Below, piece by piece: positions 1 to 64,000 of a stretch of 64,000 bases of DNA. The stretch spans positions 1,406-65,405 of the forward strand of contig JAJZXS010000041.1 of the NCBI GenBank assembly GCA_021806295.1, in the 5' to 3' direction. The DNA comes from Thermoplasmata archaeon (lineage in GTDB: Archaea > Thermoplasmatota > Thermoplasmata > Thermoplasmatales > Thermoplasmataceae). Each line of letters begins with the position of its first letter. Position 1 is the stretch's first letter. The position numbers were made by a program, and so were the translations under genes. The notes below the pieces were generated by a model that was not told the origin of the DNA, made no database searches, and saw only the letters and a program-made list of their open reading frames with translations.

Positions 1-132
1 GATTATACCGCGGCAGAAAGTGAAATACTCATGAATATGCTCGGAAGAATCGTTGCAAGGTCCAATATCACAGAATCAGAATTCTTTAAAATTATGGGAA
101 TACTGCGGCAAACCATTAATAGGCTTAAATAA
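1..132 (+). CDS. 3' end (43 codons) of a gene that starts upstream of the window; function not assignable
   Basis: Frame 1 is open from base 1 to TAA at 130-132 (DYTAAESEILMNMLGRIVARSNITESEFFKIMGILRQTINRLK*). It is absent from the ORF track because no start lies in the window. Confidence 0.4.
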   Translation, partial: DYTAAESEILMNMLGRIVARSNITESEFFKIMGILRQTINRLK

Positions 133-172
133 AAAATTCGGCAAACTTTATGATTATATATAGCATATAGCT

Positions 173-1525
173 TTGATAAAGATGATTTCTGTCCACAGAA
201 GAGTAGACGAAATACCGGTCAGCCCATTTTTGCTGAAAATTACATTTCTATCATCCATGGGAATTTTTATGGATGGCTATGTCCTCTCAATATACTCAAT
301 TGCAATACTTTACATGCGGGATTACTTTCACCTATTTTCGGGCACTCCATTTTATGTATATTACATAGCCCTGATGGGTTCATCTCTTTTTATAGGAATG
401 TTTTTCGGGAGCATAATTCTCGGCAATCTTTCAGATAGATATGGAAGGAAAAAGATATATGAATATGACTTAATAATAACCATGGTATTTCTCATACTCA
501 CCGGGATTTCTACAAATATTTTAGAATTTATTATTTTCGAAGTCCTCGCAGGCGTGGGGATCGGTGCGGACTACCCCATAAGCTCCTCAATACAGGCAGA
601 ATTTTCACCAAAAAATAAAAGGGGTAAATTCCTTGTATTCAACATATTTTCGTGGACAATCGGCGGCGTTGTCCTCCTGCTTGTTGCCATCCCTGTAATA
701 ATGTATATTCCTGTAACATTTAACTGGAGAATCCTTTACCTCACCGGTGCTGTGATTCCATTTTTTGTCATACTGTCCAGGAGGAACCTTCCGGAGAGTC
801 CTTTCTGGCTTACTGGTAAGGGAAGAGATTCTGAGGCGCTTGAATCCTCAAACTATCTGGGCAAATCTGCCGGTGTGGAGGTAAACGAACTGCCATCCGT
901 GGAAAAGGGTAATTCAAGGGTAAGAGACCTGTTTTCTAAAAAATATCTGTACTATACCATATTTGTCTCGGTGGCCTGGTTTTCATACGATGTTTCCAGC
1001 TACGGCGTATGGGAATACACTCCCTCTGCATTCGCTTACAGTAACTCAAACATAATTATGGTTGTGCTGGCAACGCTCCTTGAAGAGCTTCCTGTATTCA
1101 TAGGATTTCTTATCTGTATGTACTATGTAGAGAAGACCGGAAGAAAAAGTCTTGAACTCATAGGTTTCGGAGGGGCGGCATTATCTCTGGCCATATTTGC
1201 TATGGTTTCAAATTTCATAGCCCTGGGAATTCTCCTCACATTCTTCTCATTTGCCACCATGCATCTTTTCCACAATATGGGCCCGACAAACCTCACATAT
1301 GATTATCCTGTTGAGATTTTTCCAACGAGAATCAGGGGCACTGCCATGGGATTTGCAACATCTGTATCCAGAATAGGTGCCATAGTGGGAACCATAGCAT
1401 TTCCATTGATTCTTTTCACGTTGCCATTCACCTATGTTCTGATATTTCTCGTAGTGTTTGAAATAATAGGGTTTTCAATAACATATATACTGGCACCAGA
1501 GCCCAGGAATAAGGCACTGACATGA
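173..1525 (+). CDS. MFS transporter (sugar-porter/metabolite:H+ symporter-like)
   Basis: 450 aa with about 12 hydrophobic segments. MFS loop motifs are present (GNLSDRYGRKK after TM2, PESPFWL after TM6, EKTGRK in the second half). Position 173 is a TTG; ATG at 182 is an alternative start. Confidence 0.8.
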   Translation: MIKMISVHRRVDEIPVSPFLLKITFLSSMGIFMDGYVLSIYSIAILYMRDYFHLFSGTPFYVYYIALMGSSLFIGMFFGSIILGNLSDRYGRKKIYEYDLIITMVFLILTGISTNILEFIIFEVLAGVGIGADYPISSSIQAEFSPKNKRGKFLVFNIFSWTIGGVVLLLVAIPVIMYIPVTFNWRILYLTGAVIPFFVILSRRNLPESPFWLTGKGRDSEALESSNYLGKSAGVEVNELPSVEKGNSRVRDLFSKKYLYYTIFVSVAWFSYDVSSYGVWEYTPSAFAYSNSNIIMVVLATLLEELPVFIGFLICMYYVEKTGRKSLELIGFGGAALSLAIFAMVSNFIALGILLTFFSFATMHLFHNMGPTNLTYDYPVEIFPTRIRGTAMGFATSVSRIGAIVGTIAFPLILFTLPFTYVLIFLVVFEIIGFSITYILAPEPRNKALT

Positions 1526-1702
1526 AAAATATGTCAATTCCAAACCATTTGAATTTGTGAATGAAAAAGATATGCGAAATAATAGATATAATTAAAATGG
1601 TAGATCCTAGAATCCTCTGGGCCCTATCTATTATTTGTTATTTATATAATCTTCATGGGTCTTTTATAAATAGATTTATTAATTAATTATCAATACACTA
1701 AT

Positions 1703-2071
1703 ATGTCGGTCAAAGTAGAGAGAAAGACAAGCGTCTATTTAATAGACGTGATAAATAGCCTGCTTGAAAGATCGAGGGAAAACCAGAGTATATTCTGGCG
1801 CGATATTGCCTCTCGATTGAATTCTTCAAGAAACCATTATGCAAATGTTAACCTGGGTAAACTTGACAGGTTTGTTTCTGAAGGAGAAACCGTTGTAATA
1901 CCAGGCAATTTATTATCATCTGGTATTCTGCATAAAAAAATAAGGATAGCTGCACTAAAGGCCAGTGAAAAAGCAAAACTTAAGCTTGCAGAATCAGGCA
2001 GTGAGTTTATAGAGTTAACGGAACTTGCAAAGGAAAATCCCAAGGGAACAGATTTAAAAATTATAAAGTGA
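1703..2071 (+). CDS. rpl18e: 50S ribosomal protein L18e
   Basis: 122 aa, basic. It is the first gene of the conserved archaeal L18e-L13-S9-RpoN order, and its stop overlaps the next start. Confidence 0.85.
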   Translation: MSVKVERKTSVYLIDVINSLLERSRENQSIFWRDIASRLNSSRNHYANVNLGKLDRFVSEGETVVIPGNLLSSGILHKKIRIAALKASEKAKLKLAESGSEFIELTELAKENPKGTDLKIIK

Positions 2072-2490
2072 TGAAAATGATGTATATAGATGGGGATAAT
2101 CATATTTATGGAAGGCTTTCCGCATATGTTGCCAAACAGCTTCTGTCCGGGGAAGAGGTTGTTATAGTAAATGCATCAAAAATTGCCATTACCGGAAGCA
2201 GAAAATTCATTCTGGACAAATTCAACCATAGAAGAAACATAGGCAGTGTAAGAAAAGGTCCATACTATCCGAGAACTCCTGATCAGATAATGAGGAGATC
2301 TATAGGAGAAATGCTGCCCATAAAGAAAACAAAGGGTCTGGAGGCACTGAAAAGATGCAAGGTATACAGTGGGATACCGGGTTCTTTGAAGGATGTGGAA
2401 TTTATCAAAATCGATAAGGCTATGAATATAAACGCAACGGGTTTCATAACCTTAGGAGATATTTCAAAAATACTGGGTGAGAATCAATGA
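2068..2490 (+). CDS. rpl13: 50S ribosomal protein L13
   Basis: 140 aa with the typical L13 N-terminus (IDGDNHIYGRLSAYVAKQLL...VVIVNA). The GTG/ATG start overlaps the L18e stop. Confidence 0.9.
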   Translation: MMKMMYIDGDNHIYGRLSAYVAKQLLSGEEVVIVNASKIAITGSRKFILDKFNHRRNIGSVRKGPYYPRTPDQIMRRSIGEMLPIKKTKGLEALKRCKVYSGIPGSLKDVEFIKIDKAMNINATGFITLGDISKILGENQ

Positions 2491-2891
2491 GCGACGAAAT
2501 ACTTACAATAGGAAAAAGAAAAACTGCCACTGCAAGGGCAGTAACACGCAAGGGCACCGGCAGGGTCCTGATTAATGGCAGGCCGGTGGAACTGTACCCG
2601 ATAGATCTTCTGAGGAATAAGCTCATGGAGCCTCTGAAGATATTGGGGGACAGGGCAAATGAAATAGATATTGAAATAAAGGTCGAAGGCGGTGGTAATA
2701 CAGGTCAGACCGATGCTTCCAGAACTGCCATGGCCAAGGGAATAGTGAAATATTTCTCTGACGACCACGAACTGGAAAATACAATCAGGACATATGACAG
2801 AACCATGCTGGTTAACGACATAAGAAGAAAGATGCCGAAGAAACCTATGGGTTCGGGAGCACGTGCCAAGAGGCAGAAATCCTACAGGTGA
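2487..2891 (+). CDS. rps9: 30S ribosomal protein S9
   Basis: 134 aa with GKRKTATARA near the N-terminus and a C-terminal basic ...KRQKSYR tail. ATGA overlap with rpl13. Confidence 0.92.
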   Translation: MSDEILTIGKRKTATARAVTRKGTGRVLINGRPVELYPIDLLRNKLMEPLKILGDRANEIDIEIKVEGGGNTGQTDASRTAMAKGIVKYFSDDHELENTIRTYDRTMLVNDIRRKMPKKPMGSGARAKRQKSYR

Positions 2892-2895
2892 TATC

Positions 2896-3117
2896 ATGAT
2901 AATACCGGTAAGATGTTTCAGCTGTGGAAAGGTAGTGGGGTCTGATTACGTTAGATTCGTGGAAGAATCAAAGAAGATCAGGAAAGATACCGGCCACGAT
3001 CCAACAGGTGAGGAAAAATCCAGAATTCTGGACAACCTCGGTGTTGAGAGATACTGCTGCAGGAGAATGATACTTTCAAACGCGGATCTTCTTGGGGAAG
3101 TAATCTCGTACTCATAA
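2896..3117 (+). CDS. rpoN: DNA-directed RNA polymerase subunit N (Rpo10)
   Basis: MIIPVRCFSCGKVVG...RYCCRRM zinc-binding signature. I trimmed the tracked ORF (2863) to the in-frame ATG at 2896, which gives a normal ~73 aa protein. Confidence 0.9.
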   Translation: MIIPVRCFSCGKVVGSDYVRFVEESKKIRKDTGHDPTGEEKSRILDNLGVERYCCRRMILSNADLLGEVISYS

Positions 3118-3208
3118 ACCCTAAAAAATATATTTATGAAGCATGTATTAATTTTATTAAATAATGCTTATTGAAAATTTTATATCCTATCTTGGTATTC
3201 ATAAAAAA

Positions 3209-3281
3209 GGGACCGTGGGGTAGCTTGGTATCCTACCAGCTTGGGGTGTTGGTGACTCCGATTCAAATTCGGACGGTCCCA
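3209..3281 (+). tRNA. tRNA-Pro (anticodon GGG)
   Basis: Hand-folded cloverleaf. Acceptor GGGACCG/CGGTCCC, T arm TCCGA-TTCAAAT-TCGGA, anticodon stem CCAGC/GTTGG with loop TTGGGGT. No encoded CCA. Confidence 0.85.
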
Positions 3282-3566
3282 TTTATCTCGAATTTCCTGG
3301 ATTTGGTTTCTATTGCTATAAACATATGCTATAAATAACGCCATTTCAGATTTTATAAACTTGCTTACCATTCTTGAATGAAATATAGAAGCCATGGATG
3401 TGTGACATCCTCCCATAGCTGACGCAGGGGGCCTCCCGCTTAGGAGTTAAATAATGTTCAAAACAGTAATGGTATCAAAAAAGCAATAATTTCAGGTATT
3501 ATAGCATATTTTTTATTGTACAATAAATTAATCTTCTAATATAAATAAAAAATATATTATGAAAAT

Positions 3567-4931
3567 TTATTGAGCTATGGTTTCCACCTGTTCCCTAGAG
3601 CTTCTTGGCCCAAATGCCCAGATATCAACGACAACTATGGCTATGAATACCCATATTATACCGAAGCTTGCAAGAACTCCATGTGGCAGGAATACATCAA
3701 CTATAAGCAGTGTAAGTATCGCAGTGGATACCCTGCTTACAGCATAGACAGTTCCGGCTGCTGTAGGTCTTATTCTGGTAGGGAATATTTCGGCCTGGTA
3801 TGCATGGAAGAAGTTGGAGAAGTTCCACAGTATGAATGTTGTTATGAACCCAAATATTACTATCAGATATACATTGTCCACAACAGCAAATGCAGTTCCG
3901 AATATTCCCGCTAGCACAGCTGTGCCTATTATACCCCATTTTCTTTCTACCTTATCTATTATGAATAGATTGAACACAGATCCGAAGAAGAATCCGGCAT
4001 ATATCAAAAATGTGAATTCTAGTGTTTTCGGAAGGTCAAATCCCTTTTCAATAAGGAATAATGGTGATAGTGCGGTGAATCCGTAGAATATCCCGGACTG
4101 GAAGAACTGGAAGATAAGCATCATTATTGTCTTCTTTCTGACATCAGGCTTGAATATATCCTCGTATTTGCTTTTGTTTTCCTCTATTGGTGTATTATGC
4201 TCCAGGGGAGGCAGCTCTTTCAGGTTCTTTGCCTTCATGGTCCTCTGCTCCCAGTCTGTTGTTATTGAATCTGCCTTTTTATAATCGCCGTGGACTTCAA
4301 GCCATCTTGGCGATTCTTTTAACCTTGTCCTCACAGCCCATATTGCGAATCCTACAACTGCCATGAACCAGAAAAGTATTCTCCAGGAATAATAAACTGG
4401 AGCAACCTTCTGCGTTGCAAAGGTGAGAACTGCTATTACAAATCCTGCTGTCACAGCTATAGTATAAACCCAGGCCAGCCTGTTTCCCCTGACCTTTCCC
4501 GGCATCATTTCTGTTGTGAATGAATCCACTAGTGGGAATTCCCCGCCAACACCTATGCCTCCTATAAATACAAATATAGCTATCAGAATAGGGATAGACA
4601 TAAAACCTGCAATCAGCATTCCCACTGAGAATACTAATAAATTATACAGGAAAACAAATTTCCTGCCACGCCTGTCCGCCAGCCATCCAAAAAAAGCACT
4701 TCCAAAAAATTCACCAAGAAAGAAAGCCGTGGTTATTATTGTGGCACCCAGGCTGTCTGATATCCCAAGCACTGATACAACAAGTGCCAGTATGGCACCA
4801 TTGCCCAGAAGCATGAGCGTCTCAGCCCATTCACCACCCGCAACCATGAGAAGAAAATCTCTCTGCACCGAACTGAATGGAAGGCGTTCTAGCCTGTCCG
4901 AAACACTACCCTTATAAGGTTTATTTTGCAT
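3567..4931 (-). CDS. MFS transporter
   Basis: 454 aa, polytopic. Motifs GWLADRRGRK and ESPRWL are present. It lies co-directionally upstream of the CoA-transferase/lyase pair. Confidence 0.8.
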   Translation of the reverse strand: MQNKPYKGSVSDRLERLPFSSVQRDFLLMVAGGEWAETLMLLGNGAILALVVSVLGISDSLGATIITTAFFLGEFFGSAFFGWLADRRGRKFVFLYNLLVFSVGMLIAGFMSIPILIAIFVFIGGIGVGGEFPLVDSFTTEMMPGKVRGNRLAWVYTIAVTAGFVIAVLTFATQKVAPVYYSWRILFWFMAVVGFAIWAVRTRLKESPRWLEVHGDYKKADSITTDWEQRTMKAKNLKELPPLEHNTPIEENKSKYEDIFKPDVRKKTIMMLIFQFFQSGIFYGFTALSPLFLIEKGFDLPKTLEFTFLIYAGFFFGSVFNLFIIDKVERKWGIIGTAVLAGIFGTAFAVVDNVYLIVIFGFITTFILWNFSNFFHAYQAEIFPTRIRPTAAGTVYAVSRVSTAILTLLIVDVFLPHGVLASFGIIWVFIAIVVVDIWAFGPRSSREQVETIAQ

Positions 4932-4988
4932 AAAAATGCATCAGATATGTATATATAAAGTAGTATTATAATATGTTAGAGTTTTTCA

Positions 4989-6107
4989 TTATATAACCAT
5001 TTCTTCCTTAAACGCCCTTATCTGATCGTCTGTGTAACCAGCTTCCAATAAAACTGATTGTGTATCCATGCCCAGATCTGGGGCCGCATGTTTTGTGGAT
5101 TCAGCAAATGGCATTCCAGGAATTTTATAATCCTTACCTAGGTATGCCGTATTTATAAGATATTTTTCTGCATGAATATCATGAAGGAGATCCCATGGTC
5201 GGTTCAGAACCCCGTAACTGATATTATAAGCATTAAGCTTTTCCTTTATTGTATTATAATCTAAAGAAAGCAATACCCTTTGAATTTCAGGAATAAGCGT
5301 GTCCCTATGTGCATACCTCCCTGCATTCGTTGCCATTTCCGGGTTATCGATAAAATTTTTCATTTCAAAAGCCTGACAGAAATCTTTCCACTGGTCATCC
5401 GTTGCAACGGCAATGAAAATTTTTTTGTTGTCTGCTGACAAAAAGTAATCATAAACTCCCCAGGCAAAATTTTTCTCATTGATCGGTGGCAAATCTTTAT
5501 TTTCAATCTGGTATGTGGCAATATGCTGCCCTGCAAGGAACATTGCGGTCTCAAACAGGCCTATCTCTATAAAGCCAGATCTATTTTCAGAGATAAACTG
5601 AAGTATTCTGGAAACCCCTATGATGGCAGCAGCCATATCAACAACAGAAGCTCCCATTCTCATTGGTTTCCCATTTATGCCGGTCATATATGCAAGTCCC
5701 GATTCTATCTCTATTGGGTAATCCAGGGATTTCCTTCCATGGTACGGTCCCTGCATGTATCCTTTTAATGATAAATAAATTATATCTGGATTGATTTTTT
5801 TGCACTCATCAAAGGAAAATCCAAGCCTATCCATGGTACCGGGGGCCATATTTTCAATAATTATAGAAGAATTTTTTATGAGATTTCTGAGAATATCCCT
5901 GCCATGTTCTTTTCCTATATCCAGTGATACGCTCTTCTTATCCCTATTGTAGTACAGAAAGGTCCCGGCACTTGTACCATTCAGGTTTCTGGATACGTCT
6001 CCGGTTCCTGGCCTCTCTATTTTGATTATCTCATAACCCATATCTGCAAGTATAAGTCCCGCAGTGGGTCCTGCAACGATCTGGCCTATCTCCAATACAC
6101 GTTTCAT
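4989..6107 (-). CDS. Family III CoA-transferase (CaiB/BaiF/Frc-like)
   Basis: 372 aa. The N-terminal signature VLEIGQIVAGPTAGLILADMGYEIIKIERPGTGD is typical of type III CoA-transferases. Confidence 0.8.
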   Translation of the reverse strand: MKRVLEIGQIVAGPTAGLILADMGYEIIKIERPGTGDVSRNLNGTSAGTFLYYNRDKKSVSLDIGKEHGRDILRNLIKNSSIIIENMAPGTMDRLGFSFDECKKINPDIIYLSLKGYMQGPYHGRKSLDYPIEIESGLAYMTGINGKPMRMGASVVDMAAAIIGVSRILQFISENRSGFIEIGLFETAMFLAGQHIATYQIENKDLPPINEKNFAWGVYDYFLSADNKKIFIAVATDDQWKDFCQAFEMKNFIDNPEMATNAGRYAHRDTLIPEIQRVLLSLDYNTIKEKLNAYNISYGVLNRPWDLLHDIHAEKYLINTAYLGKDYKIPGMPFAESTKHAAPDLGMDTQSVLLEAGYTDDQIRAFKEEMVI

Positions 6108-7141
6108 TCAATTTCACCTGCAATTTTAATTATATCATTTACAGTAAGTACCTCGCCTCTGCTAGCAGATTCATCCTTAACTAGGGACACAATACGATCC
6201 AGATTTCTATCATCACAATTGATCCCATTTTTATTCAGTATTTCCATAATCATTTTTTTACCTGTGTAAACATTTACTGAATAATTTTTTTCTTCAAAAA
6301 CAGACCCATAGGCGACATGCGTGCCTGCCGTCTGTATCTCAGAATTATTTCCAAATAATGGCATGTTGTCTGTAAAGAATTTTGACCCTATCTTTTTCAG
6401 TATTAAACTGTACATATAATTGTATGCAACTTTCAACCTGTCAAAATTTATCCCCTTCTCAATGCCGTTTCTGGCAAGATAGTCTGAAACAGTTATGCTA
6501 TCCGCTATACCATTTCTTTCTCCTGTCCCAAAGATTGTTGTATCAGTATAATCGCATCCTGCCATGATGGCAGATACAGTATTGGCAACCGCCATGCCAT
6601 GATCATTATGGCAGTGCGCTTCAATTTTTATTTCCGTTTCAATTTTTACAGATTTGATAATGCTCCAGATTTTACCGGGGTCCAGTTTCCCTCTCGTATC
6701 AGGCAGCTGGACAACATCAACCCCGGCATTTCCCATTTTTTTGCAGAATTTTACAATTTCACTTACATTAAACATGTCAATGTCCACAAATCCAATTTCG
6801 ATAAGCCTGCCCTTTGAGCATGCATATTTTATATTTTCTAAAATTGATTCCATGTTGTCAATCTTGAATGGCAGATGCAGGGATATATTTGCTCCGGTTT
6901 CATATATAAGATCTATATCCTGTTTTAACGTCCTTCCCAGTGCGAAAGTCTCTGAAAAATAGCCTTTATCTACTATGCTGCAGGTAACATCAAATTCAGA
7001 TCTGTGCGCCGGAGGATAGGATACCAGTGCCCTTTTTATTCCTGATTCTGAAATAAGCCGTGCCAGTTCAATCTTTTCGGAAGTTGAAAATGAAAATCCG
7101 GGTGTTTGCATGCCTTCCCGCAAAGTATCATCTGTAATCAT
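6104..7141 (-). CDS. DRE-TIM metallolyase (HMGL-like; short 2-isopropylmalate/citramalate/homocitrate synthase-type catalytic domain without a regulatory domain)
   Basis: 345 aa with DDTLREGMQ at the N-terminus and AHCHNDHGMAVANTVSAIMAGCDY...FGTGERNG. ATGA overlap with the downstream CoA-transferase. Confidence 0.7.
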   Translation of the reverse strand: MITDDTLREGMQTPGFSFSTSEKIELARLISESGIKRALVSYPPAHRSEFDVTCSIVDKGYFSETFALGRTLKQDIDLIYETGANISLHLPFKIDNMESILENIKYACSKGRLIEIGFVDIDMFNVSEIVKFCKKMGNAGVDVVQLPDTRGKLDPGKIWSIIKSVKIETEIKIEAHCHNDHGMAVANTVSAIMAGCDYTDTTIFGTGERNGIADSITVSDYLARNGIEKGINFDRLKVAYNYMYSLILKKIGSKFFTDNMPLFGNNSEIQTAGTHVAYGSVFEEKNYSVNVYTGKKMIMEILNKNGINCDDRNLDRIVSLVKDESASRGEVLTVNDIIKIAGEIE

Positions 7142-7273
7142 AAAAATACAATTATTAAGTGATATATAATGCCATAATATAATCTGTTAAATTTTTCAGC
7201 AAATGCATATATCTTCGGCAATAAATATATGGGCATTTCATTAAATTTATATATATGCAAACGCTAGGTTAAT

Positions 7274-7918
7274 ATGTATTTCCTGACCTTACATGTAGAT
7301 GGCGACTGCAGTCTTTCAAAATCTACAGACAACAACCAGTCAAAAATAATAATATCAAACATTTATAATATATACAACGGCCAGAATTCCCTGATTGCAT
7401 ATTCTATCGGAAGCACCATAATGGATAACCATGGAATGGATTTCAAGGAAATACATTTTCTTAAGGGCAAGCATGTCAATATGTTTACAGGGACAAAAAC
7501 AGGGCATAACATAATGCAGTCAATATTTGAAACAGGTGGAGTGCCTATGTATCCCTTTATTGCCATGAATGGTGGTGAGAGCTATTTTATCATACATACC
7601 AACCGTGAATCTATGATGAATAATATACATAGTATAGAAAAACACAATAGATTAAAATTTTATGATTATATAAAAATTGATTCGGGCGATGGAATAATGG
7701 ACATATCGAGGCGGTTGAACAGGGAAATAAACTTTTTTGATCTTACCGAAACTGAAAAAAAAGTTATACACGAAGCCATGAATGCCGGTTATCTTGACTG
7801 GCCCCGATCAATAACACTTGATGAGCTGGCAGAAAAGTTTGCTATCTCAAAACCAACAGTTTTGTTTCATATTCGAAATGCAGAAAGGAAAATTCTGTCC
7901 TGCTTTATTTCGAAATAA
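7274..7918 (+). CDS. HTH_10 (Bat-type) DNA-binding regulator with an uncharacterised N-terminal domain
   Basis: The C-terminal LTETEKKVIHEAMNAGYLDWPRSITLDELAEKFAISKPTVLFHIRNAERKI matches the archaeal HTH_10 pattern. It is divergent from the lyase operon. Confidence 0.7.
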   Translation: MYFLTLHVDGDCSLSKSTDNNQSKIIISNIYNIYNGQNSLIAYSIGSTIMDNHGMDFKEIHFLKGKHVNMFTGTKTGHNIMQSIFETGGVPMYPFIAMNGGESYFIIHTNRESMMNNIHSIEKHNRLKFYDYIKIDSGDGIMDISRRLNREINFFDLTETEKKVIHEAMNAGYLDWPRSITLDELAEKFAISKPTVLFHIRNAERKILSCFISK

Positions 7919-7920
7919 AT

Positions 7921-8694
7921 TTACCTTCTTTTACGGTCTAAACGTCCATGTATATAGCCCCTGAGTCCATAAAAATTTCTAACCATATAAATCGGGGAAA
8001 ACAGTTCTTTTGCCGTTAGGCTGTGTTTGAAATCTATCTTATTGCTGTACTTCTGTTTAAGCTGCCAGCGGCCATATCCATTCCAGTATGCCTGCTTTCT
8101 GAAATCCCTGAAAGTTTCCCTGGTTTTTGTGTAAACTATGCAATTTTTGCATACAGCATGTCTTGCACCCTGGCTTATTGCCCTTATGTTCAGGTCTATG
8201 TCCTCGGCAGTAACGAAATGGCTATCAAATCCACCTATTTTATTGAATAAATCCTTAGAATACATTAGATTTGATGATGGCAGGGTAACATCAAATCCCC
8301 TATAAAAGAGCTTAAATCTCTCCATGGAGTAGTTCATGTTCCCGGTGTTCTTGGTAATCCCGGCCACAACATCATAATTATCTGTATATACCCTTAGATT
8401 CCTTATCCAGTTTTCTCCTGCTATGGCATCCCCGTCAATAAACGCAATATAATTATATTTTGATTTCGAAACGCCGTAGTTCCTTCCGGCACCTCTGGTT
8501 GTCCTTTCCCGGTAATATTTTATAAAATCATATTTTGCTGAGTATTCATTCATAATATCCTGGGTTTTATCAAAGCTCATAGAGTCAACTACTATGACCT
8601 CAAATGGCTGCTCCTGGGGTATCAATGATACCATTAAATCCCTGATATTTTTCTCCTCGTTGAGAACTGTGACAACTATTGAAATGCCTTCCAT
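7921..8694 (-). CDS. Family 2 glycosyltransferase
   Basis: 257 aa. ISIVVTVLNEE...VVDSMSFDKT...DGDA motifs fit a GT-A fold with DxD. Confidence 0.8.
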   Translation of the reverse strand: MEGISIVVTVLNEEKNIRDLMVSLIPQEQPFEVIVVDSMSFDKTQDIMNEYSAKYDFIKYYRERTTRGAGRNYGVSKSKYNYIAFIDGDAIAGENWIRNLRVYTDNYDVVAGITKNTGNMNYSMERFKLFYRGFDVTLPSSNLMYSKDLFNKIGGFDSHFVTAEDIDLNIRAISQGARHAVCKNCIVYTKTRETFRDFRKQAYWNGYGRWQLKQKYSNKIDFKHSLTAKELFSPIYMVRNFYGLRGYIHGRLDRKRR

Positions 8695-8701
8695 TTAACT
8701 T

Positions 8702-8887
8702 TTACCAGTCCATTCTCTGGGTTTCTCTTTCCTTTTTTGTATTCTTTTTATATTCCTTGTAATGGGCCTTGCATAAATGCACCTTGGTTTTTTCCTCTTT
8801 TAATGAGAATACCTTCCCGGCAAGGTCGGCCGGAACCGTTTGAAAACTTTTTTCATTGCATCCAGTAACATCGCATATTTTTTCCAT
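8702..8887 (-). CDS. Small Cys/His protein (C-x4-C ... C-x2-H), hypothetical
   Basis: I trimmed the tracked ORF (to 8950) to the MEKICDVTGCNEKS... start because the longer form overlaps the upstream gene. 61 aa with a basic C-terminus. Confidence 0.4.
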   Translation of the reverse strand: MEKICDVTGCNEKSFQTVPADLAGKVFSLKEEKTKVHLCKAHYKEYKKNTKKERETQRMDW

Positions 8888-8909
8888 ATAATGACAATAT
8901 AATATGTGT

Positions 8910-9578
8910 TTATAATTTTTTACCTTTTGAAATATATGCACAGATACCATGGCTATTCAACATTCTGGCAAAAGAGGTAGAAATATATATTACATCATTT
9001 TTATGCAGGTAGTAATCTCCCTCTGGCTGTGCTATTGGTGGCTGATCCTTTAAAATTCTTACAGGGATAATCTCTTCTGTGGCTTCGTTGTTCTCAATCT
9101 CCGGTTCATGTATTTCCCTGGCAGGTTCCTCTCTTTCCTCCTGCAAGGGCTCCTCCTCTTTTTCTTCCTCCACAGGTTTTGTTGCACCGATGAAATCTTT
9201 GTAATAATTTTTCATCTGTTCATTCAGTTCTCTCATTATGCCCTTCTCTTCAGGACTCATATTATAGAGGAACTCCTCTATTTCATCATATACGGAATAC
9301 TTTGCAATTTTTTCAAATCTAACCTGGAAAAATGCCTTGAAATTTTTTCTTGCATCGTCCAGTAGTTTTGTTATTTCCATATATTCTGTTATGTCTGTGG
9401 ATACGACCATTTCTTTCTCTGCGTTCAGTTCAACAAATAATGAATATATATTTTTATAGAAATTTGGCTCTATTTTATTTAGTTTTCTGGATTTCCGCTC
9501 AGAAAACAGCATGGATTTTACATCCTCCAGGAGCTTGTCGTACTTGCTAACATCAATCATTATAATTGCGAATATCAT
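8910..9578 (-). CDS. GINS-like replication factor subunit (Gins51-type), probable
   Basis: The helical N-terminal domain (KLNKIEPNFYKNIYSLF...FFQVRFEKI) is followed by an acidic linker. A small C-terminal beta domain follows (IPVRILKDQPPIAQPEGDYYLHKNDVIYISTSFARML). This is a pattern match from memory. M7 at 9560 is an alternative start. Confidence 0.5.
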   Translation of the reverse strand: MIFAIIMIDVSKYDKLLEDVKSMLFSERKSRKLNKIEPNFYKNIYSLFVELNAEKEMVVSTDITEYMEITKLLDDARKNFKAFFQVRFEKIAKYSVYDEIEEFLYNMSPEEKGIMRELNEQMKNYYKDFIGATKPVEEEKEEEPLQEEREEPAREIHEPEIENNEATEEIIPVRILKDQPPIAQPEGDYYLHKNDVIYISTSFARMLNSHGICAYISKGKKL

Positions 9579-9660
9579 AGCTATTTAAATAGTTATCATT
9601 ACCTGTGTTAGTATGTTTTGAAGATTAAAAATACTGTGTTTTCCAATATAATCCCTGCAT

Positions 9661-10491
9661 TCACAGGTTAAAAAATTCTTTTCTATAAAATCTGTAAGGA
9701 ATTTCCTCAAATATCCTGTGGAATACTTCACTGTAATTTTCGCATGAATTTTTAATCATTTCACACCTCTTAGGAACCGAATAAACCGGTATAACCTTTC
9801 CTGGTTTTTCGTTCTGGTCCGTGTAATCAGTTTCAAGCAGAAAATCTTTTCCGGATTCCAGTGCAGCCCGCACATTATTTCTGGATGCGACCAGTGATTT
9901 TAATATGTGCCCTGGATACCCCATATCAAAAGAATTTGCATGATGTTTCATGACCCTATCAATGCGGTAATGCCTTTTAATTATATTTTCAATTTTTGCA
10001 TATCCATCTGAAGACATATCCTCTGTATGTAGTATCAATGGGATGTCGTAGTCATTGCAAACGTCCAGTGCATATTCAAGAATTTTACCTGAATCACTAT
10101 ATACATCCCAGTCCACAGGGAAATGTGGGAAACCAATTTCTCCCATGGCATCTGCCATGCCACCCCTGATCAATGCCGCCGCCATATCAATCCCTGCCTT
10201 CATAGAAGCCACAGGATCCTCTCCTGCAGAACGGAAGAAAAAATAATCCAGGGGATACGGTCCAAGCGTAATAACTGTGTTAATACCAGTATGTGAAACC
10301 TCGCCGGCCACAGAAATGGTTTCTTGATAAATTTCCTCATAATGTCTTTTCGGGGAATATACATACTCAGGGAAATTTACTATGTTCATTGATGTTCCGC
10401 CATATCTTCTGAATTCTTTCACAGCATCAAGAAAATATCCGTTTCTTCTCAAATGGAGAAAATTGTCAAATACTGATCTGAATATGGCCAT
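9661..10491 (-). CDS. TatD-family metal-dependent hydrolase
   Basis: 276 aa with TatD-like motifs MGEIGFP, PLILHTED, KHHAN and LLETDY. Confidence 0.65.
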   Translation of the reverse strand: MAIFRSVFDNFLHLRRNGYFLDAVKEFRRYGGTSMNIVNFPEYVYSPKRHYEEIYQETISVAGEVSHTGINTVITLGPYPLDYFFFRSAGEDPVASMKAGIDMAAALIRGGMADAMGEIGFPHFPVDWDVYSDSGKILEYALDVCNDYDIPLILHTEDMSSDGYAKIENIIKRHYRIDRVMKHHANSFDMGYPGHILKSLVASRNNVRAALESGKDFLLETDYTDQNEKPGKVIPVYSVPKRCEMIKNSCENYSEVFHRIFEEIPYRFYRKEFFNL

Positions 10492-10650
10492 ATGTGATAA
10501 TAAAGTGAGTATTATATTTATTACGCTTTTGATTAATTACCAGCCCTGTATTTAATGTTTTTTTCTTTAAACCTTTAAGGGAAAATTTTATAATGAAATG
10601 TACATATGCATTTAAAGAAAAGATTATAATCTTATGTTATAATTAAGGAA

Positions 10651-10657
10651 GAGGTGA
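10651..10657 (+). promoter_or_regulatory. Shine-Dalgarno-like site for psmA
   Basis: GAGGTGA lies 4 nt upstream of the ATG at 10662 and is complementary to the conserved 16S rRNA 3' tail. Confidence 0.5.
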
Positions 10658-10661
10658 ATAA

Positions 10662-11366
10662 ATGCAACAGGGTCAAATGGCTTATGATAGAGCAATAACA
10701 GTATTTTCCCCGGATGGGAGATTATTTCAGGTTGAGTATGCAAGAGAAGCAGTCAAGAAAGGGTCTACAGCCTTAGGTATAAAATTCAAGGATGGTGTAT
10801 TGCTTTTATCAGAAAAGAAAGTGAGAAGCAGGCTTGTTGAAAAAAATTCAATGGAAAAAATCCAGCTTGTTGATGATAACGTAGCCACAGTAACATCAGG
10901 CCTGGTGGCCGATGCCAGGGTGCTTATAGATTTTGCAAGAGTGGGTGCCCAGCAGGAAAAGGTAACCTATGGATCACTTACAAATATTGAAAACCTGGTA
11001 AAGAAGGTTGCAGATCAGATGCAGCAGTATACACAGTTCGGCGGTGTAAGGCCTTACGGTGTTTCAATTATATTCGCTGGAACAGATACAATAGGTCCAA
11101 GACTATTTGACTGTGATCCAGCAGGCACAATAAACGAATACAAGTCTGTTGCCATTGGTGCAGGAAAGGATGCTGTAACTGATTATATAGAAAAGGAATA
11201 CAGGGACGATATGGCCCTGGAAGATGCAGTTAAACTTGGCATCGCAGCACTTAAATCGGCAGTGGCTGATTCTGAATCTATGAAGGAGCCTGAAATCGCC
11301 TCCATAAAAGTTGGCGAAACATTCCATATATACACAATTGAGGAAGTCCAGAAATACCTCAGTTGA
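10662..11366 (+). CDS. psmA: Proteasome subunit alpha
   Basis: [34 protein letters not shown] is the canonical alpha-subunit N-terminus. Confidence 0.95.
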
Positions 11367-11466
11367 ATACTATTTTAATTTATAATTTTATTTTTACGGA
11401 TTTAAGGTCTGTTCATATTTTAAAATAAACAGTTTTATACTTCATTATTATAACATATAGGTTTAA

Positions 11467-12747
11467 ATGATTTCTGTCATTCTTGGTTTGCAGTTTGGTG
11501 ATGAGGGAAAGGGAAAAATTACAGATTTTATAAGCAGGGACTATGACGACGTGGTCCGTTTTAATGGTGGCAGCAATGCCGGCCATACCGTTGTGATAAA
11601 CGGAGAAAAATTCAAATTTCATCTGGTGCCATCTGGGGCAATGCAGAGCAAAATGGTCATACTGGGAAATGGCATGGTCATAGACCCAGAAGAACTTGTA
11701 TCTGAGATAGACCTGTTAAAAAAATCTAAAAAAGATATAGAGATTAAAATAAGTGCAGGGGCACACATAGTAACAAAAATGCATAAGTGCCTGGATAAAA
11801 GGGAAGAAGCAGTAAGGTCAAAACTCAATATAGGCACAACCTCACAGGGGATCGGGCCAACATATGAGGATAAGTACGCCAGGACAGGGATAAGACTCAT
11901 AGACCTGTCAAATAAGGAAATAATATCAAATAAAATTGAAACCATATTCAATATGAAAAGAGAGCTTTTGAAGGGAAGTATTTACGAAAGCCCGGAAGAA
12001 AGGAAAAAAATGGTGGAGGACCTATTTTCATATGGCAATTTAATTCTCAAATACATGGATTACACTGAAAACATAATATACAATGATTACAGATGTGGCA
12101 AAAATATCCTCTTTGAGGGTGCACAGGGCGGCATGCTCGACATCGATTTCGGTATATATCCATTTGTTACATCATCCAACACCCTGGCAGGTGCAATGTC
12201 AACCGGGTCTGGATTTTCTTTCAGAAAGGTAGATCGGGTAATAGGTGTATTCAAGGCTTACACATCCAAGGTAGGATCAGGTCCATTTCCATCGGAAATA
12301 ATCAACGACAGCACCCTGAGAGACCTTGGGAGTGAGTACGGTACAACAACAGGAAGGCCAAGAAGGGTAGGATGGCTGGACCTGCCCCTACTGAAATACA
12401 CCACAATGGTAAATGATGTTGATTCCCTTGCAATAACCAAGGTTGATGTTCTGGGGCAGCTGAAGACCATAAAGGTTGTAACAAAGTATACAATTGATGG
12501 AAATGAAATAGATTATTTTCCCAGGCGCCTTGAAGATTTCGAGAAGCTCAGGGTTGAGTACAGGGAATTCCCGGGGTGGGGAAGCATAAAAAATCAGGAT
12601 TCAATACTGTCTGGCGGATATGAGGAACTGCCGGAAAATATGAGAAAATTCCTGGAATTCATCGAGGAAGAAATAGGAAAAAGCATTGATATCGTATCTC
12701 TGGGAGAAGACCGTAAAATGACCATTACAAAACAAATATTTAATTAA
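11467..12747 (+). CDS. purA: Adenylosuccinate synthetase
   Basis: GLQFGDEGKGKITD P-loop, GGSNAGHTV, and TTTGRPRRVGWLD. Confidence 0.95.
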   Translation: MISVILGLQFGDEGKGKITDFISRDYDDVVRFNGGSNAGHTVVINGEKFKFHLVPSGAMQSKMVILGNGMVIDPEELVSEIDLLKKSKKDIEIKISAGAHIVTKMHKCLDKREEAVRSKLNIGTTSQGIGPTYEDKYARTGIRLIDLSNKEIISNKIETIFNMKRELLKGSIYESPEERKKMVEDLFSYGNLILKYMDYTENIIYNDYRCGKNILFEGAQGGMLDIDFGIYPFVTSSNTLAGAMSTGSGFSFRKVDRVIGVFKAYTSKVGSGPFPSEIINDSTLRDLGSEYGTTTGRPRRVGWLDLPLLKYTTMVNDVDSLAITKVDVLGQLKTIKVVTKYTIDGNEIDYFPRRLEDFEKLRVEYREFPGWGSIKNQDSILSGGYEELPENMRKFLEFIEEEIGKSIDIVSLGEDRKMTITKQIFN

Positions 12748-12804
12748 TATAATGCAATTATGGCATACAGTTTGAAGGGCATGTTTTTGCTGCTCTTTTC
12801 ACAT

Positions 12805-12879
12805 GCTCCGATGGTGTAGTCAGGCCAAGCATTCCGGCCTTTCGAGCCGATGACTCGGGTTCAAATCCCGGTCGGAGCA
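12805..12879 (+). tRNA. tRNA-Glu (anticodon UUC)
   Basis: Hand-folded. Acceptor GCTCCGA/TCGGAGC, T arm TCGGG-TTCAAAT-CCCGG, anticodon loop CTTTCGA. A T-rich tract follows. Confidence 0.85.
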
Positions 12880-13016
12880 CATTCTGATCTTTTTGCCTTT
12901 TATTTGCTGTTTGTTCCTGCAATTTAAAGTAAATTACATTCATAATAGCATGTTCTGAATAAATTTAAATATAAAAGTATACTTCACTTTTATCAAGTTT
13001 ACTTAAGTGAATATAA

Positions 13017-14402
13017 ATGCTGTTTAAACTTAATCGAAGCTCCGGCACACTGAAAAGCAATGTGCACAAATTTGCAGACCTATCCGCACTGTCCACATCC
13101 AGTGTTGCTCCGGCCTTCAGCATTGCCGCCTCCTACGGTGTAATAGCGTTTTATCTAGGCTTTTATTCCCTCATGGCAATCATTCTGACATTTCCGGTGT
13201 GGCTCGGAGCCGCCATTATATTCAGAAAATTTAACAGGCTGTATCCCAATGCCGGCGCTTCATATCACTGGGGCAGCAGGATAGTTTCCAGGAGATATGG
13301 CACAATGCAGGCCTGGATAATTACTCTTGCATATTTTTTCTCTATTCCACCTATTGTCATACCTGCAGGGGAATACACTGCAGCCCTTCTTTATAATACA
13401 GGAATTATAAATTATTCAGCATACAGCAGCCCGGCAGTTATTTTTATAATAGGCAGCATGTGGATAGGTATTACTCTCCTTGCGTCCATCCTGGGTGCAA
13501 GGCCAACAGCACGTCTAACCGAAATATTCCTTATTATTGAACTTTCTATAATCGCTCTATTCATAGTAATAGCCGTTTATTTCCTTCCGGGGCATATTGT
13601 AAATAATATATCCTATAGCTGGTTTTTTGGGTTTAATAAACTTTTTAATGACCCCTACAGATTTATGATAGCATTTCCAGTAATTGCAACAATTATGGAC
13701 GGCTGGGAAATTGACTCATACGCATCAGAGGAATCCTTTAACAGGGAGAAATGGCCGGGCACTACAGGCATTATAGGCCTTATTGTAGTATTCTGTATCT
13801 ATCTTGTAACCATGACATTAATGGATATCGAAACACCCATGAGCATGCTCTCTGCAAGTCTGGACCCGCTGGCAACATGGTCAGGGTATATAATACCGCA
13901 TTATTCCTTTATAATGGATATAGCGGTAATAGCATCCACTGCGAGTTCATTATGGCTCACAACGTATATCCTAAGCAGGGCCTGGTATGCAATGTCCAGG
14001 GAAAGATTGCTTCCACGCCAGTTCGGGTATCTCAATAAAACAAGGAGGAGCCCATATGCAAATCTCATCATGATTGGAGTAGCTGCTGAATCTATAAATG
14101 CTGTTATGCTCTTTATGCCGTCCATAGAAAGCTTCTTCGCAGAGCTGCTCTCCATATCCGGCATATTCTTGATGATGGAGTTTGGTGTGGATGCATTTAC
14201 CGGAATATACCTGTATGCACACAAATCTGAAATACATATGAAATTATTTTACCTGGCATTATCAATATTTTCCTTTGCTGGATTTAGTTTAATGATCCTG
14301 TTTGGTCTGATAACAAATACTATGTTCCTTTTATTGACAGTAATATTAATAATTCCTGGAATTATGCTGTTGTATCGAAACAAAAAATATATTGAAAGTT
14401 AG
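13017..14402 (+). CDS. APC-superfamily amino acid/polyamine permease
   Basis: 461 aa, about 12 TM, with a typical APC-type hydrophobic pattern. Confidence 0.7.
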   Translation: MLFKLNRSSGTLKSNVHKFADLSALSTSSVAPAFSIAASYGVIAFYLGFYSLMAIILTFPVWLGAAIIFRKFNRLYPNAGASYHWGSRIVSRRYGTMQAWIITLAYFFSIPPIVIPAGEYTAALLYNTGIINYSAYSSPAVIFIIGSMWIGITLLASILGARPTARLTEIFLIIELSIIALFIVIAVYFLPGHIVNNISYSWFFGFNKLFNDPYRFMIAFPVIATIMDGWEIDSYASEESFNREKWPGTTGIIGLIVVFCIYLVTMTLMDIETPMSMLSASLDPLATWSGYIIPHYSFIMDIAVIASTASSLWLTTYILSRAWYAMSRERLLPRQFGYLNKTRRSPYANLIMIGVAAESINAVMLFMPSIESFFAELLSISGIFLMMEFGVDAFTGIYLYAHKSEIHMKLFYLALSIFSFAGFSLMILFGLITNTMFLLLTVILIIPGIMLLYRNKKYIES

Positions 14403-14415
14403 GCTTAAAAAATTT

Positions 14416-15315
14416 TTATTTGGTTTTATCCTTCTGGGTATTGTCCTCCTGTTTAACGGTGGATGGCTTTGAGGGTTTCTTTATGTAGTAATAATATAGA
14501 ACTCCTGCCAGTATAACCGCGGCAATAGCTATTCCCACATACGCCCCGGCATAGTCTGTGTGTATTGGAACGGCGTTTGTGTCTGCAATGGTTCCTGTGT
14601 ATGTAGAGGATGTTGCAGTATATGTTTCATTTGCTGAATTAGTTCCGCTGGTCACTGAAAAAGAATAATCGTTGATATTGTATGCAAGTATAAGGTCTGT
14701 TGAAGGATTTGCGTATATGCTTCCTGTAACATTGTAATATGATGCCGCAGTTTTAGACGTTGCCTTTGTGGTGATTATATGTTCATCTATTAAGAACTCC
14801 ACCGCCTTTACTGTACCGAATTGAGATTTATAATATGGTATACCTACTGCTTTTGTGTAATTTATAGTATATGGCGCGGGAGTAAAAGAGTAAACCCCTC
14901 TTTCCCCATTCAAGGACATGGTAACATTTTTGGATGTATTGCCTATATATACAGGAACAGCGTATTTTGCACTATTTATAGGCATATTTGTGAAGGCTGT
15001 TGTTCCTGCACTTGTCGGCAATGTTATATTAACAGCTGTACTGTTGGAAGTACTTACGGTAACGTTGTAATAAGAGGTGGTCGGCGTAGTTGTAACATTA
15101 TTTGTTGTTGTTTCTGTCATGCCATTAACTATTGAATATGACTGGCAGTAAGTGTAACCGGAGGTAGTGAACACATAATTCATGGAGGACCCTGTAGCGA
15201 GATATGAAGGTGTTGAAGGGGTTGCAGCTGCTGAAACAGGAATTCCTATCATGATGGCTGCCACAAAAATAGCTGTTAAAATCAAAATACTTTTTTTATT
15301 AATCATTATCACCAA
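14416..15315 (-). CDS. Secreted, C-terminally membrane-anchored Thr/Ser-rich protein (surface glycoprotein candidate)
   Basis: N-terminal signal peptide (KKSILILTAIFVAAIMIGIPVSAAA). Nine N-x-S/T sequons by my count. C-terminal TM (VGIAIAAVILAGVLYYYYI) followed by a Lys-rich tail. Confidence 0.6.
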   Translation of the reverse strand: MVIMINKKSILILTAIFVAAIMIGIPVSAAATPSTPSYLATGSSMNYVFTTSGYTYCQSYSIVNGMTETTTNNVTTTPTTSYYNVTVSTSNSTAVNITLPTSAGTTAFTNMPINSAKYAVPVYIGNTSKNVTMSLNGERGVYSFTPAPYTINYTKAVGIPYYKSQFGTVKAVEFLIDEHIITTKATSKTAASYYNVTGSIYANPSTDLILAYNINDYSFSVTSGTNSANETYTATSSTYTGTIADTNAVPIHTDYAGAYVGIAIAAVILAGVLYYYYIKKPSKPSTVKQEDNTQKDKTK

Positions 15316-15510
15316 AAGTTTAACCCTGCTTTATACTTATACTTTTTCTTTGATTGGTATTTATATAAGTATAATTATTCAAATTAATAGGTTTTTATGC
15401 ATATGCCTGCATGGACACATGTTTATCATAATCATCGTACCATTAAAGCCAATGATAGACTACAATTATAAGGAAATAACACCTTACAGGAGTTTTATTA
15501 TAAATTTAAG

Positions 15511-15583
15511 TGGGCCTGGCCGGATTTGAACCGGCGATTTCTTCCGTGTGAGGGAAGCGTCATAACCACTGGACCACAAGCCC
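15511..15583 (-). tRNA. tRNA-Val (anticodon CAC)
   Basis: The reverse complement folds with acceptor GGGCTTG/CAGGCCC, anticodon stem CTTCC/GGAAG with loop CTCACAC, and T arm GCCGG-TTCAAAT-CCGGC. Confidence 0.85.
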
Positions 15584-15617
15584 TTTGCATCTATATGATA
15601 TTTTAGTTATTAATTTT

Positions 15618-16697
15618 TTAGGGTTTAATGGGAAGTGGCGTAAAGGTCAGAACAAACATGACAAGTGCAAATACTGCTATTCCCACATCAAACTTTGATA
15701 TCTTTTCATAGTCATTCAATGCAGGTGGATGTACCATTCCCATGAATATCACAAACAGGGCAAGGAAAAACCATCCTATATAATGGAATGCAATGGTAAG
15801 GTATAGCAAAAATCCTATGAATATATAACCTATAATGTATGATTTTGGTCCCAGTATTCCCCTTGCAATATGGCCACCATCCAGCTGCCCTGCCGGTATG
15901 AGGTTCATTGCGGTAGCGAACATTCCGACCCACACAGCAAATACCATGGGAAATACAGGAACATTAGATGGCTCTACAATGCCAAAAATATGGTATATTT
16001 CAGGATAGTTAAGTACAAATGGTATGTAATTCCCTATAGGTTTGAATATATGCTCGAAATACTGTGCGAGAAACATTAGCGGAACTGCCGCAACAAATCC
16101 CGCTATAGGGCCCGCTGCTCCTATTTCTGCCATGGCCCTTCTGGTGGGAACCGGATCACGCAACGAGACAAATGCACCGAATGTACCTATAAGATAAGGA
16201 AAAGGTATGAAGAATGGAAGCGACGCATTTACACTGTATTTTCTAGCAACTACATAATGTGCAGTCTCATGTATTCCCAGTATGAACATAAGTGGCAGGG
16301 AAAAAAATATAAATCCGTAAAGCAGCTTGTACACCTCTGCAAATGGGCCAGGATGTACAAAGCTGCTTGCATATATCGAACCGACGTATATTGTTGATGC
16401 CAGGGTAAGTATCAGCATTACAAGATTTACCCTGCTGCTTCTGTATGATGATTTTGGCCGTATACCTACCTCTACATAATGTTCTGTATCCAGAACAAGG
16501 AACGGGATATAACCCTCAGGGACAAGGATTTTCCTTAGTTCATCAAACTGTTGATTTATATCCGGGTTGTCACTGTCAAAAAACAAGAATTTCATGCTTG
16601 CAGGATTGGCTATAACTTCATATGTGTTTATTTTGGATTTCACGGTTTCAATAACATTCTTCATATTCTCGTTTTCAATCTTTACACTCTGAAGCAT
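15618..16697 (-). CDS. Site-2 protease family (M50) membrane metalloprotease
   Basis: HETAHYVVARKY (HExxH in a TM) and NLIPAGQLDGGH (second metal-ligand motif). Polytopic. Confidence 0.85.
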   Translation of the reverse strand: MLQSVKIENENMKNVIETVKSKINTYEVIANPASMKFLFFDSDNPDINQQFDELRKILVPEGYIPFLVLDTEHYVEVGIRPKSSYRSSRVNLVMLILTLASTIYVGSIYASSFVHPGPFAEVYKLLYGFIFFSLPLMFILGIHETAHYVVARKYSVNASLPFFIPFPYLIGTFGAFVSLRDPVPTRRAMAEIGAAGPIAGFVAAVPLMFLAQYFEHIFKPIGNYIPFVLNYPEIYHIFGIVEPSNVPVFPMVFAVWVGMFATAMNLIPAGQLDGGHIARGILGPKSYIIGYIFIGFLLYLTIAFHYIGWFFLALFVIFMGMVHPPALNDYEKISKFDVGIAVFALVMFVLTFTPLPIKP

Positions 16698-16861
16698 AAC
16701 AACACCTATATTCCCTTTAATCTAAATACTGGTACCAATAACTCATAATGTAGCACTGCTTTTAAACTTTTATGGTGCATCATAAATTTACGGGTTAGTA
16801 TCTCTATGGCATTCCTGTTTTATGGAAAGATTTATTTTTGAATGAATTATATTGATTTCAA

Positions 16862-17905
16862 ATGGATACCTTCTCAGAGTTTATGAACTATCTTGATAAA
16901 AATAAGGATTCTATACGCAGGGACCTTAAACTGGATGAAACATCTGAAATGTATAAATTTTACAGAAGTTTATTCGAATCCAACTACCATAAATTCGAAC
17001 CTAGTGACCCCGGGAAAATTGACGTTGCGGCAACTGATAGCTCCGAGTTCCTCAGGATGCTGTACAACGGGAAAAATATCATATTAATCAGGGCATATAC
17101 TCTTTACCAGAATAAAACAACATCTGACTTCGTTGCGGATATAGTTGCGGTTGACCCTGTGGACCAGAGGAATTTTACCATACTCCTGATGGAACATTCG
17201 GAACATAAATCCATACTGAAGTTCATGGAAGAAAACTCACCTGAGTATATATTCATTGACGGGTCTCTGAAAGGCAGACTCTCTCACAGAATAGACCAGC
17301 TGCCCATTGAGGGCTATGAAAATTTCATGTATGAATACGTAAAAACCCTTAAAGAAGTCATCAAAAGAGCACTTGATAAAAATATTACACTTATATTCAT
17401 GGCAAAAAGCAGCTATACTGACTGCTTCAAGAAATACCTTCTGGGAACCGCAAGAAAGGACCCGGAAACATTAAAGATCATAGAAAAGGAATCGGGAATA
17501 TACAGAAATGATCATTATCTAATAAAGTCGTTTGCCAGGGAAAAAGGATATACACAGCCTGTTATGTACCGCAAGAACATAGAGGGCACGGATATAAGTT
17601 ACGTATCCCTTGATGTACTGCCGGACCCGGAAGACCTACCATTAAAAGTCCAGATCATATCAAGGGATTTCCTAAGGGAAGTTCTTGATGCGAGGGCGTA
17701 TAATATGGATGAAAAGATAATAAATTTGATATTTTATGGATATACTGGCTACAAGGTTTATAATCTGTGGCTCGTTGATGTGGATAAGAAGGTAAAATTC
17801 AGATCGGTTGAAATGGAGCGCATATATATGCGGGCATTGGAACGAAAACTGGGGATAACGTTCTATGAAACCAGGGGTGAAAGACGTGCAAGGATCAGGG
17901 CTTAA
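16862..17905 (+). CDS. nurA: NurA 5'-3' nuclease
   Basis: VAATDSSEF and IFIDGSL motifs. It lies directly upstream of and overlapping herA. Confidence 0.8.
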   Translation: MDTFSEFMNYLDKNKDSIRRDLKLDETSEMYKFYRSLFESNYHKFEPSDPGKIDVAATDSSEFLRMLYNGKNIILIRAYTLYQNKTTSDFVADIVAVDPVDQRNFTILLMEHSEHKSILKFMEENSPEYIFIDGSLKGRLSHRIDQLPIEGYENFMYEYVKTLKEVIKRALDKNITLIFMAKSSYTDCFKKYLLGTARKDPETLKIIEKESGIYRNDHYLIKSFAREKGYTQPVMYRKNIEGTDISYVSLDVLPDPEDLPLKVQIISRDFLREVLDARAYNMDEKIINLIFYGYTGYKVYNLWLVDVDKKVKFRSVEMERIYMRALERKLGITFYETRGERRARIRA

Positions 17906-19418
17906 AATAGGTTATACAATAGGTGAAAATACATCTGGAAAATTCCAGTTTGTCATATCGGATGAAAGCGATATAAAGAAATGGGAATATGTTTATCTCA
18001 TGATCAAGGGCGAAATCGTAATAGGCAGAATCGAGGAGGTCGTATCCAAGAGTGAGCTGATGAATGAAAATATGGACTACCAGAGCATTGACAGGTATTC
18101 AAGCAACGGGCTCAATGATTTTGTGAACATATGCATTTCTACCACTCTTGGAAAGATTAAAGATGGATTCCTTATGCAATCCAGGGAAATAGTCAGGCCC
18201 GGAATGCCTGTTTACCCTGCAGGTGATGATATACTACAGCAAATATTTTCCTTTGATCCTGAGGAGGCCCTTGACATCGGCAGCCTCCCGGACAATAACG
18301 TAAAGGTATCCCTGAATGTCAACGGGCTCAGAAGGCATCTTGCCATACTGGCACAGACCGGCGCTGGCAAGAGCCATACAGCTTCAGTAATTATGGAGGA
18401 GCTACTGAAAAAGGGCGCATCAATAATAGTCCTTGACCCCCATGCTGATTACGTGTTCATGAAAAAGGGCGTTAACGGGAAAGTATACTCTGATGGTATA
18501 AGCGTTTTCAGGACACCGCTGAGTACAGGCCGTTACACAAATGATGATGTGGGCATTGTAAATAATTTTACAATAAGGTTCAGTGACCTGGCACCGGATG
18601 ATGTAAAGGGAATAATGGATATAAAGGAAGGGTATACAAATTTAAATTCAATAGTGGATGACATATATAAGAAAATGAAAGGAAGAAAGGACCTTGCCGA
18701 CTTCCTGCAGACTGCAGAGTCGCTTCCACAGGAGGACTACAGGAAAATACGTGGCAGGCTGTCATTTCTGGGTAAAATAAAGGATATATTCCAGGATTAT
18801 ACAACCGGCATAACGGATTATCTTGGCCCGGGGAAAATGTCTGTGATGGATTTGTCAGGAATGGACCAGTTTCTTGCAAATTACTTTTCATACAGGGTCT
18901 TGAGTTCAATTTACGATGTAAAGCTTTCATCTGAATTCAAATATCCAGTATTCGTATTCATAGAAGAGGCCCATAATTTTGTGCCCCCAAGGAATAACAG
19001 CAATATCGCCAGGATGATAAAAAAGATTGCCGGTGAGGGAAGGAAATTCGGCATATTTCTTGTGGTCATTACCCAGCGGCCTGGAAAGATAGACGCAGAT
19101 GTACTCAGCCAGTGCAATTCTCAGATTATTCTCCGTGTTACCAATCCATCAGACCAGAATGCCATACTTGAGAGCAGTGAGAATATAACAGGATATCTTA
19201 TGGCTGACCTTCCTTCACTGGATACAGGAGAAGCCATAATAGTGGGTGAAATAGTTAAGATGCCAGCAATAGTAAAAATAAGGGACAGGGAAACAAGGGC
19301 AGGTGGTTCAGATATTGATGTGATTGGGCTTCTAAGGGAGGCCAGGGAGGAGGTAAGGAAGAGAAATGACCCCTCAGAAGTCCGGAAGAAAACCAGGGAT
19401 TTGCTGGGTGAATTCTGA
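17865..19418 (+). CDS. herA: HerA hexameric DNA helicase/translocase
   Basis: Walker A LAQTGAGKSHT, Walker B VFVFIEEAH, and a HAS-barrel-like N-terminus. The start is uncertain; in-frame GTGs at 17877/17886 are alternatives. Confidence 0.9.
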   Translation: MKPGVKDVQGSGLKIGYTIGENTSGKFQFVISDESDIKKWEYVYLMIKGEIVIGRIEEVVSKSELMNENMDYQSIDRYSSNGLNDFVNICISTTLGKIKDGFLMQSREIVRPGMPVYPAGDDILQQIFSFDPEEALDIGSLPDNNVKVSLNVNGLRRHLAILAQTGAGKSHTASVIMEELLKKGASIIVLDPHADYVFMKKGVNGKVYSDGISVFRTPLSTGRYTNDDVGIVNNFTIRFSDLAPDDVKGIMDIKEGYTNLNSIVDDIYKKMKGRKDLADFLQTAESLPQEDYRKIRGRLSFLGKIKDIFQDYTTGITDYLGPGKMSVMDLSGMDQFLANYFSYRVLSSIYDVKLSSEFKYPVFVFIEEAHNFVPPRNNSNIARMIKKIAGEGRKFGIFLVVITQRPGKIDADVLSQCNSQIILRVTNPSDQNAILESSENITGYLMADLPSLDTGEAIIVGEIVKMPAIVKIRDRETRAGGSDIDVIGLLREAREEVRKRNDPSEVRKKTRDLLGEF

Positions 19419-20539
19419 TGGCAAGGTTTCTGCATTTATCAGATACGCATCTGGGATACAGGCAGTATATGATGGATTTGCGTGAGGAAGATTTCTATGA
19501 ATCGTTCAATGAAGCCATAGACACGGGCCTGGAGGAAAACGTCGATTTTTTTGTACACACCGGAGACCTCTTTGATACATGGTCTCCATCAAACAGGGCC
19601 ATGAACGAATTCAAAAAAGCAATGATAAAACTGTATAAGAAAAACAAGGTAATGTACCTTATAATGGGAGACCATGACCGCCCTAAAAGAACAGATGAGG
19701 TTGCATCCAGGATATTCGATTTTCTCGGTGTGAAACTCCTGGGCACAGAAGGTCTTCAGAATACTGTCATAAACTATGGAGGGGAGGATATACTTTTATC
19801 AGGAATATCCAATATGAAGGGCCTGAGAAAAAATGGCCTGGTGGATCAGTACAGGAAAGCCGATGTTGAGGCCAGGCCTTATAAAAACTCAATTCTAATG
19901 TCACACCAGGGAGTTTCACCATATCTCATAGCAGAAGCCTGCGAGGTGGATTCAAAGGATTTGCCTGTAAATTATAAATATCTGGCATTCGGGCATGTGC
20001 ACGATTCTTATTTGATAACGGACAAATATCCTGTGTTTTCATACGCAGGGTCAACGGATCTGAACAGCACAAATGAGGTGAAAAATTTCGTAAAAAATGG
20101 AAAATCTGTAAATCTGGTTGAAATCCATAATGGCACTGTGGAAGCACAGAGGATAAGGCTGAAATCAACGAGATACCAGGATACAGTATCATCTGATTAC
20201 GGAAACTATATGCAGGATATAGATAAAATCCTGTCCAGGGAAAGGACCAACATAAAGGATCCTCTCATTTCTGTGACCATACACGGCGACGCAAACCGCG
20301 AAGAGGTTAAAATGAAACTAAATGCATTGAGAGATGTAATAATCCGCGGGCCGGTATTTGAAAAAGAAGTTAAAACCGCGGAGGCCAGGCCCAATATGTC
20401 AAAACTTCAGGATTATTTTATGGCATATTTCCATGATGATAATATGGCAATTCTTGCTGAAAACATATTCAATTCCATAAAAAATGAAGACAGCGAAACA
20501 TCATACCGGCTCATAAAGGAGATACTGAAGGTGGAATAA
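19418..20539 (+). CDS. mre11: Mre11 nuclease
   Basis: FLHLSDTHLG, HTGDLFD, GDHD and GHVH phosphoesterase motifs. 1-nt TGATG overlap with herA. Confidence 0.92.
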   Translation: MARFLHLSDTHLGYRQYMMDLREEDFYESFNEAIDTGLEENVDFFVHTGDLFDTWSPSNRAMNEFKKAMIKLYKKNKVMYLIMGDHDRPKRTDEVASRIFDFLGVKLLGTEGLQNTVINYGGEDILLSGISNMKGLRKNGLVDQYRKADVEARPYKNSILMSHQGVSPYLIAEACEVDSKDLPVNYKYLAFGHVHDSYLITDKYPVFSYAGSTDLNSTNEVKNFVKNGKSVNLVEIHNGTVEAQRIRLKSTRYQDTVSSDYGNYMQDIDKILSRERTNIKDPLISVTIHGDANREEVKMKLNALRDVIIRGPVFEKEVKTAEARPNMSKLQDYFMAYFHDDNMAILAENIFNSIKNEDSETSYRLIKEILKVE

Positions 20540-23220
20540 TGATCATAGAGTCACTGAAAATTGTAAATTTCCTTTCCCATGAGGATACGGAAATAAACTT
20601 CGAGCCCGGTATCAATATTATAACAGGAAAAAATGGCGCCGGGAAAACAGGTGTACTGGATGCAATTAAGTTTGCACTTTTTGCAGAATCCAGGAACAAT
20701 GAAAAAAACAACGAACTCATAAAGAAGGGCAAAAACTACTTTGAAATAACACTTAATTTCAACATAAATGGTGAACATTACGAGGTTTACCGTCATTTCG
20801 GTGTGAAAAAGGCGAAGAACGCCGAGAGGCTGGCATATGTCAAAAAAGAGGGCGTTATGGTGGCAGAAACATACGAGGGTGTTAATGCAGAAATAACCAG
20901 GGTTCTCAATGTCTCAAAGGAAGTTTTCAAAAATTCCGTATTTGTGGAGCAGGGCCAGATGGATTCGCTCATAACCGGGACCCCCAAGGAAAGAAAAACT
21001 ATATTTTCTGATATAATAGGCTTAACCTCACTTTCAAAAAGCGCAGAAAAAATAAAGGACATTATAGGAAATTTCAGGGACCAGGCATCAATACTTCAGG
21101 GTGCGAAGGACCGGATAAGTGATCTTAATTCTGAAATAGAGGATCTGGAATCAAAAAAATCCGATGCCCTTGATTCTCTTGCTATGGCGGAAGAGCATAC
21201 CAGGAACCTCGCTGCAGAACTGGAAAAAATAAAAAACACAGTGAGGGAAAGGGATGAAACATTATCCAGGGCTAAAAACCTGGAATCAAACATATACACC
21301 TACAGGAATGAAATAAACATACGCAGTGAAAAAATAAAAAGCATGAAATCCGATCTCCTCCTGCTGCAATCAAAACTGGACAGGCTGAAATCACTGGAAT
21401 CCAATCCTTATTACATTAAAAGGGATACTATAAATAAATATTTTATTAAAAAAACCGGCATTTCAAACATCGAAAAAGATATAAAAAGGCTTGAAACATC
21501 AGGTGAAGAATATAATAACTATTCCGGAAAAATAAAAGGACTTTCCCAGCAGCATATTGAATATTCTGAACTTAAAAAGAAATACAGCGAAAATAACCGG
21601 CAGATAATAAAATACAGGGAAAGCCATGAAAGATACATCAACCTTGTGGGCAGTGTAAAATCCCTCAAAGCCCGTATAGAGTCGGAAAATAACTTTGTTC
21701 AAAAATTTCTTGAAACAAGCGGAATGCAATTAGAAGAACTTGCAGATTCTGCCAGCAGAAGGGAGAGCATTAACCAGGAAATAATCAGAAAAAAAACAAG
21801 GATTTCAGAAATAAAATCCACAGTTGTCAGTTATAACAGCATGCTGGGCGAGATCAGGGAAAACGAAGAGACATTAAGGGGAAAAAATAAATGCCCTCTA
21901 TGCGGTACCGAACTAACAGAAGAACATATGGCGGAAATTTCTGATGAATACAGGGCAAGGGAGGAAAAAATCCTAGCCAGCATAGATGATCTCAAGGTCG
22001 AAAAGCAGAGACTCGATTCAGAGATTGTTAATATGGAAAACATGTACCGGCAGCTGAACAGCAGCGAAATCGGTACGGCAGTTTCATATCTATCGGATAT
22101 CAAGTCAACCGGGAAAGAACTTTCCCGCCTGGAATCAGAAATGGGCAGCAACTACAGCGGATATAAAATGTTCATGAAAACATCTGCTGAAAATGATATA
22201 ATATCAAAGAAACTGGAAGAATACCAGAAATATGAGGATAGTTATACCAGATATTCAAATATGATTTCGGGGATCAATATTGATGAATTGAACAGGGAGC
22301 TCAGCGAATTAAAAGGCAGGTTCCAGGAGGCCAGCAGGGATGCTGCCAACCTGCTTGGAGAAATAGGATTCGAACCAGATCCCTCAGAATATGGAAAAAT
22401 AGAATCAATTTCACAGGAAATTGAAAACATGCGGTCAGATGTGGAGAGAGCCAGAAATCTTGAGGCTTCAATTAAATCCATTAACGATGAAATAGAAGAA
22501 AGAAACAAATCAATAATTGATATAGAAAAAAAACTTTCTGATACCAGGGAGCTACTGAATACATATAAGGATGTAGACACAGAATTAAGAAATGCAGAAA
22601 ATAAACATTCTGATTCAATAAAGGAACAGACTAAGTTCAGCACCCTTGTAGAAACATACAGTGAACGTGTAAATGAGAATAAAAATACCATAAGCAAACT
22701 TCAGGGGGATGCAGGAAGGTACAGCAAACTTGTGGATACCATCTCCACCCTGAATAAAATCAGGGAGTCTTTTGACTACAATGGTATACAGTCAATGATC
22801 AGGAAGGATGCATCAGCATCCATGACAAACCTAACAAGAAAATACCTGCAATCATTCAACCTTGATTTTGACGATATAGGAATTGATGAGAATTTTGATA
22901 TAAGGGTAACACAGAATTCCATGGAACAGACACTTGAATCACTCAGTGGAGGTGAAAAAACTGCGCTTGCTATTGCATTGCGCCTATCAGTTACGGAATA
23001 CGTTCTTGACCGGATAAGCACAATTATAATGGATGAACCCACAAATTTCCTGGATGAGGACAGAAGGAATAATCTCAAGGATATTATACTTTATTCATTG
23101 AAGGGTGATAACATAGTGCCACAGATGATAATGATAACGCATCACAGTGAACTGATATCGGTTGCAGACTTATCTTACGAGATGGTAAAACATAATGGCA
23201 CTACACATGTAATCTCATAA
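20539..23220 (+). CDS. rad50: Rad50 ATPase
   Basis: Walker A GKNGAGKTG, long coiled coils, CPLCG zinc hook, signature LSGGE, and Walker B IIMDEPT. 1-nt TAATG overlap with mre11. Confidence 0.95.
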   Translation: MIIESLKIVNFLSHEDTEINFEPGINIITGKNGAGKTGVLDAIKFALFAESRNNEKNNELIKKGKNYFEITLNFNINGEHYEVYRHFGVKKAKNAERLAYVKKEGVMVAETYEGVNAEITRVLNVSKEVFKNSVFVEQGQMDSLITGTPKERKTIFSDIIGLTSLSKSAEKIKDIIGNFRDQASILQGAKDRISDLNSEIEDLESKKSDALDSLAMAEEHTRNLAAELEKIKNTVRERDETLSRAKNLESNIYTYRNEINIRSEKIKSMKSDLLLLQSKLDRLKSLESNPYYIKRDTINKYFIKKTGISNIEKDIKRLETSGEEYNNYSGKIKGLSQQHIEYSELKKKYSENNRQIIKYRESHERYINLVGSVKSLKARIESENNFVQKFLETSGMQLEELADSASRRESINQEIIRKKTRISEIKSTVVSYNSMLGEIRENEETLRGKNKCPLCGTELTEEHMAEISDEYRAREEKILASIDDLKVEKQRLDSEIVNMENMYRQLNSSEIGTAVSYLSDIKSTGKELSRLESEMGSNYSGYKMFMKTSAENDIISKKLEEYQKYEDSYTRYSNMISGINIDELNRELSELKGRFQEASRDAANLLGEIGFEPDPSEYGKIESISQEIENMRSDVERARNLEASIKSINDEIEERNKSIIDIEKKLSDTRELLNTYKDVDTELRNAENKHSDSIKEQTKFSTLVETYSERVNENKNTISKLQGDAGRYSKLVDTISTLNKIRESFDYNGIQSMIRKDASASMTNLTRKYLQSFNLDFDDIGIDENFDIRVTQNSMEQTLESLSGGEKTALAIALRLSVTEYVLDRISTIIMDEPTNFLDEDRRNNLKDIILYSLKGDNIVPQMIMITHHSELISVADLSYEMVKHNGTTHVIS

Positions 23221-23347
23221 TTATTTTTCACCATTTTCATAAAATTCATTGCACAGATAGAATTAGCACATAGAGTAACCTATAAATGCATCATTTCCAC
23301 TTTAAAACACCAAACACTAAAATATCCCTGTGGTATTATAAAGAGAA

Positions 23348-23890
23348 ATGATTAATATTGATTATTCCGAGACTGTATACAGGCCCGCAGAGGATACATA
23401 TCTCCTGATGGATCACACAAAATGTGGACAAAAGGTTCTGGAGATGGGGGCAGGCACAGGGATAATCTCCATAAACCTTGCACTCCAGGGCCATACAGTG
23501 ACGGCAGTGGACATATCGCAGGATGCCGTTGAACTGATAAAACATAATGCAGGGATCAATAAAGTTAGCATTGAAGTAATAGAATCGGATCTTTTCCAGA
23601 ATATCCACGGAAAATACGATACCCTGATATTTAACCCACCATACCTGCCGGTAGAGAACGAAAGTCCTCAGTGGGCGGGAGGCAGTGATGGATTTGCCGT
23701 TACAGGAAGATTCCTCGCATCTGCAGATAAATATTTGAATAGATGTGGGAACATTTATATTATACTATCCGACCTTACAGATATAGAATCATTTATAAGG
23801 AAAAATAAAAATTATGTATTTACAGAAATTGCATCAGAGAGTTTTGATTTTGAATCCATCAAGCTTTACGAGCTAAAAGTGAGAAAATGA
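23348..23890 (+). CDS. HemK/Mtq2-like SAM-dependent methyltransferase (N5-glutamine type)
   Basis: LEMGAGTGIIS SAM motif and NPPY (LIFNPPYLP). Confidence 0.8.
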   Translation: MINIDYSETVYRPAEDTYLLMDHTKCGQKVLEMGAGTGIISINLALQGHTVTAVDISQDAVELIKHNAGINKVSIEVIESDLFQNIHGKYDTLIFNPPYLPVENESPQWAGGSDGFAVTGRFLASADKYLNRCGNIYIILSDLTDIESFIRKNKNYVFTEIASESFDFESIKLYELKVRK

Positions 23891-24969
23891 CAATACAGGA
23901 AAGAATAAAGGAAATAGAGGACGAAATTAAAAAAACCCAGAAAAATAAGGCCACGGAAAAACATATAGGCCTTCTCAAGGCACGGATGTCCAAGCTGGAA
24001 CTTGAGGAGGAATCGCATAAGAAGTCAGGAGGCTATGGTTTTTCTGTTTCAAAAAGCGGGGATGCAACAATGGCACTGGTAGGATACCCCAACGTAGGCA
24101 AGAGCTCTCTCCTTAATGCACTTACAAATAAAAAAAGCACTGTTGGGAACTTTGAATTTACGACCCTCACAGTTATTCCCGGTACATTGAATTATAATGG
24201 GGCACAGATACAGATACTAGACCTTCCAGGGATTATAGATAATGCCGCCCTGGGGGCAGGGCGTGGCAGGGAGATAATAAGCACAATACGTAATGTCGAC
24301 CTCATAGTCATGGTGACGGATATCCAGCTCAAGGGGCTCGATCGTATAGTTGCAGAACTTTACAAGGCGGGCATAGTCTTGAACAGGAAGCGGAAGGATA
24401 TATCATTCAAAAGGACAAATTACGGCGGCCTGAGGATACATAAACCAAGAAATGTGGATATAGATAACAGTGATATCAGGGATATAGCCAAGGAATTCAA
24501 AATTGTCAATGGAGATATATATATCAGGGAAAGCATAGATATTGATGATCTCATAGATTTTTTCAAGGGAAATATAGTGTATATAAAATCTTTCATGGTT
24601 GTCAATAAAATAGATATGCCCCATGATGAAGAACAGCTGAAAAAACACCTGAAAAATTTCGGCAATTATATAGAGGTTTCAGCAGAAACAGGGTATAATC
24701 TGGAAAACATGAAGAATATGATTTATAAATCACTGGACATGGTCCGTGTGTATATGAGAAATAAGGCAGGCGAGGTAGATTATGAAAGGCCATTAATACT
24801 GAGCGAGGGGGCCACAGTCAGGGATGTGTGCAGAAAAATCAGCCGGGAAATGATTTCCACCTTCAGGTACGCGATCATAACCGGTCCATCAAGGAGAATA
24901 GAAGCCAGGGTCGGTCTCGATTATAAAGTGAATGATGAGGATGTCGTAACACTGATAAGCAAGTACTGA
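23887..24969 (+). CDS. DRG/Rbg-family GTP-binding protein with C-terminal TGS domain
   Basis: G1 GYPNVGKSS, G3 DLPG, G4 NKID. ATGA overlap with the methylase. Confidence 0.9.
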   Translation: MTIQERIKEIEDEIKKTQKNKATEKHIGLLKARMSKLELEEESHKKSGGYGFSVSKSGDATMALVGYPNVGKSSLLNALTNKKSTVGNFEFTTLTVIPGTLNYNGAQIQILDLPGIIDNAALGAGRGREIISTIRNVDLIVMVTDIQLKGLDRIVAELYKAGIVLNRKRKDISFKRTNYGGLRIHKPRNVDIDNSDIRDIAKEFKIVNGDIYIRESIDIDDLIDFFKGNIVYIKSFMVVNKIDMPHDEEQLKKHLKNFGNYIEVSAETGYNLENMKNMIYKSLDMVRVYMRNKAGEVDYERPLILSEGATVRDVCRKISREMISTFRYAIITGPSRRIEARVGLDYKVNDEDVVTLISKY

Positions 24970-25106
24970 AATTCAATGACTTCCATCTAATTCATGAACT
25001 CCTCGGATTTCTAGCTGAAATCTAATAAATTGCAAAATATTCTTTGCCTTCACAAAATTAAGAATAAATAAGAAATCAATTTAATTTTAAAAATTATAAT
25101 AGTGAT

Positions 25107-26162
25107 TTATTTTGGCATTTCCTGTTTGTTCTTTTCAATTTTTTCCGGGTTAAATGATAGTTTGCCACTGTTGTAAACAAAGGCGTACATCACCATGAGC
25201 AACAGGAACAGTATGCCCCCTATAATGCTCAGCCAGAAATTTGCGGCCTGCATTGAATTTGGTGAGGCAAAGGCATTTATCGAATATGCATTCCCCGCAA
25301 TTCTTGTTATGGGAAGTTCCAGGAACAGCACGGAAATAGTAACCGCAACAAACCAGAATGGTTTATACGATGCCAGATGTGTTGTAGATTTAGCCATGTA
25401 AAGCAATGGCACTGCTAGGGTTATTATAACAGGAAGTACCATATAGTACCCTACAAACTTTGCTCCTGCAAGTGTTGCCACAACATTCCATGCATTTACA
25501 TTAAGGAATAGCCCGAATATTATGGTAAGCAGTGGAACCCAGCTTGTTCTCTTTGCGAGCCTGTAAAATACCTGTGACATCCCGTATGCTATGAACAATG
25601 TGCCAAACAGGAATTCCCAGTATACAGCCGAATAAACTGGGGAGGTAAGTAGCGCAGTGTAATCCACATAGGACTTTGAGAGGTTTACAGTATTCAGATG
25701 GAGCAGAGGTGGCAATGATGGTATTGCTGTAGATACACTATTTCCTATTAGAAGTGCTGCAACAGCTGTGGCAAACCCTATTACCATAAGGAAAGTTGCA
25801 CCTGAGTAAAACATCATCAATGGCCTGCTGTCAACCTTTTTCCATATGAATTCTGCATATATTATGGCAACATTTCTCAGTATTAATAAAGCAACGAAGG
25901 TTCCTATTACAGGTATAAACAGGTATGAGGCTATGGGTGTAAGCCCGGAATATATCAGCTCAAGCTCCACCACAAAGAACACAATCATTGTTCCGGTTAT
26001 CTCCCATATGGGAACTATATGCTTCAGTACCACTGTTTTGTGCTTTTCATAGTTGCTGAATATTGGAAACACAGCTATGAATTCCGAAAACAGGAATGTT
26101 ACCATTGCGGCAATTACTATTTTCAGAAATACCCCATCTGCATTAAGGTATGAAAAAGACAT
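25107..26162 (-). CDS. cydB: Cytochrome bd-type oxidase subunit II (divergent)
   Basis: Polytopic, 351 aa. It abuts the end of cydA with no gap. VPIWEITGTMIVF and LILRNVAIIYAEF resemble CydB conserved regions. Confidence 0.7.
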   Translation of the reverse strand: MSFSYLNADGVFLKIVIAAMVTFLFSEFIAVFPIFSNYEKHKTVVLKHIVPIWEITGTMIVFFVVELELIYSGLTPIASYLFIPVIGTFVALLILRNVAIIYAEFIWKKVDSRPLMMFYSGATFLMVIGFATAVAALLIGNSVSTAIPSLPPLLHLNTVNLSKSYVDYTALLTSPVYSAVYWEFLFGTLFIAYGMSQVFYRLAKRTSWVPLLTIIFGLFLNVNAWNVVATLAGAKFVGYYMVLPVIITLAVPLLYMAKSTTHLASYKPFWFVAVTISVLFLELPITRIAGNAYSINAFASPNSMQAANFWLSIIGGILFLLLMVMYAFVYNSGKLSFNPEKIEKNKQEMPK

Positions 26163-27710
26163 TTATCTCGCCCCCGCATTTACACTGTTTATATCCTTGC
26201 CTGGATTATTGATATTCAGGTCCTTTTCAGCCTTTCTGAGTTCATCATCCACATTTGCCAGGTTCAGCACCTTGGCATTGAAGTAGAATGTGAAGGGTAT
26301 TATTATCAGATAGAATAGAATTATCACTATTCCCAGATACCAAACGATTGTGGATGTGGATGCAGCCTCTGCTATGGTCATCACACCGTAATGCCCTGCT
26401 ATTATTGGCTGCCCTGCTGAATTGTATGGCATCAGTATTATATAAGGAACCCTTCCGACTTCTGCGGTATACCATCCATCTTCCATGGTGAACATTCCCA
26501 GGAAACCCATGCCTATGAATCCGTAGAGAATCCATTTCATGTTGAATATATCTTTTTTCATCAGCCTCAGCACAAGGACAATAAACCAGAACAACCCCAT
26601 TAGCAATCCGAAACCTACCATGAGGTCAAGTGTGTCATGTATAACCGATGGTGCCCATGTATAGGATGGGTAGGAGGAAAGCCCCGGTATATATCCAGCA
26701 TTGCCCTTTGTGAGTGGATATGCTAGCAGGGACTGTATTCCGGCCAGCGGGATGAAATCCACAGATTTCCCGTTCACGATGAATCCGAATAAATGCTCTG
26801 GGGCACCGGACATTACGGGATGCATATTTAGTTCAAGCATTGCATATTTTAATGGCTCTACTACCAAGAGAGTTGATAATTCGATAGAACCGCTTATACC
26901 TATAAGAATTATGTCCACAATTCCGATTGCAGAAAGTATTTTCATTGCAGACCTGTCAATTTTCTTCTCCTCATCGTTCTTTGACTTTAAGTACTTGTAT
27001 GCAAAATAGGCTAAAAGGGCCATTGATCCTGCGAAGTACATTGCCATGAACATATGGAATAACTCCGGGCCTGTTGAGGGCTCATCGAAAACCTTCAATG
27101 GATTTACACCGGTTATAACAGATCCTCCTGAACTGATATATTTTGCTATGTTGAACGATCCTGTAGGCGTATTCATCCATGCATTTACATTTGTGATCAG
27201 CCATGCCGAAGCCCCTGTGCCAAATAAAACTCCCCAGGATACAAGCCAGTGGTTCCATCTGTTTTTGAAATTGTCCCAGAAGTATACATAAACCATAAGC
27301 GTTATGGATTCAACCAGGAAGGCAAAAACCTCTGCATAGAAGCTCAACATTGCAACTGCCCCTACAAGCCTCATGAACACGGGCCAGAATAGCATCAGCT
27401 CAACCGCCATGAAAACTCCTGACGCAGTCCCTATGGCGAAATTGATCACCAGGGCTATACTCAATTTATGAGCCAGAGCCTCATAATATTTGTTCTTCCT
27501 TTTCAGTGCTATATATTCTGCAATAGTTATTACAAGTGCCATTGCCAGCGTTATCCCCACTATAATGATATGCGCTGAAATCGTATATGCGAACATTGCA
27601 CTGTCCCAGACTGGATATGATATTCCCATCTTAATCAAATATAGCATTTTAAAATGGTATTTATTACATTTACCTAACATGTCAGGTACTCCACTTTTAT
27701 ATAATAGCAA
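26163..27710 (-). CDS. cydA: Cytochrome bd-type oxidase subunit I
   Basis: Polytopic with a CydA-like N-terminal region (SAHIIIVGITLAM..., FAIGTASGVFMAVELMLFWP). The true start is probably internal (M at 27647 or 27629). Confidence 0.8.
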   Translation of the reverse strand: MLLYKSGVPDMLGKCNKYHFKMLYLIKMGISYPVWDSAMFAYTISAHIIIVGITLAMALVITIAEYIALKRKNKYYEALAHKLSIALVINFAIGTASGVFMAVELMLFWPVFMRLVGAVAMLSFYAEVFAFLVESITLMVYVYFWDNFKNRWNHWLVSWGVLFGTGASAWLITNVNAWMNTPTGSFNIAKYISSGGSVITGVNPLKVFDEPSTGPELFHMFMAMYFAGSMALLAYFAYKYLKSKNDEEKKIDRSAMKILSAIGIVDIILIGISGSIELSTLLVVEPLKYAMLELNMHPVMSGAPEHLFGFIVNGKSVDFIPLAGIQSLLAYPLTKGNAGYIPGLSSYPSYTWAPSVIHDTLDLMVGFGLLMGLFWFIVLVLRLMKKDIFNMKWILYGFIGMGFLGMFTMEDGWYTAEVGRVPYIILMPYNSAGQPIIAGHYGVMTIAEAASTSTIVWYLGIVIILFYLIIIPFTFYFNAKVLNLANVDDELRKAEKDLNINNPGKDINSVNAGAR

Positions 27711-27741
27711 ATTTTTTTAAATACCAATTACATATCATGAT

Positions 27742-28365
27742 GTGTCAAAATCAAGCAGGGAAATCACCGCAGTAATTACTGTAAAAAGAAAGGACTGTGA
27801 AATTACAAATTATATACTCCAGACATTTCCAGATGCCAGTATTGAACGCCTTAAAATTGATGGAAAAACAACTACCCATAGAATATCTTTCAGATCAGAT
27901 GAAGACGCTGATTCTGCGCTCCCTGAAATAAAAAAAATAACCATTGATACTGTTAAAACTGGAAAAAGAATAGTATGGGCAAAGGGATCTTGTTGCAGTG
28001 CCTGCTCTGTGATTGGCAACTCCGAGGCTGTAATAATTGGGAGTAGGGTTGTTAGCCCTGAAGTACTGTCATACCGCGTTTCTCTTCCAGGAATCTCAAA
28101 ACTTATGGATTTAAAGCGTAATTTGCAGAGGGAAGGAATGGAATTTTCCATTTCTGATATTTCATTTGACGAGGGAAATGCCATAACAGACAGGGAGAAG
28201 GAGATTATTTTTTCGCTCTATGAGTACGGATATTTTGACCCGGAACGGAAGATGTCACTTACACAGATTGCCGAGCAGATGGGTATTTCCACTGCGGCCC
28301 TTTCTGAAATACTCAGGAAAACATTAAGAAAAATAGTAAAGGACTATGTAGAAAGTAAACTATAA
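27742..28365 (+). CDS. HTH_10 (Bat-type) regulator with an N-terminal Cys-cluster domain
   Basis: The C-terminal ITDREKEIIFSLYEYGYFDPERKMSLTQIAEQMGISTAALSEILRKTLRKI matches HTH_10. GSCCSACSV lies in the N-terminal domain. GTG start, divergent from cydA. Confidence 0.7.
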   Translation: MSKSSREITAVITVKRKDCEITNYILQTFPDASIERLKIDGKTTTHRISFRSDEDADSALPEIKKITIDTVKTGKRIVWAKGSCCSACSVIGNSEAVIIGSRVVSPEVLSYRVSLPGISKLMDLKRNLQREGMEFSISDISFDEGNAITDREKEIIFSLYEYGYFDPERKMSLTQIAEQMGISTAALSEILRKTLRKIVKDYVESKL

Positions 28366-28399
28366 GCAAATTTTTTATCGGGTTAAGCAATAATACACC

Positions 28400-28666
28400 A
28401 TGGCAGGTATGGAATATATATTTCACGGAAATGTACAGGGAATCGGTTTCAGGGCACATGTTAAAAAGAAAGCGTCTGAATTGGGAATTACAGGCTGGGT
28501 AAAAAATATGGACGATGGGTCGGTAAAAGCAGTTTTTTCTGGAGACCCTGAGATGATCTCCATACTGGAAGCCTACTGCAGGAAAATTCCATTATCAGAA
28601 ATAACATCTGTAGATTCAATACCTGCAGATAATTGCAAATTTGAAACATTTGAAATACTCAAATAA
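28400..28666 (+). CDS. acyP: Acylphosphatase
   Basis: 88 aa with the family signature HGNVQGIGFRAHVKKKASELGITGWVKNMDDGSV. Confidence 0.9.
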   Translation: MAGMEYIFHGNVQGIGFRAHVKKKASELGITGWVKNMDDGSVKAVFSGDPEMISILEAYCRKIPLSEITSVDSIPADNCKFETFEILK

Positions 28667-28669
28667 TAT

Positions 28670-29875
28670 TTATCCAACAATTCTATACTTGTATCCAAGT
28701 TTATCCAGATTTCCAAGGAGTTCTTCAATCCTTTCCCTGTCCAGTATATTTATTGTAAATAGAAGATACTGGTATCCAATCGGGGTATCTTTGTTAAGAT
28801 TATCAACCTCGGCATGGTATATATTTGCCCCAGAGGATGAAATTGCGCTGACTATCTTTTCCATGGTTCCCGGGTGGTCAGGTATCTTGAACTCCAGCCG
28901 TAGAAGCTTATCCTCCATTTCCATTGCCCTGTATATTATATTGGAAAGCAGAAGGAAATTGATGTTCCCGCCCGATAGCACAATAACTACTTTCCTCCCT
29001 TTGACGTCTATCTTGCTTTCAAATAAAGCTGCCAGGCCTGCAGCACCAGAGGGTTCAACCAGAACCTTTTCCCTCTCCAGCAATTTGAAAAGCGCATATG
29101 CAATATTCTCGTCGGATACGGTCACAACAGAATCCACATATTTTTTGACAAGTTCGAAGGTTATATTCCCGGGATATTTCACTGCAATACCGTCTGCTAT
29201 GGTATCATTGCTGGTATATGGCACTATCTTATCTTCCTTCAACGAAAGTTCCATGGAATTTGCCTTTTCTGATTCCACTCCTATTACCCTGATATTCCTG
29301 TCCGATGATTTTAAGGCAAATGATATACCTGAAATAAGGCCTCCCCCTCCTATGGGAACTATAACAATATCAGGCTTGACATCCTCAAGTATTTCAAGTC
29401 CTATTGTCCCCTGCCCTGCTATAATATCTTCATCATTATATGCCTCAATAAATTCCCTTTTCTCTTCAACGGAAATCTTTGTTGCGTATTCATGAGCCTC
29501 ATCATAGCTGTTTCCCTTCAATATTACCTTCCCTCCATAGGACTGGACAGCGTTAATTTTGGTCGGTGGCGTTGTTTCAGGCATTACAATCTTTGCATCG
29601 ATGCCGTAATATGCTGCAGCGAATGCAACTCCCTGGGCATGATTCCCTGCACTGGCTGTTATAACTCCCATCTTCTTCTGATCACCTGTAAGTCTGGAAA
29701 ATTTTACCATAGCCCCCCGGGACTTGAATGACCCTGTTTTCTGGAAATTTTCCATTTTGAAATAAACATCGCAAGAAAACATTTTACTGAAGGTTGTGGA
29801 ATGGAACAATGGTGTCCTGTGAAGTTTTCCATTGATCTCTTTCTCTGCATCCTCAATTCTACCGTAATCTAACAT
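28670..29875 (-). CDS. Threonine ammonia-lyase (threonine dehydratase, PLP-dependent, with C-terminal ACT-like domain)
   Basis: FQKTGSFKSRGA (PLP lysine), SAGNHAQG and GGGGLISG. Confidence 0.88.
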   Translation of the reverse strand: MLDYGRIEDAEKEINGKLHRTPLFHSTTFSKMFSCDVYFKMENFQKTGSFKSRGAMVKFSRLTGDQKKMGVITASAGNHAQGVAFAAAYYGIDAKIVMPETTPPTKINAVQSYGGKVILKGNSYDEAHEYATKISVEEKREFIEAYNDEDIIAGQGTIGLEILEDVKPDIVIVPIGGGGLISGISFALKSSDRNIRVIGVESEKANSMELSLKEDKIVPYTSNDTIADGIAVKYPGNITFELVKKYVDSVVTVSDENIAYALFKLLEREKVLVEPSGAAGLAALFESKIDVKGRKVVIVLSGGNINFLLLSNIIYRAMEMEDKLLRLEFKIPDHPGTMEKIVSAISSSGANIYHAEVDNLNKDTPIGYQYLLFTINILDRERIEELLGNLDKLGYKYRIVG

Positions 29876-29987
29876 GAAATTGAATTGCCTTTACGCATAT
29901 ATATGCTTTGAAATGGAAAATTGGGGATATTTTTCTTGTCACTGTATATTTATATATATTGGAGCCATATTTTTAACAGGTGTACAG

Positions 29988-31127
29988 TTGAAGGACGAAT
30001 ATTTGATGATCCAGCAAAGTGCAAGGGAGTTTGCAAAAAGGGAAATTATGCCTGTTGCAGCCAGAATGGACCGGGAAAATTTCTTCCCTGTTGACCTGTT
30101 CAGGAAAATGGGCAGGGAAGGGTACCTCGGGGTTACGGTCCCGGAAGAGTACGGTGGATCAGGATCTGATTACCTTTCCCAGGCGATCATAGAGGAGGAA
30201 ATAAGCTATGCTTCCGGTTCATTGGGGCTTTCATATGGGGCCCACAGCAACCTGTGCCTGGACAACCTATACAGGAACGGTTCTGAATTTTTGCGGGAAA
30301 AATATGTCCCGCATCTCTGTTCCGGAGAAAATATAGGGTCACTGGGGATGACAGAGCCTTCATCAGGTTCAGATGCGCTGTCCATGAAAACCACGGCAGA
30401 GGAAGATTCTGGAAATTTTACCCTCAATGGAAGCAAAACATTCATCACCAATGCGCCATATGCAGATGTGTTTCTGGTTTACGCACGCACCGGTACTGAT
30501 ATTACCCCATTTGTTGTTGAATCAGGTGATGAAGGTTTTTCCAGGGGCCAGGAATTCGATAAAACCGGCATGCGCGGGTCACCGACCGGGACAATTTTCT
30601 TCAACAACGTTCGACTTGGGCATGAAAGGATTGTTGGTGACCTGAATGGCGGGAAGAAGGTTCTGCTCAGCGGGCTCAATCTTGAGCGGGCAGTTCTGGC
30701 ATTCAATTCCATAGGCATTGCAAAGCGGGCCCTGGATTTGGCTGTTTCCTATGCATCTGAAAGGAAGCAGTTCGGAAGGCCAATAAGTGATTTTGAGCTG
30801 GTCCAGGAAAAACTGGCATACATGTATACAAAATTTGAATCTTCAAGGCTTTTTGCAATAGAAGCACTCAACAGGGTACAGAATGACAGGATGGATTCGC
30901 TGGATGCAGCCTCAGCCATCCTGTATGCATCTGAGGCCTCTGAGTACATAGCAAGGGAGGCACTGCAGATTTTCGGTGGCTATGGATACATAAAGGATTT
31001 TGAAATCGAGAGAGTTTTCAGGGATTCCATACTTCTGACCATTGGTGCAGGAACAAACGAAATCAGGAAAAAGGTAATAAGCGAGGCATTGATAAAAAAA
31101 CACAGGGGTGGTACTATTGGAAAATAG
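29988..31127 (+). CDS. Acyl-CoA dehydrogenase
   Basis: I trimmed the tracked ORF (29874) to TTG 29988, which has AGGTG 5 nt upstream; ATG 30006 is an alternative. ACAD motifs present: GMTEPSSGSDA, FITNA, QIFGGYGY. Confidence 0.88.
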   Translation: MKDEYLMIQQSAREFAKREIMPVAARMDRENFFPVDLFRKMGREGYLGVTVPEEYGGSGSDYLSQAIIEEEISYASGSLGLSYGAHSNLCLDNLYRNGSEFLREKYVPHLCSGENIGSLGMTEPSSGSDALSMKTTAEEDSGNFTLNGSKTFITNAPYADVFLVYARTGTDITPFVVESGDEGFSRGQEFDKTGMRGSPTGTIFFNNVRLGHERIVGDLNGGKKVLLSGLNLERAVLAFNSIGIAKRALDLAVSYASERKQFGRPISDFELVQEKLAYMYTKFESSRLFAIEALNRVQNDRMDSLDAASAILYASEASEYIAREALQIFGGYGYIKDFEIERVFRDSILLTIGAGTNEIRKKVISEALIKKHRGGTIGK

Positions 31128-32376
31128 CCATGGAAACGTTTACATGATTGCAGGGGGCATGACACACTTCAAAAAGATAAATTTCAATGATGATTTCAGG
31201 CTGAATGTAAAGCATTCACTGGATTATGCGCTGAAGGATTCCGGCATGAAAATAGGCGATATAGAGGGCTCTGTATCCGCATACTTTTCTGACCATCTCC
31301 AGGGGCAGCTCATAGCAGGGGCTATGTCCAATGATTTTATCGGGCTTGCAGGAAAACCATCTAAGAGAATCGAGGGCGGGGGTGCAACAGGGGGGCTTGC
31401 CTTCCAGACAGCATACGAGGAAATAGCATCAGGCACCATGGATACCTGCCTTGCATATGGCTTTGAAAATATGTCCCATGTAGGCACATGGCGTGGAAAC
31501 GATATAATTGCCCTGGGGAGCGATGCCAGCTTTGATTATCCACTGGGAGGATTCTATACTGCATACTACGCACTTATGGCCACCAGGCACATGTATGAAT
31601 TCGGAACCACAGAAAAACAGATGGCAATGGTTTCTGTCAAGAATCATGGAAATGCTATGTACAATCCATATGCACAGGCACCCATGGACATTACAGTTGA
31701 TGATGTACTGAAATCTCCTGTTGTCTCAAGCCCCATAAAAATGCTGGACATATGCCTCATGTCAGATGGTGCCGCATGTGCAATCCTGGCATCTGAAGAA
31801 GTTGCCAAATCCTATTCCGGAAAGCCCGTGCTGATAAAATCTATAGGGTCTTCCAGCGATACAATGCGCCTGGCGGACAGGCCCTTCGGCACGGTACCAC
31901 TCCTGCCCAATGAGAACCCTGAAATGTACAGGAACCTGAAATACCCCGGGGTTCACTCATTCCGTGCTGGCAGGCTTGCAGCAAAGATGGCATACAGGAA
32001 GGCGGGGATATCGAATCCCCAGAAAGAAATAGATTTTGCGGAGTTATATGATGCGTATACATCAGCGGAAATACAGGCATACGAGGACATGGGATTCTGT
32101 CAATACGGGCAGGGTGGAAAATTCATAGAGGATGGCAGGTCAATGCTGGACGGGGATATACCTGTCAACATGGAAGGCGGCCTCCAGGCCTCTGGCCATG
32201 CAATAGGCGCCACAGGAATAATGCAGGCTGTTTACGCATTCTGGCAGCTTCAGGGTACAGTCCATAAGCACCTGGGCAGTAACAGGCTTCAGGTTAAAAA
32301 CCCGCATATGGGGATTATACACAGCCATGCTGGAACAGGCGCATATGAGGCAGTAACAGTTATGGAGGCGGTTTAA
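31108..32376 (+). CDS. Thiolase-superfamily acetyl-CoA C-acyltransferase (archaeal/SCP-x type)
   Basis: 422 aa. Gly-rich thiolase-type segments are present (e.g. NMEGGLQASGHAIGATG), and the gene is followed by its usual DUF35 partner. Start is GTG 31108 or ATG 31144. Confidence 0.8.
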   Translation: MVLLENSHGNVYMIAGGMTHFKKINFNDDFRLNVKHSLDYALKDSGMKIGDIEGSVSAYFSDHLQGQLIAGAMSNDFIGLAGKPSKRIEGGGATGGLAFQTAYEEIASGTMDTCLAYGFENMSHVGTWRGNDIIALGSDASFDYPLGGFYTAYYALMATRHMYEFGTTEKQMAMVSVKNHGNAMYNPYAQAPMDITVDDVLKSPVVSSPIKMLDICLMSDGAACAILASEEVAKSYSGKPVLIKSIGSSSDTMRLADRPFGTVPLLPNENPEMYRNLKYPGVHSFRAGRLAAKMAYRKAGISNPQKEIDFAELYDAYTSAEIQAYEDMGFCQYGQGGKFIEDGRSMLDGDIPVNMEGGLQASGHAIGATGIMQAVYAFWQLQGTVHKHLGSNRLQVKNPHMGIIHSHAGTGAYEAVTVMEAV

Positions 32377-32826
32377 ATGGGATACGGAAAATTGCTAAAA
32401 ATAGACCCCCTGGTCGTTGAATGGAACTATACAACTGAATACAGGCACAGCTATGCAGAAGATTCCCCCTTTTTCATGGAACTTGGCAGGGGGAGGCTCC
32501 TGGGGTCCAGATGTAAATCCTGTGGATTCAAATATGGGACATACAGGAAATACTGCATGTACTGCGGATCAGAGACTGAGGATATGGACCTTCCGCTTCA
32601 AGGCAAGGTGCACTCATTCACAACGTGCTATTATTCAGGGGAAACTTTCCGGGGCGATGTTCCGTACACACTTGTTCTGGTGGAGTTCCCCGGGATTGAC
32701 TCGCTTTTCATGTCAAGGCTTTTCATGAATCATGGAGAAAAACCAAAAATCGGAATGGATGTGGTTGCACAGTTCAAAAAATTCCAGACTTTTACGGTTA
32801 ATGATGTTTATTTTGTTCCGGCTTAA
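32377..32826 (+). CDS. DUF35 OB-fold/zinc-ribbon acyl-CoA-associated protein
   Basis: 149 aa. CKSCGF...CMYCGS rubredoxin-like ribbon followed by an OB-like C-terminus. It starts one base after the thiolase stop. Confidence 0.8.
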   Translation: MGYGKLLKIDPLVVEWNYTTEYRHSYAEDSPFFMELGRGRLLGSRCKSCGFKYGTYRKYCMYCGSETEDMDLPLQGKVHSFTTCYYSGETFRGDVPYTLVLVEFPGIDSLFMSRLFMNHGEKPKIGMDVVAQFKKFQTFTVNDVYFVPA

Positions 32827-34064
32827 TCTATTTCATTAGCCTTTTTTGATATTTTTTCGGTATGTTGTTTATCCCTGTATGCTATGGTAAAGAAAAAGCC
32901 CAGTATACATGTTACTGAAAGGAATATCAACCCTATGTCTATTCCTGCCAGCCTGAAGAGGGAGAATGCCAGTATGCCTATCAGGCCTCCGAACCTTCCC
33001 GCCATTTCATTGAAACCCTGCCCGGAAGCCCTTATGGATTCATCATAATTTTCCACAGGCATTATCACTGTTGTTTTGTCCGGACCCATGGAACCAAAAA
33101 AGAATGCAAGTCCAAGAAGTATAATTATTTCAATGCCGGGCATTCTCAGTGCAAAGTATATGCCGAATCCCAGTATGCCCAGGAATACAGATCTTATGAT
33201 AAACCCGGCCGCCTGCAATTTTCTTGTTCCCAGCCTCTGTATAATCAGGAACGCCAGAATTGAGGCCGGTATGGTAAAGACCTTTACTATCACAGCAGAA
33301 AAGGCACCACTGACTGAAGAGATTCCCAGTGCTGTAATCAGTATAAATGGAAGAAACATCGTCAGGCTCTGGTCTCCTATCTGATACAGGAACCATGGAA
33401 CCGAAAACCTGTAAAGATATTTTCTGTTTTCCCTGGATGTAACATCTTTTATTATGGTCTTCATAGATTTTATTCTCTTGAATTTCCATAGTGATGATTC
33501 CTTAAGCCCTGCCCTCATGATCAGGGTAACTATGGAAAATAAAGCACCGGACAATAATGCATACCTCCATCCGGCAGAACCCATAGTTAAAAGAGAGCCC
33601 CCTATTAGGTAAGAGAAAAGGATTCCGAAATTGGCAAAAAACATTATAAGCGCCAGATTCCTTGTGGAATTCCTTCCAGCAACGATTTCAGAAATATATG
33701 TGAATATAACGACATAATCAATGCCAACGCCAACCCCAACAAGCGTCCGGAAAAACATTAGCATTGCAATGTTTGTTGATAAGGCGCTCCCTATTCCCGC
33801 CAGAAGAAATGTTATAATATCTATGGCAAGGATGCTTACCCTGCCGAATCTGTCAGAAAATACCCCGCTGACCACTGCACCAATCATAGCACCGACAAAG
33901 ATAAGGGCACCCAGCAGGTAAACTATGGCTGAACCAACATCGAATGCTCTTTCTATGGGCTTCAGGGCAACTGAAATTATGGCTATATTATAACTTGCCA
34001 CAAATATGCTGATAGCACCTATTGAAATATAATATGCATTGCTAAGTTTTTTCTGGGTCTTCAC
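32823..34064 (-). CDS. MFS transporter
   Basis: 413 aa, about 12 TM, with GVFSDRFGR motif A. Confidence 0.75.
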   Translation of the reverse strand: MKTQKKLSNAYYISIGAISIFVASYNIAIISVALKPIERAFDVGSAIVYLLGALIFVGAMIGAVVSGVFSDRFGRVSILAIDIITFLLAGIGSALSTNIAMLMFFRTLVGVGVGIDYVVIFTYISEIVAGRNSTRNLALIMFFANFGILFSYLIGGSLLTMGSAGWRYALLSGALFSIVTLIMRAGLKESSLWKFKRIKSMKTIIKDVTSRENRKYLYRFSVPWFLYQIGDQSLTMFLPFILITALGISSVSGAFSAVIVKVFTIPASILAFLIIQRLGTRKLQAAGFIIRSVFLGILGFGIYFALRMPGIEIIILLGLAFFFGSMGPDKTTVIMPVENYDESIRASGQGFNEMAGRFGGLIGILAFSLFRLAGIDIGLIFLSVTCILGFFFTIAYRDKQHTEKISKKANEID

Positions 34065-34118
34065 TCATGATAATTAGGCATACCTAAATAAACTTTAAGT
34101 AGGAAACCATGTAAAAAT

Positions 34119-35747
34119 CTATGAAAGGCCGGTGACGCGCCCTTCACTATCAATGTCTATATTTTCTGCTGCAGGATGCTTTGGAAGCCCTGGCATGGTC
34201 ATAATGCTCCCCAGCACCGGAATAATGAAACGTGATCCTCCATTAACCATAACAGAATTCACCTTTACCCTGAAATTCCCTGGTGAATTCAGGAGTCCTG
34301 GATTATCAGAAATTGAAGCCTGTGTTTTTGCCATGCATATATAGAATCCTCCGAAACCATTTTCCTCTGCGTGTTTTATATCCAGCAATGCCTCCTTTGA
34401 AAAATCAACACCCTCAGCACCGTACACCTTTGTTGCTATTTTTTCTATTTTTGTTTTAACAGGGTCATCAAGCAAGTATGCATACTTTATCCTGCTGGTA
34501 TTTATGGAATCAAGCACGGCATTTGCCAGGTCTATCCCTCCTGCACCGCCATCAGAATATACCCTGGAAATTGCAAATTTTATATGTTTGTTTTCAAGCA
34601 TTTCAGATACTTTCTCTATCTCATTATTGGTATCCAGAGGATGGACGTTCAGGGCTATAACTGGATCTATCCCGAAGTTTCTAACATTTTCAACATGCCT
34701 GAACAGGTTTTGTATTCCGGTTACCATTGCCGGTATATTCTCCACATCTATATTCTTTGCACCGCCGTGATGCTTCATTGCCCTTATTGTGGCAACAATT
34801 ACTACTGCATCAACATTTATGCCAGCTTCTCTGGTAACTATGTCCATGAACTTTTCGAAACCCAGATCAGAACCGAATCCTGCTTCGGTAACTGTGTAAT
34901 CAAAAAGATTCATTGCAGCATAATCCCCCAGTATGCTTGATGTGCCATGGGCTATATTGCCGAATGGCCCTGTATGTATAATTGCCGGAACGTTTTCCGC
35001 ACTCTGCACCATATTGGGCTTCAGAGCGTCAGCAAGCAATGCTGCCATGGCCCCCTCTGCTTTTATATCCCTGGCAAAAACAGGCCTGTTCTTTGCTGTA
35101 TACCCTATAATTATATTTCCCAGCCTTTCTTTTAAATCATCATAGCCCTTTGACAATGCCATTATGGCCATTATTTCTGATGCCGCTGTTATCACAAAGG
35201 AATCATTTGCCAGAACCCCGTTGGACTTCGGTCCGTTTCCCACAATAATTGATCTGAGTGAACGGTCATCCATGTCTACGGTCCTGGGAAATGAGATTTT
35301 CTTTGGGTCTATTCCGGATTCATTTCCAAAATATATATGATTATTTATCATGGCTGAGAGCAAATTATGTGCTGCTGATATTGCCGGAAAATCTCCAGTA
35401 AAAATAAGATTAATTTTATCTGATGGCTCTACAGTGGATTTACCACCACCGGTTGCACCTCCCTTTACACCAAAGCATGGACCAAGCGATGGTTCTCTTA
35501 TTGCAATTCCCACGCTTTTTCCCAGGTGTTTCAGTGCCTGTGCAAGGCCTATTGCAGTTGTGGTTTTCCCCTCTCCTGCAGGTGTCGGGGTCATTGCTGT
35601 CATTAATATAATTTTCCCACGCTTTTTCCCAGGAACTGCATTTGAAATTCCGAGCTTGGCTGCGTATCTGCCATATAATTCAAAATCAGTTATTCCTGTA
35701 TCTTTTATAATATCTGTTATATCTTTCAGCATAACTGCAACATACAT
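34119..35747 (-). CDS. fhs: Formate--tetrahydrofolate ligase
   Basis: PTPAGEGKTTTAIGL P-loop. 542 aa, with a full-length family pattern. Confidence 0.95.
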   Translation of the reverse strand: MYVAVMLKDITDIIKDTGITDFELYGRYAAKLGISNAVPGKKRGKIILMTAMTPTPAGEGKTTTAIGLAQALKHLGKSVGIAIREPSLGPCFGVKGGATGGGKSTVEPSDKINLIFTGDFPAISAAHNLLSAMINNHIYFGNESGIDPKKISFPRTVDMDDRSLRSIIVGNGPKSNGVLANDSFVITAASEIMAIMALSKGYDDLKERLGNIIIGYTAKNRPVFARDIKAEGAMAALLADALKPNMVQSAENVPAIIHTGPFGNIAHGTSSILGDYAAMNLFDYTVTEAGFGSDLGFEKFMDIVTREAGINVDAVVIVATIRAMKHHGGAKNIDVENIPAMVTGIQNLFRHVENVRNFGIDPVIALNVHPLDTNNEIEKVSEMLENKHIKFAISRVYSDGGAGGIDLANAVLDSINTSRIKYAYLLDDPVKTKIEKIATKVYGAEGVDFSKEALLDIKHAEENGFGGFYICMAKTQASISDNPGLLNSPGNFRVKVNSVMVNGGSRFIIPVLGSIMTMPGLPKHPAAENIDIDSEGRVTGLS

Positions 35748-35774
35748 TATTGATAGTAAAGATTTTTGTTCCGG

Positions 35775-36371
35775 CTATAATCCTCTTTCAATCTCCCGGA
35801 TAGAGTTCATAGAATCCTCAACTGTTTCCATGAAAAGATTCAGCTTTACCATTTCCTCATATCTGTAATCTTCATCTTTCTGGAGTTTCAAGTTAATCTT
35901 TATATTGTTCACAGATGTGTGTATGGCAGTATATGACATATATGCGGCAGAAATACTGTCAGTGATAAGGTTTTTATTACCGTGAACACATAGAAATAAT
36001 GCATTATTTAGATTTTCCATGGATATCCCTGCTATTTTCCATGATACAGATATACTTTTCTTAATCGCTGTGTCAAGAGCATTTCTCCTCTTCGGATCGG
36101 ATTTATCAATATGCAGTGCATCCATTATGCCCTGAAATGAATCCTCATCATCATTACTCAGCTTCCTGAGCTTTTCTATTATCTCTCCTGAATCTCCTGA
36201 AATATTCTCAAAATTCTTCCTGTGCATTTCCAGTTTTTTTTTGCCAATGGATAAAAGGGATGCCATTGAATTTAGAGATGTGGAAAACATCGATGTAATT
36301 GCAGCAGCAGACCCGCCACCCGGTGTCGCAGATTCATTTTTCAGTTTTGATATATATTCATCAAGGTCCAT
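35775..36371 (-). CDS. Cyclodeaminase/cyclohydrolase domain protein (FTCD C-terminal type)
   Basis: SATPGGGSAAAITSMFSTSLNSM is the FTCD_C signature. Co-directional with fhs. Confidence 0.8.
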   Translation of the reverse strand: MDLDEYISKLKNESATPGGGSAAAITSMFSTSLNSMASLLSIGKKKLEMHRKNFENISGDSGEIIEKLRKLSNDDEDSFQGIMDALHIDKSDPKRRNALDTAIKKSISVSWKIAGISMENLNNALFLCVHGNKNLITDSISAAYMSYTAIHTSVNNIKINLKLQKDEDYRYEEMVKLNLFMETVEDSMNSIREIERGL

Positions 36372-36594
36372 GGCATGGTATTGTTGTGGCTTTCAAAAAC
36401 TTTCTTATTCTTTATAAATACACACCATTTTTCATATATACTATTTTCAATAAATACATATTTAATTTATTACCTATTTAGGTCATATATATTTATTCTA
36501 AATAGATCAAATATACCTTTACCGTGGTTAAAGACCGAGTAAAAAAAAGTTTTAAATTCTTTCATGTGTTTTTGTTATACACCCGTGATGTAAA

Positions 36595-38907
36595 ATGATA
36601 AATGTTTTAAATAATGTTATAAAGAGGGACGGCTCCAGCGTCCCGTTCGACAAGAAAAAGATAGCAATGGCAATATTCAAGGCTATGCTCTCAGTAAAAA
36701 CCGGATCAATGGAGGAGGCAAATAAGCTTGCAGATTATGTTACAAAGGAACTGGAAGGTATGGGAAAAGAGCCTACAGTTGAGACAATACAGGATACTGT
36801 AGAAAATGTACTGATGACACATAAAATCAATGGCACTTCATACATATCCGTGGCCAAGGCATATATACTTTACAGGGAAAAGAGGAATACAGTAAGGCAG
36901 GAGAAGGAATTTCTCGGTGTAAAAGATGACCTGAAACTTAGCGTAAATGCAGTCAAGGTGCTTGAGGCCAGGTACCTTTTCAAGGATTCAGATGGAAAGA
37001 TTATAGAAACCCCTAGGCAAATGTTTCACCGTGTGGCAGTGCATCTTGGGATCATACAGGGGCTCTATGATTATATATCATACAGGAAAACAGGGAAGCT
37101 CCCTGAAAATGGGACCGTATATTCCGGGATAACCAAAACCCAGGACGAAGAACTGAGAAGGGCATTCAATGAACTCAGGCAGGAGAAAAGCGTAGATGGC
37201 ACCTACGAGGAGTTCCTTGATTTCATGCAGACCAAAAAAACCATGGTAAACTACTGGATTGACAAATTTGAAACCATGATGACAAAACTTGAATATGTGC
37301 CAAACTCCCCTACCCTGATGAACGCTGGAGGGCCACTGGGGCAGCTCAGTGCATGCTTTGTGCTGCCGGTGGATGACAGCATAGATTCTATATTTGATAC
37401 GCTCAAGGCAACGGCAGAAATACATAAATCAGGTGGTGGGACCGGATTCTCTTTCACCAGACTGCGCGCCAGCGATGATATAGTGGCATCTACAAAGGGT
37501 GTGGCCTCCGGGCCTGTATCATTTATGAGGATATTTGACGTTACAACTGATGTAATAAAGCAGGGCGGAAAGAGAAGAGGGGCCAATATGGGAATTCTCA
37601 ATTATAACCATCCAAATATAATGGATTTCATAACAAGCAAGGATGCGGAGAACAAGATACTGAGCAACTTCAATATATCCGTTGGTGTAAATGATGAATT
37701 CTTCGAAAAACTGGACAACGATGATAATATTGACCTGATAAACCCGCGGGACGGAAAGGTAATGAACAGGGTAAAGGCATCGACCCTGTGGAATTCTATC
37801 ATAAACCATGCATGGACCACCGGTGATCCAGGAATGATATTCCTCGACGAAATCAACAAGAAAAATCCGGTAAAGAACATAGGATATATAGAATCAACAA
37901 ACCCGTGTGGCGAACAGCCGCTTTTGCCTTACGAATCATGTAACCTTGGCTCGATAAACCTGGCAAAATTTGTCGAGAATGGAACATTCAACTATGACAG
38001 ATACAGGGATACAATCGATGTTGCAACCAGATTCCTGGAAAACGTTGTTGACGCAAATAAATTCCCGGTTGAATCTATAAAGAATATGACCAGGAAGACA
38101 AGAAAAATAGGGCTCGGCATAATGGGATTCGCAGACGCACTCATAATGCTGGGCATACCGTATAACAGTAATGAGGCTCTGGAATTTGGTGAAAAGGTGA
38201 TGAAAACACTTAACGATGAATCACACCTTGAATCCCAGAGACTTGCAGGCGAAAGGGGTGTTTTCCCCGGATGGTATGGATCTGAATACGAGGAGAAGGG
38301 AATAAAGATGAGGAACTCAACCACAACAACAATAGCTCCCACTGGAACCATATCTATAATTGCTGGATGCTCATCCTCAATAGAGCCATTGTTTGCACTT
38401 GCTTTCGTCAGGCACGTACTGAATGGGCAGGAACTCCTGGAGGTCAATCCGCTACTGGAGGATGCACTGAAATCCAGAAACCTGTTTTCACAGGAAATCA
38501 TGGAAAAAATAGCAGAAACTGGCAAGCTTGGAAACCTGGACCTGCCTGAGGACATAAAAAAACTCTTCGTAACAGCCCAGGAAATCGATCCAGACTGGCA
38601 CGTTCTGATGCAGGCAACATTCCAGAAATACTGTGATTCCGGTGTTTCAAAGACAATAAACCTGCCATTCGAGGCAACACCGGATGATATTGCAAAATCA
38701 TACCGCCTTGCAAAGGAACTACACTGCAAGGGAATAACAGTATACAGGGATAGAAGCAAGAGCCAGCAGGTACTCTATGCAGGCACCGGACAGAAAAAGA
38801 GCGATGAGGAAAAAAAAATTGACCTCACCATGAAGATGCCTGATAAGCTTTTGAAGCTGGATGCCACATTTGATCCTGCGTGTCCGACAGGAAAATGTGA
38901 CCTGTAA
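36595..38907 (+). CDS. nrdJ: Class II (adenosylcobalamin-dependent) ribonucleotide reductase with N-terminal ATP-cone
   Basis: ATP-cone VIKRDGSSVPFDKKKI, active-site NPCGEQPL, and a C-terminal redox tail CPTGKC. 770 aa. Confidence 0.92.
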   Translation: MINVLNNVIKRDGSSVPFDKKKIAMAIFKAMLSVKTGSMEEANKLADYVTKELEGMGKEPTVETIQDTVENVLMTHKINGTSYISVAKAYILYREKRNTVRQEKEFLGVKDDLKLSVNAVKVLEARYLFKDSDGKIIETPRQMFHRVAVHLGIIQGLYDYISYRKTGKLPENGTVYSGITKTQDEELRRAFNELRQEKSVDGTYEEFLDFMQTKKTMVNYWIDKFETMMTKLEYVPNSPTLMNAGGPLGQLSACFVLPVDDSIDSIFDTLKATAEIHKSGGGTGFSFTRLRASDDIVASTKGVASGPVSFMRIFDVTTDVIKQGGKRRGANMGILNYNHPNIMDFITSKDAENKILSNFNISVGVNDEFFEKLDNDDNIDLINPRDGKVMNRVKASTLWNSIINHAWTTGDPGMIFLDEINKKNPVKNIGYIESTNPCGEQPLLPYESCNLGSINLAKFVENGTFNYDRYRDTIDVATRFLENVVDANKFPVESIKNMTRKTRKIGLGIMGFADALIMLGIPYNSNEALEFGEKVMKTLNDESHLESQRLAGERGVFPGWYGSEYEEKGIKMRNSTTTTIAPTGTISIIAGCSSSIEPLFALAFVRHVLNGQELLEVNPLLEDALKSRNLFSQEIMEKIAETGKLGNLDLPEDIKKLFVTAQEIDPDWHVLMQATFQKYCDSGVSKTINLPFEATPDDIAKSYRLAKELHCKGITVYRDRSKSQQVLYAGTGQKKSDEEKKIDLTMKMPDKLLKLDATFDPACPTGKCDL

Positions 38908-38959
38908 TTTTTATTGAAAAACACATAAAATATTTATTCTATATTATATTGTAATATAC

Positions 38960-39235
38960 ATGGCACTTAAATCTCAGGAAAGGGGAGACCTTGAAAATTT
39001 TATTGATGAGCTGAAGGATACCAGCAAGGAGGCATATAAATTATGGAATTTCAAAAACGAATCTGAGTTCGTGGCTTTTTTGAAGGGTTATATCTTCGGA
39101 AGTTTCACTATGGGAGTAATAGATAAAAACAAAACTATAAACAAGAATTTTATGTTGAAAGAAGAGGATATAGACGAAATAATAAAGATCATAGAAAGAA
39201 GATCCGGTGAATTCATAGAAACACTGGAAAAATGA
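38960..39235 (+). CDS. Hypothetical protein (91 aa, helical)
   Basis: A clean ORF in its own intergenic slot with no family recognised. Confidence 0.35.
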   Translation: MALKSQERGDLENFIDELKDTSKEAYKLWNFKNESEFVAFLKGYIFGSFTMGVIDKNKTINKNFMLKEEDIDEIIKIIERRSGEFIETLEK

Positions 39236-39328
39236 AATTCTTGGCAATCATCAGGGAGTAATTTTTCTATCTTACAGGTGTTATTTTCTTCATTGAAAAT
39301 ATTAAATAGAGTTTTAAGATAAACTTGT

Positions 39329-40060
39329 ATGGATATAGCAGTCCTTGTTAAGCAGACAGTAGATATGGATCAGATAAAATTAAATGATAATAATGAGCCA
39401 ATAATGGATAATCTGCCGTTAAAAATGGACATTCTCAGTAAAAATGCTGTGGAAGCAGCGGTACAGCTTAAAGAGAAGTACGGCGGCAAGGTCACGGCCT
39501 TTATATTCGGGACGGAGAGGTCAACATCTACTATGAAAGAGGCCTACGCCATGGGTGTGGATGAGGGCACAGTAATAAAGGGATACCAGAAATCCGATCC
39601 TGCCGTTACAGGTTCCGTTCTGGGAGACGAACTAAAAAAATCGAAATATGACATTATAATACTGGGCGATCAATCTTCAGATTCCTATTCTGGATTGCTG
39701 GCAGGTATATTGTCCTCTGAACTGGGCTTGAATGTTATCACTAACGCTATTAACATAGAAATAAAGGACAAGATAGCAAATGTTACGGTGGAATCAGAAA
39801 ACGAGGATATTACTGTTGAAACTGAACTGCCGGCAATAGTCTCTGTTGCCCAGGAAATAAATGAGGCGAGGCTTCCCAAGGTTATGCAAATAATGGCGGC
39901 TGGAAAGAAAAATATCAATATCATAGAAGGGAAACCCGATTATAAGGACGACTCACGGGTGCTATCGGATAAAGCACCAGAGAGCCAGAGAAAGAAAATC
40001 ATATATGAGGATGGAAAGGGAATAGATGAAGTTGCAAAAATTCTGAAGGTGGTCAAATGA
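39329..40060 (+). CDS. etfB: Electron transfer flavoprotein subunit beta
   Basis: MDIAVLVKQTVD N-terminus, 243 aa. ATGA overlap with etfA. Confidence 0.88.
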   Translation: MDIAVLVKQTVDMDQIKLNDNNEPIMDNLPLKMDILSKNAVEAAVQLKEKYGGKVTAFIFGTERSTSTMKEAYAMGVDEGTVIKGYQKSDPAVTGSVLGDELKKSKYDIIILGDQSSDSYSGLLAGILSSELGLNVITNAINIEIKDKIANVTVESENEDITVETELPAIVSVAQEINEARLPKVMQIMAAGKKNINIIEGKPDYKDDSRVLSDKAPESQRKKIIYEDGKGIDEVAKILKVVK

Positions 40061-40935
40061 AAGCGTTAATATTCTCAGATGAACCAAAAAATGCCAGGGA
40101 AATAATAACATACCTGCGTGGAAAGATGGACATAGATGTTATATCCCAGGAAGATATGGAATTGCCCGGATACGGTGCCAAGAAAGTATATTTCTATAAG
40201 GATGGATTTATTGACAATCTCAGTAAATTCCTTGTAGATTACCTGTCCAAAAATAAGTATGACTTTGTATTTATTTCTTCCACAAACACAGGAAGGGAGC
40301 TTGCAGGCATACTATCCTACAGGCTTAAAATGAAATGCATGCCTGAAATATTTTCATTTGAACACAGTGATAAAACAATAACAAAGAGATTCTTCCATGG
40401 TGGTAAAACCGTTGTTGAAGAAGAAAGTGATTTCCATATGTTCACTGTATCTCCCGGAATATGTGAGGCAGAAAAATCGGATAAAAAATCAGAAGTCGAA
40501 AACATAGCCCTGGATAAGAGCAATTATAAAATAATTAACGTGAAGAGCAAGAACACTGCAGGAACCGATATAAGAAATGCCCGGGTTATTGTTTCCATTG
40601 GCAGGGGACTTGGAAGCCAGGAGAACATAGAGAAAATTAAACCTCTCGTGGAGGAACTTCATGCTGAAATAGCAGGTTCAAGGCCTGTTTGCCTTGATTA
40701 TAAATGGCTCAGTGAGGATAAGCAGGTAGGACTTTCAGGTAAAAAGGTAAGGCCAGATTTTTATATAGCACTGGGAATATCCGGGCAGATACAGCATATA
40801 GCCGGAATACGTGGGTCCAAAACAATAATAGCAATAAATAAGGATAAGAGCGCACCCATATTCGAAGAGTGTGACTATGGCATAGTGGGGGACATTTTTA
40901 CAATTGTTCCGGAACTGGTTGAAAAACTGAAATAA
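40057..40935 (+). CDS. etfA: Electron transfer flavoprotein subunit alpha
   Basis: C-terminal FAD-binding signature YIALGISGQIQHIAGIRGSKTIIAINKDKSAPIF. Confidence 0.9.
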   Translation: MKALIFSDEPKNAREIITYLRGKMDIDVISQEDMELPGYGAKKVYFYKDGFIDNLSKFLVDYLSKNKYDFVFISSTNTGRELAGILSYRLKMKCMPEIFSFEHSDKTITKRFFHGGKTVVEEESDFHMFTVSPGICEAEKSDKKSEVENIALDKSNYKIINVKSKNTAGTDIRNARVIVSIGRGLGSQENIEKIKPLVEELHAEIAGSRPVCLDYKWLSEDKQVGLSGKKVRPDFYIALGISGQIQHIAGIRGSKTIIAINKDKSAPIFEECDYGIVGDIFTIVPELVEKLK

Positions 40936-41105
40936 TTATTTAATCTTTTTATTACACCACAATGTGTTTATATGGTTTGTTTTATAATCCAATGATCTGG
41001 GGTAAGATATAAGAATTAAAAAGATACAAAATTGAATTAGTTGATACTATATATAAACATTCCTTATTTTAGATACCTGTAAATAAACAACTGTGATTAT
41101 TTATT

Positions 41106-41423
41106 ATGAAAATAATACTTTCCGTGGATTCGGAGGATAAAATATCCATGTCAATCACTGCAGCAGAGCATCTTTCAGAAATGGTGGAAACAGAGCTTGT
41201 GGAAGTAGTGTATCTTAACGGGGGAATAGCCGCGGTAGTGGAAAAAAACAGGATAAAGCCCATGCTTGAGAACAAAAAAGTACAGGTTGTTGCATGCGGG
41301 ACATCAATGCAGGCAAGAAGCATAGAAAAGGATGAACTGGCTTCAGGAGTAGTTTATGTGCCAGCAAGCCTGAAGGAGATTATAAAAAGACAGCAGGAAG
41401 GATACACCTATCTTGTTTTATAA
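41106..41423 (+). CDS. DsrE/DsrF-like small sulfur-relay-fold protein
   Basis: 105 aa, MKIILSV...VVACGTSMQARSI pattern. Confidence 0.55.
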   Translation: MKIILSVDSEDKISMSITAAEHLSEMVETELVEVVYLNGGIAAVVEKNRIKPMLENKKVQVVACGTSMQARSIEKDELASGVVYVPASLKEIIKRQQEGYTYLVL

Positions 41424-41510
41424 AAATCTGGACTATAAGCAATTCTAAAATATAATCAGAATTTTTCTTCCAGGAATAAAAATTTAAATAACATTTTGTT
41501 CTCAATTATT

Positions 41511-43436
41511 ATGAAAGACACGCTTCCTGTAGATGAGAAATATAGAATCCATATGACAAAGTATTTTCAGGAATATGAAGCATCAATTAAAAGTACTGAA
41601 AATTTCTGGAAAGAGAAGGCAAGGATAATAGACTGGTTTGAACCATTTAGCAGAGTTCTTGACGATTCAAAAAAGCCTTTCTACAGGTGGTTTGTAAACG
41701 GAAAAACTAATATGTCATATAACTGCCTTGACAGATATATTAATAATGAGAAGAGGAACAAGGTAGCGTATATATGGATTCCGGAGCATGGAGAAGAGAA
41801 AGTGATCACATATTTTGGGCTTTACAGGAGGGTAAATGCACTTGCAAAGGCTCTTCTCAACCTTGGGGTGAAGAAGGGTGACGGTGTTACAATATATCTT
41901 CCAATGATACTTGAGGCACCCATAGCCATGCTGGCATGTGCCAGAATCGGGGCTGTATTCAACGTTGTATTCTCGGGATTCGGTGAGGAAGCACTTGCAC
42001 AGAGGATAGATGATTCCGGGTCCAGGACCATCATAACCGCAGACGGTGCCTACAGAAAGGGAAAAACAGTCCATTTGAAAAAGATTGTGGATGCCGCCAT
42101 AGATCTGAGCAGGGGCGTGGATAATGTAATAGTGGTTAAAAACACAAAGGAAAACATAAAAATGGAATCAGGGCGCGATTATTATTACGATGACATTATA
42201 GAGGATTCCTATGTCAAGCCAGAGGAGCTGGATTCCAGTGACCCATTATTCATACTTTATACATCAGGAACCACAGGAAAGCCCAAGGGAATAGTGCATG
42301 GAAATGGTGGATACCCTGTATGGGTTGCAAATACAATGAAGTGGGCATTCAACCCGGGAGAGGAGGACAGATGGTGGTGTGCTGCAGACATAGGATGGAT
42401 AACAGGGCACAGCTATATTGTGTTTGCACCACTGCTTCTGGGCGTAACATCCATAATGTACGAGGGTGCAATAGATTATCCAAAACCTGACAGGATGTGG
42501 GAAATTGTGGAAAGATACGGTGTAAACATGCTTTATACATCCCCCACTGCAATAAGACTGTTAATGAAGTACGGGGAGAAATACCCGCTGATGCATGACC
42601 TTTCATCCCTGAGGGTGCTGGGTACTGTTGGCGAGCCCATAAACCCTGCAGCATGGCACTGGTTCTACGAGGAAATAGGGAAGAGCAGGTGCCCCATAAT
42701 AGATACATACTGGCAGACTGAAACAGGGGGGTTCACCATAGCACCATCCATGGCTCTGGGAATGCCTGACCTTAAGCCCGGTTCTGCAACATTCCCGATG
42801 CCAGGCATAATGCCAGAGATACTCAGGGAGGACGGGACACCTGCAAAGAGCGGAGAGAAAGGATATATAGTTCTTGACAGGCCATGGCCCGGGCTCATGC
42901 TTACAGTAAATAATGACGATAAAAGATATGTTGATGTGTATTTCTCTAAATATCCGGGAAAATACCTCATGGGTGATTATGCTATAAAGGACGAGGACGA
43001 CTATTACTGGCTCCTGGGAAGAAGCGATGAGGTACTGAAGGTTTCAGGCCACAGAATCGGAACAATAGAAATTGAGGATGGACTTGTATCCATGAAAGAG
43101 GTTGCAGAGGCAGCAGTCTTTGGAAAGCCGGATACTGTAAAGGGCGATACTATAATTGCCTTTGTAACTCTCAAGGAGGGTTATGAAAAAAGCAGCGAAT
43201 TGATAGATTCCCTGAAAAAGCGCATGAGAACTGAACTTGGGCCCATCATGGTTCCCGAGGAGATACACATAGTTGATGCTCTTCCAAAAACAAGGTCTGG
43301 CAAAATCATGAGGCGTGTGATAAAGGCAGTGTACCTTAACCAGGTAACAGGTGACGTCAGTACCCTGGAAAATGAAGCATCAGTTGAAGAGATTCAGAGG
43401 GCAATGGATATAATAAGGAAGGGCACCGGCAATTGA
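41511..43436 (+). CDS. acs: Acetyl-CoA synthetase (AMP-forming)
   Basis: YTSGTTGKPKG, YWQTETGG and RSGKIMRR. I trimmed the tracked TTG start (41496) to ATG 41511. Confidence 0.95.
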   Translation: MKDTLPVDEKYRIHMTKYFQEYEASIKSTENFWKEKARIIDWFEPFSRVLDDSKKPFYRWFVNGKTNMSYNCLDRYINNEKRNKVAYIWIPEHGEEKVITYFGLYRRVNALAKALLNLGVKKGDGVTIYLPMILEAPIAMLACARIGAVFNVVFSGFGEEALAQRIDDSGSRTIITADGAYRKGKTVHLKKIVDAAIDLSRGVDNVIVVKNTKENIKMESGRDYYYDDIIEDSYVKPEELDSSDPLFILYTSGTTGKPKGIVHGNGGYPVWVANTMKWAFNPGEEDRWWCAADIGWITGHSYIVFAPLLLGVTSIMYEGAIDYPKPDRMWEIVERYGVNMLYTSPTAIRLLMKYGEKYPLMHDLSSLRVLGTVGEPINPAAWHWFYEEIGKSRCPIIDTYWQTETGGFTIAPSMALGMPDLKPGSATFPMPGIMPEILREDGTPAKSGEKGYIVLDRPWPGLMLTVNNDDKRYVDVYFSKYPGKYLMGDYAIKDEDDYYWLLGRSDEVLKVSGHRIGTIEIEDGLVSMKEVAEAAVFGKPDTVKGDTIIAFVTLKEGYEKSSELIDSLKKRMRTELGPIMVPEEIHIVDALPKTRSGKIMRRVIKAVYLNQVTGDVSTLENEASVEEIQRAMDIIRKGTGN

Positions 43437-43449
43437 AGCTATACTTTCT

Positions 43450-43761
43450 TTATTTCAAAATTCTTATTAAAATTGGAATCTTCATAAGCGTATCCGGGCT
43501 ATCCACAATAAGGTGCTCCAGCGGCTTCTTATAGGGATCAAACCGGTCAATATGTACCTCATACCTGTCCAGAAATTCTACCACATGTATGCCGAAAGTT
43601 GCCCCCTCTACACTTGCCCTGTAATCCCTTATCTGTCCTCTTATTTTACCGATAGATCTGTAGAAAATTCCAGAATTCAGTGGACTCCCAATGGATTTAG
43701 GCACCTCAATTTTGCCGTATGTCATGGCCATGGCACATACAGAATTCCAGTTATCAAACAT
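43450..43761 (-). CDS. Hypothetical protein (103 aa)
   Basis: A clean ORF that fills the gap between acs and the permease. No family recognised. Confidence 0.35.
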   Translation of the reverse strand: MFDNWNSVCAMAMTYGKIEVPKSIGSPLNSGIFYRSIGKIRGQIRDYRASVEGATFGIHVVEFLDRYEVHIDRFDPYKKPLEHLIVDSPDTLMKIPILIRILK

Positions 43762-43904
43762 AATTATAGAGATGGAAATATTATTTAACTATTGTTATTT
43801 CATATATTCACCAACCACATACTGGTCTTTTGCCTTTAATTGCCCGGTATAGTACCTGCATACGTCAAAAAGATTTATATACATTAGTATAATACTAACT
43901 TCCT

Positions 43905-45473
43905 ATGGATAATAATAAATCTAAAGATTTTCCTAAAACTCTAAGAAGAGGCCAGGTAGGTACCTTTGGGGCTATTGCAGAAGAAATCTCTGCCATGGCA
44001 CCAGCCTGCGATTCAATTGCATTTGTCGTTGCCTCAGCAGCATTTGCATTCTTCTTGACTCCTCTGTCATTTATCATAGCCACAATGACAATGTTTCTTG
44101 AGGTTAATACCCTCTACCATCTATCCAAGAGGCATGCAAGTGCCGGTGGTTATTATGGATATGTTGCCACGGCTTTCGGGCCGATTCCTGCAATATTTTC
44201 CGGACTAATGTATCCATTTTACCAGATCGTGAGCACAGCTGCAATTCCTGTATTCGTTGCAGGTGTTGTTCTTCCGGGCGTTGTGCAGTATTTTATACAT
44301 GTCGGGATGCCTGCATGGATATGGTTACCCTTTATCCTTGTCTTTATCATAGTACCCATAATAATTGCAATAGTCGGAATCCGGCCCCAGATGAAATATA
44401 TAAGGGTGGCAGCCTTCTTTGAAATTATATTTCTGATTGTTTTATCCACCATAATTATAATTAAGGCGCCTGATAATACAGTGAATGTCTTTAATCCATA
44501 TGGTTTCCCACAGTACAGGTCATGGTTTTCTGCAGAGGGAGGCCCAATTGCAGGATTAGGCCTGGGAATGGTTTTTGGTCTTACCAGCTTTATTGGCTAT
44601 GGTGGGTCAGCCCCCCTGGGCGAAGAGGCAACACACCCAAAAGCCATTACCCGATCCCTGGTGTTCGGGCTCCTGATTACCGGGATAACCCTGACAGAGG
44701 TTTCATATGCACAGATAGTGGGATGGGGGATACCATTGATGCAATCCTTTACAAGCAGTGCTATTCCAGGAGTTATTACTGCTACTTTATATACCGGAGC
44801 TGTAGGTGGTATAATGTTCTCACTGGTAGCTTTCAATTCGGCCTTTTCAGATTCTGTTGCCATGCAGTCAAATGGGGGGAGGGTTTATTACGCCATGGGC
44901 CGTGATTATATACTACCTCAATTCTTTTCAAAGATACATAAAAAATACCAGACCCCTTCAAACGCATTAATATTTGTTGCCACCATGGCATCTATACTTG
45001 CAGTAGGTGTTACATTCCTTGTGACATACGGGGCAGGCATTCCTGTAAAGGATATCATAAGTGGAAACGCAGACTCATCTGTAGTTGTAACAGCACTTAC
45101 TGACTCATTTGACCTGCTCACAACCCTGGCACTGGGAGGCCTTATAATCACACACATACTTCTTAATACCAGTGTAATGACAATGTTTTACAGGCTTAAG
45201 GAAAAGCATACTGGCATTAAAAAGATCATCCATCCCATAGAGCATTATGTATTTCCAAGCATAGCCACTGTTATTTTCATATTCGTTCTCTACGAATCTG
45301 TGGTACCGCCGGTTTACCCTATCACCGACGGAATCGTAATTATAGCTCTCTACTCTATTTTTGCAATAGGCTACTCACTTTATCTGAAGAAGACAAAACC
45401 CGATAAGGCCAAAAATGCTGGATTAACAGTTAACCTTGTTGCTGAAGAAAAATTAAGTGGTGGGTCAAAATAA
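43905..45473 (+). CDS. APC-superfamily amino acid permease
   Basis: 522 aa, about 12-13 TM. Confidence 0.7.
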   Translation: MDNNKSKDFPKTLRRGQVGTFGAIAEEISAMAPACDSIAFVVASAAFAFFLTPLSFIIATMTMFLEVNTLYHLSKRHASAGGYYGYVATAFGPIPAIFSGLMYPFYQIVSTAAIPVFVAGVVLPGVVQYFIHVGMPAWIWLPFILVFIIVPIIIAIVGIRPQMKYIRVAAFFEIIFLIVLSTIIIIKAPDNTVNVFNPYGFPQYRSWFSAEGGPIAGLGLGMVFGLTSFIGYGGSAPLGEEATHPKAITRSLVFGLLITGITLTEVSYAQIVGWGIPLMQSFTSSAIPGVITATLYTGAVGGIMFSLVAFNSAFSDSVAMQSNGGRVYYAMGRDYILPQFFSKIHKKYQTPSNALIFVATMASILAVGVTFLVTYGAGIPVKDIISGNADSSVVVTALTDSFDLLTTLALGGLIITHILLNTSVMTMFYRLKEKHTGIKKIIHPIEHYVFPSIATVIFIFVLYESVVPPVYPITDGIVIIALYSIFAIGYSLYLKKTKPDKAKNAGLTVNLVAEEKLSGGSK

Positions 45474-45697
45474 TTTTTATTAAAATCTATATTTAACATT
45501 CTTTTTTATAAAATGTTGGGATCTTATGAAAACTATAAAAATCCGGTGTTTGGACAGGATAACTATCCCATTTTGGTACCATGCCAAATAATGGAGATAC
45601 CATATATTAGCCTGGTGGCATGTTCTCTGTATCCCTCCCAGATAACATAAAATTATCAGTGTGGACTGGAATAATTAACATATAATATATAATCAGT

Positions 45698-46420
45698 TTA
45701 AAGATATATCAAAAAGGCTATGGCAACAGCAATCAGCGTTGAAAACGCATTTACCTGCCCCTTTGACATCTTACCGCGGTTTTCAAACAATGAACCCAGC
45801 AGGCTATCCACCTGGCATCCAGTGAATCCAAGAAGTGTAATCACAATAAGGGGAACTACTGCAAAACCGTGAAAATCCAGTATAATGTAAGCAATTCCTA
45901 TTATAAACGCACCAAGAAGCGCCATTGCTTCCCCCAATAAGGATACACCTCCATTAACACCTGGTTTTATCTTTTTGAAACTTGTTATCATATACACATT
46001 CTTATCGAATACTCCTATTTCGGAGGCAAAGGTATCTGCATTTACAGATGCAAATGAAACACCGAAAATAAGAAAATATGGAAAACCATCAATCCTAAGT
46101 GCATTCATAGCTGCAATAGCAACACCTATCAATGCAGCATAAATCACGTTTGATGCGTGCCTTTCTCCGTTTTCACCTTCCTGCAATTTTTCTCTGGCCT
46201 TATCCTTAATCCTGAATTTTGTTGCCATCTGTGCCGTAATGGCAAAGATAAGCATCAGTATAAGCCAGTAAAGGGATCCAAGCACAACAATTATTATCCC
46301 GACTATAAGGGCTGCAACCGTACCTTTAAAATCAAAAATACGGAATTTCAGTGCTCCTATAAATAAGGCTATAAGTATCACTGCTGACACAATGATGTAA
46401 TAAATTGTCGTTAGCACCAC
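45698..46420 (-). CDS. DUF92/TMEM19-family integral membrane protein
   Basis: 240 aa, polytopic, with GVNGGVSLLGEAMALLGAFIIG. Family recognised from memory. Confidence 0.55.
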   Translation of the reverse strand: MVLTTIYYIIVSAVILIALFIGALKFRIFDFKGTVAALIVGIIIVVLGSLYWLILMLIFAITAQMATKFRIKDKAREKLQEGENGERHASNVIYAALIGVAIAAMNALRIDGFPYFLIFGVSFASVNADTFASEIGVFDKNVYMITSFKKIKPGVNGGVSLLGEAMALLGAFIIGIAYIILDFHGFAVVPLIVITLLGFTGCQVDSLLGSLFENRGKMSKGQVNAFSTLIAVAIAFLIYL

Positions 46421-46630
46421 CCGGTACCCGATATTAAATCATTTCTGGTTTTATTGAAAATAAAACGAACTGGAGCATCCGACATTGGATGTCATATGTT
46501 TCTTGGGTATAAATTATTTATGCTGATATGATAGATATTAAGATAGGGAAGGATAAAAATGCCAGTAAGATATATATAATTATAAAATATATATAGTAAA
46601 TACTTAATATAAAGACTAAATATATATTTA

Positions 46631-47302
46631 ATGATAGAAATAGAAGAAGCAAATAAAATATATAATACTCCCGGAAAGGACTACCTTGATGGTATAAAAC
46701 TGGTAGCCTTTGATATGGATGGAGTATTACTGAAAAATAGAAATTCATGGGACGTAATAATTAACAGGGCAATGAGAAAACATAGTACTGAAGGGAAGAT
46801 GGTGTATACCTTTGACTATCTCCACAGAAACGGAGTGCCGGATCATTTATATGCAAACCTTACAGAGACTAAAATAATGACATACATCAATTTAAACGAT
46901 ATGACACCAAATGTGATGAGAACCATAGAATACCTCAGGCAAAGAAAGATAAAAACCGCAATTGTTTCTGCAGGGTCACATGTATTTGCCGAATACATTG
47001 CAGGTCTCATGGGCATGGATTATTACATAGGAAATGAGGTAGATACCACGGCGCATAAATTTATCAAAAATGTTGACCCTGCCAAAAAAGACCTAAATGT
47101 TGTTAATATCCAGTCCATACTGGGTGTGTCTCCAGAGGAAACGCTGAGTGTTGGGGATTCATTTATGGATCTTTCCATGAAAAGGAAATCCAGATATTTC
47201 GTTGCTTTCAATCCTGCAAGTTACAGGGCACTTGAATATTCAGACTTCACCGTTGAATCAACCAATCTATATGACATAATAAGCAGGTTGACTGTACAAT
47301 AA
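46631..47302 (+). CDS. HAD-superfamily hydrolase (phosphoserine-phosphatase-like subfamily)
   Basis: Motif I FDMDGVL, motif II VSAGS, motif IV GDSFMD. Confidence 0.75.
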   Translation: MIEIEEANKIYNTPGKDYLDGIKLVAFDMDGVLLKNRNSWDVIINRAMRKHSTEGKMVYTFDYLHRNGVPDHLYANLTETKIMTYINLNDMTPNVMRTIEYLRQRKIKTAIVSAGSHVFAEYIAGLMGMDYYIGNEVDTTAHKFIKNVDPAKKDLNVVNIQSILGVSPEETLSVGDSFMDLSMKRKSRYFVAFNPASYRALEYSDFTVESTNLYDIISRLTVQ

Positions 47303-47350
47303 AGGTTTTTTCAGTATCAAGCTTTTAATATTTTCGTTCAATATAAGCCA

Positions 47351-48055
47351 ATGAAGATTCTGGCCATCGGTACATGGGGATCAGGGCTTGTGCCAAAAAA
47401 AAGAAACACATCCTTTTTGATTGATGATAGTACACTTCTGGACTGCGGCCCTCATACTGTGGAATATTTAATTAATCAGGGTATTAATCTTGAGGAAATA
47501 AAGAGAGTTTTAGTTACGCATCTTCATCTTGATCACGCCGGGGGTATTTCCGAATTAATCTGGCAGCGGGCCCTGCATGGCGTAGATACTGAGGTAAACA
47601 TTGTGGGGCCTTCTGAAATTTCAAAAAGCATTTCTGGAATATTGAAATATTACCATACTCCGGCTTTCATGATGAGGGGGATTACATTTAATGAAAATGA
47701 GCCGGGATTACATATCATGCCTGGAAAGCATACTGTTGAAGAATATATGTACAGATTTAATGCCTCGGGGAAAACCGTGTTCTATTCGGGTGATACATCA
47801 TACAATGATGCCGCAGTTAAACATGGAAGGAACTCTGACCTTTTTATACACGAGGCAACATATCAGGATGGGATGGAGAAAGAGGCAGAGAAATACGGGC
47901 ATTCAACAGTTTCCGACGCCATACTTGCATTCAGGGCCAGCAGGTCCAGAATTTTCATGCCAACACATATGTCCAGCGAATCACTTAAGCAGGTTTTATC
48001 TATTCATAGCAATAATTTTATTGTGCCTGTGGAAGGCGAGGTGTATAATATATGA
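47351..48055 (+). CDS. Metallo-beta-lactamase-fold hydrolase (RNase Z-like)
   Basis: HLHLDHAGG motif. 234 aa. Confidence 0.75.
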   Translation: MKILAIGTWGSGLVPKKRNTSFLIDDSTLLDCGPHTVEYLINQGINLEEIKRVLVTHLHLDHAGGISELIWQRALHGVDTEVNIVGPSEISKSISGILKYYHTPAFMMRGITFNENEPGLHIMPGKHTVEEYMYRFNASGKTVFYSGDTSYNDAAVKHGRNSDLFIHEATYQDGMEKEAEKYGHSTVSDAILAFRASRSRIFMPTHMSSESLKQVLSIHSNNFIVPVEGEVYNI

Positions 48056-49116
48056 TTGCGAAAAAAGTGGCATTTTTTGTCAATCCCCTGGCTGGTTACG
48101 GTGGAATCAGGAACAACAAAGGTTCAGACAATTTGTCATTAAAAAACATGGGCGACTCTGTGTCAGTTAAGCGTGCCGTTGAATTTCTTAAAGGAGTCAA
48201 CAGTAATGGCATTGAATTCATAGTGCCTTCCGGCCCGATGGGTTCGATGGAGATGGAGCAGGCCGGGATAACCTGCAGCATTTCCTATTATCCTGGGGAG
48301 CCATCATCCAGGGAGGATACCATTAATTTTATTCATTCTGCAGTAGATACAGACCTCATATGTTTTGTAGGTGGTGATGGAACTGCCAGGGATGTGCTTA
48401 CTGCAGGCTCTGACCTGCCAGTTCTTGGGATTCCCTCAGGTGTAAAAATGTACAGCTCTGTATTTGCAATGAATATAAGGAATGCCATAGAAGTTTTCAA
48501 CAGGGTATGCAGTGAGGATATTAGATATATAAGGGCTGAAGTGGATGATATCAATGAAGAGAAATACCGATCAGGCATACTGCAGGTAAAAAAATTTGGT
48601 GAATTACTGGTTCCTGATACTGATGGCGTGGTAATTTCATCCAAGGCAGAGTATCCAGAATCATCAGTATTTGATATTGCAGAATACCTTATGGATAATA
48701 TGGATTCGGAAACATATTATATAATTGGCCCGGGAAGTACCTGCAAGGCGCTGTTAAATTCCATGGGCATGCATACAAATATGCTGGGCTTTGACGTTAT
48801 TAAAGGTAAACAATTAATATCAACAGATATAGGAGAAGACCAGATTTATCATTTCGTGTCAACTGGCAGGGCTAAAATAATAATATCAATTATCGGTGGG
48901 CAGGGTTTTCTTCTGGGCCGAGGAAATCAGCAAATATCACACAGAATTTTGGCGTTAACAGGTTTTGAAAATATATGTGTTATATCTTCCCGTGAAAAGA
49001 TAGCAGACCTGCATTGGCTATCCATAGACATCAATACAGACAATATTGTAGTCCCAAAATTCATAAGGGTTCTTATTGGTTACGGACAGTATAGAATGAT
49101 GAAAATTAAGGAATAA
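48052..49116 (+). CDS. ATP-NAD kinase-like protein (AcoX/COG3199-type)
   Basis: GGDGTARDV motif. ATGA overlap with the MBL hydrolase. Confidence 0.65.
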   Translation: MIAKKVAFFVNPLAGYGGIRNNKGSDNLSLKNMGDSVSVKRAVEFLKGVNSNGIEFIVPSGPMGSMEMEQAGITCSISYYPGEPSSREDTINFIHSAVDTDLICFVGGDGTARDVLTAGSDLPVLGIPSGVKMYSSVFAMNIRNAIEVFNRVCSEDIRYIRAEVDDINEEKYRSGILQVKKFGELLVPDTDGVVISSKAEYPESSVFDIAEYLMDNMDSETYYIIGPGSTCKALLNSMGMHTNMLGFDVIKGKQLISTDIGEDQIYHFVSTGRAKIIISIIGGQGFLLGRGNQQISHRILALTGFENICVISSREKIADLHWLSIDINTDNIVVPKFIRVLIGYGQYRMMKIKE

Positions 49117-49219
49117 CCATATCTATTACAAACCGGATTACAAATTTATTAAATTATTATTTACGCATATATCAAATAAAACAGACCGCAATATTTTATA
49201 TCTTAAGTTTTAATTCCCT

Positions 49220-50950
49220 ATGGTGCAAAAGGGAAAGACGCTTGCAGGCCTCTCAAGGTATGCAAAAAAATCACCAAAATGGTACTATTTTGTGGTACCA
49301 CTATTCATAATATTCATTATAGATTATTTTATACTAGGGCATATTAAGAATCTATTTGTCATGCTGATAATACCGTTTTTTATCCTGATTATAGTGGATT
49401 TTACATCAATAAGATTGACGAATAAAAGATTTAATTTTAACCGTATAGCCTATATGGATTTTATTTCCATAGGAATGGCAACATTATTCTTCTGGGCGGG
49501 TGTGCTACTAAAACCGTTTATTTCAATGCCATATTATTATATTCTTGCACTGGCAACAGCATTTCCGGCTTTCCTGAGATTCCTTGTCCTTTACATATAT
49601 TACCCGGCAAATATGGGAATGGCTACTGTATTTTCTGCAAATTATACTTTTTCATATATTGCATCATCGCTGATCTTTTATTATATATCCACAGTAGCCC
49701 TGAAATTTGTTGTACCCCTCATTGTGGCTACCCTAGTTTACATTTTATTCTCATATCTGTTCTTAAAATTAACCACACTAAAATTCACCAAAAAATACAG
49801 ATCAAAACCATCTGAGCTTATAGAGTTCTTCCTTAACAGGGATACAGATGGTGAAATAGGAGAGAGGTTCTTTAATCATGTTTACAACAGGAAGAGGCGT
49901 GTACCTGTTGTAACCGCTAATATAAAAACTGGAAACAAGGATCTTGTAACACTGGTGTTTCCATTCGTGCATCCCGGCCCTTTCGGGAATTTGTGCACCA
50001 GCAATCTTCCATTGAAACTTGCAAATGAATTGAAAAGGGATAATATAATGGTTTTCCATACGGCAACAACAAACAGCAATAACTGCAGCGGAAAAGATGA
50101 TATAAAAAATATAGCTGATTCAATAAAAAGGTCGCTAGAAAAAATGGAATATGCAGATTATGTTTCAGACTTCGTTAAATTCAACGTTGACGGTTATGAT
50201 GTATCTCTCCAGAAATTCGGGGATTCCGGATTTTCAGCCGTTATACCGTACGGCAGGCCCTTTGATGATATCTCACTGGAATCCGGTTTGAAGGTAATGG
50301 AAATCCTTCAGAAAAATGGGGCCAGCCATTTTGCACTTCTTGATGCCCAGAACAGTTTCACAAAGGATGCAGAGGAACTCCATAACTGTGATATGCTCAT
50401 AGATCCTCTGATAAAAAACTTCAATCTGGCACAATCCGAATATCCTGCTTTTATCGGCTATGGAAGGAATTACCAGAAAATCGATGGCCTGGCATCCATG
50501 GGTGTCCAGGTTCTGGTCTTAAAGATAAGGGACTATTACAACGCTATAGTCCTTACAGATTCAAACAACATCAGCAGGGATATAATAAAGCTTGCAAGGG
50601 CAGGTTCAGATCCACGGGTGAAGAATATGGACATATATACAACGGATAACCATGTTGTCAACGTTGGGCAGCTTGACATAAACCCCCTGGGAATGCACTG
50701 TGATCCAGAATCTGTTGCGAATCTCATAAATAAAACTGTTCTTGGAGCAATTGACAATGCTGCTCCAGCATCGGTGGGGATGTATACAGAATATGTAAAT
50801 GTAACAATGGGTGAGGAAAATGCATTCCATAACCTAATTCAGACAGTTCTCGCATCTCTGCGCACGGCAAAATATTCCATAGGGTTCGTTCTTCTCATAT
50901 CCATGCTTATCTCGGTGGTCTCATTCAGGTATCTTGTTCTGCACCTATAA
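49220..50950 (+). CDS. Polytopic membrane protein with a large soluble C-terminal domain (DUF2070-like)
   Basis: About 6 N-terminal TM segments, then VHPGPFGN and a ~350 aa soluble region plus a terminal TM. Family recalled from memory. Confidence 0.5.
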   Translation: MVQKGKTLAGLSRYAKKSPKWYYFVVPLFIIFIIDYFILGHIKNLFVMLIIPFFILIIVDFTSIRLTNKRFNFNRIAYMDFISIGMATLFFWAGVLLKPFISMPYYYILALATAFPAFLRFLVLYIYYPANMGMATVFSANYTFSYIASSLIFYYISTVALKFVVPLIVATLVYILFSYLFLKLTTLKFTKKYRSKPSELIEFFLNRDTDGEIGERFFNHVYNRKRRVPVVTANIKTGNKDLVTLVFPFVHPGPFGNLCTSNLPLKLANELKRDNIMVFHTATTNSNNCSGKDDIKNIADSIKRSLEKMEYADYVSDFVKFNVDGYDVSLQKFGDSGFSAVIPYGRPFDDISLESGLKVMEILQKNGASHFALLDAQNSFTKDAEELHNCDMLIDPLIKNFNLAQSEYPAFIGYGRNYQKIDGLASMGVQVLVLKIRDYYNAIVLTDSNNISRDIIKLARAGSDPRVKNMDIYTTDNHVVNVGQLDINPLGMHCDPESVANLINKTVLGAIDNAAPASVGMYTEYVNVTMGEENAFHNLIQTVLASLRTAKYSIGFVLLISMLISVVSFRYLVLHL

Positions 50951-52018
50951 TTTCTTCCCTGCCATCATCAGGTCAAGTATAACAAATGCAGTTAGTGTCT
51001 GTATAACAGGAACGGCCCTGAATGATATGAAAGGATCATGCCTTCCCGTAACCCTTACCTCTGATGGCTCCATTGTTGTTATGTTAACACTTTTCTGTGG
51101 TATCCTTATTGAGGACGTGGGTTTCATTGCCACGCTGAATTCAACAGGCATACCATCCGTAATTCCGCCAAGAATGCCTCCAGAATTATTTGTCCTTGTC
51201 ATAATCTTTTTCCCATCAGTATAAAATTCGTCGTTTGCCTCAGAACCCATCATGCTCCCGAGGTTAAATCCTGCACCGAATTCCACGCCCTTTAGCCCCG
51301 GTATAGAAAACATGGCTCTGGATATCTCACTTTCCACTGAATTGAAAAACGGCTCGCCCACTCCCGGAGGAACATTATATACGGATGTTTTGATTATGCT
51401 TCCTAGGCTATCGCCCTCTTTTATTATTTTTAGTATCTTGTTGTAAAGCAATTCATCCATGCCCCTATCCGGCATCCTGGTTCTGTATCCATATACGTCT
51501 TCCGGTCCCGAAGGAGGTTCTGATTTCATTGAGATGTCTCCAGCAGATTTAATGTAGGTTACAATTTTTATTCCATAGCCATCCAGTATGCTCATGGCAA
51601 GTGCCCCTGCAGCAACAAGGGGAAGCGTCATCCTTCCTGAGAAAAAACCACCGCCCTCATAGTTCCTGAAATCACCATACTTGTAAAACATTGTCAAGTC
51701 CGCATGTCCCGGCCTCGGGTTATTTTTCAGTTCGTCGTAATGTTTATCGATATAGTCCTTATTTTTAAATAGGAAGGTAAAAGGAGACCCGTCAGAAAAT
51801 CCATCTCTGGACCCTGCAATAATTTCTATGGCATCCTCCTCATTTCTCTGCGTGGTAATGAGACTCTGCCCGGGCCTTCTCCTGTCGAGCCATTTCTGGA
51901 TATATTCTTTGTTGATTTCAGTCCCGGCGGGCAGCCCATCCACCGTACCGCCTATGTACGGTCCGTGTGATGATCCGAAAACTGTGAGCCTTATTTCATT
52001 GCCTAGTGAAAACATCAA
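50945..52018 (-). CDS. aroC: Chorismate synthase
   Basis: FGSSHGPYIGGTVDGLPAG, RPGHAD and RHDP motifs. Confidence 0.93.
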   Translation of the reverse strand: MMFSLGNEIRLTVFGSSHGPYIGGTVDGLPAGTEINKEYIQKWLDRRRPGQSLITTQRNEEDAIEIIAGSRDGFSDGSPFTFLFKNKDYIDKHYDELKNNPRPGHADLTMFYKYGDFRNYEGGGFFSGRMTLPLVAAGALAMSILDGYGIKIVTYIKSAGDISMKSEPPSGPEDVYGYRTRMPDRGMDELLYNKILKIIKEGDSLGSIIKTSVYNVPPGVGEPFFNSVESEISRAMFSIPGLKGVEFGAGFNLGSMMGSEANDEFYTDGKKIMTRTNNSGGILGGITDGMPVEFSVAMKPTSSIRIPQKSVNITTMEPSEVRVTGRHDPFISFRAVPVIQTLTAFVILDLMMAGKKL

Positions 52019-52075
52019 TTATAATGTGATGATAATTTATTAATATTTTTATATTACAATGTAATGACTAATTAT

Positions 52076-52148
52076 AGCTCCGTGGTGTAGTGGCCAAGCA
52101 TTACTGGCTCTGGACCAGCAGACGGCAGTTCGAATCTGCCCGGAGCTA
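52076..52148 (+). tRNA. tRNA-Gln (anticodon CUG)
   Basis: Hand-folded. Acceptor AGCTCCG/CGGAGCT, T arm GGCAG-TTCGAAT-CTGCC, anticodon loop CTCTGGA. Confidence 0.85.
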
Positions 52149-52197
52149 CTGAAGTTAAAAACAAATAATTTAATTAAATAGTGCTAAATTTACTTCC

Positions 52198-52665
52198 ATG
52201 GAAGATGAACTTTTACTTGAATACTGTGAATTGGTAGAAAAAAAATTGCCTGTGGACCATAAGTTCTTTCTTTATGAATCGCAGATAAAAATTGTGCAGT
52301 CTTTTCTCGGGCTGGCCATATCAGAGGCAAGGAATATAGAGAAAATCAGGGAAATGCTGGATATACTGGACACCCTGAATGAAAATATCTACGATAATGA
52401 TACGGTTCTCCCTGACAATGTTAGAAAATCCCTGAGAAGGGAAGCAAAGGAATGGGTTGACATAGAACAGAAAATGGATAGTGGCGATAAATATACCGCA
52501 TACCTTATTCTTGCCGCGTCAAATCTGAGAATAGCATTATCATATCTGGTTTCCCTGAGAGAGGATGCTGATTTCTCAGGTCATATAGGAGAATATCCTG
52601 TAGAATATATGCAAAAATTGATAAATATGATAAATAATGAAGCTGTGGGAAATGTTTTACTTTAA
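52198..52665 (+). CDS. Hypothetical protein (155 aa, helical)
   Basis: A clean ORF with no family recognised. Confidence 0.35.
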   Translation: MEDELLLEYCELVEKKLPVDHKFFLYESQIKIVQSFLGLAISEARNIEKIREMLDILDTLNENIYDNDTVLPDNVRKSLRREAKEWVDIEQKMDSGDKYTAYLILAASNLRIALSYLVSLREDADFSGHIGEYPVEYMQKLINMINNEAVGNVLL

Positions 52666-53502
52666 TTTTTCAATGTCTGCAGAGGCTATATAATCTTTAT
52701 AGGTTATCGGCTCTGCCACATATCTGTATAATGATGTATTTTCCTTATAGTAATCCAGCTGCAGCATATAGAACTGCTCTTTTGTCAGGACTCCCCTTTT
52801 TTCAAGCGATCCAATGAAAGGTTTGAATATTGTGGATGTCACCTCTTTTACCGGCTGCATTCCCAGTTTGGCCCGGATTACATTGAACATATCCGCAAAG
52901 GAAACCCTCTCCCTTGTGCATACATCTATTACCCCTGACCTCTCCATGGAATTCTTAATTACAGTTATCACATCATTGATATGCACCGGTGCCATATTTC
53001 CACTTCTTGGAAGATAGGGAACACGGCCCTTTGCAGCGTTTATTAGCATTTTTGTAAATTTATCGCCTGGACCGAACATTGTTGATGGCCTTATTATAAG
53101 TGAAGTTTTGATCAGGCTTGCATTGTCCTCAGCCAGCCTTTTGTATCTGAAATAGTCTGTCTTGCCCTTATCTGCATTTATGGCGGAAAAGTAAATGAGT
53201 TTCCTGTTTCCCCTCAATTCCTGCATTGCCTGGACGATATTTTTCATGCCTTTCAGGGATAAATCCTCATGGGTTTCTTCATTTTCTACAAGTACGTCAA
53301 CTGCATGCACAACAACATCATAATTTTCAATGGCATTCTTAACATCCTCATATTCTCTTATATCCCCCTTTATATATTTTATACCCAGGCTATCCAGCTC
53401 TTCTGAATTATTTCTTGAAAAGTAAGCCTTTTCCTCGGCATCCATCTGCTTCAGAATGTTGCTTCCAACGAATCCTGACCCTCCCAGAACTATTAATTTC
53501 AT
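52657..53502 (-). CDS. NAD(P)-binding Rossmann-fold protein (NmrA/atypical SDR epimerase-like)
   Basis: MKLIVLGGSGFVGSNI N-terminal dinucleotide-binding motif. Confidence 0.75.
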   Translation of the reverse strand: MKLIVLGGSGFVGSNILKQMDAEEKAYFSRNNSEELDSLGIKYIKGDIREYEDVKNAIENYDVVVHAVDVLVENEETHEDLSLKGMKNIVQAMQELRGNRKLIYFSAINADKGKTDYFRYKRLAEDNASLIKTSLIIRPSTMFGPGDKFTKMLINAAKGRVPYLPRSGNMAPVHINDVITVIKNSMERSGVIDVCTRERVSFADMFNVIRAKLGMQPVKEVTSTIFKPFIGSLEKRGVLTKEQFYMLQLDYYKENTSLYRYVAEPITYKDYIASADIEKLK

Positions 53503-53607
53503 GGTACTGTATGGGCTATGTATATAAAAATCTTATACAAACCAGCATGCGACCAAATTGTGCATCACCGGCGTTATATTTTTATCTATCTTATAATTAC
53601 TATCATC

Positions 53608-55161
53608 ATGACAGATTTTTCCAACAGGAGCAGGGATGTATTCCTTATTAAAACAGATATGATTGACCGTGGTGCATTGATGTCCCGGTATAGCAGGACC
53701 CTGAACCTTGATATACGGGATGTTTATGAAAAAGAGTTCAAAGATAATCCAGAAAGGGCCAGTAGTTTCTATAAAAGAATATTTCTGGATTACGGTGATG
53801 AATCCGTGGCAGAGCTTACAACAGCGCAGCTTGGCATACAGAATATTTCCAATGTGCTTTCAAAGGTAATAGAGGAGCCAAGAATAGGGCTGTCATATCT
53901 GGAAAAGTCATCAAGGTATGTCAAATATAGCAGAAAGGTAAATGGCAGCTATCTGTACCTGCATGGAAGAGATGCAGGAATACCTGAAATGGAAGACGAG
54001 TATAATAAAATGTGTACAGACCTTTTCGATTTTTATTCTGAATCATATCCGGTGATGATGAAATATATGGAAGAAAACAATCCTCTGGAAAGTTTTGTGT
54101 TCCAGGTGGGGGGCAAAAATTATAAGTATGAGGATTTAAAATCAGCTGACAGTGATCTAATGGAGAAATCTTACAGGTCATCCCTGCGGTCTGCTGTACT
54201 TGATGAGATAAGGTCTGTTCTGCCGGCATCCACACTTACCAATATGGGACTATCTGGCAATGGAAGGGCGTTCATTTCGCTTATCGAAAGGCTAAATGCC
54301 TATGGAACCCCTGAGAGCCGGAAATATGCAGACATGATATACAGTGAGCTGGAGCCGGAACTTCCGGAACTCATAGATGATGCAGTGACATCCCACGGGA
54401 AGGCCCAGGTTGATTATATAAATTCCAGGGATTCTCTGGGTAAGAATATTCGGTATAATGATTTGGTGCCAGGCAGGATAAGGCTAATAAATTATATGGA
54501 TGAAAGTGCTGCAATTGAAATGGCCACAAGACTGCTTATTTACCAGAATACCGGTGCATATGGAAGCGCATCATTGGCTCCCGGGCAGGAAGAATCCATA
54601 CTGAATGAACTGGCTTCCATGAGGGCAAACAGGAGGCATAAGATCGGCAGGGCATTTGAATCAATAAACTACACCTTTGAGGTAAATATGAATTACGGTG
54701 CGTTCAGGGAATTCCAGAGGCACCGTTTCTTCTCTATCATAAGGAAACCCCTTGGCATTGACTATGGATACGACATGCCGGAAAACCTGGCAGGGATACC
54801 TGACCTGAGGGACAGATATGATAGATTAATGCTGGAAGCCGCTGAATTATATGGAAAAATCAGGGAAAAATATGGGGAAAAACTGGCACAGTATACTGTA
54901 CCCTATGCATACAGATATCCCGTGGTATTCAGCGCAAATTTAAACGAACTTACATACTTTATTGAATTGCGGTCTAATCCCCAGGTGCACCCCGACCTCA
55001 GGAGGGTTGCCTTTGATATTTATAACGAAATAAAGAGGGTCCACCCCAGGCTGGCCACATTGATAAAATTTGTGGACCAGGGAGATTACCGCCTTGGCCG
55101 CCTTCCTGCAGAGGTCAGAAAAGAAACAAAGAAAAAAGACCTTTCCGGGGCACAGGATTAA
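53608..55161 (+). CDS. thyX: FAD-dependent thymidylate synthase, long (double-domain) form
   Basis: A single ThyX signature RHRFFS lies at 54718-54735 in the C-terminal half. I trimmed the tracked ORF (53518) to ATG 53608 because the upstream part is AT-rich promoter-like sequence. Confidence 0.75.
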   Translation: MTDFSNRSRDVFLIKTDMIDRGALMSRYSRTLNLDIRDVYEKEFKDNPERASSFYKRIFLDYGDESVAELTTAQLGIQNISNVLSKVIEEPRIGLSYLEKSSRYVKYSRKVNGSYLYLHGRDAGIPEMEDEYNKMCTDLFDFYSESYPVMMKYMEENNPLESFVFQVGGKNYKYEDLKSADSDLMEKSYRSSLRSAVLDEIRSVLPASTLTNMGLSGNGRAFISLIERLNAYGTPESRKYADMIYSELEPELPELIDDAVTSHGKAQVDYINSRDSLGKNIRYNDLVPGRIRLINYMDESAAIEMATRLLIYQNTGAYGSASLAPGQEESILNELASMRANRRHKIGRAFESINYTFEVNMNYGAFREFQRHRFFSIIRKPLGIDYGYDMPENLAGIPDLRDRYDRLMLEAAELYGKIREKYGEKLAQYTVPYAYRYPVVFSANLNELTYFIELRSNPQVHPDLRRVAFDIYNEIKRVHPRLATLIKFVDQGDYRLGRLPAEVRKETKKKDLSGAQD

Positions 55162-55240
55162 AATTATTCTAATCCTTTAATTTTAATATTTTAATTTTAG
55201 AAAAACTTATATTGAAGAACATATTTATGAATCGATTGTT

Positions 55241-56890
55241 ATGATGTCAGGTCAAACCCCAATATTGATATTAAAGGAAGGTACAGAAAGGCAGCAGGGC
55301 AAAAATGCCCAGAAGAACAACATTGAGGCCGCCAAGGCCATTGCAGATGCAGTAAGGACAACACTTGGGCCCAAGGGCATGGATAAAATGATGGTTGATT
55401 CCATCGGTGATATAATTATATCCAATGACGGTGCAACCATACTGAAGGAAATGGATGTAGACCATCCGACTGCAAAAATGATTGTTGAAGCATCCAAATC
55501 ACAGGACACAGCTGTAGGGGATGGGACAACAACAGTGGTGGTACTGGCTGGAGAGCTTCTAAAGCAGGCTGAGGCATTGCTTGACCAGGGAGTTCATTCT
55601 ACCATTATAGCAGATGGATACCACCTTGGGGCAGAAGAGGCAAGAAAACAGCTCACAGCCATGTCTGTCAGCGCTAATGATGACAAGATACTCAGGAAAA
55701 TTGCAATAACTGCACTGTCCGGAAAAAACACCGGTGTCAGCGCCGAATTCCTTGCAGACCTTGTGGTTAACGCCATAAATGCGGTTTCAGAAACAGACGG
55801 AAAGAAAACCGTGGTTGATACAGCCAACATAAAGGTTGACAAGAAGAGCGGTGGGAGCGCTGCCGATACTAAATTCATAAACGGCCTTATAATAGACAAG
55901 GAAAAGGTTCATTCAAAGATGCCTTCTGTTGTAAAAAATGCCAAGATAGCCTTAATAAATTCTGCTCTGGAAATCAAGAAAACAGAGATAGATGCCAAGG
56001 TCCAGATAACAGACCCATCCAAGATACAGGACTTCCTTGACCAGGAAAGCGATACCCTGAAGGAAATGGCAGAAAAAATAAAGAAATCAGGAGCAAACGT
56101 GGTTCTGTGCCAGAAGGGAATTGATGATACAGTACAGTATTACCTTGCAAAGTACGGAATATACGCTGTAAGAAGAGTCAAGCAGAGCGATATGGAAAAA
56201 CTTGCAAAGGCTACCGGTGCAAAGATGGTAACAGACCTTGACGATATCTCTGAAGAAACAATGGGAAAGGCTGAAACCGTTGAAGAGAGAAAGATAGGCG
56301 ATGACAGGATGACATTTGTCACTGGCTGCGAAAATCCCAAAGCTGTAAACATACTTATCAGGGGCGGGACAGAGCACGTTGTGGATGAGATAGAAAGGGC
56401 ACTCAATGATGCAATAAGGGTTGTTGCAATAACAAAGGAGGACGGAAGATACCTTCCTGGAGGAGGTGCTACAGAGGCCGAGCTTGCAATGAAGCTCAGA
56501 TCATACTCCAACAGCGTAGGCGGAAGGGAACAGCTATCCATAGAAGCCTTTGCCAAGGCCCTGGAAATTATCCCCAGAACACTGGCTGAAAACGCAGGAA
56601 TGGATCCAATAAACACCCTTATCTCACTGAAATCAGAACACGAAAAGGGGAACAAAAACTACGGTGTCGACATGGACGCAAATAAAATCAGCGACATGCT
56701 TGAGGCTGGTGTCTTTGATACATTCCGTGTAAAGACACATGCCATAGAAAGCGCCGTGGAGGTAGCCACAATGATACTCAGGATAGATGATGTCATTGCC
56801 AGCAAGAAATCTTCAGCACCTGCCGGTGGAGCCGGTGGCATGCCTGGAGGCATGGGTGGCGGCATGCCCGGCGGAATGGGCGGATACTGA
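55241..56890 (+). CDS. ths: Thermosome (group II chaperonin) subunit
   Basis: [16 protein letters not shown] and VPGGGA-type motifs, with a C-terminal [18 protein letters not shown] tail. Confidence 0.95.
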
Positions 56891-56905
56891 TTTTTTTAAT
56901 TTTTT
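56891..56905 (+). terminator. Oligo-T archaeal terminator after the thermosome gene
   Basis: T7 then T6 tracts follow the TGA immediately. Confidence 0.5.
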
Positions 56906-56959
56906 CCATATTTTAAAAAGTATAAATATTATTTAATAATGTTTTAACGGTGACATAAA

Positions 56960-57925
56960 ATGATGCAGTTTAATGTTAGTTCTACAGAAAGAGATTATGA
57001 AACTGATTATGATGTAATTGTAATAGGTGCAGGTGCGGCAGGCTATTCTGCAGGTGTGTACATAAAAAGATCAGGCATGAGTGTTGCCATTCTGGAACGT
57101 GAATCGGTGCCAGGCGGAAATACTGCTGTGTCCCCACTTGTTGAGAACTATCTGGGGTATACAGCCATAGAGGGGGCTGACCTTGCCGAGAATTTCAGGA
57201 AGCACTATGCACAGTACGGAAAAATAATTACGGAAATAGATGTACGGGATATCAAAAAAGAGGGAGATAAATTCAAAATCACAACAAACCGTTCTGATTT
57301 CACAGCCAGGGCTGTTATAGTTACAACAGGGACAACCCATAGAAAAATGAACGTAAAGGGTGAGGATGAATATTACGGAAAAGGGATATCATACTGCTCC
57401 ACATGCGATGGCTATTTATTCAAGGGCAAGGACGTAGCAGTTATAGGGGGCGGCAATTCAGGCGCCATATCAGCCCTGTACCTTGATGGAATAGCCAAAA
57501 ATGTATCCATTATAGCACACTCGAAGATTAAAAAGTGTGAGGATGCCTATGTAAAATCCATAGATGAAAAGAAAATCCCATTTATACTGAACGCTGAAAC
57601 CGAAGAATTCCTGGGCGATGGAAAGAAGCTCAACGGATTAAAGTATAAAGACCTGAAAACCGGTGAGGAGAAGACTGTAAAACTGGATGGTGTATTTGTT
57701 TACATAGGTGTGATTCCACAGACATCCTTCCTGAAAAATATAGGGGTGAAACTTGACAATCACGGATTTATCCTTGGTGATGAGAAGGGAAGGACAAACA
57801 TTCCTGGAATATATGCGGCAGGAGACGTTCTATCCGGCAGTGAGGAACAGATAGCAACAGCTGTGGGTGATGGAAGCAAGGCTGCAATAACTCTTTATAC
57901 AGATCTAATAAATAAAAAGTTTTAA
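56960..57925 (+). CDS. trxB: Thioredoxin-reductase-like flavoprotein (low-Mr TrxR type)
   Basis: GAGAAG FAD motif, redox CSTCDG, second Rossmann GGGNSG, and C-terminal AAGDV. Confidence 0.85.
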   Translation: MMQFNVSSTERDYETDYDVIVIGAGAAGYSAGVYIKRSGMSVAILERESVPGGNTAVSPLVENYLGYTAIEGADLAENFRKHYAQYGKIITEIDVRDIKKEGDKFKITTNRSDFTARAVIVTTGTTHRKMNVKGEDEYYGKGISYCSTCDGYLFKGKDVAVIGGGNSGAISALYLDGIAKNVSIIAHSKIKKCEDAYVKSIDEKKIPFILNAETEEFLGDGKKLNGLKYKDLKTGEEKTVKLDGVFVYIGVIPQTSFLKNIGVKLDNHGFILGDEKGRTNIPGIYAAGDVLSGSEEQIATAVGDGSKAAITLYTDLINKKF

Positions 57926-57940
57926 ATTTATTCTTTTTCT

Positions 57941-58855
57941 ATGGAACCTATGAAGAGAGACATACTTTCCGTTGCTGATATGCAGAACGACCTTGAAGAT
58001 ATAATAGATTTATCTATTAGGCTCAAAAAGGATAGAACAATTCAATTTTCAGAAAAGAAGATTCTCGGAATGATTTTTGAAAAGCCCAGCACAAGAACAA
58101 GAATATCACTGGAAGCTGCAATGGAGCAGCTTAATGGGCATGCTATTTACCTGAGCCCGAAGGATATGCACCTTGGCGATGGCGAAACCATAGGAGATAC
58201 AGCCAGAGTAATGTCCAGGTTTCTTGATGTGATCTCATATAGGGCATTCGATTACAGGAATGTCAGGGAACTTGCAAAATATTCAACGGTACCGGTACTC
58301 AATGCACTGGACAATAGGGAGCATCCCATGCAGATTGTTGCAGACTTTATGACCATAATGGAGAAAAAGCACAGGCTTGAAGGGCTTAAAATGGCTTACA
58401 TAGGCGATGGAAACAATATGGCAAACTCACTTCTTATAGGTGCTGCGATAACAGGCATGGACATATCCGTGGCATGCCCGGAACACCATGACCCGGATCA
58501 GGACCTACTATACAGGGCCAGGGACATAGCCCTGAAAACAGGAAGCAGGATAGAGATAGTAAGAGACCCAAGAACTGCAGTGGATTCCTCAGATATAGTG
58601 TATACAGACGTATGGGTCTCCATGGGAGAGGAAAGCGAAAGGGAAAAAAAGGAAAAGGCCTTCAAAAATTTCCAGGTAAATGAGGATCTTGTAGATTTTG
58701 CAGATCGTAATTATATATTCATGCACTGCCTCCCTGCCAGAAGGGGCCTCGAAGTTACCGACAATGTAATAGACGGTATACACAGCGTTGTATTCGATGA
58801 GGCTGAAAACAGGCTTTACAGTGAAAAGGGAGTAATATATACTGTACTCTCATGA
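57941..58855 (+). CDS. argF: Ornithine carbamoyltransferase
   Basis: STRTR, HPMQ and HCLP motifs. Confidence 0.93.
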   Translation: MEPMKRDILSVADMQNDLEDIIDLSIRLKKDRTIQFSEKKILGMIFEKPSTRTRISLEAAMEQLNGHAIYLSPKDMHLGDGETIGDTARVMSRFLDVISYRAFDYRNVRELAKYSTVPVLNALDNREHPMQIVADFMTIMEKKHRLEGLKMAYIGDGNNMANSLLIGAAITGMDISVACPEHHDPDQDLLYRARDIALKTGSRIEIVRDPRTAVDSSDIVYTDVWVSMGEESEREKKEKAFKNFQVNEDLVDFADRNYIFMHCLPARRGLEVTDNVIDGIHSVVFDEAENRLYSEKGVIYTVLS

Positions 58856-58956
58856 TTTATTTTATGCATAATCAAACTTGAATTTACCTATAAACATACC
58901 CCGTGTAAACTTTTAATATCTATCTATTCTGTAAATTTGCCCGACCCTGCAGAATC

Positions 58957-59517
58957 CTACAATTGCATTCTCCTCCTTGTTCTGATTATAAGCCAGAATA
59001 TTGATGCAACAATCACTGTAGATGTGACAGTGGCAATAATATATACAGAATAAAGAAATATTGAAAGAAAATAAGATGTGTGGTACCCACCTATAATCTG
59101 TATATGGTATAGAATGTAAATAACCACCTCTATTGTTCCATATATAACTGTAAAATAAAGCAGCCAGCCGTAGTTTTCATGTAGCAGGTCATAATTATTT
59201 TTTATTTCATTGTATTCATTAAGTGGCTCATAAACAGCCTGTATTTCACTCTCAGCGTCTGGTATTATTTTCCTGAATATTTCCAGAACATTCCCGTCCC
59301 CGGTTACTCTGATGCCTGATATGATTTTTTCCAGTTCATCCATGAGGTCATTTGAATAAATAAACTCAAGCAATAGTTTTAGGAAAAGAAGGTCCGTTAT
59401 ATTCTTTTTCTTTTGGATATCTCTGAAAAGGATTGCAATCAGCCTGCCGAAGTACAGTATTAGCAATGATGCAATTATAATATAAACCACTATAAGGCCC
59501 GGTAATCTTGGTACCAT
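58957..59517 (-). CDS. Hypothetical membrane protein (N-terminal TM, helical middle, about 3 C-terminal TM)
   Basis: 186 aa clean ORF. No family recognised. Confidence 0.4.
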   Translation of the reverse strand: MVPRLPGLIVVYIIIASLLILYFGRLIAILFRDIQKKKNITDLLFLKLLLEFIYSNDLMDELEKIISGIRVTGDGNVLEIFRKIIPDAESEIQAVYEPLNEYNEIKNNYDLLHENYGWLLYFTVIYGTIEVVIYILYHIQIIGGYHTSYFLSIFLYSVYIIATVTSTVIVASIFWLIIRTRRRMQL

Positions 59518-59661
59518 AATTCTAAACCGGAATACGTGCTATTAAATGTATATGTATAATTGTTACAAATCAGTCCATTTGCCTGTGTTTTAATGTTTAA
59601 CTATCAGGCCTGGGCTCCACTTTCATGGGGAACAAATTCCCACCTTCTCAAGCGACCAAAT

Positions 59662-60270
59662 CTAACTCAGATTTAATTTTCTTAAATTGTTTAAATATTC
59701 AATGCCCCTGGTGGTTGCTGTGTATCTCATTCCAGATTCATCTTCTATCATTTGCAGGTAATTCAACTTTAACATTTCACTTATCAAATTTGTACAGTAT
59801 CTATAATTTAAATTGCATCTGTACACAATTTTTGTTATAGATGTGGTCGGGTTTGATATTATTGATTCCAGTATTTCCCTCTGTATGTCAACTTTGGACC
59901 TCTTGGTCCTGGAACTCAGGAATGGTTTTTTTACGGCATTGTTGTCAACCCTCACAGTAATATTATAAAGACCAGAATTAAACCGCAATGATTTGACCAG
60001 CTGTATGTTAATAGAATCTGCCAATTTTTTTATATTGCTATCTATCATGCCAGAGTAAACTGCAATTCTGTTTTCACTTTCTATCTCTTCTGGTATACTT
60101 ACACTTTTTAAAATATTAATCTTGTCAATAATGGTACCTGACAGAAACAATAAAAATATCTTAAGTCCTGTTGTGTCTTTCACAATTTTTGAATAGTTAT
60201 TGCCTGTACCATGAGCCCCAATACACCAGCTTTCAAGTTCAAATGCGTACTCATCATTATTCCTGACCAT
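59662..60270 (-). CDS. Winged-helix (HTH_45-like) DNA-binding protein with uncharacterised N-terminal domain, paralog A
   Basis: C-terminal ITKIVYRCNLNYRYCTNLISEMLKLNYLQMIE...YTATTRGIEYL. It is a paralog of the 60617-61255 product. Confidence 0.6.
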   Translation of the reverse strand: MVRNNDEYAFELESWCIGAHGTGNNYSKIVKDTTGLKIFLLFLSGTIIDKINILKSVSIPEEIESENRIAVYSGMIDSNIKKLADSINIQLVKSLRFNSGLYNITVRVDNNAVKKPFLSSRTKRSKVDIQREILESIISNPTTSITKIVYRCNLNYRYCTNLISEMLKLNYLQMIEDESGMRYTATTRGIEYLNNLRKLNLS

Positions 60271-60616
60271 AAATATTAATTCAATACCAGGTATTAAACT
60301 TTTCTTATAGTGCCGAATAAATTTAATCTAATATACTGAAGTTAGCACCACATATAAACAATGTAAAATAAACGTTTTATACAAACTCATATATTTGTAT
60401 TTCCAGGTCATGAACGTATATCGTAATAAGTAGGCAAATTTTACTATCAAAAAATATATCTATTAATGGATGTAGTAATTTAAATTTATTATATTTAAAT
60501 ATTGTTATATCATGTCATATTTATCTTATAATATAATTAATAATGCATCGATAATATTGTATAAATCCATACAGGCAACCAGAGGCTAACCAGCATTATA
60601 CTATTCCATATTACTT

Positions 60617-61255
60617 TTATAACGACTTAAGATCATTCAGGTAATTTTTCCCCTCTGAAGTTATTGCATATTTAATGCCGTTCTTATATTCCATAACATC
60701 CACCATACCCTTCTGTATAAGATTTTCAAGCAATTTTATGGCATACTGGTAATTCAGGTTGCATTTGTATATTATCTTTGTAATGTTTATCCCCTCACTG
60801 GAATTAACTGTATCCAGTATTTCCTTGATTATAAATATTTTCTCACGGCGCTGTATTTTTTCATATTTATTCTCAGGTTGCTGGAGTGGCTTTTCCACTG
60901 GACTTGCAGGCACCTCAATTATCTTTGACATATTTGTATGGTTCAGTATTATCTTGTGGCATAGGGTAATATTAAATTTAAGTGATATTTCACGCAATTC
61001 CGGGGGAATCACACCTCCATATATTGCAATTTTTCTGGTATACTGATTCCTTGATACATTCTCTGTAAATTCTTTGATTTTCTTTATCTTGCTATCAGAA
61101 CTTCCCCTGAGCATAACCACTGGAATTTCTTCTCCTGTTTTTCTTGAGCGGAGGATCAGGTCCACCTTATATATATCCACCCTACTGCTGACTATTCCGT
61201 TATACACTTCTTCCCATTCATTGCTGTCAAAAACTATAATTGAATTCTTTACCAT
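60617..61255 (-). CDS. Winged-helix (HTH_45-like) DNA-binding protein with uncharacterised N-terminal domain, paralog B
   Basis: I trimmed the tracked ORF (to 61378) to ATG 61255. That start has AAGGTGG upstream and avoids overlap with the peptidase gene. C-terminal ITKIIYKCNLNYQYAIKLLENLIQKGMV...YAITSEGKNYL. Confidence 0.6.
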   Translation of the reverse strand: MVKNSIIVFDSNEWEEVYNGIVSSRVDIYKVDLILRSRKTGEEIPVVMLRGSSDSKIKKIKEFTENVSRNQYTRKIAIYGGVIPPELREISLKFNITLCHKIILNHTNMSKIIEVPASPVEKPLQQPENKYEKIQRREKIFIIKEILDTVNSSEGINITKIIYKCNLNYQYAIKLLENLIQKGMVDVMEYKNGIKYAITSEGKNYLNDLKSL

Positions 61256-61295
61256 ATTAAACCACCTTCTCTTAAATTTTCTACACATACCATTG

Positions 61296-62495
61296 TTACC
61301 ACCTAACATTTTTCGTTTTCCATGATTTGCTCTTTCTTCCCGGATACAGAAGCATGCCTGCAATCCCAACAAAAACAATTGCCAGTATGAGCTTCGAATA
61401 AATCAAAGCATATCCAAGATATGGAACAGAAAAGAGGACATGTCCTCTTACATCATATGTCGGCACCGGTTCAGGGTCCTTCGACGGATTTGCCACACCC
61501 TTGGTCCTGAAATACTCATGCCCGCCTATGTAGCATATCCTTATTACCTGATGGGCAAACAAAGTACCATTTTCCCAGGGTGCATTGAATACTATAATAT
61601 CACCAACTTTCACAGAGGATGTTTTTATGGGCCCGACAAAAAGTATAGATCCAGGTTTTATAACAGGATACATGCTCCCTGTGGGGTCGCCTATAACGAA
61701 GTAACTGTGATCGGAAATTCCGGGTGCTATTGCTATGGATGCAATGCTCACAATAACCACTATAACTATAAGCCACTTTGAGTTCTTAAGTGCCTTTTTT
61801 ATATTGATCCTATTTCCGGAGAACACGTTTTTGAAATTAAAGGAAGATTTCATTACTAAATCAGAGATGAATATTACCAGAGAAAGGGCAATCATTTCCC
61901 ACATGAGATAGTAATATTTCGAGACATTAATGTTGATAGAAAGTGATGTAAAAAGCATGAACATGAAAAGGAAAACAAGAATTCCTGCAAAATTAAATCC
62001 GGATTTATAAAAAATAAATAGTACTGTCAATGCCAGGAAAAATATGAAAATCATATTGAAAACTGCTATGGAAAATATTGTCTTTGTGTCTATCAGTACA
62101 TAATATGGGTAATAAAATAGTAAGACAGTAGACCCGAAAATTAACCCCTCTATGGCAAAATTCTTTATTCCTGATTTTTCAATGCAAAGCAGGACAAGGT
62201 ATAATGAAAATGCTGTAATGGCAGAATAGGCCAGCGTTGAGGGAAGAACGCCAGCATAGAAATGGAAAGTAATTTTATGGAATGCTATTCCTGGCTCCAG
62301 AAGAAAAATTTCCATAAATATTCCCAGGGCTGCGACCTTTACTATATCCCTGTTAATGTTTAGCCTTATGCTGAAAACCATCGGAAGCAGCGGGATAAGT
62401 GATACCAGCACTGTTATCCATGTATTTTTCAGATAAGCTAAGGATAGCTGGTAGACTATTATGTACGCAAGCACAAGAGACAGTATTCTTTTCAT
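61296..62495 (-). CDS. Archaeal/ER-type (SipW-like, S26B) signal peptidase I fused to a ~235 aa polytopic N-terminal membrane domain
   Basis: The C-terminal ~160 aa carries GSMYP (Ser), VGDIIVF, AHQVI (His) and TKGVANPSKDP (Asp), plus flanking TM anchors. The N-terminal part has about 7-8 hydrophobic segments. Confidence 0.7.
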   Translation of the reverse strand: MKRILSLVLAYIIVYQLSLAYLKNTWITVLVSLIPLLPMVFSIRLNINRDIVKVAALGIFMEIFLLEPGIAFHKITFHFYAGVLPSTLAYSAITAFSLYLVLLCIEKSGIKNFAIEGLIFGSTVLLFYYPYYVLIDTKTIFSIAVFNMIFIFFLALTVLFIFYKSGFNFAGILVFLFMFMLFTSLSININVSKYYYLMWEMIALSLVIFISDLVMKSSFNFKNVFSGNRINIKKALKNSKWLIVIVVIVSIASIAIAPGISDHSYFVIGDPTGSMYPVIKPGSILFVGPIKTSSVKVGDIIVFNAPWENGTLFAHQVIRICYIGGHEYFRTKGVANPSKDPEPVPTYDVRGHVLFSVPYLGYALIYSKLILAIVFVGIAGMLLYPGRKSKSWKTKNVRW

Positions 62496-63442
62496 TTCTC
62501 AACCCCTCTGTAGGAATAGACATAATTTTTGAAATCATGGGAGACGAAGAAAAGTGAACTCTTTTTTATATAGAATAATGGTTCATGGTAGGCATCGGAT
62601 AATTTGACCAGTTCATCAAATGTATCCACTTTTGTCACAATACCCTTAGGCATTGCTTCCACATCTATTATCCTGTCACCGAACTCCTGGAGTTTCAGAT
62701 CCAGTTTGCTTTTCTTCTTTGGCACACCAATGTACGTGACAGCCAGGAAAACAAAAAGTATGGCTGATGGAACTATTATTATATATCCATATAAAGCTGG
62801 CAGTCCTATTATGGGCTTGCTGCCGTAGGCATCTTTTATATCCACTGTTCCGGTCATGCTGGCCGGGCTGCCATATTTAACCGTATAATAATGATTCCCC
62901 TGGCTTATCAGAAGGTATGTGCTTGAGGAGATTCCACTAACAGGATCCTGGACAGTTATATTTATGTCAACTGTGGGGCTTGTTCCTGTATATCCAAGCT
63001 GGCTATCTATCTCAGCCGACTGATTATAAAGGCATGAAAGGTTTAAAGGAATCACCATGCCTGAAATAGTCTGGCTTCCGTTGAATTCCAGTGTTGAACT
63101 GTTTGAGCTGAATAACTTGGACCATGAAGGGTTTGATGATATTACACCTATGGAATAGTCAATAAATACGGTTTGTTTACTGGAAGATAGAAAATTTGCG
63201 GTTATATATACTGTCATATTTTTCAGTAGTTTTTCATATATAACGGTTGGATTGTAAAGGTGATTTGAACTATACAGGCTATTATTTGTTATATTGGCCT
63301 CAAGGTTTACCTGCGCGCTTGATACAAAATTGGTTTCAGGAATTTCTTTGCTATGCTCCCTGGGTTCAAGTATAATAAATGAAGAAAAAATAATAGCGAC
63401 TGCCAGAATTATTATAATCGCCAGATGCAGTTTTTTATTCAT
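62492..63442 (-). CDS. Two-TM protein with a sequon-rich extracytoplasmic domain and small cytoplasmic C-terminal domain (DUF5305-like architecture)
   Basis: N-terminal TM (LHLAIIIILAVAIIFSSFIIL), eight N-x-S/T sequons by my count, and a second TM (YGYIIIVPSAILFVFLAVTYIGV). ATGA overlap with the peptidase gene. Confidence 0.55.
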   Translation of the reverse strand: MNKKLHLAIIIILAVAIIFSSFIILEPREHSKEIPETNFVSSAQVNLEANITNNSLYSSNHLYNPTVIYEKLLKNMTVYITANFLSSSKQTVFIDYSIGVISSNPSWSKLFSSNSSTLEFNGSQTISGMVIPLNLSCLYNQSAEIDSQLGYTGTSPTVDINITVQDPVSGISSSTYLLISQGNHYYTVKYGSPASMTGTVDIKDAYGSKPIIGLPALYGYIIIVPSAILFVFLAVTYIGVPKKKSKLDLKLQEFGDRIIDVEAMPKGIVTKVDTFDELVKLSDAYHEPLFYIKKSSLFFVSHDFKNYVYSYRGVEK

Positions 63443-63485
63443 ATAAATTGGATGTATGTATTAGTTTAACCTTTATTTATTAAAA

Positions 63486-63519
63486 GTACTGAGTTATGAT
63501 ATTTATTTAATATCAGTAC
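63486..63519. promoter_or_regulatory. Inverted repeat GTACTGA-N20-TCAGTAC in the divergent promoter region
   Basis: Perfect 7-bp arms at 63486-63492 and 63513-63519, separated by an AT-rich spacer. It lies between the two divergent start codons (63442 and 63651). Confidence 0.3.
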
Positions 63520-63650
63520 ATGATATACTTATGTATTATAAAAACTATTATTTTTTACCTGTTTTATGGTCTAACTCTTTTAATTACTGCACCATATTTT
63601 AATTTCCTGTTTTATTATTTACAGATAACAGATTAATTTCTGGTGACTAA

Positions 63651-64000
63651 ATGAACAAAAAGTTAGCCGTATTATTGGTAGTGCCAATTCTTATTGCAAT
63701 GGGAGGAACATTCGCTTTCTCCGCATTCTCTGGGAGTTCTAGCGTTGCCATTAATAGCACAGCAGGCCATTTGACCTGGGATGAAAGTGGGATATTGGTA
63801 GCTACGAATGCAAATAACACACCATTGACCGTAGAGGGTCCAAATGGGGTTATATATGAGATAGGAGCGTCTGAACCATATGCGCCCGGCAGCAGCCATC
63901 TAAATCTTGGAACTCTAGCAATGAGCACTGCAAACAGCGGGAAGGAATATGTCGTGAATGCAACCAACTTTGCGCCTGGTGAATATATAGAGGTACAGGT
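63651..64000 (+). CDS. 5' part of a secreted protein with a SipW-cognate (TasA/camelysin-type) signal peptide; runs off the window
   Basis: ATG at 63651 is preceded by GGTGA 4 nt upstream, and the frame is open to the window end. Translation: MNKKLAVLLVVPILIAMGGTFAFSAFSGSSSVAINSTAGHLTWDES...NFAPGEYIEVQ. It is not in the ORF track because no stop lies in the window. Confidence 0.65.
   Translation, partial: MNKKLAVLLVVPILIAMGGTFAFSAFSGSSSVAINSTAGHLTWDESGILVATNANNTPLTVEGPNGVIYEIGASEPYAPGSSHLNLGTLAMSTANSGKEYVVNATNFAPGEYIEVQ

Follow-up and report, generated by a model that had tools for sequence, protein, structure and literature searches.

In a 64,000-nucleotide stretch of the genome of a Thermoplasmata archaeon (contig JAJZXS010000041.1; the whole of this stretch is referred to below as the window), we identified a gene that fuses a signal peptidase to an eight-helix membrane domain. 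The fusion is real. [quoted passage not shown] We lean towards the reading that this enzyme is a dedicated SipW/TafD-type signal peptidase I, encoded in a cluster for a TasA/AbpX-superfamily surface fibre or biofilm matrix, and that its N-terminal domain serves as a non-catalytic, SpdC-like scaffold or gate. A ten-transmembrane (TM) architecture of this kind is already known (bioRxiv 10.64898/2026.01.04.697558); the fold assignment, the definition of the family, the covariation of boxes D and E, and the Thermoplasmata locus are new.

Structure and distribution of the fusion

The peptidase gene, its parts and its neighbours are arranged in the window as follows, with the basis of each assignment in brackets.

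58957..59517, minus strand: conserved membrane protein of about 190 aa belonging to the module (matches to our own HMM, fusion loci)
59662..60270, minus strand: second HTH_45 paralogue, 202 aa (Pfam HTH_45, 6e-12)
60617..61255, minus strand: HTH_45 winged-helix regulator, 212 aa, true start ATG at 61255 (Pfam HTH_45, 4.7e-13)
61296..62495, minus strand: whole peptidase gene, predicted ten-TM signal peptidase I of 399 aa, N-terminal 8-TM domain plus archaeal/ER-type SPase I (ORF, TIGR02228, homologues)
61296..61427, minus strand: predicted TM10 and basic cytoplasmic tail, residues 357-399, and stop codon (hydropathy, AlphaFold2)
61428..61715, minus strand: predicted extracytoplasmic catalytic domain, residues 261-356, with Ser274, His315 and Asp340 (SEC11A alignment, Foldseek)
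61716..61775, minus strand: TM9, putative canonical N-in/C-out peptidase anchor, residues 241-260 (hydropathy peak 2.84; start of TIGR02228)
61776..61847, minus strand: predicted cytoplasmic linker rich in Lys/Arg, residues 217-240 (7 Lys/Arg in 24 residues, low pLDDT)
61848..62495, minus strand: N-terminal 8-TM domain, residues 1-216, predicted SpdC-like fold, lacking catalytic motifs (AlphaFold2, Foldseek)
62492..63442, minus strand: DUF5305 (TafG-like) putative peptidase accessory protein, 316 aa (Pfam DUF5305, 1.8e-9)
63651..64000, plus strand: 5' part of the cargo gene, a putative TasA/AbpX-like secreted protein, leaving the window (translation, orthologue in locus L001)

The reading frame of the peptidase begins with an ATG and runs for 399 codons without an internal stop, with an SD-like GAGGGG 7-13 nt 5' of the start codon. 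This ATG shares the tetranucleotide ATGA with the stop codon of the upstream DUF5305 gene, and the two genes are probably translationally coupled. The idea that the N-terminal region is a separate gene (through a sequencing frameshift or an internal start), which would have refuted the sequence-only reading, was rejected: the frame runs through unbroken, residues 216 to 274 include no intervening Met, and full-length relatives of 367-422 aa exist down to 23% identity. About 20 such full-length homologues were found across Thermoplasmata, sharing 23-95% identity and keeping the architecture, and every intact family member found falls within this length range. An exhaustive hmmsearch of 1.84 billion (1.84e9) representatives with a profile of the N-terminal domain returned 16 matches, none of them shown as a stand-alone gene and none from outside the fusion family. 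All eight strong matches, and 11 of the 16 overall, measured 367-422 aa, and some of the shorter ones may be contig-end fragments. Meanwhile, the nearest relatives of the catalytic domain among those listed in a profile search measured 113-207 aa, and therefore a length of 399 aa is atypical of this type of peptidase. In public annotation, the fusion proteins of Ferroplasma, Picrophilus, and Thermoplasmatales archaeon AK are named just 'signal peptidase I'.

Hydropathy and AlphaFold2 predict ten TM helices in an 8 + 2 arrangement, with eight of them in residues 1-216, where seven to eight had been estimated from the letters alone. The predicted topology places about 20 Lys/Arg residues in cytoplasmic loops and about 4 outside (tally of Lys/Arg positions), and these positive-inside counts support a predicted N-in TM9 anchor directly before the extracytoplasmic catalytic domain. 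The C-terminal TM spans approximately residues 357-385 (helix 360-383 in the AlphaFold2 model), and the protein ends in the tail RKSKSWKTKNVRW.

The catalytic domain and the loss of a salt bridge

The C-terminal part of the protein matched TIGR02228 (sigpep_I_arch) over residues 238-368 (E 2e-26, 92.8 bits, cutoff 51.85). This agrees with the original assignment of the region to signal peptidase I with a C-terminal TM, and, together with the eight-helix domain, bears out the proposal that a SipW-like/archaeal signal peptidase is covalently fused to a polytopic domain. SEC11C and SEC11A were the top PDB matches of the catalytic domain, both structurally (Foldseek) and by sequence. The catalytic motifs lie where they had been placed, as judged from the ORF translation and the alignment to human SEC11A: Ser274 in GSMYP (nt 61674-61676), His315 in AHQVI (nt 61551-61553), and Asp340 in SKDP (nt 61476-61478) pair with S56, H96, and D122, respectively, and all three are invariant across 18-19 members of the fusion family. 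Val334 (nt 61494-61496), at the position of the first Asp of TKGDNN, pairs with D116.

The replacement of this first box E Asp is not a peculiarity of one sequence, since Val or Ile stands there throughout the fusion family. All of the 18-19 aligned members display G-[VI]-[AN]-N in box E and H-[EQM] in box D (G-V-A-N and H-Q in the ORF described here), and canonical relatives in the same alignment display G-D and H-R. Thus, the canonical pair of box E Asp and box D Arg of archaeal/ER-type S26B peptidases is absent from the family. In SEC11A, D122 is the catalytic residue, and a structural salt bridge joins D116 to R97. The downstream Asp was correctly said to be retained: D340 is invariant and corresponds to the catalytic Asp of SEC11A and of the Methanococcus voltae enzyme, whose residues are taken second-hand from PMC4343526, where the table misplaces them in the FlaK row. 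The lack of the Asp-Arg pair is no argument against activity, as that pair is structural in SEC11A. The covariation suggests that the change of the box E Asp to Val/Ile is one half of a correlated loss of the salt bridge rather than a tinkered active site, and it would amount to a neutral structural substitution paired with the loss of the box D Arg.

The NCBIfam equivalog model for SipW (NF046067) scored 59.1 bits against the peptidase, below its cutoff of 190. The enzyme appears to work like SipW, yet not to be a SipW orthologue.

The N-terminal eight-helix domain

The N-terminal 235 aa gave no match to Pfam or NCBIfam at E<=10, and a PDB search with the profile of the N-domain family gave no sequence match. 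The earlier statement that this region belongs to no recognisable family is therefore upheld by sequence, although the predicted fold offers a resemblance. When the domain was modelled by itself with AlphaFold2 (pLDDT 84.6, pTM 0.82), Foldseek gave a sole credible PDB match, namely 6u0o_A (SpdC residues 1-256), with TM-scores of 0.56-0.59 and probability 1.0, a modest E of 0.024, and 8% sequence identity. All other matches had probabilities <=0.33, among them APH-1 (TM-score 0.36), which is a reported CPBP relative, and the active CAAX protease Rce1 was absent among the 50 matches listed. The predicted fold looks like that of SpdC, a degenerate CAAX-protease-like scaffold.

Within the domain, Pro68 alone is invariant, and Glu67, Lys164, Phe175, and Trp199 are near-invariant. 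The conserved residues E67, P68, Y90, S192, and W199 lie where TM3, TM4, and TM8 are predicted to end on the outside, the membrane side that also holds the peptidase active site. There is no conserved His or Cys in the family, and two members have no His at all in this domain; hence, it is probably non-catalytic. The full-length model scored lower (pLDDT 74.7, pTM 0.57) and TM9 and TM10 were low-scoring, so the packing of the two domains is not reliably predicted by it. The sequence-only reading had suggested that the membrane domain may act as a platform, a channel, or a substrate-recognition module; among these, a channel is the least supported.

A conserved locus with a hyper-conserved cargo signal

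Related loci were compared (L001-L004 and L006-L026), 22 of which carry the fusion. A DUF5305-like gene is present in 21 of the 22 (the exception, L011, is at a contig end), an HTH_45 gene in 20 (it is missing from L011 and L015, which are cut at contig ends), and both genes in 20 of the 22. One to three cargo genes accompany the fusion in 18/22 loci, the exceptions again being at contig ends. This answers the question of whether the fusion is conserved and adjacent to its presumed substrate, as it is kept throughout the Thermoplasmata relatives beside cargo genes, and in the window the peptidase lies next to a divergent gene (63651..64000) with a SipW-type signal, as the sequence-only reading had it. 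The membrane protein of about 190 aa (58957..59517) has no family match in Pfam or NCBIfam, and our own HMM detected it in 16 of the 22 fusion loci. The second HTH_45 copy also occurs in Ferroplasmaceae/Acidiplasma loci, and the start of the regulator at 60617..61255 was set by its orthologue in L001 (11240-11878). The whole module is present in three copies in one MAG and in two in another. The DUF5305 protein has TM segments at about residues 1-28 and 211-241.

The cargo translation within the window begins MNKKLAVLLVVPILIAMGGTFAFSAFSGS, and its full-length orthologue in L001 measures 229 aa. The cargo family comprises 91 homologues, with several paralogues per genome, and every named one is annotated as 'hypothetical'. 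Its members share the signal peptide consensus MNKKL..VPxLVVMGGTFA/FSAFSG (the slash marks the predicted cut), in which A22 and S24 are invariant and V11, P12, M17, G19, F23, A25, and G28 are at least 90% conserved. This signal peptide is more conserved than the mature part, which diverges to 16-30% identity. The signal is Sec-like, without a twin-arginine motif, and its GGTFA/F portion resembles the TasA/camelysin type. Searching the PDB with the cargo family profile, we obtained AbpX as the best match (E 0.0018) and TasA at E 0.3, both weak scores. Pfam Peptidase_M73 matched 7 of 30 cargo members (best E 2.9e-4), and no NCBIfam model, the SipW-cognate signal model included, matched the cargo at E<=10. 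These weak profile scores suggest that the cargo is a TasA/AbpX-like secreted protein.

The window thus shows the traits of a dedicated fibre-locus module: an adjacent DUF5305 gene (1.8e-9) and a TasA-superfamily-like cargo with weak but consistent profile matches. Collectively, the conserved neighbours (DUF5305, regulator, and cargo) and the hyper-conserved cargo signal argue for a dedicated SipW/TafD-type peptidase in a donor-strand fibre locus.

Proposed function and alternative explanations

Based on these findings, we postulate that the cargo is exported with its family-specific signal peptide and that the peptidase domain, held outside the membrane on TM9, would cut it through the Ser274-His315-Asp340 triad, probably after the invariant Ala22. 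Cleavage would release the conserved N-terminal strand of the cargo, presumably for donor-strand assembly. The N-domain would most likely pack on the TM anchor of the peptidase and on its membrane-proximal face, and it may, jointly with the two TMs that DUF5305 contributes, position or gate the active site such that the cognate signal peptide is selected. The protein would then combine in cis, in one chain, what Staphylococcus aureus has as the pairs SpdC-SagB and SpbR-SpsB.

In a rather unlikely alternative, these wall-less acidophiles use the fusion as their general (housekeeping) signal peptidase I, its eight helices being a lineage-specific adaptation, for instance to tetraether monolayers or extreme acidity, and the neighbouring cargo proteins being some of its many substrates. 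The plain annotation in Ferroplasma, Picrophilus, and Thermoplasmatales archaeon AK would fit this, as would the absence of any further ER-type peptidase domain within the 64-kb window. We also met no second peptidase from these genera, in searches unable to reveal one: the profile search with the catalytic domain reached saturation at 7198 matches, with no named entry from Thermoplasmata among the best 120, and absences in the genome scan mean nothing, because its pattern (Gx[IV][IL][VE]F[NHT]APW) is family-specific and blind to canonical peptidases, and it missed Picrophilus and the named Ferroplasma species. A housekeeping role sits poorly with the tight linkage, in virtually every locus and also in distant Thermoplasmata, to the genes for DUF5305, the cargo, and the regulator, with the repetition of the whole module (two copies in one MAG and three in another), and with the hyper-conserved cargo signal peptide, as is usual for dedicated processing systems. 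Moreover, a bacterium carries an unrelated polytopic N-domain on a SipW-type peptidase beside DUF5305, on a contig that encodes trigger factor and ClpXP. The enzyme could be the sole peptidase of the cell and serve the neighbouring cargo as well, and 'dedicated' may not mean 'exclusive' for this enzyme.

The remaining alternatives concern the N-domain. It could be a built-in inhibitor, released by DUF5305, the membrane protein of about 190 aa, or the cargo, so that maturation takes place only at the site of assembly. The precedent is SpbR, an 8-TM protein of the degenerate CAAX-like kind, which inhibits the signal peptidase I SpsB and binds both its TM helix and its ectodomain (PMC12260438); the N-domain has a related, SpdC-like fold, and the module has its own regulators. 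Sequence does not separate an inhibitor from a scaffold, but the sole structural match is SpdC, which left SpsB uninhibited in vitro, and a permanent fusion is less parsimonious for an inhibitor than for a scaffold; we consider this improbable. Still more doubtful is a fibre assembly platform or conduit that would hold the processed N-terminal strand and catalyse donor-strand exchange like an usher, without acting on the peptidase. Fibres of the TasA/Abp/tafi type have no known chaperone or usher, and conserved residues cluster on the predicted outer face of the domain; against this, the domain shows no likeness to an usher, channel, or transporter (all such Foldseek matches stayed at probability <=0.33), and a 216-residue bundle of eight helices with very short loops leaves little extracellular surface. 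An active intramembrane protease (CPBP/Rce1-type or exosortase-like), degrading the released signal peptide or cutting the cargo again, would be in keeping with a fold that resembles a CAAX-protease relative, and coupling the removal of the signal peptide to its clearance would make sense. This candidate was ruled out on motifs, and we give it next to no credence: the N-domain family alignment contains none of the CPBP motifs EExxxR, FxxxH, and HxxxN/D, its His and Cys are unconserved, and Pfam CPBP (PF02517) found no match in the domain at E<=10.

Implications for specificity and for acidophile surfaces

The favoured reading, that of a dedicated peptidase with a scaffold or gate fused to it, touches on a process that is poorly understood: SipW and TafD are dedicated peptidases that control the maturation of biofilm or fibre subunits, and how such enzymes select their substrates is not understood. 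The natural fusion, the co-translated DUF5305 protein, and the near-invariant cargo signal offer a compact system in which to ask whether accessory TM helices set specificity, as has been suggested for both the eukaryotic complex and SpbR-SpsB. As a more tentative suggestion, which we hold as possible but do not press, the eight helices could be the archaeal fused counterpart of bacterial degenerate-CAAX scaffolds (SpdC, SpbR, and LnsB) and could form with DUF5305 a 'signal peptidase complex' of prokaryotes, in which the part within the membrane would recognise the hyper-conserved h/c-region of a single family of cargo. If true, pseudo-proteases would have an ancient role in controlling ecto-hydrolases, common to Bacteria and Archaea, and the fusion would provide a single-polypeptide model of accessory TM helices that confer substrate specificity on a signal peptidase.

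Judging by our data, a surface fibre of TasA/AbpX type is probably also encoded by extreme acidophiles without a cell wall (Ferroplasma, Acidiplasma, Picrophilus, and relatives). We found no published description of such a fibre in these organisms, and it would bear on the biofilms of acid mine drainage.

Comparison with known systems

The closest parallel is found in the AbpX loci, where a January 2026 preprint describes a dedicated 'ten TM' signal peptidase I with DUF5305 (bioRxiv 10.64898/2026.01.04.697558). There, as in our locus with its putative fibre gene, a ten-helix peptidase is encoded beside a TasA-superfamily (AbpX-like) fibre gene, along with DUF5305 and transcription factors, and AbpX is the best solved relative of our cargo profile. 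The likeness of the peptidases is one of helix count; the preprint gives the ten-TM peptidases one sentence, leaves the extra helices unanalysed, and mentions neither Thermoplasmata nor CAAX proteases. Homology between the N-domain and P0029, a bacterial polytopic peptidase beside DUF5305, was tried and rejected (hhalign probability 0.2). Since the N-domain has no detectable sequence relative beyond its own 16 clusters and that of P0029 is not detectably related, such extra helices may have been gained repeatedly or have diverged beyond recognition.

TafD/TafG of the haloarchaeal Tat-fimbriae and SipW (tapA-sipW-tasA of Bacillus subtilis) likewise comprise an ER-type Ser/His peptidase encoded with a TasA-superfamily or TasA-superfamily-like subunit. 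TafD and SipW are reported to be needed for processing a TasA-superfamily fibre subunit: deletion of TafD abolishes the tafi, and TafA becomes larger, apparently unprocessed (PMC11821415). The literature ties DUF5305 to dedicated peptidases (PMC11821415; bioRxiv 10.64898/2026.01.04.697558), and the pairing with DUF5305 seen here recalls that of TafD with the DUF5305 protein TafG (PMC11821415). TafD differs in having four TMs, an N-terminal peptidase domain, and a C-terminal ectodomain (PMC11821415), whereas here the peptidase is C-terminal and follows eight TMs. SipW has about two TMs, and TafA carries a twin-arginine signal, unlike the Sec-like signal of our cargo.

The N-domain may have its counterparts in the S. 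aureus pairs SpdC-SagB and SpbR-SpsB, in which an 8-TM N-in/C-in bundle without protease motifs accompanies a membrane-anchored extracytoplasmic hydrolase. SpdC scaffolds SagB via TM3 and the TM3-4 loop, and the partner of SpbR is, as here, a type I signal peptidase. These pairs are separate proteins, with a P-type peptidase in SpbR-SpsB, whereas ours is one archaeal polypeptide with an ER-type peptidase; the likeness is at the level of fold only (8% identity, no Pfam CPBP match), and a functional parallel would follow by analogy.

In the eukaryotic signal peptidase complex (SEC11 with SPC12/22/25), accessory helices are proposed to create a membrane-thinning window, and this window to select signal peptides. 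The complex shares with the fusion the catalytic triad, the fold, and a peptidase set amid extra TM helices. It differs in that its accessory helices are unfused and non-homologous to the N-domain, and in that SEC11 has the box D Arg/box E Asp salt bridge that is absent here.

Genes of the fusion peptidase locus

The gene at 61296-62495 encodes a 399-aa protein in which an eight-helix N-domain (residues 1-216) is joined to an archaeal/ER-type signal peptidase I. It lies among the following genes of the window.

Genes at the fusion peptidase locus (window coordinates)
58957-59517 (-): membrane protein of ~190 aa, without a family match
59662-60270 (-): second HTH_45 gene
60617-61255 (-): HTH_45 gene, 212 aa, with its ATG start at 61255 placed from an orthologue
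61296-62495 (-): fusion peptidase gene, 399 codons, ATG start, no internal stop
62492-63442 (-): DUF5305 gene
63651 (+), running past the window end at 64000: 5′ part of the divergent cargo gene

The open reading frame proposed by the sequence-only reading held exactly, with its frame unbroken. Its ATG overlaps the upstream gene's stop codon (ATGA) and is preceded, at 7-13 nt, by an SD-like GAGGGG. Residues 238-368 matched TIGR02228, the curated archaeal signal peptidase I model, at 2e-26 and 92.8 bits (cutoff 51.85 bits). The score for the Bacillus SipW equivalog model was 59 bits (cutoff 190), and the match to the Pfam S26 model was below threshold. Hydropathy, together with an AlphaFold2 model of the whole protein (pLDDT 74.7), gave eight plus two helices, where seven or eight hydrophobic segments and a C-terminal helix had been noticed before.

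Layout of the fusion peptidase, from hydropathy and AlphaFold2
Residues 1-216: eight helices
Residues 217-240: K/R-rich loop
Residues 241-260: peptidase anchor helix
Residues 261-356: beta-rich catalytic domain
Residues 357-385: final TM helix, followed by a basic tail

Some 20 K/R residues fall on predicted cytoplasmic loops versus about four outside, which fits an N-in, ten-TM topology with an extracellular catalytic domain.

A lineage-wide family with a correlated change in boxes D and E

A word-indexed search returned 34 relatives, the full-length members measuring 358-410 aa, with identities of 95% in Ferroplasma, 61% in Acidiplasma, 39% in Picrophilus and 32% in Thermoplasmatales archaeon AK. 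The fusion is genuine and found throughout the lineage. A profile of the N-domain alone, run by exhaustive hmmsearch over 1.84 billion representative proteins, gave 16 matches: 11 were fusions of 367-422 aa, and the other five were shorter (107-187 aa), some of which may be contig-end fragments. Scanning GTDB species genomes with a family-specific pattern of incomplete recall added 21 loci from Ferroplasmaceae, Acidiplasma, Thermoplasmataceae, other Thermoplasmata MAGs and Ca. Sysuiplasma. Neither search identified a stand-alone N-domain, and together they placed it, among the genomes identified here, only in Thermoplasmata.

The top Foldseek matches of the fusion peptidase were SEC11C and SEC11A. 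In the alignment with human SEC11A (phmmer, PDB), Ser274, His315 and Asp340 corresponded to Ser56, His96 and Asp122, and Val334 to Asp116 of TKGDNN. In SEC11A the catalytic triad is completed by Asp122, while Asp116 is structural and forms a salt bridge to Arg97, next after the catalytic His (bioRxiv 10.1101/2020.11.11.378711). A review (PMC4343526) names Ser52, His122 and Asp148 as critical to the M. voltae enzyme. Ser, His and Asp340 showed no variation in 18-19 family members; position 334 was Val or Ile throughout, and position 316 was Glu, Gln or Met, never Arg. In contrast, H-R and G-D were both kept in all five canonical ER-type relatives aligned and in the three short archaeal peptidases from the genome scan. 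The variant box E that had been noticed in this one protein is thus real and family-wide. As judged from the alignments, it makes up half of a correlated loss: both members of the structural Asp-Arg pair are gone, and the predicted triad is intact.

The predicted N-domain fold resembles SpdC

Modelled alone with its family alignment, the N-domain reached pLDDT 84.6 and pTM 0.82. In a Foldseek search of the PDB, only 6u0o chain A was a credible match (TM-scores 0.59 and 0.56, probability 1.0, E 0.024); its 248 residues correspond to the crystallised SpdC(1-256). All other matches listed had probability <=0.33. APH-1, which according to a cited paper derives from CAAX proteases, stood third in the list, and the active protease Rce1 was absent among the 50 matches listed. 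SpdC, an 8-TM protein resembling CAAX proteases, is non-catalytic and pairs with the glucosaminidase SagB. The single TM helix of SagB is held against SpdC TM3, and the TM3-TM4 loop of SpdC touches the SagB catalytic domain, orienting its active site.

Comparison of family members found no CPBP motifs and no conserved His or Cys in the N-domain, and two members lack any His. The conserved residues are the invariant Pro68, then Glu67, Tyr90, Ser192 and Trp199. They lie where TM3, TM4 and TM8 are predicted to end on the outside, the membrane face where a signal peptidase active site works. The sequence-only reading had recognised no family here, and this holds for the sequence, but the predicted structure has an SpdC-like fold. 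Given a predicted model, a modest E-value and the absence of Rce1 from the 50 matches listed, we propose that the N-domain works like and looks like SpdC, and we make no claim of CPBP family membership.

Gene neighbourhood and cargo

Neighbour HMMs built here were run over all fetched loci. DUF5305-like and HTH_45 winged-helix genes both occurred in 20 of 22 fusion loci, the exceptions being cut by contig ends, and the DUF5305-like gene is usually directly upstream, overlapping the peptidase start. The cargo gene (~220-260 aa, one to three copies) was present in 18/22, which bears out the suggested pairing of fusion and cargo, and the conserved ~190-aa membrane protein in 16/22. This last protein begins with one TM, continues with a charged helical part and ends in further TMs.

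The two HTH_45 genes of the window are tandem paralogues, and one or two copies stand beside the module in nearly all loci. Both proteins carry a C-terminal HTH_45/Sso10a-like winged helix and an uncharacterised N-terminal part of ~120-140 aa; presumably they regulate the locus. A 253-aa TTG-start ORF (60617-61378, -) overlapping the peptidase 3′ end was rejected, as an orthologue shows ATG 61255, leaving a 40-bp gap. The AT-rich divergent region of ~208 bp at 63443-63650, which separates the DUF5305/peptidase operon from the cargo gene, probably holds the promoters for both directions and the sites bound by HTH_45 proteins. One Thermoplasmata clade (L016-L019) has three cargo paralogues in the module, of which one precedes DUF5305 and two follow the peptidase gene, suggesting major and minor subunits.

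The full cargo orthologue, from a Ferroplasma genome 95% identical (L001 8155-8844, -), has 229 aa. With 91 members detected, the family has several paralogues per genome; every named source belongs to Thermoplasmata, and no member is annotated beyond "hypothetical". As anticipated for the neighbour of a SipW-type enzyme, the cargo carries a conserved signal peptide, near-invariantly MNKKLAVLLVVPILIAMGGTFAFSAFSGS. Conservation is much higher in its N-terminus, MNKKL-x2-LMMVP[VI]LVVMGGTFAFSA[FW]SG, than in the mature protein: Ala22 and Ser24 never vary and seven nearby positions are >=90% conserved, whereas overall identity drops to 16-30%. The -3/-1 rule favours putative cleavage after Ala22 (T-F-A|F). 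TasA is cleaved at GGGTWA|AF, which the predicted site resembles. A 30-member cargo profile returned six PDB sequences in all at E<=10, including AbpX (9sj2, E 0.0018) and TasA (E 0.3), and seven members touched Pfam Peptidase_M73, the TasA/camelysin family. These weak but consistent scores suggest kinship with AbpX/TasA. Cargo proteins P0080, P0083 (Ferroplasma), P0063 and P0070 contain a mid-protein low-complexity insert of 30-60 residues (cargo alignment A6, columns 200-260), N/G/W/C-rich in some (NGNCCGMQG...NGWNGNSWYN) and Pro-rich in others.

A probable dedicated peptidase and its known counterparts

The fusion peptidase could be the housekeeping enzyme of the order, or serve general secretion too. 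Three observations argue for a dedicated role: the tight linkage of its gene to cargo, the hyper-conserved cargo signal and the repeated module in certain MAGs, with three copies in HSP1.bin41 (L013, L015, L019) and two in YP3.bin51 (L011, L017). Those copies could be real paralogues or come from different strains binned together. We conclude that it is a dedicated SipW/TafD-like peptidase of a TasA/AbpX-type locus, whose cargo would form fibres.

Three published systems match this picture. Deletion of Haloarcula tafD abolished Tat-fimbriae and left TafA larger, apparently unprocessed, and the partner of TafD is the DUF5305 protein TafG (PMC11821415). B. subtilis SipW processes TasA and TapA, according to a review (PMC9245690). 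For AbpX loci, a January 2026 preprint (10.64898/2026.01.04.697558) describes the dedicated SPase I as "structurally distinct, possessing ten transmembrane helices" and considers DUF5305 likely to be an accessory subunit of the peptidase; it mentions neither Thermoplasmata nor a fold for the extra helices. Dedicated peptidases in TasA-superfamily loci are known already, as are ten-TM forms in a preprint. New are the Thermoplasmata family itself, an SpdC-like fold predicted for the N-domain, the paired change in boxes D and E, and a surface-fibre locus implied for Ferroplasma-type acidophiles.

A bacterial locus (L005 5357-8834), on a metagenome scaffold that also has genes for trigger factor, ClpP and ClpX, carries a 186-aa gene, a 385-aa peptidase (P0029), DUF5305 and a 195-aa gene. 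P0029 likewise joins a polytopic N-terminus to a SipW-type domain beside a DUF5305 gene, but it has canonical H-R/G-D and no C-terminal TM. Its N-domain showed no detectable similarity to that of Thermoplasmata (hhalign probability 0.2).

The fused N-domain is probably a non-catalytic SpdC-like module that would pack against the peptidase and scaffold or gate it, as support or as inhibitor, probably with DUF5305. Its helices are reminiscent of the accessory helices in the eukaryotic signal peptidase complex. We propose that the fusion peptidase is a one-polypeptide analogue of SpdC-SagB and SpbR-SpsB, the S. aureus pairs of a degenerate CAAX-protease-like membrane protein and a membrane-anchored hydrolase.

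Follow-up and report, generated by a model that had tools for sequence, protein, structure and literature searches.

Organization of the locus at the edge of the window

The window, as the whole 64,000-nucleotide stretch of DNA analyzed here is called, ends within a plus-strand gene whose 5' 350 nucleotides lie at 63651..64000 (codons 1–116 of 229) and which is referred to below as the cargo gene. Its frame cannot start upstream of the ATG at 63651-63653, because a stop codon in the same frame, TAA, occupies 63648-63650 directly before it. A Shine-Dalgarno-like GGTGA can be read in the sequence at 63642..63646 on the plus strand, with a spacer of 4 nt to the start codon. When translated, the frame is open for 116 codons up to the end of the window. 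The product begins with MNKKLAVLLVVPILIAMGGTFAFSAFSG, includes the segment NFAPGEYIEV, and carries the three sequons NST, NNT, and NAT at positions 35, 55, and 103. The start codon, its GGTGA element, the stop-free run of about 116 codons, and the three sequons had all been proposed in the original prediction, and each was found as described.

At this position the list of open reading frames contains only two minus-strand entries, 63647-63967 and 63672-63899. By its own description the list leaves out frames that run off an end, and the absence of the cargo frame from it is therefore mechanical; the prediction that the gene would be overlooked by this list was correct. The continuation of the gene is provided by contig L007, which matches window positions 63641-64000 with 0 mismatches and carries the frame to a stop codon after 229 codons, with no early stop and no frameshift. 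A protein, P0013, is 100% identical to the cargo product across all 116 residues, and an AF2 model was also obtained. Because a cluster mate of P0013 sits on a contig of 66,859 bp, the truncation is probably a plain cut by the window and not a broken gene. A contig end at the cargo gene, which had been suspected from a downstream mobile element, is less likely given the mate on the 66.9-kb contig.

The minus-strand frames, of 106 and 75 aa, are likewise open, but the chance that one of them is the true gene and the plus-strand frame an accident is negligible. The plus-strand product has a complete 229-codon homologous frame and 76 family representatives, public gene calls match it, and the dN/dS in this frame is 0.1-0.25. 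Purifying selection on the plus-strand frame identifies the two listed frames as antisense shadows, in agreement with the earlier view that they are spurious. The edge ORF is a genuine 229-codon gene, from an acidophilic archaeon without a cell wall that is related to Ferroplasma.

A conserved signal peptidase module next to the cargo gene

The cargo gene is separated from a divergently oriented gene by an AT-rich intergenic region (63443..63650) that is 96-100% identical between strains and presumably holds both divergent promoters. A scan for sigma-70 promoters and terminators was uninformative, the host being an archaeon. The gene on the other side (62492..63442, minus strand) codes for a DUF5305 protein of 316 aa, which scores 37.8 bits on PF17231 against a cut-off of 29. 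Hydropathy indicates two transmembrane (TM) segments, one at the N terminus and the other at about 210-242, with an outside domain between them and a cytoplasmic domain at the C-terminal end. By analogy with the literature, it is a putative accessory subunit of a signal peptidase. Its gene overlaps by 4 nt with the peptidase gene, which suggests that the two are co-translated.

The peptidase (61296..62495, minus strand) is a polytopic archaeal/ER-type signal peptidase I (SPase I) of 399 aa, which TIGR02228 recognizes with 92.8 bits (cut-off, 51.85). A Kyte-Doolittle plot shows roughly eight N-terminal hydrophobic segments and an anchor at 235-263 ahead of the catalytic domain, and one more segment at 357-387 near the C terminus; the count is approximate, and at 9-10 segments it agrees with the about ten TM helices of the AbpX-type SPase I. 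The catalytic triad is intact: Ser-274, His-315, and Asp-340 align with Ser-56, His-96, and Asp-122 of human SEC11A and are invariant in 5 orthologues. The score on the SipW equivalog NF046067 is 59.1 bits, below the cut-off of 190, and the enzyme is SipW-like in type and not a SipW orthologue.

Two winged-helix regulators of the HTH_45 family follow on the minus strand. The first (60617..61255, PF14947 E 4.7e-13) has 212 aa, as in public contigs L001-L006, and the listed 253-aa ORF starting at TTG is an over-extension. The second (59662..60270, 202 aa, PF14947 E 6e-12) is a syntenic paralogue, ~31% identical to the first. Next is a conserved small membrane protein of 186 aa (58957..59517, minus strand) that has no family match; homologues of it are found next to the module in L008, L010, L013, L020, and L023.

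The module of cargo, DUF5305 protein, SPase I of ~390-400 aa, HTH_45 protein, and small TM protein is kept in Ferroplasmaceae UBA567, Acidiplasma aeolicum, Thermoplasmata TL1-4.bin55, and Picrophilus oshimae, and also on the more distant metagenome contig L020. The pairing of SPase I and DUF5305 genes beside the subunit gene recurs at five further loci. The window itself has the arrangement of AbpX- and Tafi-type loci, in which SPase I and DUF5305 genes stand beside a subunit gene. The proposal that the edge ORF encodes the cargo candidate of the locus holds up, as it is the only candidate substrate beside the SPase I and DUF5305 pair and the pairing is conserved. Contig L020 encodes, after the module, three small paralogues as well as a protein of 1,407 aa that has the same N terminus, PKD/PEGA domains, and a C-terminal TM anchor. 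This layout corresponds to the major subunit, minor subunits, and anchor of pilus loci. No tip, anchor, or minor subunit is present next to the cargo gene in the window.

An HMM built from cargo residues 1-45 gave 50-78 bits on the cargo proteins of the modules and on the L020 paralogues and giant protein, and no more than 7 bits on the other ~340 ORFs (353 tested). Within the 64-kb window the motif of the cargo N terminus occurs once. An Rfam scan of the window found three tRNAs only, all far from the locus.

Signal peptide and N-terminal extension of the cargo protein

Hydropathy, an AF2 helix, and conservation delimit the signal peptide at codons 1-24 (63651..63722, plus strand). An MNKK n-region leads into a hydrophobic helix (residues 3-22), after which comes GGTFAFS. 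The N terminus, MNKKLAV, contains no RR and so differs from the twin-arginine signals of Tat-fimbriae; from its sequence, the product is predicted to be a Sec-type pre-protein. Gly-19, Ala-22, Phe-23, Ser-24, Ala-25, Phe-26, Ser-27, and Gly-28 are invariant in 36 sequences of the cargo family. Cleavage is proposed at AFS24|A25, although a cut after Ala-22 or Ser-27 would also be possible. In the hhalign register, the AbpX sequence TYA|QW lies opposite the proposed site.

The signal peptide is followed by an extension, AFSGSSSVAINSTAGHL, at codons 25-41 (63723..63773, plus strand), defined by an AF2 coil and by conservation. The coil, with a pLDDT of 61-71, connects the signal helix to the first strand of the core. 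Situated just past the cleavage region, this extension is the best-conserved part of the family. [quoted passage not shown] By analogy, the extension with Phe-26 at +2 is a candidate donor strand. Phe-26 aligns with Trp-2 of AbpX, so that the aromatic residue at +2 is present. In the AbpX donor strand, an acidic residue at +4 binds Ca2+; this residue is absent from the cargo, because the invariant Gly-28 aligns with AbpX Glu-4. Of the two features of an AbpX-like donor strand, the cargo has the aromatic residue and not the acidic one.

The signal peptide had been called diagnostic in the original prediction. What remains of this is the layout, GGT[FYW]A followed by an aromatic residue at +2. 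TIGR04088, which requires at least 19 bits, gave no match at E <= 10 with either P0013 or its first 56 residues, whereas Bacillus subtilis TasA scored 38 bits (E 1.2e-9) as a control in the same run. The HMM of the family N terminus likewise does not retrieve TasA or AbpX. The likeness to TasA-type signals is one of layout only.

The cargo family and its relationship to TasA, camelysin, and AbpX

The cargo family is a Thermoplasmatales-specific family of secreted, Ser/Thr/Asn-rich beta-sandwich proteins. It has 76 representatives among 1.84 billion proteins searched, from Ferroplasmaceae, Acidiplasma, Picrophilus, and Thermoplasmata metagenome-assembled genomes. A full-length relative, which has 39 close homologues, was required as the query, because the 116-aa fragment retrieved only 3 fragments in a search of 5.8 billion proteins. 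Throughout the family the N terminus is invariant (…GGTFAFSAFSG…). The databases consulted list the family as "hypothetical protein," and UniProt calls the Picrophilus homologues "membrane associated protein." Homologues of the cargo include WP_276922738, KQB34814, and WP_011177891. The mature protein has ~205 residues and is acidic, with a pI of ~4.1 at only ~8% Asp plus Glu, and its sequons predict that it could be heavily N-glycosylated. The sequence contains no HExxH or other metal-binding motif and the protein has no C-terminal anchor. A search of NCBIfam with the cargo found nothing except TIGR04090 at E 0.053.

Similarity to TasA centers on the motif VNATNFAPGEYIEVQVTITNNGTVGF, the first half of which (codons 99-116) lies inside the window at 63945..63998 on the plus strand and which is detected with PF12389 and hhalign. 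PF12389 (Peptidase_M73) matches residues 82-126 of P0013 with 20.6 bits (E 4.3e-4), below the gathering score of 22.5 bits; for comparison, authentic AbpX itself reaches 18.6 bits with this profile. Matches at E <= 0.1 are seen for 26 of 63 family members, none of which is reported above the cut-off. The hhalign match to the TasA/CalY profile reaches 80-86% (E 5e-6 to 1.4e-5), over 29-30 columns only, and is unchanged with or without signal peptides. With signal peptides included, the match to the AbpX family is 90.9% over 177 columns; after trimming it is 42-47% over 36 columns only. The 91% value is therefore not proof of homology, since it mostly collapsed once the signal peptides were removed. 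Single TasA or AbpX sequences gave 65-70%, and alignment A1 against AbpX gave 32%.

When the PDB was searched with hmmsearch, AbpX came first (E 0.0041) and TasA followed at 0.045-0.058, with VNATNFAPGEYIEVQVTITNNGTVGF as the core of the AbpX alignment. A bacterial S-layer domain (9f8e) and PsaR, the latter matched through its signal-like N terminus only, were judged generic. Other beta-sandwich families contain the PG...N.G motif as well, and CARDB and DUF11 gave one weak match each. No unrelated family was found for the cargo protein. The earlier suggestion that NFAPGEYIEV resembles TasA and camelysin is borne out to the extent that the PF12389 and TasA/CalY matches fall there; the resemblance consists of one motif of ~30 residues, below the gathering score and with no fold match. 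Judged from sequence, the homology of the cargo to TasA and AbpX appears real but thin.

The AF2 model of the cargo (pLDDT 87.9) is beta-rich and comprises the signal helix, a 19-residue coil (23-41), and a 13-strand beta domain. The coil has counterparts in the N-terminal extension of monomeric AbpX, which is unstructured, and in the donor strand of TasA. Foldseek searches of the PDB with two AF2 models (pLDDT 78.9 and 87.9) returned nothing at E <= 0.001. The TasA fibre (8aur_A) ranked 12th (E 0.079, TM 0.25), and AbpX and AbpA are absent from the top 50. Matches to integrins, secretins, adaptins, and C2 domains were insignificant and geometrically poor, and nothing is inferred from them.

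A hypervariable core in the cargo gene

An allelic cassette starts at about codon 40 and extends to about codon 185; it occupies 63770..64000 on the plus strand and continues to about position 64200 beyond the window. Nucleotide identity of the cargo gene to contigs L001, L003, and L004 drops from 95-100% to 61-76% in the cassette and recovers at the 3' end. The dS within the cassette is ~1.0-1.1 and the dN/dS ~0.22-0.25, while the genome background around it is otherwise near-clonal.

Comparison with known fibre systems

An SPase I together with a DUF5305 protein accompanies AbpX and the subunits of Tat-fimbriae (Tafi), which belong to the TasA superfamily (bioRxiv 10.64898/2026.01.04.697558; PMC11821415, PMC12337348). 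The abpX loci contain a 10-TM peptidase and transcription factors (bioRxiv 10.64898/2026.01.04.697558). AbpX from Pyrodictium abyssi is, like the cargo, a small acidic secreted beta-sandwich subunit with a pI of ~4, an aromatic residue at the proposed +2 position, and an N-terminal extension that is unstructured when the monomer is modeled. The two types of locus also share a TIGR02228-type SPase I with many TM segments, a DUF5305 accessory protein, and transcription factors. On the other hand, the trimmed homology is not significant, there is no fold match, and AbpX has 14.6% Asp plus Glu compared with ~8% in the cargo. The cargo core is hypervariable, unlike the AbpX loci, and its hosts, acidophiles of the Thermoplasmatales, are not listed in the AbpX paper (bioRxiv 10.64898/2026.01.04.697558).

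In the tapA-sipW-tasA and calY loci of Bacillus, as in the cargo locus, an ER/archaeal-type signal peptidase of its own adjoins the cargo gene. TasA and the cargo have in common GGT[WYF]A, an aromatic residue at +2, a stretch of ~13 residues, and (A/S)G.L, as well as the NLxPGD...N.G motif. However, the cargo stays below the TIGR04088 and PF12389 thresholds, Foldseek does not match it significantly to the TasA fibre, its peptidase is a 399-aa polytopic protein that is not a SipW equivalog, and a DUF5305 partner takes the place of TapA.

The Tafi locus (TafA/C/E, the peptidase TafD, and the DUF5305 protein TafG) likewise places SPase I, DUF5305, and a regulator by the subunits. Here there is genetic proof that subunit processing needs the peptidase, as deletion of TafD blocks TafA processing, and assembly occurs via strand donation (PMC11821415, PMC12337348). 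The Tafi subunits carry twin-arginine signals in contrast to the MNKK start of the cargo, and TafD differs from the cargo-locus peptidase in having 4 TM segments and in the order of its domains. No sequence similarity of the cargo family to Tafi or DUF1102 proteins was detected. The AbpA pili of Pyrobaculum and the Saci_0406 threads of Sulfolobus are TasA-superfamily donor-strand filaments with small, glycosylated, beta-rich subunits and SPase I-type signals. Their operons lack a dedicated peptidase and DUF5305, whereas the cargo locus has both, and neither the PDB hmmsearch nor Foldseek matched the cargo to AbpA or Saci_0406 in sequence or fold. The nearest published analogue is the AbpX-type locus, ahead of the TasA/camelysin and haloarchaeal Tat-dependent systems.

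Proposed function of the cargo protein

The cargo is probably a cleaved subunit of a donor-strand fibre, processed by the neighboring peptidase and related to TasA and AbpX. In the mechanism that we propose, the dedicated, divergently transcribed peptidase and its DUF5305 partner would cut the cargo in the invariant GGTFAFS|AFSG region. This would free an acidic beta-sandwich protein of ~205 residues (pI ~4.1) that is predicted to be heavily N-glycosylatable. It would belong to the TasA superfamily as a remote member, its locus being of the AbpX/Tafi type. The extension AFSGSSSVAINSTAGHL, with Phe-26 at +2, would enter the next subunit as a donor strand, and subunits linked in this way would form extracellular fibres on wall-less cells. 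The two HTH_45 proteins may regulate the locus.

Other readings of the protein would change its processing or its activity. The hydrophobic N terminus could be an uncleaved signal anchor, with residues 3-22 as a tether and the beta domain outside, in keeping with the single unbroken helix in the AF2 model and the UniProt name of the Picrophilus homologues. We consider this improbable: the invariant small residues Ala-22, Ser-24, and Ser-27 directly after the helix satisfy the -3/-1 rule, the conserved neighbor is a dedicated signal peptidase, and TasA and AbpX, with homologous layouts, are cleaved at that place. A short charged N terminus before a hydrophobic helix would also suit a type IV pilin-like protein with a class III signal peptide cut by a prepilin peptidase (PibD/FlaK). 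Yet inspection shows no [KR]-G/A site ahead of the hydrophobic stretch (none before residue 5), the small residues after the helix and the neighboring peptidase are both of type I, and no pilus ATPase or platform genes are nearby in the window, all of which makes a pilin highly implausible. Equally remote is a camelysin-type (Peptidase_M73) metalloprotease, although the sole Pfam match is to PF12389, "Camelysin metallo-endopeptidase." That match is sub-threshold and covers a structural motif only, the cargo has no HExxH or other metal-binding motif, and the characterized PF12389 members are the fibre subunits TasA and CalY. Protease activity of PF12389 members is itself doubtful.

A different question is whether the cleaved protein polymerizes. 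It could instead be secreted and cut by the neighboring peptidase to give a monomeric or loosely attached envelope glycoprotein with a generic Ig-like or jelly-roll beta-sandwich; as such it might be a coat, an adhesin, or a binding protein. In favor of this reading, no donor-strand fibre subunit matches the cargo models significantly. The TasA/AbpX similarity is limited to a motif common to several beta-sandwich families, and the bacterial S-layer domain 9f8e scores about like AbpX. Many solitary cargo paralogues are distant from any peptidase, and exposed surface antigens in general tend to vary strongly between alleles. Even so, we regard a non-polymerizing protein as unlikely, if a serious candidate. 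A simple coat protein would have no use for the N-terminal extension that follows the cleavage region, yet this is the best-conserved part of the cargo, and the same extension in the three small paralogues and the membrane-anchored giant of L020 fits co-assembly. All characterized loci with DUF5305 and SPase I so far make donor-strand fibres, and no C-terminal anchor would keep a monomer on a wall-less cell.

Implications of a possible donor-strand fibre in the Thermoplasmatales

The papers on AbpA, AbpX, and Tafi that were read do not mention the Thermoplasmatales in connection with TasA-like proteins or such loci, and the locus type of a TasA-superfamily subunit with a dedicated polytopic signal peptidase I and DUF5305 would here be extended to this order. 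An ORF list without edge ORFs misses the one candidate substrate of this conserved peptidase module. Ferroplasma and other Ferroplasmaceae, as well as Acidiplasma, have no cell wall; Picrophilus has an S-layer.

A more specific picture is tentative, and we hold it to be possible without expecting it. The cargo family could be the major subunit of an undescribed, acid-stable, Ca2+-independent donor-strand fibre that would give archaeal biofilms in acid mine drainage their protein scaffold at pH ~1, with a beta-domain lacking a recognizable PDB counterpart and a core exchanged between strains. The candidate subunit carries Gly where AbpX has its Ca2+-binding acidic residue. If this picture is true, exchange of the exposed core would make strains vary in antigenicity or kin recognition, much as bacterial pilins do. 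The recombining hypervariable core offers a way to study how surface antigens change in acid-mine-drainage communities. For wall-less Ferroplasma and Acidiplasma, the fibre subunit would be a testable candidate for what holds their biofilms together at pH ~1.

Start, frame and extent of the cargo gene

The plus-strand start region of the cargo gene reads ...ctGGTGActaaATGaac..., with the ATG at 63651-63653 and GGTGA at 63642-63646, separated by a 4-nt spacer as originally predicted. Because an in-frame TAA (63648-63650) directly precedes the ATG, 63651 is the first possible start. From there, 116 codons are open to the end of the window (translated as MNKKLAVLLVVPILIAMGGTFAFSAFSGSSSVAINSTAGHLTWDES...NATNFAPGEYIEVQ), in agreement with the earlier estimate, and all three sequons named previously are present in the fragment. 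The frame had been described as missing from the ORF list, which indeed holds only two minus-strand ORFs in this region; its absence is mechanical, because the list leaves out any ORF extending past either end.

Through the adjoining 316-aa protein, this locus was found on six public contigs, and the cargo gene there has 229 codons. The downstream sequence, named originally as a check, was obtained from contig L007, which has no mismatch to window positions 63641-64000. The frame continues to a stop codon (229 codons), and its product, P0013, is identical to the window fragment at all 116 residues (100%). A cluster mate of P0013 is carried on a 66,859-bp contig, and the truncation is therefore probably only the window cut. 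Between alleles, dN/dS in the plus-strand cargo frame rises along the gene, from 0-0.1 (codons 1-40) through 0.22-0.25 (codons 41-185) to 0.44-0.48 (codons 186-229). Both minus-strand ORFs are therefore antisense shadows.

The cargo family

A search of 5.8 billion proteins yielded 39 relatives of the cargo, all named hypothetical, from Ferroplasma, Acidiplasma, Picrophilus and related MAGs. Among 1.84 billion representatives, just 76 proteins match the cargo profile at E <= 0.001. In 36 close members, residues G19, A22, F23, S24, A25, F26, S27 and G28 are invariant, and three stretches are conserved: the N-terminal ~60 residues, VNVTNFAPGEYVE...ITNNGTVGF, and the C-terminal GLGNSNG.DVNHYQGSDFSLNI.LNVVSDP. 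The middle is variable, and some members carry Pro-rich or Cys/Trp/Asn-rich insertions there. These insertions of 20-50 residues occupy columns ~146-260 of the close-family alignment A1 (P0013 residues ~129-165); they are Pro-rich in P0021, P0022, P0024, P0025, P0028 and P0031, and Cys/Trp/Asn/Gly-rich in P0034, P0035 and P0018.

The mature cargo has a pI of ~4.1, about 1% K+R, 34% S+T+N, seven sequons and no Cys. An AlphaFold2 model built from a 63-sequence alignment (pLDDT 87.9) predicts a beta-rich protein with an unstructured N-terminal extension: a helix (residues 3-22) and a coil (23-41) precede a domain with 13 strands and a single helix.

A hypervariable cassette in the cargo core

Over the peptidase and DUF5305 genes, the intergenic region and the DNA for the signal peptide, contigs L001, L003 and L004 match the window at 95-100% identity; at about 63770-64200, the cargo core (L007 nt 130-560), they match at only 61-76%. 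Toward the 3' end of the gene identity recovers to 91-100%, and in L003 it stays at 97-100% for another ~600 nt past the gene. The dS of ~1.0-1.1 and dN/dS of ~0.22-0.25 within this segment point to a hypervariable allelic cassette, in which old, functional alleles would have been swapped by recombination. The same values rule out recent positive selection or assembly noise as its origin. Donors could be paralogues elsewhere in related genomes; solitary cargo paralogues are also present in the genomes that carry the module.

Some 225 nt beyond the stop codon of the cargo gene, L007 contains a mobile-element gene (925-2073) whose middle part matches Transposase_mut (PF00872, 58 bits), with weak phage-integrase matches at its N terminus. 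The same gene is present in L003 (3-428, minus strand), and the DNA downstream of the cargo gene in L001 and L004 differs from this element.

The neighboring module

The other genes of the module are divergent from the cargo gene. The DUF5305 protein (PF17231, 37.8 bits against a cut-off of 29) is encoded with a 4-nt overlap with the gene for a 399-aa SPase I. The C-terminal part of this peptidase matches TIGR02228, the model for archaeal signal peptidase I (92.8 bits against a cut-off of 51.85), and the SipW equivalog model scores 59 bits, under its cut-off. On its N-terminal side there are about eight additional hydrophobic segments. The catalytic triad is intact: Ser-274, His-315 and Asp-340 align with that of SEC11A and are invariant in all five orthologues.

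Two HTH_45 winged-helix proteins follow the same divergent orientation. Public gene calls start the first (60617-61255, minus strand) at an internal ATG, giving 212 aa; a 253-aa ORF starting with TTG (60617-61378, minus strand) extends into the 3' part of the peptidase gene, and the internal start removes this overlap. The last gene (58957-59517, minus strand) encodes a membrane protein of 186 aa that matches no family. It adjoins the module in Ferroplasmaceae, Acidiplasma, Picrophilus, Thermoplasmata MAGs and the distant metagenomic locus L020, and is possibly a part of the system that has gone unrecognised. Beyond it, 53518-58855 is a housekeeping neighborhood that includes a 547-aa ORF. By eye it holds thermosome subunit, thioredoxin-reductase-like flavoprotein and ornithine carbamoyltransferase ORFs, of which only the latter two have a family match in the precomputed Pfam calls for L001. 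tRNAs lie at 12805-12879, 15511-15583 and 52076-52148, and the overall G+C content is 39.7%.

The module is conserved, with proteins at 30-68% identity, in Ferroplasmaceae UBA567, Acidiplasma aeolicum, Thermoplasmata TL1-4.bin55 and, in rearranged form, Picrophilus oshimae. In P. oshimae DSM 9789 (L023:6655-7855) a frameshift divides the peptidase homologue into calls of 147 and 270 aa that overlap in different frames; the gene is either a pseudogene or contains a sequencing error. In L020 (812-12172) a unidirectional array combines HTH_45 and the small membrane protein with a homologue of DUF5305, a peptidase of 393 aa, three small paralogues of the cargo and a protein of 1,407 aa. The latter shares the cargo N terminus, begins with a cargo-like domain, continues with PKD and PEGA domains and ends in a C-terminal TM anchor. 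The set looks like a major subunit with minor subunits and an anchor.

The N terminus and the peptidase

An HMM of cargo residues 1-45 was run on 353 ORFs. It scores 50-78 bits on all cargo-type proteins of these loci, including the L020 set, versus <=7 bits on the remaining ~340, and thus the N-terminal motif is found specifically in proteins that accompany this peptidase. This specificity is the best available argument that the cargo proteins are peptidase substrates, and we consider it likely that the cargo is a substrate of its neighbor.

The hhalign register pairs the pre-proteins of TasA (...GGGTWA/AFNDIKSKDATFASGTLDL), AbpX (...AIGLTYA/QWSETLSLSATISTGSLDV) and the cargo (...MGGTFAFS/AFSGSSSVAINSTAGHLTW). 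It points to a cut after S24, with A22 (-3) and S24 (-1) in keeping with the rule; cleavage after A22 or S27 is also conceivable. If cut after S24, the mature cargo would have an aromatic residue at +2, Phe-26, as counterpart of TasA Phe-29 and AbpX Trp-2, and its first core strand would begin about 14 residues later. The donor strand comprises residues 28-38 in TasA and Trp-2 to Ile-12 in AbpX, where Glu-4 binds Ca2+ (bioRxiv 10.64898/2026.01.04.697558). Position +4 of the cargo, residue 28 (63732-63734), is Gly without exception in A1 and at least 90% conserved in the wider alignment A2. It aligns with AbpX Glu-4 and TasA Asp-31, and the cargo lacks the carboxylate. We speculate that losing carboxylate/Ca2+ chemistry would make sense at pH ~1, where carboxylates are protonated, and could be an adaptation. 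The three-way register is read from alignments and is not statistically secured.

Comparison with TasA and AbpX

The TIGR04088-type signal peptide proposed originally was not found, as the cargo gave no match to that model, compared with 38 bits for a TasA control, a sequence that itself scores 513.8 bits on NF046066 as validation. The proposed likeness to TasA/camelysin held at the level of a motif. PF12389 scores 20.6 bits on P0013 (E 4.3e-4), below the gathering score of 22.5, and matches 26 of the 63 family members at E <= 0.1, far above any other Pfam family; experimentally characterised AbpX itself reaches just 18.6 bits. Against PDB sequences, the cargo-family profile ranks AbpX first (E 0.0041), with TasA at E 0.045-0.058. 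With a six-sequence AbpX alignment, hhalign reaches 90.9% across 177 columns, starting at the first residue, and falls to 42-47% over 36 columns when signal peptides are removed. With a TasA/CalY profile of nine sequences (B. subtilis TasA and eight annotated Bacillus plasmid genes) it gives 80-86% with or without signals, confined to the 29-30-column motif vNvsNLaPGd...tItNtGtvg. Foldseek found no PDB match at E <= 0.001 for either cargo model, and the TasA fibre 8aur_A ranked 12th (E 0.079, TM 0.25). The cargo falls short of all formal thresholds for the TasA superfamily. The signal for a remote relationship is consistent, if thin, and we lean toward homology.

Proposed mechanism

In the mechanism that we propose, the cargo would be exported by Sec, cleaved by the neighboring peptidase-DUF5305 pair and N-glycosylated, and would polymerise by donor-strand exchange into extracellular fibres, with the HTH_45 proteins presumably controlling the locus. 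Fibre formation is close to an even call, shaded slightly toward doubt. Its serious rival, a cleaved surface glycoprotein that does not polymerise, would suit the absence of a fold match and the fact that the PG...N.G motif is generic, but the N-terminal extension is conserved and the L020 locus has several subunits and an anchor; we regard it as rather unlikely. That the N terminus is an uncleaved signal anchor is improbable. A camelysin-type protease and a type IV pilin are both very improbable, as the cargo has no metal motif and its signal layout is wrong for a pilin. A spurious cargo frame is scarcely credible, and that the frame is a real gene is practically certain.

Subunits of AbpX (bioRxiv 10.64898/2026.01.04.697558) and of the haloarchaeal Tat-fimbriae, Tafi (PMC11821415, PMC12337348), are likewise accompanied by DUF5305 and SPase I, in some cases fused to each other. 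When the Tafi peptidase TafD is deleted, TafA stays unprocessed and no fibres form (PMC11821415, PMC12337348). Systems that combine a TasA-superfamily subunit with its own polytopic SPase I and a DUF5305 protein are already known. The Thermoplasmatales cargo family is unannotated and has no mention in the available AbpA, AbpX and Tafi papers; the present locus provides a useful annotation, with an acidophile twist and an allelic cassette.
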